From Kofleriaceae bacterium (lineage in GTDB: Bacteria; Myxococcota_A; Polyangia; Haliangiales; Haliangiaceae): a DNA stretch of 28,387 bases. Positions 1 to 28,387 of this stretch are shown piece after piece. The DNA lies in the NCBI GenBank assembly GCA_046597055.1, contig JBKJLC010000169.1, positions 1 through 28,387 of the forward strand, given 5' to 3'. How positions within the stretch are numbered: position 1 is the stretch's first letter; the number at the start of each line of letters is the position of its first letter. A program made the translations under genes and the position numbers. The notes beneath the pieces were generated by a model. That model was not told the DNA's origin, made no database searches, and worked only from the letters and a program-made list of their open reading frames with translations.

Positions 1-1
1 C

Positions 2-907
<906 letters not shown>

Positions 908-947
908 TCAGTCCACGCAGGCCTGAACGGGCCTGTCGGATCGAACG

Positions 948-985
948 CGCACGGGCGGCCCGCCAGGCCGCCCGTGCGGCGTTTC
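948..985 (+). terminator. Stem-loop / probable intrinsic terminator after groEL
   Basis: Perfect 13-bp inverted repeat CGCACGGGCGGCC (948-960) / GGCCGCCCGTGCG (966-978) with a 5-nt loop, followed by GCGTTTC (short U-tract). Confidence 0.7.
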
Positions 986-1046
986 GGACGCGCACACCGG
1001 CGAAAGGCCGCGCTCGTGCCTCGGCGCACGTGCTAGGTACTAGGCG

Positions 1047-2288
1047 ATGGTCCCCGGCCTGCTCGACGGCGTCGCATGCCTGATCGTCGAGGACGATCTG
1101 GACAGCCGGGAGCTGTTCGCCGAGAGCCTCGAGCTGTACGGCGCGGCCGTCCGCACCGCCACTGGCGGCCATGACGCGCTCGCCGTTCTCGAGGCGTGGC
1201 AGCCCGACGTCGTGCTGTGCGACCTCGGGCTGCCCGACATGGATGGGTACACCTTGCTCGGCCTGGTCCGGGCCCGACCGGGCGGCGCCGGCATCGGCGC
1301 GATCGCGCTGACCGGCCACGGCCGCGAGGTCGACCGCGCGGCCTCGCTGGAGGCCGGCTTCGCGAAGCACCTGGTCAAGCCGTTCCGCATGGCCGACGTC
1401 GTCAGCGCGATCGACGCGGTCCGGCCCCCGAAGCCCAGCCCGCTCGACGCGCAGACCCAGGTGCGGTCGGTCCTGGCGCAGCTCGACGGCGCCTCGCCGT
1501 GCCGGTTCACGTCGCTGCTGCGGTTTGCCGAGGACGACACGCTGCTCAGCCTCTGGACCTACGATCGCGCGCACCCCGACGTCGATCCGTTCCCGCTGGG
1601 GCTGCCGGTCCACGCGTCGTACTGCGTGCTCGTCCGCGAGTCGGGAGAAGCCTGTGCGATCGAGGACGCGCAGGTGGATCCGCGGGCCGCGGCCCATCCC
1701 AAGCGCGACGAGCTCGCCTGCTACGTCGGCGCGCCCCTGTTCGGCCGTGATGGCGCGATGTTCGGGACCGTCTGCGTCTACGACGAGCATGCCCAGGTCA
1801 TCGCGCCCGAGGTCCGTCAGGCGGTCGAGGCGGCGGCCCGGCAGCTCGAGTCGCTGTTGTACGCGCTGTTCGACGACCCGGCGATCGTGGGCGGTCCCGG
1901 GCCGGCGCCGGTGGACGCATCCGGCGCACTCGCACCGACCCGCGCGCGCCCCGTGCTGCCGACGACGCTGCCGGTCGTTCCCCCCGCCGGGACGCCGCGG
2001 ACCGACGCGTGGACCGTCAAGGTGCGCATGGCCGCGTCGGGCCCCGGCTGGCGCTTCGCGGTGCGCTGGCGGTCGGCCGACGCAGCCTGGGCCACGATCG
2101 AGGCCACGGTCAGCGTGGCGGCGACGGCGACCCCGGTCGAGCTGTGGGCCGCGATCGTCGAGGCCGCCGAGCCCGAGCTCACCCTCCCGGCCCAGGCGCC
2201 CGCCGGCACGGGACCGGTCAACGCCGATGCCGGGGGCTGGTCGTGGGGCTGGCCGGCGCGGCCGCAGCGCTCGACGTCGGCCCCCTGA
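1047..2288 (+). CDS. Response-regulator receiver + GAF domain protein with a Pro-rich linker and an unrecognised C-terminal domain
   Basis: REC motifs LIVEDD, CDLGLPDMDG, ALTG, VKP. GAF motifs SYCVLV, YVGAPL, GTVCVYD. The C-terminal ~130 aa are unassigned. Confidence 0.85.
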   Translation: MVPGLLDGVACLIVEDDLDSRELFAESLELYGAAVRTATGGHDALAVLEAWQPDVVLCDLGLPDMDGYTLLGLVRARPGGAGIGAIALTGHGREVDRAASLEAGFAKHLVKPFRMADVVSAIDAVRPPKPSPLDAQTQVRSVLAQLDGASPCRFTSLLRFAEDDTLLSLWTYDRAHPDVDPFPLGLPVHASYCVLVRESGEACAIEDAQVDPRAAAHPKRDELACYVGAPLFGRDGAMFGTVCVYDEHAQVIAPEVRQAVEAAARQLESLLYALFDDPAIVGGPGPAPVDASGALAPTRARPVLPTTLPVVPPAGTPRTDAWTVKVRMAASGPGWRFAVRWRSADAAWATIEATVSVAATATPVELWAAIVEAAEPELTLPAQAPAGTGPVNADAGGWSWGWPARPQRSTSAP

Positions 2289-2336
2289 ATCGACCGGTCG
2301 ACGCGCACGCGCGATCGGCCGTGCTACCACCCCGAC

Positions 2337-3434
2337 GTGAACGCGCTCGCGGCGGCCATCGTCGCCCACTACCGCCGCCACCGGCGCGACCTGCCGTGGC
2401 GACGGACCCGGGACGCCTACGCGATCTGGGTGTCGGAGATCATGCTGCAGCAGACCCGGGTCGCGACCGTGATCCCGTACTGGGAGCGGTGGATGGCGAG
2501 GTTCCCGACGGTGGCGGCGCTGGCGGCGGCGCCGCTCGACGACGTGCTCGCCGCGTGGGCCGGGCTCGGCTACTACTCGCGCGCGCGTAACCTGCACCGG
2601 GGCGCGCAGTGGGTGGTCGCCCACGGCGGCCTGCCGCGCGGCGCCGCCGAGCTGCGCGCGGTGCCCGGCGTCGGCGCGTACACCGCCGGCGCGATCGCGT
2701 CGATCGCGTGGGGCGAGCGGGCGCCGCTGGTCGACGGCAACGTGGCCCGGGTGCTGGCGCGGGTGTTCGCGATCGAGGACGACGTGAGGACGACCGCGGG
2801 CCAGAAGCGGCTCTGGGCGCTCGCCGGCGAGCTGATGACCGCGCTCGCGCCGAGCACCGACCCGGGCGCGCTCAACCAGGGGTTGATGGAGCTGGGCGCC
2901 ACCGTGTGCACGCCGTCGTCGCCGACCTGCCTCACCTGTCCGATTGCCGGACAGTGTGCGGCGCGCGCCAGCGGGCGTCAGGACCAGCTACCGAGGCTGC
3001 CGGCGCGGCGCCGCGCGGACGAGCTGCCCGAGCTGGCCGCGGTCGCGCTGTGGATCGAGCGGCGCGGCCGCGTGGTGGTCGCGCGCCGGCCGGCGGCCGG
3101 GCTCTACGGCGGCCTGTGGGAGCTGCCGCAGGCCGACGACGCGCCCGCGGCCGCGCGTGCGGTCGGGGTGACGCTGACCGGTGCGCCCCGCCCGCTCGGT
3201 GAGCACCGCCAGACGCTGACCCACCGGCGCCTGCACCTGCGGCTGATGCGCGCGGCCGTCCGGGGGGTGCCGACGGTCGTGGCCGGCGACGGCTACCAGG
3301 CCGTGCAGTGGGTCGCGATCGCCGACCTGACCAGGCTCGGCGTCTCCAGCGCGACCGCCGCGCTGGCCCGGCTGGCCGGACCCGAGGCCGCGGTGCCGGC
3401 ACGAACGCTTGGCAAGCGGCGGCGTCCGGGATAA
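2337..3434 (+). CDS. mutY: A/G-specific adenine glycosylase MutY
   Basis: RDLPWRR, WVSEIMLQQTRV, WAGLGYYSRARNL, HhH motif PGVGAYTAGAI, VDGNVARV, [4Fe-4S] motif C-X6-C-X2-C-X5-C, and a C-terminal NUDIX-like domain (GLYGGLWELP). GTG start. Confidence 0.97.
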   Translation: MNALAAAIVAHYRRHRRDLPWRRTRDAYAIWVSEIMLQQTRVATVIPYWERWMARFPTVAALAAAPLDDVLAAWAGLGYYSRARNLHRGAQWVVAHGGLPRGAAELRAVPGVGAYTAGAIASIAWGERAPLVDGNVARVLARVFAIEDDVRTTAGQKRLWALAGELMTALAPSTDPGALNQGLMELGATVCTPSSPTCLTCPIAGQCAARASGRQDQLPRLPARRRADELPELAAVALWIERRGRVVVARRPAAGLYGGLWELPQADDAPAAARAVGVTLTGAPRPLGEHRQTLTHRRLHLRLMRAAVRGVPTVVAGDGYQAVQWVAIADLTRLGVSSATAALARLAGPEAAVPARTLGKRRRPG

Positions 3435-3443
3435 AGCTCGCCG

Positions 3444-4046
3444 ATGGATCTTGATCCCAAGGCACTCGAGCTGTTCCGCGCGGGATACGACAAGATCGTC
3501 GAGGGCCTCGCCGTCCTCGGCTACGACACGTCCGACGAGAACTTCGAGGGCACCGCGGCGCGCGCCGCGAAGGGCTTCCACGAGATGGTGCTGTCGAACC
3601 ACGGCGCGAAGACGGAGATCGCGGCGCTGCTGGCCAAGACCTTCCCGGCTCGCTACGGCGAGATGGTGATCTCGAAGCACAACACCGCGTTCGGCGTGTG
3701 CCCGCACCACCTGCTGCCGGTCGCGTACAAGATCTCGGTCGCGTACATCCCGACCCGCAAGGTGCTCGGGCTGTCGAAGATGTCGCGCCTGGTCCGGCTG
3801 ATGGCGCGCGGGCCGCGCCTGCAGGAAGAGCTGACCCACGAGCTGGCGGAGATCATGCACGGGCAGCTCGACAGCCAAGGGTCGGCCGTCTACATCGAGG
3901 GCCTGCACATGTGCATGGCGGCGCGTGGCGTCGGCGCCCACGAGGCGCGCCTGGTCACCAGCGCCGTGCGCGGCGTGTTCCTCGAGCTCGCGACCCGCGA
4001 GGAGTTCATCAAGCTGGTGACGACGCCCCAGACCGGCATCCTGTAG
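3444..4046 (+). CDS. folE: GTP cyclohydrolase I (type IA), divergent variant
   Basis: Zn-ligand motif CPHHLLP, VAYIP, VLGLSK, LQEELT, HMCMAARGV and TSAVRG. Confidence 0.92.
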   Translation: MDLDPKALELFRAGYDKIVEGLAVLGYDTSDENFEGTAARAAKGFHEMVLSNHGAKTEIAALLAKTFPARYGEMVISKHNTAFGVCPHHLLPVAYKISVAYIPTRKVLGLSKMSRLVRLMARGPRLQEELTHELAEIMHGQLDSQGSAVYIEGLHMCMAARGVGAHEARLVTSAVRGVFLELATREEFIKLVTTPQTGIL

Positions 4047-4048
4047 GC

Positions 4049-4068
4049 CCGCCGGCCGGAGCCGGCGG
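4049..4068. terminator. GC-rich hairpin between the convergent folE and porin-cytochrome genes
   Basis: CCGCCGGC-CGGA-GCCGGCGG, an 8-bp stem filling the ~22-bp gap. There is no U-tract, so terminator function is uncertain. Confidence 0.4.
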
Positions 4069-5166
4069 TCAGATCCGGTAGTGGAGCTGGAGCATGCTGA
4101 AGCCGGAGCGGTCGCCACCGCCGCCGAGGCCGATGAGCTGGAGGCGGCTCATCAAGATCAGCTCGACGTGCGAGTGCGGGAACCAGTGGACGTTGAGGTC
4201 GGCGGCGTCGCGGTCGAGCTTGGCGATCGCGAGGTCCGCGTCGAAGTGGCCGAGGCCGAGATCGACGAACAGGCCCGGGCGCACGAAGTAGGTGGCGAGC
4301 ACCTGGCCGACCAGCTGGGTGCGGCCGGGCGCGGCCATGACCTCGAAGCTCTGGCGCACGACCTGCGCCTCGGCCTGCAGGAGCAGGCCCGGCCCGTCGA
4401 GCCAGAGCTTGCCGGTCAGGCCGCCGTGGATGCGCGCGTCGTGGTCGGACTTGGCGTAGCGGGCCTCGGCCCCGATCGCGGCGCGACCCATCCGGCGCTC
4501 GAGGTAGGCGGCAGCGCCATCGCCCTTCTCGGCGCCGTCGACCAGCGCGTCGTGCAGGAACGCGGTGAGGTGGGCCTCGAACCCGGCCGACAACCAGCCG
4601 GCATTGACGCCGTAGGCCTCGGCGAACAACGGGGTGCCGCCGTGGCGGCGGTTGTAGAACGGGTGCTCGGCCTGGCGCAGGCCGAACACCGGCATGAAGC
4701 GACCGGCGCGCACGTAGGGGCCGTCGCCGCCGTCCTCGGGCTTCCACATGAGCCAGTGCTCGCGGAACCACGGCACCGGGCCGCCGTTCTCGGTCGCGAT
4801 GCCCGCGGTCGCGTAGGCGCTGACCGCGCCCCTGGCGACGTGGCCGTAGAGCTCGCTCTGCATGGGAAACGCGGCAAACGCGGGGCCGGCGCCGCGATCG
4901 TGGGGGCCGGCCGCGAGGCGGATATCGCCGCCGAGGTGGAGCCAGTCGGGCAGCTCGACGGCGCCGTGCAGGAACGACGGATCGCCGCCCCACTGGGATT
5001 CGTCCTCGGCGGTGAGCTCGCCCATGCCGGCGAGCAGGCCGCCACCGGCGGGCGCGACGTGACAGCTGGCGCAGGTCTGCTCGTGCGAGAGCTGATACTG
5101 CGGGTAGGCGTCGGCGACCCCGGCGGTCGCGGCCAGGACGCCGAGCGTGACCAGGACGGTCCGCAT
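4069..5166 (-). CDS. Cyc2-like outer-membrane monoheme cytochrome c / beta-barrel porin fusion (365 aa)
   Basis: The start is re-assigned to the ATG at 5166, which overlaps the upstream stop (TGATG). Sec signal MRTVLVTLGVLAATAGVADA (AxA), then YPQYQ...CASCH close to the mature N-terminus. Amphipathic beta-strands follow (YVRAGRFMPVFG, LFVDLGLGHF, LNVHWFP), ending in a beta-signal-like MLQLHYRI. Confidence 0.8.
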   Translation of the reverse strand: MRTVLVTLGVLAATAGVADAYPQYQLSHEQTCASCHVAPAGGGLLAGMGELTAEDESQWGGDPSFLHGAVELPDWLHLGGDIRLAAGPHDRGAGPAFAAFPMQSELYGHVARGAVSAYATAGIATENGGPVPWFREHWLMWKPEDGGDGPYVRAGRFMPVFGLRQAEHPFYNRRHGGTPLFAEAYGVNAGWLSAGFEAHLTAFLHDALVDGAEKGDGAAAYLERRMGRAAIGAEARYAKSDHDARIHGGLTGKLWLDGPGLLLQAEAQVVRQSFEVMAAPGRTQLVGQVLATYFVRPGLFVDLGLGHFDADLAIAKLDRDAADLNVHWFPHSHVELILMSRLQLIGLGGGGDRSGFSMLQLHYRI

Positions 5167-5555
5167 CAGTTGTTCTCCGCCCCGGCGGTCAGCCAGCGCG
5201 CGATCAGCGCGATGTCCGCGTCGGGCAGCGGCGCGTCGAGCGGCATCCGGGGGGTCCCCTCGTTCGTGTCCGAGGTGATGACGACGTACAGCGAAGACTG
5301 CTCCGGCTCGCCCTCGCAACCGGAGCTGGCGCAGGCCCCGAGCCGATTGTCGTCCAGCAGGGTCCGGTACGCGTCCTGCGGTGTGTCGAGGATCAGCGCC
5401 TCGGCGCGGTTCTGGGCGCTATGACAGGCCGCGGTCCCGCACGAGGGCTGCAGGATGGCAGTGGTGATGTACGCGAAGCTCACCGGGCGGTCGTCGGTCG
5501 TGACGCCGCACCCGCTGGCAGCGAGGAGGAGCAACAGTACGGCAACGTTCCTCAT
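5166..5555 (-). CDS. Lipoprotein c-type cytochrome with atypical CX4CH motif (planctomycete cytochrome c-like fold), 129 aa
   Basis: Start at ATG 5555. Lipobox LAASG-C, heme motif CGTAACH, PEQSSLY, candidate distal Met in RMP, and C-terminal LPDADIALIARWLTAGA typical of class I / PSCyt1-like cytochromes. Confidence 0.8.
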   Translation of the reverse strand: MRNVAVLLLLLAASGCGVTTDDRPVSFAYITTAILQPSCGTAACHSAQNRAEALILDTPQDAYRTLLDDNRLGACASSGCEGEPEQSSLYVVITSDTNEGTPRMPLDAPLPDADIALIARWLTAGAENN

Positions 5556-5563
5556 CGCCGGGG

Positions 5564-5569
5564 ACGGTA
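5564..5569 (-). promoter_or_regulatory. -10 element (TACCGT) of a probable leaderless promoter for the cytochrome operon
   Basis: TAnnnT hexamer 8 nt before ATG 5555. No Shine-Dalgarno. Confidence 0.5.
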
Positions 5570-5637
5570 CTCGAAGCGCGGGACCAGTACCACGCACTGC
5601 GGCGATGTGAACCAGCACACGCGCGGCGGGCAGCGAC

Positions 5638-5643
5638 TATCGT
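5638..5643 (+). promoter_or_regulatory. -10 element (TATCGT) of a probable leaderless promoter
   Basis: TAnnnT hexamer 6 nt before ATG 5650. Confidence 0.5.
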
Positions 5644-5649
5644 GGGGCG

Positions 5650-6051
5650 ATGGAACTGTTCCGCAAGTTCGCCCACAAGGCCTCCGAGGCGGTCGGCTCG
5701 GCCTACGCGTTCATGGCCGCGGTGACGTTGCTGGTGGCCTGGCTCGCCACCGGCCCGCTGTTCCATTTCTCCGACACCTGGCAGCTGTTCATCAACACGA
5801 CGACGACGATCATCACGTTCGTGATGGTGTTCCTCATTCAGAACGCCCAGAACCGCGACGGCCGTGGCATCCACCTCAAGCTCGACGAGCTGATCCGCGC
5901 GACCACCGGCGCGCGCAACAGCATGATCGACCTGAGCGCGCTGTCCGATCAGAAGCTGCGCGCGCTCGAGCGCCAGTACCAGCGGCTGTGCGACCTGCCC
6001 GACCACGAGGCGGAGGCCGAGAGCAAGACCCACCACGCCGTCCGGCTGTGA
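5650..6051 (+). CDS. Low-affinity iron permease family (Fet4-like) small membrane protein
   Basis: Family motifs GPLFHFSDTWQLFINTTTTIITFVMVFLIQNAQNRD and IHLKLDELIRA..GARN. Two hydrophobic segments. Confidence 0.9.
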   Translation: MELFRKFAHKASEAVGSAYAFMAAVTLLVAWLATGPLFHFSDTWQLFINTTTTIITFVMVFLIQNAQNRDGRGIHLKLDELIRATTGARNSMIDLSALSDQKLRALERQYQRLCDLPDHEAEAESKTHHAVRL

Positions 6052-6073
6052 GCGCCCCCGTAGCGCTCGCGGG

Positions 6074-7039
6074 TCAGTGCACCCCGCCCTGCATCGACGG
6101 GCTCCGGGGCGGGGGCGTCGGACTCCGCGGTGGCGGCGTGGCTTGCTCGACCCGACGCGCCGCGGCCTCCTCGTTGTGCTTGTCACCCGGCTGGGCCAGC
6201 TGGGCCGCGGCCGGATCCTCGTGCTTGCGCAGGTCGGCGACGACGTCGTTGATCTCGGCGCCGACCAGGAGCGCCAGGTTCGACAGCCACAGCCACAGCA
6301 AGAAGATGATCGCGCCGGCCAGGGTCCCGTAGGTCGCCTCGTAGTCGCCGAAGTTGTCGAGGAAGACCGCGAGGCCCTGGCTGATCAGCACCCACAGCAG
6401 CACGCCAGCGACCGCGCCGGGCGTGAACACCCTGAGCGGCGCGTCGGTGTCGGGCAGCAGCTTGTACATCATCGCCCACACCAGACAGATCAGCGCGCCG
6501 GCACCGACCCAGCGCCCGATCGCCCAGCCGACATCGAACACCGCGCCGAGCCCGAGCCGGTCGGCGATCGCGTGTCCGAGCGTGGGTCCCACCACCAGGA
6601 GCCCGAGCGCGACCACCATCAGGATCGCGACCCCGGCGGTGACGCCGATCGCGATCAGCTGCCGCTTCACGAACGAGCGGGTCTCCTTCTTCGCGTAGAC
6701 GCGGTTGAGCGCGTTGCCGAGCGCGGCGGCACCGCGCGAAGCACCCCACAGGGCGAGCACGGCGGCGAGCACCGCGAACCCGCCGCTGGCAGCCTCCTGC
6801 ATGCGTTGGATGTGCTCGTCGAGCAGGTTCGCGATCGCGGGCGGGAAGGTGCGGGCGCCCATCACCACCACCTCGTTGATCGCGTCCGGTGGCACCACCA
6901 GCAGCGCCACCGTCAGCACGAACACCAGCATCGGAAACAGCGCGAAGACTGCGTAGTAGGTCATCATCGCGGCGACGTCGGTGACGTCGTCGTCCATGAT
7001 CTCCTTGAAGAGGCGCTTCACGAACGCGCGGACCGGCAT
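6074..7039 (-). CDS. YihY/BrkB family inner-membrane protein
   Basis: AAMMTYYAVFALFP, LWGASRG, ALNRVY, YKLLPD, YEATYGTLAGAIIFLLWLWLS, GAEIN. About six TM segments. An alternative TTG start lies at 7072. Confidence 0.92.
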   Translation of the reverse strand: MPVRAFVKRLFKEIMDDDVTDVAAMMTYYAVFALFPMLVFVLTVALLVVPPDAINEVVVMGARTFPPAIANLLDEHIQRMQEAASGGFAVLAAVLALWGASRGAAALGNALNRVYAKKETRSFVKRQLIAIGVTAGVAILMVVALGLLVVGPTLGHAIADRLGLGAVFDVGWAIGRWVGAGALICLVWAMMYKLLPDTDAPLRVFTPGAVAGVLLWVLISQGLAVFLDNFGDYEATYGTLAGAIIFLLWLWLSNLALLVGAEINDVVADLRKHEDPAAAQLAQPGDKHNEEAAARRVEQATPPPRSPTPPPRSPSMQGGVH

Positions 7040-7115
7040 CCCCAAACCTACCCGCGGGCGAGCGACGGTCAAACGTGCGCGGACGCCACGGCGCCACGTC
7101 GATGTGCGCCGGCGC

Positions 7116-7121
7116 TACACT
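7116..7121 (+). promoter_or_regulatory. -10 element (TACACT) of a probable leaderless promoter
   Basis: Near-consensus hexamer 7 nt before ATG 7129. No SD. Confidence 0.55.
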
Positions 7122-7128
7122 GCCGCGC

Positions 7129-7716
7129 ATGAGGCTCTATGGCACCACCACGTCGCCGTTCGTTCGTCGGGTCCGCGTCGTCGCCGCCGAGGTCGGCGAG
7201 CCGATCGAGCTGATCAACACGGCAAGTGACGACGGCCAGGCCGCGCTGCGCGCGGTGTCGCCGATCTGGAAGGTGCCGGTGGCCGACGTCGGCGGCCGCA
7301 TCCTCTACGACTCGCGCGTGATCGTGGACTGGTTGACGACCGAGCACGGCTGGGGCGCGATGCGGGCGCCGACCGACCGCTGGCGCGAGGCCAACCTGGT
7401 GTCCGCGATCGACGGCGCGCTCGAGAGCGCAATCCAGGTCTTCTACCTGCGCCGCGAGAACCTCGACGTGATGCACCTGCCGTTCGGCCAGCGCCAGGTC
7501 GACCGGATCGCGGCGATCTTCGCGTGGGTGGTCACCGAGCTGGCCGACGCCGGCGACGGGCTCGGCCTGGCCGAGCTGTCGCTGCTGGCCACCCTCGACT
7601 GGATGGAGTTTCGGGACGTGTATCCGGTCGGCCGCCACGACTCGAGCTTCGGCGCCCTGCGCGCGGCCCATCGCGAGCGCCCGAGCCTGGCCGCGACCCG
7701 CCCGGCGGTCGCCTGA
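7129..7716 (+). CDS. Glutathione S-transferase family protein
   Basis: MRLYGTTTSPFVRRVR, SPIWKVP (cis-Pro loop), LYDSRVIVDWL, and C-terminal LGLAEL...RPSLAATRP. Confidence 0.9.
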   Translation: MRLYGTTTSPFVRRVRVVAAEVGEPIELINTASDDGQAALRAVSPIWKVPVADVGGRILYDSRVIVDWLTTEHGWGAMRAPTDRWREANLVSAIDGALESAIQVFYLRRENLDVMHLPFGQRQVDRIAAIFAWVVTELADAGDGLGLAELSLLATLDWMEFRDVYPVGRHDSSFGALRAAHRERPSLAATRPAVA

Positions 7717-7749
7717 ACCGAACGAAGCGGCCGCGGCGCGGCTCGCAGG

Positions 7750-8205
7750 CTACTCGGCGCCTAGGCTCGCCCCGAAGTGCGCGCCGCCTTCGCCGTCCCC
7801 GTCGAACATCAGCGTGCCCTCCTCGCCGTTCTCCACGACGCATTGGACGGCATCGATCAGCTCGATGCACACGCCTTGCGCGTAGACGCCGAGCTGGGTC
7901 GCGACGAACTCGACCAGCGCGCTGACCACGGCGGCGGTGGCAAAGTGCTTGCGCTTGAGCATCCCCGACGCGCAGTCGTGCCCGCGTTCGCGCCGAAACC
8001 AGAGCATGCCGACATCGGCGTACGGGTAGTAGGCGTCCCCGATATCGGGCGCTCGGTTGTCGGCGTACCCGATGCGGCAGACGATGGACGCCGCGCCGGT
8101 GGGCGACGCCTGGTCGCGCACGCACAGCGCGACCAGGGGGACCGCGGAGAGGGTGGTCGGAATCGGAATCGACCGCACGGCGTCGTTCTGGGTCGGTGAG
8201 CTCAT
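7750..8205 (-). CDS. Hypothetical protein (151 aa)
   Basis: Protein-like composition. It fills the gap between GST and the next gene and has TGA-TAGCCT (extended -10) 9 nt upstream of the ATG. No family recognised. Confidence 0.65.
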   Translation of the reverse strand: MSSPTQNDAVRSIPIPTTLSAVPLVALCVRDQASPTGAASIVCRIGYADNRAPDIGDAYYPYADVGMLWFRRERGHDCASGMLKRKHFATAAVVSALVEFVATQLGVYAQGVCIELIDAVQCVVENGEEGTLMFDGDGEGGAHFGASLGAE

Positions 8206-8274
8206 GACGCGCCGAGGCTATCACTGCGTACCAGGCCGCCGCCCGGCGTCCGCCACGAGCGTGCCCGCGCGCGG

Positions 8275-9141
8275 TCAGACCTTGGGCAGCAAGCGTCGGG
8301 CCGCGTCGCGCACCGCCGGCGCATACGCGGTCTGCAGCGGGACCAGCCGGAGCTCGTGCTTGGGCAGCGTGTTGAGGACCCGCGCGATCAGCTCGCCCGC
8401 CAGCCGCGGGTTGCTCAGCAGCGCGCGCCGGACCTCGGCGGTGCGCAGCCACGCCTGGTTGCCGACGATCGACTCGAGCAGCGGCGTCGGCAGGGTCGCC
8501 ATGCGCGCGATGCGGGCGACCTCGCGCGGGGTGATCCGCGGGTTGTGCAGGAGCCCCTCCCACACCCCCTTGCCCGCCATCCGCTCGAGCGCGACGCGCT
8601 CGTTGAGCTCGCCCTCGCGCGCGAGCTTGAGCTGCTGCGCGATCGGCAGCCCGCGCAGGCGCTCGAAGACGTTGCGCGGGACCTGCGCGGCGTCGTCGTC
8701 GGCCTCATCGGGCCCGGGCGGCTCGCCGGCCTTTGCGGCGGGACCCGGCGCGGCGGCGGTCCGGGTCGCCGGGCGGGTCGCCGGCAACCGGCGCAGGGTC
8801 AGGATCCGGGTGGTCGGCGCCTGGTCGAGCGCATCGGGCGCGACGTTCCTGGCGACCCAGGCCTCGAGCTGCTGCTTCATCTCCGCGCCGAAGCCGATCA
8901 GCTCGTAGCCAGTGCCCGCCGCGCCGCAGTAGACGGTCCGCGCCGGCAGCTCGAGCGGCACGCCGGCGGGACCGGCCAGCAAGATCGAGACGATCGCGCT
9001 GTCCTTGCCGCCAGGTGGCCCGAAGGCACCGCCGTGGCTCAGATGTTCTTTGTGATGACGCGTCACCGCGTCGGCGGTCGGCAGCTCGATCAGGACCAGG
9101 GCGGCGGGGGCGCGCGTCCGCCGCTTGCGACCCTGCGTCAT
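8275..9141 (-). CDS. Protein with a degenerate PilZ-like N-terminal domain and a C-terminal helical-repeat domain
   Basis: N-terminal RKRRTR and EHLSHGGAF resemble the PilZ RxxxR and D/NxSxxG motifs. The C-terminal part has repeated LLxNPR units ([17 protein letters not shown]). Start uncertain (GTG 9195 is an alternative). Confidence 0.7.
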
Positions 9142-9312
9142 CGCGGGTGTCCGCGCCGCGACCGAGCGCGGGTCACGACTGTGGGGCCCGGCCACACCGG
9201 GCGTTGACCGACCGCCTCCATCAACGGGATCTTACCAGGTGGCGGTCCTGCCTCGCTCGGGTCGCGTGTGCGGTTGTTTTCGGCGGCGGTCCCCGCCAAA
9301 CTCACCGCTCCC

Positions 9313-10298
<986 letters not shown>

Positions 10299-10302
<4 letters not shown>

Positions 10303-10790
10303 CGACGCTCCCTGCCCCGCTGGTCGGTATCATCATGGGCTCCAAGAGCGACTGGGCGACCATGCGCCTCGCGAGCGAGACGTTGACCGAGCTCGGGGTC
10401 CCCCACGAGTGCAAGGTCGTGTCCGCTCACCGGACACCCGACCTGCTGATGGAATACGCCGGGACCGCCGAGGCGCGCGGCCTCGACGTGATCATCGCCG
10501 GCGCCGGCGGCGCCGCCCACCTGCCGGGCATGACCGCGAGCAAGACCGCGCTGCCGGTGCTCGGCGTGCCGGTGCAGTCCAAGGCGCTGTCGGGCCTGGA
10601 CTCGCTGCTGTCGATCGTGCAGATGCCGCGCGGCATCCCGGTCGGCACCCTGGCGATCGGCGAGGCCGGCGCGGTCAACGCGGCGCTCCTGGCCGCGGCG
10701 ATCGTCGCCCGCAAGGATCCGGAGCTGCGGGCCCGCCTCCACGCCTACCGGGCGGCGCAGACCCAGAAAGTCCTCGAGGACAGCCTGTGA
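10299..10790 (+). CDS. purE: N5-CAIR mutase PurE
   Basis: [52 protein letters not shown] overlap with the sua5 stop. Confidence 0.98.
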
Positions 10791-11929
10791 AACCGTTCGG
10801 ACCGATCCTGCCCGGCGCCACCCTCGGCGTGCTCGGCGGCGGCCAGCTCGGCCGGATGATGGCGCTGGCGGCCCGGCGCATGGGCTACCGGATCTGCGTG
10901 CTCGATCGCGACCCCCGCTGTCCGACCGGCCAGATCGCCGACGAGGTCGTGGTCGGCAGCCTCGACGACGTCGACGCCGCGCGCCGGGTCGCGGCGCGGT
11001 CGTCCGTGGTGACGCTCGATACCGAGCACGTACCGGCCGAGGTGCTGGCCCAGGTCGCCGAGGTCACGCCGGTGCTGCCGCGACCCGACGTGCTGGCGAC
11101 CATCCAGGATCGCGCGGTCCAGAAGCGCTTCCTCGACGGGCTCGGCGAACCGCAAGCGCGGTGGGCGCCGGTCGGCTCGGCGGCCGAGCTGGCGGCCGCG
11201 GTGGCCGCGGTGGGGCTGCCGGCGATCCTCAAGGCGCGCCGCGCCGGCTACGACGGCAAGGGTCAGGTCCGGATCGAGCTCGGCGGCGATCCGGGCGCGG
11301 CGTGGCAGAAGATCGGGGAGGTGCCGGCAGTGCTCGAGGCGCTGGTGCCGTTCGCGCGCGAGATCTCGGTCGTGCTCGCCCGGGGCGTCAGCGGCGAGAT
11401 CCGCGAGTACCCGCTCGCCGAGAACGTCCACCGGCGCCACGTCCTGCACACCACCCGCGCACCCGCGCCGATGCCGGCCGACCGCCACGACCATGCCTGC
11501 GAGCTGGCCCGGCGGATCGCGATCGCCCTCGACCACGTCGGCGTGATGGCGGTCGAGATGTTCGAGCTGCCGGGCGGCGAGCTGCTGGTGAACGAGATCG
11601 CGCCGCGCACGCACAACAGCGGTCATTACACCTACGGCGCGTGCGCCACCTCGCAGTTCGAGCAGCACGTACGAGCGGTATGCGGCCTGCCGCTCGGCGA
11701 CGCCCGCGCGTTCACCGGCGCGGTCATGGTCAACCTGATCGGCGATCTGTGGGCGCACGGCGAGCCGCCGTGGCAGCACGTGCTGGCGCGGCCCGAGGCG
11801 CGGCTGCACCTGTACGGCAAGCTGACCCCGGCGCCGGGGCGCAAGATGGGCCATGTCCTGCTGCTCGGCGACGACACCGAGCGCGGCCTGCGCACCGCCG
11901 AAGAGCTGCTCGCCCAGCTCACGACGTAG
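10787..11929 (+). CDS. purK: N5-CAIR synthase PurK (ATP-grasp)
   Basis: [59 protein letters not shown] overlap with the purE stop. Confidence 0.97.
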
Positions 11930-11977
11930 GCCACCGAGGTCGCGATCGCGCGTTCCGATCGGGGGCTGCGCGGTGGG

Positions 11978-14407
11978 TCAAGCATCCGGATCGCGCTGCG
12001 CTGCCGCAGCGATGATCACGAACCGGTTCGCGATCCCACGCAGGTCCTGACTGGCGAAAGGTTTCTCGAGACGCTCGTTCGGGACTTCGGCCAGGAAGGC
12101 CCGGATATCCTCGCGCACGACGTCGCCGGTCATGAAGACGAAGCGCGCCGCGGCTTCCGGCGCACGGGCCGCGACCGCACGATAGAGCTCGATCCCGGTC
12201 AGGTGCGGCATCAAGATGTCCGTGAAGATCACGTCGAACGAGCCGACGTTCTCGGTGAGCACGCGCAGCGCCTCGCGCGGGTCCCCGAACGCCACGACGT
12301 CGTGATCGGCGCCGAGCTGGCGCGTCATCCCGCGGAGGAGTGTGGGCTCGTCGTCCACGAGGAGGATGCGGCCACGACGGACCGCCGGTCTCGGCGACTC
12401 TTCGGTACCCGGCACCGCGTTGCTCGGCATGACCCGCGCCGGAAGCACGATCCGGAACGTCGCGCCACCGCCTGGGGTTGGCTCCAGCACGAGGTCCCCC
12501 CCCAGGCTGGTGACGATGCTGTGCGAGATCGCGAGCCCGAGCCCGGTCCCTTGACCGGGTGCCTTCGTGGTGAAGAACGGATCGAAGATCTGCGCGGCGA
12601 TCGATGGATCCACACCGGGACCGTTGTCGATGACCTCGACCACGGCGTCCCCGTCCGGGGACGTCCGCGTGCGCACGCGGATCTCGTTCCTGGGATCGAC
12701 GGTCGCGAAGGCCTGAGATGCATTGACCAGCAAGTTGACGATGACCTGCGAGAGCTGCGCCTCTTCCGACATGACAGTTGGCACCGGCCCGTAGTCCTTC
12801 GTGACGGTCGCCCGATGCCGAAGCTCGTGGACCGCGATGTTCAGCGACATCTCGATGGCATCATGAACGTCCACCGCTCCGACGACCGAGCCCTGACGCG
12901 CGAACGCGCTGAGACCACGAACGATCCGGCGAATGCGCTCCGCGCCGCCGCGGGCTTCTTCGAGCAGATCGACGAGGTCGCGCATTTTCGTCGACGGTGA
13001 GGCGCCGCCGAACGCGAGCAGCTCCTCGATCGCGAACTGGAGGTTACCCATCACGAACGTCAACGGGTTGTTGATCTCGTGGCCCACGCCCGCGGCCAGC
13101 GTACCCGTGGTGACCAGCCGCTCCTGGCGTAGGATCCGTTCGCGTAACGCTTCGCGATCCGTGACGTCCTGGAACACGCCGAACAACACGCGCGTGGTGC
13201 CGGTCGTCGCATCGAGCTCGCAGACCCCGCGCGAGTGCACGCGGCGCACCTCGCCGCTCGGCCGCATGATGCGCGACTCGAAGTCGTACGATTGCCCGCT
13301 TTCGATGGCACGCCCGACGAGGTCGGCGACCCGCGCGCGATCGTCTGGATGATACACGTCCAGCGCCAGTTCGAGCGTCGGCGTGAACGACGCAGGGTCG
13401 CGCGCATGGATCTGGTAGACGCGGGGCGACCACGACACCTCGCCCGTCGCCACGTCGAGCTGGAAGTGGCCGATGTCCGCGACGTCGGCGGCCAACGTGA
13501 GCAACTCGTTGCGACGCTCGGACTCCCTCAATGCTGCGAGTAGCTCGCTGACATCCGTGAGCGTCACGATGACTCCTCGCACGACGCCGTCGCGGAGGTC
13601 GGGCCGATATTCGCCCATCACGGCGCGGCGGCGACCATCGGGCTCGACCCGAGCTCGCTCGAAGCGCTGCGTCTGGCCGCGTAGGGCGGCTTGCAGGAGC
13701 GGACCTTCCTGGCGAAACAGCTCCTCCCCGATCACCTCGCGGATGGTCAGGCCCTCGATCGATTCGGCCCGGTCGAACCACTTCAAGTAGGCCGCGTTCG
13801 CGAAGCGATTCGTGAGGTCGGCGGTCCAGTACGCGAACATGGCCGGCGTGATCGCGAGGACCTGCGAGAGATCAGCACGCGCGGCCGCCACGTCGCGCGA
13901 CGCCGCCTCGAGCGCCAAGCTCAGCCGGTGCGCGACGAGGATCTTGGTGACCGCGCTGGCGAGATCGGCCAACACGCTCGTTTGCTTGGCGCTGAGTTCG
14001 CGTGGCACACGATCGATCACGCAGAGCGTGCCGAGCGCGTGCCCTTCGGGATCGATCAGGGGCGTTCCGGCGTAGAACCGGATGTGCGGCTCGCCCGTGA
14101 CCAGTGGATTCTGCGCGAACCGTGCGTCAAGGGTCGCGTCGGCAACCACCACCAGCTCGCGCGCAGCGACGGCATACGAGCAAAACGCGACGGCCCGAGG
14201 CGTGCCGGTGACCCCCGCCATGCCGACGTTCGCGATGAAACATTGCCGGGCATCGTCGACCAGGCTGACCAAGGCGATCGGAACCTCGCAACAAGCCGCC
14301 GCGACTCTGACGAGCGCATCGAGCGCCCCGTCCGACAAGGAAGAGACCTCGCCATATGACCGAAGCGCCGCGAGACGACGGGCTTCGTCGGGTTGCGAGG
14401 AACTCAC
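11978..14407 (-). CDS. Soluble hybrid sensor histidine kinase GAF-PAS-PAS-HisKA-HATPase-REC
   Basis: GAF motifs NPLVTGEPHIRFYAGTPL and GTLCVID. Two PAS domains (FANAAYLKWF; YHPDDR). H-box HEINNPL, N-box NLLVNA, DNGPG, FDPFFTTK, GTGLGL. REC motifs LVDDE, TDILMP, MTG, KPF. No TM segments seen. Confidence 0.95.
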   Translation of the reverse strand: MSSSQPDEARRLAALRSYGEVSSLSDGALDALVRVAAACCEVPIALVSLVDDARQCFIANVGMAGVTGTPRAVAFCSYAVAARELVVVADATLDARFAQNPLVTGEPHIRFYAGTPLIDPEGHALGTLCVIDRVPRELSAKQTSVLADLASAVTKILVAHRLSLALEAASRDVAAARADLSQVLAITPAMFAYWTADLTNRFANAAYLKWFDRAESIEGLTIREVIGEELFRQEGPLLQAALRGQTQRFERARVEPDGRRRAVMGEYRPDLRDGVVRGVIVTLTDVSELLAALRESERRNELLTLAADVADIGHFQLDVATGEVSWSPRVYQIHARDPASFTPTLELALDVYHPDDRARVADLVGRAIESGQSYDFESRIMRPSGEVRRVHSRGVCELDATTGTTRVLFGVFQDVTDREALRERILRQERLVTTGTLAAGVGHEINNPLTFVMGNLQFAIEELLAFGGASPSTKMRDLVDLLEEARGGAERIRRIVRGLSAFARQGSVVGAVDVHDAIEMSLNIAVHELRHRATVTKDYGPVPTVMSEEAQLSQVIVNLLVNASQAFATVDPRNEIRVRTRTSPDGDAVVEVIDNGPGVDPSIAAQIFDPFFTTKAPGQGTGLGLAISHSIVTSLGGDLVLEPTPGGGATFRIVLPARVMPSNAVPGTEESPRPAVRRGRILLVDDEPTLLRGMTRQLGADHDVVAFGDPREALRVLTENVGSFDVIFTDILMPHLTGIELYRAVAARAPEAAARFVFMTGDVVREDIRAFLAEVPNERLEKPFASQDLRGIANRFVIIAAAAQRDPDA

Positions 14408-14704
14408 GACGTCCGCTTCCTACCACCGGCGCCAGGCATGACGCATGCTACCCGGTACGGCGCGGCCTTGAAGCGCTAGCGCCAGATCTGCTGGCGGTCG
14501 CGGACGTCGCGGACGACCGCAGCATCGCGAGCACTGCGAAGCAACCATCAATCCGAACGCTGCGCAGGGCGGGCGAGGCTTCTGATGAAGCTTCCACGGT
14601 GCGGTCATGCGAGCCGGGGACCGTCGGGGATCCGGAACGAACCGGCACGGCCGTGATTCGGGCACGTGCGCACGCCCCCGGCCGGGCGCGAGCGCGCAGC
14701 GTCG

Positions 14705-14713
14705 TGGTAGCGT
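14705..14713 (+). promoter_or_regulatory. Extended -10 element TGG-TAGCGT
   Basis: TGn-TAnnnT 11 nt upstream of ATG 14725. Confidence 0.4.
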
Positions 14714-14724
14714 CGGGCCTCGGG

Positions 14725-17448
14725 ATGCCGACCCTGCTCTATTGTGATGTCGACGGCGTCGACCGCACGTTCGACCTCGGCCCAGCCCCGGTGTTGATCG
14801 GGCGGGCCACCGACTGTCAGATCCGCAGCGACGACCCGCGGATGTCGCGCCAGCACGCGCGCATCTTCTTCGACGGTCACAGCTGCTGGATCGAAGATCT
14901 CGGCAGCGCCAACGGCGTGTTCGTGGGCGCCGAGCGGGTCAGCCGCGCGCCGGTCCCGCCGGGCGAGGTCGCGCTGGTCGGCAGCATCCTGGTCCAGGTG
15001 CTCGGTCCGCAGGGTCCGATGCCGGCGACCGGGGGCGTGCACGCGCAGCTCTCGCACTGGCTGGCGATGGAACGCAAGTCGCGCGCCGGCATCGAGGACG
15101 AGCGGGGTGCGCTGGCCCAGCGGGTCGGTGAGCTGATCGAAGAGGTCGACAGCCAGCGCCGCGCGGCCTCGAACGAGATCACGGCAGTCCTGCTTCAGCG
15201 CGACGAGGCGATGGACCGGGCCGCGCGGCTCGAGCACGCGCTCGCGCAGATCCAGGACGACCTGCACCAGGTCAAGGCGACCCGCCCGGCCGGCGACGAG
15301 CTGCTGCTGCGCGAGCGGATGTCGGCGCTGACCGGCGAGCTCGCCCACGCCCAGGCCCGGCTGACGCTGATCCAGCAGCACGCGACCGAGGCCGAGGCGC
15401 GGCTGGCCGAGGCCAGCGCCGAACGCGATGGGCTGCGCGAGGAGCTGGTCGCGACCACCGGCGAGCGCGAGGCGGTCCGCGCGCAGGTCGACGTGGTCCG
15501 CGGCGAGCGCGACCTGATGATCGACGGCGCTGCGCTCGAGCTGCAGCGCGCGCTGGCCGAGCAGGAGGCCCGCCACCGCGACGAGGTCGGCGCGCTTCGG
15601 CGCGAGCTCGCGATGGTGACCGAGGACCTGCTGATCGCCGAGACCCAGGCCGGGGTGATGGCGGCCGAGCGGATGGCGCATTCCGATCGCAAGATGGCCG
15701 GGCTCGAGCGCGAGCTCGAGCAGCTGCGCCGTCACAGCGTCGACGCCACCGCCGACGCGGGCAAGGTCGTCGAGCTCACCGCCCGCCTGGGCGCGGCCGA
15801 GCAGCAGGTCGCCGCGCAGGCGGAGGAGACCCGCTTGCAGCTCGAGGCGCTCGAGCACCAGGTGCGGGAGGCCGACCAGCGCACGGTCGCGGCCGACGAG
15901 CGCGCCAACGCCGCGCTCCAGCGCGCGTTTGACGCGGAGGGGCGGATCGCCGATCTGGAGAACCGGCTCGAGGCGGTCGCCGCCCAGGGCGGGCGTCAGT
16001 TCATTCTCGAGGACGAGCTGGCCACCGCCCAGGAGCGGCTGGTCGGATCCGAGACCCGCGCCAACGATCTGGTCCGTCGGCTCCACGAGTCCGAGGCCGC
16101 CGCGGCGGCGCTGCGGACCCACGCGAACCAGGCCGAGCTCGCGATCGAGCGCGCCGCCGAGGTGTCGCGTCAGCTGGAGGAGGCGCTGGCGAAGCTCGCG
16201 TCCGCCGAACAAGACCTGGTGGCGCTGCGCGCGCGCGAGGCCAAGGGCGCGACCGATGCCGCGGTGGGCGAGCGCGCCGCCGCGGCCGCGCAGAAGGCGA
16301 GCGAGCTCGAGCGCAAGCTGAGCGACGCCGAGACCCGCGCCGCCGCGGCCCAGACGCGTGCCGCCGAGGCCGAGCGCGCCGCCGCCGAGGCCAAGGGCCG
16401 GATGTCGGGCGTGACCGCGGAGATCGCCGCCGCCGACCAGCGCGCAGACGAGGCCGAGCGCGCGCGCGGTGCGCTCGAGGCACAGCTCGCCGAGCTGACC
16501 CGGAGCCGCGACGCCGCCCAGGCCCAGGTCAAGGCGCTCGAGCAGGCGCGGACCGAGGCCGAGGCGCTTGTGGCGGTGCAAGCAGCCGGCGCGGCGCAAG
16601 CAGGGGCCAGCCAGACCGCCGAGCGCGAGCGGATCGCCGCGCTGGAGCAGCGCGTCACCGAGGCCGACCAGGCCCGCGCGGCCGTCGAGCAGATGGCGAC
16701 CAACGTGGCCCGCAGCGCCGACGAGGCGCTGGCGAACGACCGCGCCCGCATGGCCGAGGCGCAGGTGGCCGCCGACCGTGCGGCCCAGCGCGCCGTCGAG
16801 GCCGAGGCCCGCGCCGCCGAGCTCACCGCGGCGGTCGCCGACGCCGACCGCCGCGCGACCGCGGCCGAGCACCGGGTCGGCGATCTCGCCGACGAGCTCG
16901 CCGGGCTGCGCCGCGAGCTGGCCACGGTGTCGGCCGGGGCCGCCGCAGCCGGCGAGGCCGGCGCCGAGCTCGATGGGCTGCGCGATCGGGTGTCGTCGCT
17001 CGAGCGCGATCTCGCCCGCGCCGACGGCGAGGCGGCGGCGGCGACCGACACCGCCCGCCGGGCCGACGATCTGGAGACCGAGCTCGAGCGACTGCGCGGC
17101 CGGCTCGACGGTCAGAGCGCTGACGCGCGCGAAGCCCAGGCCGCGGTCGAGGCCGAGCGCCAGCGCCGCGCGAGCGCCGAGGCCCAGGTCGCCGCGCTCG
17201 AGGCTCGCCTGCGCGCGCAACCCGCGTCGGCGCCGTCGAACCGCCCGGCGAGGACCGAGCACCTCGGGGTGCTCGAGGACACACTCGCGTCGCTGCGCGC
17301 CAGCATGCGGGCCGCATCCGACGAGACCGCCGTGATGGACCAGACCGACTCGGTCCAGGTCGTCGCCCAGGCCTTGTCGCAGGCCGCCGAGGACATCGAG
17401 CGCGCCCGCGACGCGGTCCGCGCGCTCGGAGACGTCGCCCAGGCGTGA
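14725..17448 (+). CDS. FHA domain + very long coiled-coil protein (~907 aa)
   Basis: The start is re-assigned to ATG 14725 (MPTLLY). FHA motifs IGR, SRQH, DLGSANG. About 780 aa of A/E/R/L-rich heptad sequence follow. Confidence 0.9.
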   Translation: MPTLLYCDVDGVDRTFDLGPAPVLIGRATDCQIRSDDPRMSRQHARIFFDGHSCWIEDLGSANGVFVGAERVSRAPVPPGEVALVGSILVQVLGPQGPMPATGGVHAQLSHWLAMERKSRAGIEDERGALAQRVGELIEEVDSQRRAASNEITAVLLQRDEAMDRAARLEHALAQIQDDLHQVKATRPAGDELLLRERMSALTGELAHAQARLTLIQQHATEAEARLAEASAERDGLREELVATTGEREAVRAQVDVVRGERDLMIDGAALELQRALAEQEARHRDEVGALRRELAMVTEDLLIAETQAGVMAAERMAHSDRKMAGLERELEQLRRHSVDATADAGKVVELTARLGAAEQQVAAQAEETRLQLEALEHQVREADQRTVAADERANAALQRAFDAEGRIADLENRLEAVAAQGGRQFILEDELATAQERLVGSETRANDLVRRLHESEAAAAALRTHANQAELAIERAAEVSRQLEEALAKLASAEQDLVALRAREAKGATDAAVGERAAAAAQKASELERKLSDAETRAAAAQTRAAEAERAAAEAKGRMSGVTAEIAAADQRADEAERARGALEAQLAELTRSRDAAQAQVKALEQARTEAEALVAVQAAGAAQAGASQTAERERIAALEQRVTEADQARAAVEQMATNVARSADEALANDRARMAEAQVAADRAAQRAVEAEARAAELTAAVADADRRATAAEHRVGDLADELAGLRRELATVSAGAAAAGEAGAELDGLRDRVSSLERDLARADGEAAAATDTARRADDLETELERLRGRLDGQSADAREAQAAVEAERQRRASAEAQVAALEARLRAQPASAPSNRPARTEHLGVLEDTLASLRASMRAASDETAVMDQTDSVQVVAQALSQAAEDIERARDAVRALGDVAQA

Positions 17449-17518
17449 CCGTGGTGACCGCCGCCCATCGACCTCACCCGCTCCCCGCACCCACGGCCGG
17501 CACGGACGCGGTGGCGCG

Positions 17519-18511
<993 letters not shown>

Positions 18512-18528
18512 TCAGGGCGTAGCTGGGC

Positions 18529-19953
18529 TCAGCGGGTGGTGAGGGGGCCCTGCGAGACCGCGCCGGCCAGCACCGCCATCGACGTGCTGACCTGGCCGCT
18601 GCGCGAGTTGATCCGGATCCGGCCCAGGCCGCCGCCGCCTCCCCCGGTGCCATCGACGTTGCCGCCCCCGGCACCCGCGGCGCTCGCGGCGAACGCCCCG
18701 GGGCCACCGTTGCCGGCGCCGCCGGGATCGCCGAGGCCCCCGGCCGCCGGCCCGATCCCGTTGCCCCAGGTGCCATCGCGCTCGTTCAGCGCACCCGCCG
18801 GCGACGCCACCCGGCCGCCGCCGCCGCCGCCGCCGCTCGCGATCAGCGACGCCCCGCCCAGGGACACCATGGGCGCTTCGAGCAGGACCGCGCCGCCCGC
18901 CCCGCCGCCGCCGCCGCCCCGGTTGGTGACCGTGGTGCCCTTGGCCCCGGCACCGCCGGCGTAGATCTCGGCGTTGTCGCCGAGCTGGATGCTGACCAGG
19001 GACGTGAGCTGGAGCCCGCCGCCGCCGCCGCCGCCATAGCTGCCGCCGTTGGGCGCACCGGCGCCACCGCCCGAGCCCCCGCGCAGTGGCTCGAGCGTGG
19101 CCGGCGCGCAGGTCGTGATCGCCGTCGGCATCGCCGCCGGCTTGGTCGCGGTGCCGCCGCCGGGACCGCCCGCGGTCGCCATGCCACCGCCGGCCCCACC
19201 GTTCTCGTCGCCGCCGTTGCTGCCGCCACCACCACCCGCGCAGCCGGTGCCGGCGGAACCGCTGGAGCCGCCGCTGCCGGCCCCGGGCCCGCCGCAGCGG
19301 CGGCTGGTGCCGAACATGGTGCCGCTCGCCGTGCAGATCCCGGGCATGAAGTCGATGGTGCCGTCGATCTCCACCGTGCTGGCCGCCAGGATGATCAGCG
19401 CGCGACTGCCGTGGCCGACCAGGGTGGCGTCGGCCGGCAGCGCCAGTGACGCGACGCCGAGCACCGCGGTGCCGTCATCGACCCGCCGGAACGAGATGCC
19501 GGCGTCGACGCCGATGGTGCCGGGGCGCAGCACGACCCGAACGTCGGCGTTCCCGCTGTTGTCGATGTAGTAGAGCTCGCCGGTGTCGGTGTCGACGTAG
19601 TGGCGCTCGGCCGCCACGAACGCGACCGTGCCGGTGACCCCGACCAGATCCGCGAGCCCGGCCAGGTTCGACGGATCGAGGCTGGCGCAGTGCGGCGCGC
19701 TGGTGGGTAGGCAGCCCAGCTCGCACGGCGTCACGACCGCCTGATCGCCGTCGCAGGTGACCAGGGCACCCGCGGCGTTGCAGCCGGCGACGCAGGCCTC
19801 GGCCGCGTCGGGCAGGCCCGGGGCCGCGTCAGGATCGAGGGCGTCGGAGTCCACGCCGCCATCACCGTCATCGGCCAGTTGCCCGGGGGTGAAGGCGCAG
19901 GCGACCAGCGTGAGCGCACTCATGACTCCGAGCGCGGCGCCGTACATGCCCAT
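18529..19953 (-). CDS. Glycine-rich putative lipoprotein / surface protein
   Basis: Lipobox-like LVA-C, a Cys-rich module (CVAGC...C...PCELGC...C), and many poly-Gly tracts alternating with beta-strands. The start is ATG 19953 or 19947. Confidence 0.8.
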
Positions 19954-20004
19954 CCGGTGATTCAAGCAAGCTTCGTAGCCCGGGTCCATGGCAACCTGCC
20001 GGCA

Positions 20005-22044
20005 GTGTCGGATCCCGCCATTGTCCTTCCGCCCCGGTACGGCTCGCTCGGACGGGTCCTTCACGTTGACCTGACCACGTCGACGCACCGGGTCGAGGAG
20101 GTCGACGAGTCGGTCTTCCGCCAGTTTCTCGGCGGCTACGGCCTGGGCGCGTGGCTCATGTGGAAACACTTCCCGCCCGGCACCGACGCGCTCGCGCCCG
20201 AGGCCTGCTTCGTCATCTGCTCGGGCCTCCTCACCGGCACCGGCACGCCGTTCTCAGGCCGCATCCAGATCGCCGGCAAGTCGCCGCTGACCGGGACCTG
20301 GGCCGACTCCAACTCGGGCGGCTCGGTCGCCTCGCACCTGCGTCGCGCCGGCTACGACGCGCTGGTCGTCGTGGGCAAGGCGCCGACCCCGACCCTCCTC
20401 GTGATCCAGGACGACGAGGTCAGGTTCGAGCCAGCCGACGACCTGTGGGGCCAGCAGATCCCGCCGGTGTTCGACGAGCTCAAGCGCCGCTACGGCGGAC
20501 GTCGCGACGTCGGGGTCAGCGCGATCGGCCCCGCCGGCGAGCGCCAGGCCCGCATCGCCTCGGTGATGAACGACCGTTACCACGCGTTCGGCCGTCAGGG
20601 CTTCGGCGCGATCTACGGGGCCAAGCAGCTCAAGGCGATCGTGGTCGGTGGCTCGGGCGAGGTGCCGATCGCGCGGCCCAAGGAGTGGAAGGCGGTCTGC
20701 AAGCAGATCAACGACGAGTACCGGACCTCGATCGGCTTCTTCATGCGGCTCATGGTGTGGATGGCCAAGCCCAAGAGCTGGCTGGCCTGGATGTACCGGA
20801 TGTTTCCCAAGCGGCGCCTGAAGATCCAGGCGCCGACCGCGGCGATGCGCCAGCTGTGGTCCGATCGCGGCACCACCGGCGCGGTCAGCCTGTCGATCGA
20901 GAACGGCGACGCCCCGGTCAAGAACTGGAAGGGCGTCGGCAGCCGCGACTTCGGCATGAGCAAGCACGGCCACAAGCTCGACGGCAAAGAGGTCGACAAG
21001 TACATCACGAAGAAGCTGTCGTGCGGCGACTGCCCGGCGCCGTGCAAGGGCATCGTGAGGGTGAAGAGCAAGGGCCTGACCGATGTCCGGCGCCCGGACT
21101 ACGAGACGATCTGCGGCTTCGGCGCCAACCTCCTCAACGACGATCTCGAGCTGGTGACCGCCTGCCACGATGCTTGCAACCGCTACGGCATGGACGCGGT
21201 CAGCTCGTCGGCGACCCTGGGCTGGGTGTGCGAGGCGGTCGAGCAGGGGATGCTCACCACCGCCGACCTCGACGGGGTCGACATGCGCTGGGGCAACGGC
21301 GAGGCCGCGCTCGCGCTGACCATCAAGATGGGCGAGGGTGACGGCTGCGGGGCGTGGCTCGCCCAGGGCGTGCAACGGGCCGCCGCACATGTCGGCAAGG
21401 GCAGCGCCGCGTTCGCGGTCCACGTCCACGGCTCCGAGCCGGCGTATCACGATCCGCGGTTCACCTCGCTGATGGGCGTGACCTACATCGCCGATCCGAC
21501 GCCGGGCCGCCACACCGCAGGGTCGGCGTCGTGGAACGAGACGTTCGGCTTCTCGTTTTCGCTGCCGAAGGCGGCGCCCAAGAGCGAGACGGTGGTGTCG
21601 TGGAAGGGCACCGAGGGCAAGGGCCGGGCCCAGGCCCACCACTCCAACGCGCACCAGGCGATGAACGGCCTCGGCCTGTGCATGTTCACGCTGATCACCG
21701 GCACGCTGCCCTGGCTCGAGCTGACCACCACGGTCACGGGCTGGGACATCAGCGAGAAGGATCTGCTCGAGGCCGGCGAGCGCATCCAGGATCTGCGGGC
21801 CGCGTTCAACTGGCGCGAGGGCATCCGTCCGACCGACTTCACCGCCCACCCGCGCATGATGGGCGAGGGCGACGGCAACCTGGCGGCGGGCCCGCTCAAG
21901 GGCATCCGGGTGCCGCTGCCGATGCTGCGCGACGACTACTTCACCGCGATGCGGTGGAACCCGCAGACCGGGCGGCTGGCGCGCGCGCGCGCGACCGAGC
22001 TCGGCATCGCCGAGCTGCTCGGCGACTACGTCGACCGCGGGTGA
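20005..22044 (+). CDS. aor: Aldehyde:ferredoxin oxidoreductase family (W/Mo-bis-pterin) enzyme
   Basis: [39 protein letters not shown], [4Fe-4S] CGDCPAPC plus GLC, PDYET, NRYGMD, GERI...FNWREG. In-frame GTG start at 20005. Confidence 0.93.
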
Positions 22045-22047
22045 GCC

Positions 22048-22356
22048 ATGGGCTGGTTCGGCAAGCGGGCGGCCGGCGACACCATCAAGGTCCACGTGGT
22101 GATCCGCGGCCGGATCGGCGACGGGTGGTACGACGTCGACGAGGTCGTGAAGCTGCCGGCCGGCACCACGCTGGGTCAGCTGATTGCCGAGGGCGACCGG
22201 CGCGGGTTGCCGCTGCGCGCGGCGGTCGCGCACAGCCCTCACCTCGCGCATACCCTCATGTGGAACGGCGAGCGGTGCCCGGTCGCCGACCACGAGGACC
22301 GACCGCTGGCCGACACCGACGAGATCTTCTTGCTCGCGCCCCTGGCCGGCGGCTGA
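22048..22356 (+). CDS. MoaD/ThiS family sulfur-carrier protein
   Basis: Ubiquitin-like size with C-terminal [12 protein letters not shown]. Lies 3 nt after aor, the usual aor-moaD pairing. Confidence 0.9.
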
Positions 22357-22457
22357 CAAGTACCCGTTCGCACGACGGATTCGCGCCGGCACGGCGATGG
22401 CCCACCCCCGGATTGCTTTCAGCCCGGCCGCTGCCGTAGTACGGTGTCCACGGGCGC

Positions 22458-23846
<1,389 letters not shown>

Positions 23847-23870
23847 CCAGCGGTCAGCGGCGCGCGCTCG

Positions 23871-24518
23871 TCACAGGCCAGCGCGGCTGCGGACCCACCA
23901 CACGACGTCGGACAGCGCCTGCTTCTCGACCTTCTCGAGCAGCGAGCGCACCTGGCTCTTCACGGTGTTCTCGGAGACGCCCATGACGTCGGCGAGGCGG
24001 CTGCGCGGGATGCCCTCGGCCGCGAACGCGAGGATCTGGCTCTCGCGCAGGGAGAGCTTCTGGGTCTCGGTGATCTCCGCGATCACACCGGCGAGCTTCT
24101 GGCGATCGCCGTACTGTGAGCCCGACAGCGTGCGCTGGACGAACTGCGCGAGATTCTCGGAGAAGAACGGTTTGCAGACGAACTCGACCCGCAGCGCGTG
24201 CGCGCGGTTGATCGTGGCGGGATCGTTGGAGCCGGTGAGGATGAGCACCGGCATGTTGCGGTCGTTGGTGCGCAACAGCTCGACGACCTCGAAGCCGGTA
24301 CCGTCGGGCAGCCCGATGTCGACGACCGCCGCGGCGATCTCGGTGCCGGCCTCGATGAGGTCGAACGCAGCCTCGACCGACTCCTTCGTGATCACGTCGA
24401 AGTACGCGCGGGTACCGCGCTGGATCGACCGACCGAGGGCCGGATCGTCCTCGACGATGAGCAACTTCGGCTTGGTGGTCATGGTCAGGGGCGGGGTCGC
24501 GGCGATCGCGGACTCCAT
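23871..24518 (-). CDS. NarL/LuxR-type response regulator (REC + HTH)
   Basis: LLIVEDD, VDIGLPDG, LTG, KP. HTH region LSLRESQIL...VSENTVKSQV. An AAGGGG SD lies upstream of ATG 24518. Confidence 0.93.
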   Translation of the reverse strand: MESAIAATPPLTMTTKPKLLIVEDDPALGRSIQRGTRAYFDVITKESVEAAFDLIEAGTEIAAAVVDIGLPDGTGFEVVELLRTNDRNMPVLILTGSNDPATINRAHALRVEFVCKPFFSENLAQFVQRTLSGSQYGDRQKLAGVIAEITETQKLSLRESQILAFAAEGIPRSRLADVMGVSENTVKSQVRSLLEKVEKQALSDVVWWVRSRAGL

Positions 24519-24653
24519 GGGTACCCCCTTTTTGCCACAAACCAGGCCCGAGCGGAGACGCACTGCGCCCAGGCGCGCGGCGACTCCCGCGATCCCTCGC
24601 CCCGGATGGGTGATGTGGGGAGACGTAGGTAGGCTCCGGTGGCCCGGGCTGGG

Positions 24654-26234
24654 CTAGCCGGCCAGCATCGTGGCGATCAGCCCGCCGTAGATCATCAGGA
24701 GCCGGTTGATGTCGTTGTCGTGGATGCGCAGCTCGAAGCCGAGGTAGTAGTCGCGCCCGTAGCGCGCCTCCTCGAACTGCGTGGGATGCGTCTCGTTGGC
24801 CCACGGCTGCACCGGCAGGTAGTCGCCGCGCGTGAGGACGTCGTCGATCCCGCCGAGGATGTACAGCGACCGGAACACGGCGAGCGCCGCGGTCAGCTTG
24901 ATCCGCGGCGGGTGCGAGAAGCTCGACTCCATCGCGTCGACCGACAGCTTGAGGCGACCGCGCCCGACCAGGAAGTCACCGCCCGCGCCGAAGTTCGACT
25001 CCTTGATGCCGAGTCGCAGGGCGAAGCGCCCGAACCGGCGGCCCCACTGTGCGGTGAAGCGCAACCGCTCCGGGATGAAGGTGGTGCGCGCGAATTCTGT
25101 CGAGTCCGGGATCTCGGTCAGGCTGACCTGCGGGTTGTCGCCGGTCGGGCCCTTCTCGGCCTCGACCAGATAGAACTGGTCGTTGCGCGCGGCCAGCTCG
25201 GCGGTGACGTAGAAGCGCGGCTGCCGCGAGATGAAGTTGAGCTCGACGCGGAAGCCGAGCGTGGTTTTGAGCCGGTCGAGCGTGCCGGTCGAACCCTCGA
25301 GGGCGACCGTGGTGTCGTCGATCGTCTCGGCGATCGACGGGTCGTTGATCATGCGGGCCAGGGTGCCCTGGCGCCCGTTCGAGGGCGCACCGCCGAGGTC
25401 GGCCAGCAGCTCGTTGGCGTCGTCGAGGTACGGGTCGACCTCGTCGACCCGGGCCCGAGCGGTGCCGAGCGCCTCGCCGACGTCGGCGCGGGCGGTGCGG
25501 AGGTCGGCGGTGACCGCGTCGACCTCGCCCGGCAAGCTGCGCAGGCGGCGGCCGATCCGCGGCGCGGCCTCGGCCACCGTCGCGGCCGAGTTGGCGGTCC
25601 ACTCGTCGAAGCGCGCGGTCTGGCGGGCCAACCGCTGCAGTGGCGTGGCGATCGCGCCGGCGGCGAGCCGGCGGTCGAGGTCGACCATCCGCGTGCCGAA
25701 GTCGCCGGACACCCACTCGCGGCCTTCCTCCAGAAAGGCGTCGGCCGCCGCCGTGGAGTCGTCGAGCCGCGGCAGCGAGCGCTCGATGCTGCGCATGACC
25801 TGATCGGTCGTCGTGGCCTCGACCACCCGCGGGATCTGCTCGCCGCTGCGCAGGCGGCGACGGGTCCGGTTGCTGACCGTCGGATCGTCCGGATCGGGGC
25901 CGCCCGGCGAGATCTCGACGTAGTTGTCGCCGAGCGCGGAGCTGGCCTTCTTGGTCGCCCAGGCGTCGTCCCAGATCACGACCTCGTCGGCCAGGCGCAG
26001 GTCGACCCGCGCCAGGTTGCCCTCGATCGTGAGCTTGTCGATCTGGCCGACGCTGACGCCGGCGATCACGACCCGCGAGCCGACCGGGAGTCCGGACGCG
26101 TCGCGGAACAGCACGTAGCTGCGGAACCCGCCCTCGACCTGCGGCGGCCGCGCGACCCGCACCACGGCGATCACGATCACGCCCGCGAGGGCGGCGATGA
26201 TTCCGACCGTGACCAAGCGCGAGAGCCAGCGCAC
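24654..26234 (-). CDS. Long MlaD/MCE family protein (TM-MCE-helical linker-beta-rich C-terminal domain)
   Basis: N-terminal TM, MCE motifs FRDASGLPVGSRVVIAGVSVGQI and LGDNYVEISPG, helical region, GTLARMIND, then beta-strands. Confidence 0.9.
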   Translation of the reverse strand: MRWLSRLVTVGIIAALAGVIVIAVVRVARPPQVEGGFRSYVLFRDASGLPVGSRVVIAGVSVGQIDKLTIEGNLARVDLRLADEVVIWDDAWATKKASSALGDNYVEISPGGPDPDDPTVSNRTRRRLRSGEQIPRVVEATTTDQVMRSIERSLPRLDDSTAAADAFLEEGREWVSGDFGTRMVDLDRRLAAGAIATPLQRLARQTARFDEWTANSAATVAEAAPRIGRRLRSLPGEVDAVTADLRTARADVGEALGTARARVDEVDPYLDDANELLADLGGAPSNGRQGTLARMINDPSIAETIDDTTVALEGSTGTLDRLKTTLGFRVELNFISRQPRFYVTAELAARNDQFYLVEAEKGPTGDNPQVSLTEIPDSTEFARTTFIPERLRFTAQWGRRFGRFALRLGIKESNFGAGGDFLVGRGRLKLSVDAMESSFSHPPRIKLTAALAVFRSLYILGGIDDVLTRGDYLPVQPWANETHPTQFEEARYGRDYYLGFELRIHDNDINRLLMIYGGLIATMLAG

Positions 26235-26240
26235 CGCGGG

Positions 26241-26249
26241 ATGGTAGCA
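26241..26249 (-). promoter_or_regulatory. Extended -10 TGC-TACCAT, probable leaderless promoter
   Basis: 6 nt before the GTG start at 26234. Confidence 0.55.
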
Positions 26250-26270
26250 GGATCGGCGACGGCGCCCGCG

Positions 26271-27179
26271 TCAGCGCGCGCGCCGCGTGACTCGGACCAG
26301 GTCGACCGAGAAGATCAGGAGCGCCGCCCAGATGAACGCGAAGGCCGTGAGCTTGCGCACGGCCAGCGGCTCGCCGAACAGCAGCACCGCCGTGAGGAAC
26401 TGGCCGGTCGGCGCCAGGTACTGCAGGAAGCCGATGATCGCGAGCGGCAGCCGACGGGTGGCGGCGGTGAACCAGGCCAGCGGCAGGGCCGTGACCACGC
26501 CGGTCGCGGCCAGCAGTGCGTGGGTTGACAGGTCAGCGTGGCCGAACGCGCCGCGGCCCGCGGCGGCGAGATAGAGCAGGTAAGCCGCGCCCAGCGGCGC
26601 CATCAGCGCGGTCTCGATCGCCGAGCCGGCGAGGGCCTCGACCCGCGCGGTCTTGCGGAGGAGGCCGTACAGCCCGAACGTGGACGCGAGCCCGAGCGAC
26701 AGCCAGGGCGCGCCGGCCCCGAGCGCCAGCCAGACCACGCCGACCGAGGCCAGCGCGATCGCCACCAGCTGCAGCCGGCGCAGGCGCTCGCGCAGGAACA
26801 CCACCCCGAGCGCGACCGAGACCAGCGGGTTGATGAAGTAGCCGAGGCTGGCCTGCAGCAGATGCCCGCCCAGGGTCGCGTAGATGAACAGGCCCCAGTT
26901 GACGGCGAGCAGGAGCGCCGAGCCGGCCAGGGTCGCCAGCAACCGGCGGTCGCGGACCGCCGCGCGCACCGCGGGGAGCTCGCCGGTGGCCGCGACCAGC
27001 ACGACGAACGCGGCCAGGCCGAACACCGCGCGGTACGCGAGGATCTCGACCGGCGAGATCCCGCCCAGCAGCTTCCAGTAGATGGGGACGACGCCCCACG
27101 TCGCGTAGGCGGCGATCCCGAGCAGGAGGCCGGTGCGGAGCTGGCGCTGCTCGGGCGTACGCGGCGCGGGCTCGGTCAT
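26271..27179 (-). CDS. rarD: EamA/DMT transporter RarD
   Basis: AYATWG..PIYWK, EILAYR, NWGLFIYA, ASLGYFINPL, FGLYGLLRK, GFLQYLAPT. The start ATG overlaps the alaX stop (ATGA). Confidence 0.94.
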   Translation of the reverse strand: MTEPAPRTPEQRQLRTGLLLGIAAYATWGVVPIYWKLLGGISPVEILAYRAVFGLAAFVVLVAATGELPAVRAAVRDRRLLATLAGSALLLAVNWGLFIYATLGGHLLQASLGYFINPLVSVALGVVFLRERLRRLQLVAIALASVGVVWLALGAGAPWLSLGLASTFGLYGLLRKTARVEALAGSAIETALMAPLGAAYLLYLAAAGRGAFGHADLSTHALLAATGVVTALPLAWFTAATRRLPLAIIGFLQYLAPTGQFLTAVLLFGEPLAVRKLTAFAFIWAALLIFSVDLVRVTRRAR

Positions 27180-28366
27180 CCCGGGCGCGGTCCTGCGGTC
27201 GCGACCAGGGCGGCCAGCGCGGCGACCGCGTCGACGCCGGCCGGCAGCCGGCCCTCGGCGTGCTCCGGCTTGCCACCGCCGCGGCCGCCGGCGGCGGCAG
27301 CCAGCTGGCGGAGGAGCGCGCCGCAGTCGCGGGTCGAGCCGACGGCGCGGGCGAGCAGCACCTGGGTGCCGTCGGCGGTGGTGGCGGCCAGGAGCGCGTC
27401 CTTGCCGGCCGCGTTGAGCTGGCTGGCCAGCGGGCGCAGAAGCGCCGGCTCGGGCACGGCCGCGACCACCACGCCGTCGGTGGCGGCGGCGACCAAGGCG
27501 CCAGCCAGCGCGGTCGCGAGCTGCTCGCGCAGCGCGGCGGCGTCGGCGCGGCTGTCGGCGACGGCCCGGCGCAGCTTGTCGACCGCGCCGGCCAGCTCGG
27601 CCGGCGCGCAGGTCAGCTCGCGGGCGAGCCGGGTGAGCAGCTCGCTGTGCTCGGCCAGGGCGGCGCGGGCGCGGGCGCCGGCGGCGAAGTGGATGCGCGT
27701 CATGCCCTTGTAGCGCTCGGTCGCGAGCACGCGGATCGGACCGACCTGCGCGGAGCGCGCGCAGTGGGTGCCGCCGCACGGCGACACGTCGAAGTCGCCG
27801 ACCGCGATCACGCGCACCTCCGAGGCCACCTTGGGCTCGCGCCGCAGCGGCAGCCGCGCCAGCTCGTCGGGCTCGGGGAACCAGGCCCGGATCGGCAGGT
27901 CGTCGTCGATCACGTCGTTGGCGAGCGCCTCGGCGGCGGCCAGCTCGCGCTCGGGGATCGCGTCGCGGCGCACGTCGATCGTGCAGCCGGTCTCGCCGAG
28001 GCGGGCCGACACGGTCTCGGCCGCCGCGCGGTCGAGCAGCGCGCGCGACAGGATGTGCTGGGCGGTGTGCTGCGCCATGTGGATACGCCGCCGCGGCCAG
28101 TCGATCGCGCCGTCGACCTCGGCGCCCGCGGGTGGGGCGGCGCCCTCGACGACGTGGTGGATGCGGCCGTCGTCGTCGACCTGGACGTCGACCACCGCGG
28201 CGCCGCCCAGCGTGCCCCGATCGGCCATCTGGCCGCCGGCCTCGGGATAAAACGCGGTCGCGTCGAGCAGCAGCGTCGCGCGGTCACCGAGCGTGGCGTG
28301 GCCCACCACGGTCGCGCGAAAACTGCGAAGAAACGCGTCGTGATGGTAGAGGCGCGCGGTCGACAT
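27176..28366 (-). CDS. Alanyl-tRNA editing protein AlaX (large form with DHHA1/C-Ala-like domain)
   Basis: TAFYPEAGGQMADRG, Zn motifs HTAQH (HxxxH) and CGGTH, C-terminal GRGGGK. No aminoacylation domain. Confidence 0.93.
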   Translation of the reverse strand: MSTARLYHHDAFLRSFRATVVGHATLGDRATLLLDATAFYPEAGGQMADRGTLGGAAVVDVQVDDDGRIHHVVEGAAPPAGAEVDGAIDWPRRRIHMAQHTAQHILSRALLDRAAAETVSARLGETGCTIDVRRDAIPERELAAAEALANDVIDDDLPIRAWFPEPDELARLPLRREPKVASEVRVIAVGDFDVSPCGGTHCARSAQVGPIRVLATERYKGMTRIHFAAGARARAALAEHSELLTRLARELTCAPAELAGAVDKLRRAVADSRADAAALREQLATALAGALVAAATDGVVVAAVPEPALLRPLASQLNAAGKDALLAATTADGTQVLLARAVGSTRDCGALLRQLAAAAGGRGGGKPEHAEGRLPAGVDAVAALAALVATAGPRPG

Positions 28367-28374
28367 GCGCGGGG

Positions 28375-28383
28375 AACGTAGCA
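28375..28383 (-). promoter_or_regulatory. Extended -10 TGC-TACGTT, probable leaderless promoter
   Basis: 8 nt before ATG 28366. Confidence 0.55.
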
Positions 28384-28387
28384 GGCC

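Follow-up and report, generated by a model that had tools for sequence, protein, structure and literature searches.

The window, by which we mean the whole analyzed stretch of 28,387 nucleotides, carries two adjoining genes on its minus strand, at 5555-5166 (gene 1, 129 amino acids) and 5166-4069 (gene 2, 365 amino acids). The first-pass annotation, made from the letters alone, had read them as translationally coupled, and the stop codon of gene 1 does overlap the start codon of gene 2 in a TGATG at 5168-5164. The features of the pair are as follows.

5166..5555, minus strand: gene 1, 129-amino-acid lipoprotein; predicted monoheme cytochrome c, PSCyt1/FoxE-like, and predicted extracellular lid
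5508..5555, minus strand: lipoprotein signal peptide, its last residue being the lipobox Cys16 (sequence; Cys16 in 25/25)
5421..5441, minus strand: CX4CH putative heme-attachment motif, residues 39-45 of the lipoprotein (25/25 aligned members)
5244..5246, minus strand: Met104 within Arg-Met-Pro, a candidate for the distal ligand of the lipoprotein heme (invariant; aligns with the RMP of FoxE)
5164..5168, minus strand: TGATG overlap, TGA of gene 1 and ATG of gene 2 (sequence)
4069..5166, minus strand: gene 2, predicted cytochrome-porin fusion, 365 amino acids (open reading frame and structure model)
5107..5166, minus strand: predicted Sec signal peptide, residues 1-20, AxA followed by Tyr-Pro (sequence and conservation)
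4942..5106, minus strand: putative N-terminal heme plug, residues 21-75, with CxxCH (5073-5059) and PxGGG (motif, conservation and model)
4072..4941, minus strand: residues 76-365, predicted OprO/P-like beta-barrel of 16 strands whose loop 3 is long (model and fold match)
4861..4863, minus strand: Met102 in the middle of strand 2, where it may be the distal ligand of the plug heme (conservation and strand position; the ligand role is inferred)

The motifs that had been picked out by eye were all located: CGTAACH and the Met of Arg-Met-Pro in the lipoprotein, and YPQYQ, PAGGGLL and the terminal LQLHYRI in gene 2. The lipoprotein motif is a noncanonical CX4CH and not a CxxCH. The CASCH of gene 2 had been placed about 13 residues into the mature chain; the motif is present, with its first Cys at residue 12 of the predicted mature chain, and the barrel that had been estimated at about 300 amino acids measures about 290 (residues 76-364). 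The signal peptide of gene 2 was judged from the sequence by eye, and its cleavage was placed after Ala20 from the AxA-YP pattern, around which A18, A20 and Y21 are at least 90% conserved and P22 is invariant. An upstream TTG start for gene 2 (416 amino acids) was rejected because it overlaps gene 1 and the homologs start at the ATG. GC3 was 0.92 for gene 1 and 0.95 for gene 2, and the neighboring genes are alike in this respect. One sequencing run, possibly the source of the window, spans the stretch in one piece with 0 differing letters, and a second run from the same study covers most of it with 0 differences. A search for promoter- or terminator-like sites found none.

Genomic neighborhood and host genome

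A low-affinity iron permease gene (PF04120) lies at 5650-6051 (+), divergent from the pair. A link to iron uptake through this neighbor was considered and rejected, since the two are adjacent in only 1/53 loci, many of which have 1.5-kb flanks. On the other side, positions 71-4046 (+) hold a GroEL C-terminus (read from the sequence), a response-regulator protein, a MutY-type glycosylase and GTP cyclohydrolase I. These genes are convergent with the pair, meeting it at its 3′ end, and GTP cyclohydrolase I is adjacent in 8/53 loci. No additional neighbor was conserved in more than 8/53 loci, and no periplasmic or inner-membrane partner and no signaling gene was conserved beside the pair in the 53 loci, many with flanks of only 1.5 kb. 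Farther along the window, an open reading frame at 19879-22044 (+) has a translation that we take to resemble aldehyde:ferredoxin oxidoreductase.

The genome of the window has genes for cytochrome c maturation, which were read as Ccm, as well as those for ACIII with a caa3-type oxidase and a cbb3-type oxidase (identities from sequence and gene order). It contains about 90 CxxCH-bearing open reading frames, one of which (G000:C27:4186-7698) has 26 CxxCH motifs. RuBisCO was not found in this 94%-complete genome.

Gene 2: predicted barrel, plug and candidate heme ligands

The AlphaFold2 model of gene 2, built with 94 homologs, had a pLDDT of 90.5 and a pTM of 0.85. In it, an N-terminal plug of 55 residues precedes a barrel of 16 strands, whose loop 3 is 26 residues long. 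Its best fold match was OprP (2o4v; Z 24.0, rmsd 3.1, 287 aligned residues), with PorB tied within 1 Z unit. The cytochrome-porin architecture proposed at first reading is borne out by the model, an OprP-like 16-strand barrel with an N-terminal CxxCH plug. Pfam gave no match for gene 2 or for any of the aligned members (94/94), NCBIfam returned no family match for it, and a PDB sequence search found no relative of the barrel. An Atlas search with the homolog P0023 as the query returned 30 Myxococcota clusters, the nearest named being Porin_O_P (12% of members).

The CxxCH is conserved among homologs: the motif is present in 120/120 top homologs and in 86/88 profile matches of at least 330 amino acids, and of the two misses, one starts at a conserved Met-Gln and is without the N-terminus, and the other looks frameshifted. 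The plug motif is therefore more than a chance occurrence. The mean conservation of the plug (residues 21-75) was 0.70; the His that follows the second Cys of its motif and a Met downstream are invariant, and Arg, Asp, Glu and His residues in the barrel lumen are conserved in the family. In an alignment of 155 members, which were selected on the heme motif (PxG-type pattern), Met102 occurs in 150, His168 in 152 and His362 in 150. From these positions, Met102 is a candidate sixth ligand of the plug heme, with His168 in loop 3 and His362 as alternative candidates.

Gene 1: the lipoprotein partner

In 25 aligned lipoproteins, Cys16, the CX4CH and the Arg-Met-Pro are invariant and W121 is conserved. 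The CX4CH was found in 49/50 distinct partner lipoproteins, and the remaining one ends at a contig edge. The lipoprotein has the elements of a PSCyt1-type protein, namely, a heme motif (as the CX4CH variant), a downstream Met-Pro and a C-terminal Trp helix. Pfam PSCyt1 (PF07635) matched 13/25 aligned lipoproteins at an E value of at most 0.1 (best 5.6e-8), and the window protein was without a match. The best match of the lipoprotein profile in the PDB was FoxE, which was weak (E 0.0013) and aligned the RMP motifs of the two. FoxE (PDB 5MAB) was also the best fold match, again a weak one (Z 6.3, rmsd 6.3, 111 aligned residues), and Foldseek with the lipoprotein model returned nothing at an E value of at most 0.001. 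Searches with the single sequence gave weak, signal-peptide-level matches in NCBIfam and weak cytochrome c6 matches in the PDB. The hemes of FoxE carry distal Met ligands, according to the part of PMC10654088 available to us.

Predicted complex and position of the lipoprotein

When the barrel, the lipoprotein and two hemes were modeled together with ESMFold2, the complex scored 0.86, and the best of three controls scored 0.00. The 0.86 mark was reached by 116/157 solved complexes and 2/215 mismatched pairs, a calibration that is rough here, as our own alignments and heme were used. Between runs, at least 89% of contacts agree, and the partner pLDDT was at least 85. All 48 predicted barrel contacts are extracellular, 34 of them in the eight outer loops and 14 at the outer strand ends, and none (0/48) falls in the periplasmic turns or the plug; this sidedness assumes the standard topology with both barrel termini in the periplasm. 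The docking of the lipoprotein on the barrel that had been proposed for testing was thus predicted, at an extracellular rather than a periplasmic site.

In the lipoprotein, the 40 contact residues were more conserved (0.72) than the 69 others (0.48), and they are grouped around the heme motif and the Met. In the barrel, the interface loop residues were less conserved than the other loop residues (0.49 versus 0.68). Contacts of the lipoprotein begin four residues past the lipidated Cys, which implies a very short tether. Lidded barrels in general are known. Recall of a similar complex by the predictor is not evident, as the barrel has no solved relative by sequence; the model may nevertheless favor the only open mouth of the barrel.

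Pairing, paralogs and distribution

The named homologs are almost all hypothetical proteins of Kofleriaceae (Myxococcota), which agrees with the earlier suggestion of a myxobacterial host and makes it a Kofleriaceae-type one. The genome of the window holds six paralogous pairs, with barrels that are 35-58% identical, and all six overlap at the gene junction. Contamination (7.55% for this genome) was rejected as the source of the six copies, since the paralogs have orthologs elsewhere and clean genomes hold 2-4 copies.

Whether the pair is conserved across Myxococcota had been put forward as a check, and conserved pairing was found in the close clade. The lipoprotein gene lies directly upstream of the barrel gene in 52/53 close-clade loci (24/25 and 28/28), the other ending at a contig edge, and 50 distinct partner lipoproteins were seen across these loci. 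Both genes are near-universal in the order. Among its 121 genomes, a tally that takes in the unpublished G353 and G361, 112 had the barrel (cutoff E 1e-20) and 113 had the lipoprotein; neither gene was found in eight genomes, and one 80%-complete genome had the lipoprotein only, at a contig edge. Matches to the barrel profile, remoter relatives included, were present in 103/301 genomes of the phylum at the cutoff of E 0.001. A search with the barrel profile found 1,924 representatives at 50% clustering. The two gene trees show the same paralog clades, and a comparison of 23 pairs, from which two truncated loci were excluded, gave a Mantel r of 0.78, which 0/5000 permutations reached and which is inflated by kinship.

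A few paralogs are accompanied by a third cytochrome gene, which is PSCyt1-like, P460-like or a small monoheme lipoprotein. Near one paralog group, a cytochrome P460-family lipoprotein with a CX3CH was observed (L007:7420-7887, also in L046 and L047). A further clade (P0220-P0291) has sequences starting FPEMVRHGY.

Distant Myxococcota relatives and exchange of the partner

The close and distant barrel clades align end to end with a probability of 100%. In 35 distant loci, a small monoheme gene lies downstream of the barrel gene in 28, a YceI gene upstream in 20 and both in 19. Of these monoheme partners, 27/28 end in a Cys, a hydrophobic stretch and basic residues, a pattern that is the anatomy of MYXO-CTERM; the MYXO-CTERM profile scored below its curated cutoff and matched only 2/7 scanned partner proteins at all. 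The available text of PMC11980579 describes the MYXO-CTERM tag as directing surface display. Judged from the sequences, the distant relatives appear mostly to swap the lipoprotein lid for a MYXO-CTERM-tailed monoheme protein (28/35 loci). The seven other distant loci mostly have mono- or diheme cytochrome neighbors, and three have a diheme plug. The barrel thus keeps a heme-motif partner while the fold of the partner changes, which independently favors a heme at the cell surface.

The three-gene module of YceI, cytochrome-porin and small monoheme protein was seen in L017-L040, L051-L056 and L060 (e.g., L056:1865-4445 and L031:784-3093). No YceI gene of this type was found beside window-type pairs. 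The small monoheme protein has DxDGDG repeats in addition to the MYXO-CTERM-like tail, and its heme peptide matched the barrel plug in a profile comparison (95.2%), with 69% of family windows above background. This suggests that the small monoheme protein is a free-standing form of the plug domain. In L027, L058 and L059, barrels with two-CxxCH plugs are preceded by PSCyt1-like lipoproteins, which in L058 and L059 have one CxxCH and one CX4CH each. A cultured host of the distant type is Chondromyces apiculatus, with CAP_2117.

Relation to Cyc2

The first-pass annotation had assigned gene 2 to a divergent lineage of Cyc2. A heme domain fused to a 16-strand barrel, with OprO/OprP as the template, is how Cyc2 is described in the accessible portion of 10.1101/228056. 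Several criteria of Cyc2 are present in gene 2, that is, a predicted signal peptide, a single N-terminal CXXCH and a predicted 16-strand OprO/P-like barrel, and its length of 365 residues is exactly the lower limit of FeGenie. However, the assignment to the Cyc2 lineage was not supported. The motif AXPXFAR[QK][TY] upstream of the CXXCH, reported to occur in Cyc2 alone, was found in 0/155 members; the window protein has AYPQYQLS, and 6 members have PxF[AS]. The PXL of Cyc2, four residues past the CXXCH, was likewise found in 0/155, with PxGGG instead in 149/155. This set was chosen on a similar pattern, and unselected homolog lists likewise show PxGGG. A profile of 56 motif-defined Cyc2 sequences gave no significant match to the window protein or its genome. 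These 56 were the complete ones of 119 found in 120 loci, a metagenome sample and not curated clusters. The best match of this profile in the family was L057 (E 2.4e-4), and a few distant members with PxF[AS] scored highest.

Profile-profile comparison with Cyc2 gave 94.3% (local) and 97.7% (global), and comparison with 30 heme-less OprO/P-type porins gave 97.2% and 98.7%. Because the heme-less porins score no lower, the barrel says nothing specific about Cyc2, and barrel similarity was rejected as proof of Cyc2 descent. The N-terminal heme peptide aligned in register with that of Cyc2 (95.4%). Against a background of 178 unrelated CxxCH windows, the family profile placed 57% of Cyc2 N-termini above the 95th percentile, and the reverse direction placed 18% there; an alignment of the lipoproteins was dropped as a control because, without a CxxCH, it was unfair. 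In these sequence comparisons, only the N-terminal heme peptide appears to show a specific likeness to Cyc2, and a weak one. The barrels in L029, L050 and L057 start PRF[AS], nearest to the Cyc2 motif, and are followed by diheme cytochrome c genes; they are possible intermediates. Taken together, the barrel family probably works like Cyc2 and would be a distant sister of it, not a member.

Cyc2 homologs in organisms that do not oxidize iron are already reported in the accessible text of PMC5566968, and a Cyc2 tree in PMC12442345, as far as the available part goes, includes sequences labeled Deltaproteobacteria/Myxococcota. Our literature search returned no description of the pair or the family, members of which could be listed in the Keffer figshare files or in Table S2 of PMC5566968. 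The conserved pair is apparently an undescribed variant of the porin-cytochrome conduit.

Proposed function and alternatives

After weighing the structural models and the conservation data, we provide a putative mechanism, which we consider more likely than not to be correct: the barrel, plugged by its CxxCH domain, and the CX4CH lipoprotein on the extracellular mouth would form a two-heme wire across the outer membrane, in microbes for which no such electron transfer is known. Ccm would attach heme c to both proteins, where attachment to the CX4CH by this Ccm is an assumption; expression of Cyc2 in E. coli with Ccm has worked. The lumen would hold the plug heme, with His36 and probably Met102 or His168 as its ligands. 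The lipoprotein would be anchored in the outer leaflet so that the edge of its His45/Met104 heme faces the pore, and electrons would pass from the lid heme to the plug heme and on to a periplasmic carrier encoded elsewhere. With a plug heme at the periplasmic mouth, the distance to the lid could be too great. Of the two directions, uptake of electrons from reductants outside the cell into the aerobic chain (ACIII-caa3, cbb3) has a slight edge over outward flow to surface acceptors. By analogy, the likeness to Cyc2 and FoxE leans toward electron uptake, and the YceI linkage of the distant relatives leans toward quinol-fed outward flow or, following the available text of PMC9113575, toward an envelope peroxide defense. 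The pair likely serves heterotrophic myxobacteria in surface redox chemistry of a general kind rather than in iron lithotrophy.

Most outer-membrane lipoproteins face the periplasm, and the heme domain of Cyc2 is expected to be periplasmic and to feed periplasmic carriers. The lipoprotein might accordingly sit on the inner leaflet and take electrons from the plug heme, with a small substrate entering through the open outer mouth. A +7 Ala, given in the accessible text of PMC3222651 as a signal of M. xanthus extracellular-matrix lipoproteins, occurs in only 1/49 distinct lipoprotein homologs, which fits this arrangement. (Lys at +2, the reported inner-membrane signal, occurs in 0/49 distinct homologs.) However, no predicted barrel contact is periplasmic, the tether is very short, and the partner in the distant clade has a surface-sorting-like tail. 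We regard a periplasmic lipoprotein as unlikely.

Quite unlikely, in our judgment, is a redox-gated channel or a redox/ligand sensor, in which plug and lid would close an OprP-like pore under the control of the heme state, with no net electron flux. A barrel of the OprO/P type whose lumen holds conserved Arg, Asp, Glu and His would suit such a role, the six divergent paralogs (35-58% identity) suggest different specificities, and no electron-carrier partner is conserved nearby. In contrast, two heme motifs with candidate sixth ligands would point to electron transfer more than to ligand binding, the unrelated forms that the partner takes in different clades are heme-motif proteins, and signaling genes are not conserved beside the pair.

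We give little credence to a true Cyc2-type Fe(II) oxidase serving an iron-based energy metabolism in these myxobacteria, and Fe(II) oxidation for growth is unlikely. The architecture and structural template are common to Cyc2, the lid resembles the iron oxidase FoxE, genes for ACIII, caa3 and cbb3 are present, and an iron permease gene adjoins the pair in the window. However, the protein is without the defining motif and escapes the Cyc2 profile, the gene is near-universal and multicopy in an order not known for iron oxidation, no RuBisCO was found in the 94%-complete genome, the permease is adjacent in a single locus of the 53, and ACIII-caa3 is common in myxobacteria. Finally, it is very improbable that the Cys motifs are disulfides or metal-ion sites of an ordinary lidded porin without heme: the CX4CH is noncanonical, neither window protein matches a Pfam cytochrome family, and the lipoprotein has a middling fold match with nothing from Foldseek, but both proteins have an invariant His following the second Cys and an invariant Met farther on, PSCyt1 matches about half of the aligned lipoproteins, and Ccm genes are present.

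If the two-heme wire is correct, it would be the smallest of its kind, since the known electron routes across the outer membrane are large multiheme porin complexes or the lidless Cyc2. Its presence in 112/121 genomes of the order and 103/301 of the phylum would add an unrecognized surface-redox capacity to abundant heterotrophs. It would also caution that a cytochrome-porin fusion need not be an iron oxidase. We further offer, tentatively and with somewhat more doubt than conviction, that the pair belongs to a modular conduit family with a heme in a 16-strand barrel and an exchangeable surface heme lid, forming a core trait for extracellular electron transfer and a sister group that shows the origin of Cyc2. 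The lids would then be the CX4CH lipoprotein in this order and, in other classes, a MYXO-CTERM-anchored monoheme protein with a quinone-carrier-like YceI. Heterotrophs and predators that are common in soil would have extracellular electron exchange as a multicopy core trait, one that screens for Cyc2 and for multiheme proteins have probably overlooked, and the family together with the free-standing heme peptide would show how Cyc2 arose.

Comparison with known systems

Cyc2 and Cyt572 of Acidithiobacillus, Zetaproteobacteria, Gallionellaceae and Leptospirillum resemble gene 2 in having a signal peptide, an x-P and a CxxCH ten residues past the Pro, an L-x-x-[FY]-G after the CxxCH, and a 16-strand barrel with OprO/OprP as the best template; Cyt572 additionally has the Tyr-Pro start after the AxA site. 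The present family differs from Cyc2 in that it is shorter (about 365 amino acids), its lumen has a conserved Met/His set, its heme-motif partner is obligate, co-encoded and predicted to lie outside, and its hosts are heterotrophic myxobacteria with several copies per genome.

The outer face of MtrCAB carries MtrC, a lipoprotein cytochrome at the cell surface. MtrCAB, MtoAB and PioAB share the working principle of a heme inside a barrel. However, these systems use 26-strand barrels with separate decaheme cytochromes, whereas the pair has two predicted hemes in total, one of them on a 16-strand barrel, and no sequence relationship between the pair and MtrCAB, MtoAB or PioAB was found.

The OprO/OprP phosphate-selective porins (PF07396) share the barrel fold (Z 24.0) and the remote profile match (97.2%). 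In contrast to gene 2, they have no heme plug (CxxCH in 0/30 controls), and the RRARL arginine ladder of OprO/P is replaced here by PMQxxL. With both the Pfam PF07396 match and the arginine ladder absent, gene 2 shares with OprO/P only the fold and the remote profile match.

BcnA is, we assume, a YceI-type protein. In BcnA/LcoA, as far as the available text of PMC9113575 goes, a lipocalin gene is linked to a cytochrome b561 gene in an envelope redox defense, which may be compared with the YceI genes in 20/35 distant loci. The cytochrome here differs from LcoA in being a predicted outer-membrane c-type protein, and the window-type pairs are without YceI. FoxE and PSCyt1 resemble the lipoprotein in domain type and in the RMP Met, a weak similarity (E 0.0013; Z 6.3). 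FoxE, which the foxEYZ operon encodes, is described in the accessible part of PMC10654088 as a CxxCH protein with two hemes, whereas the lipoprotein studied here is a predicted monoheme CX4CH protein tied to a barrel.
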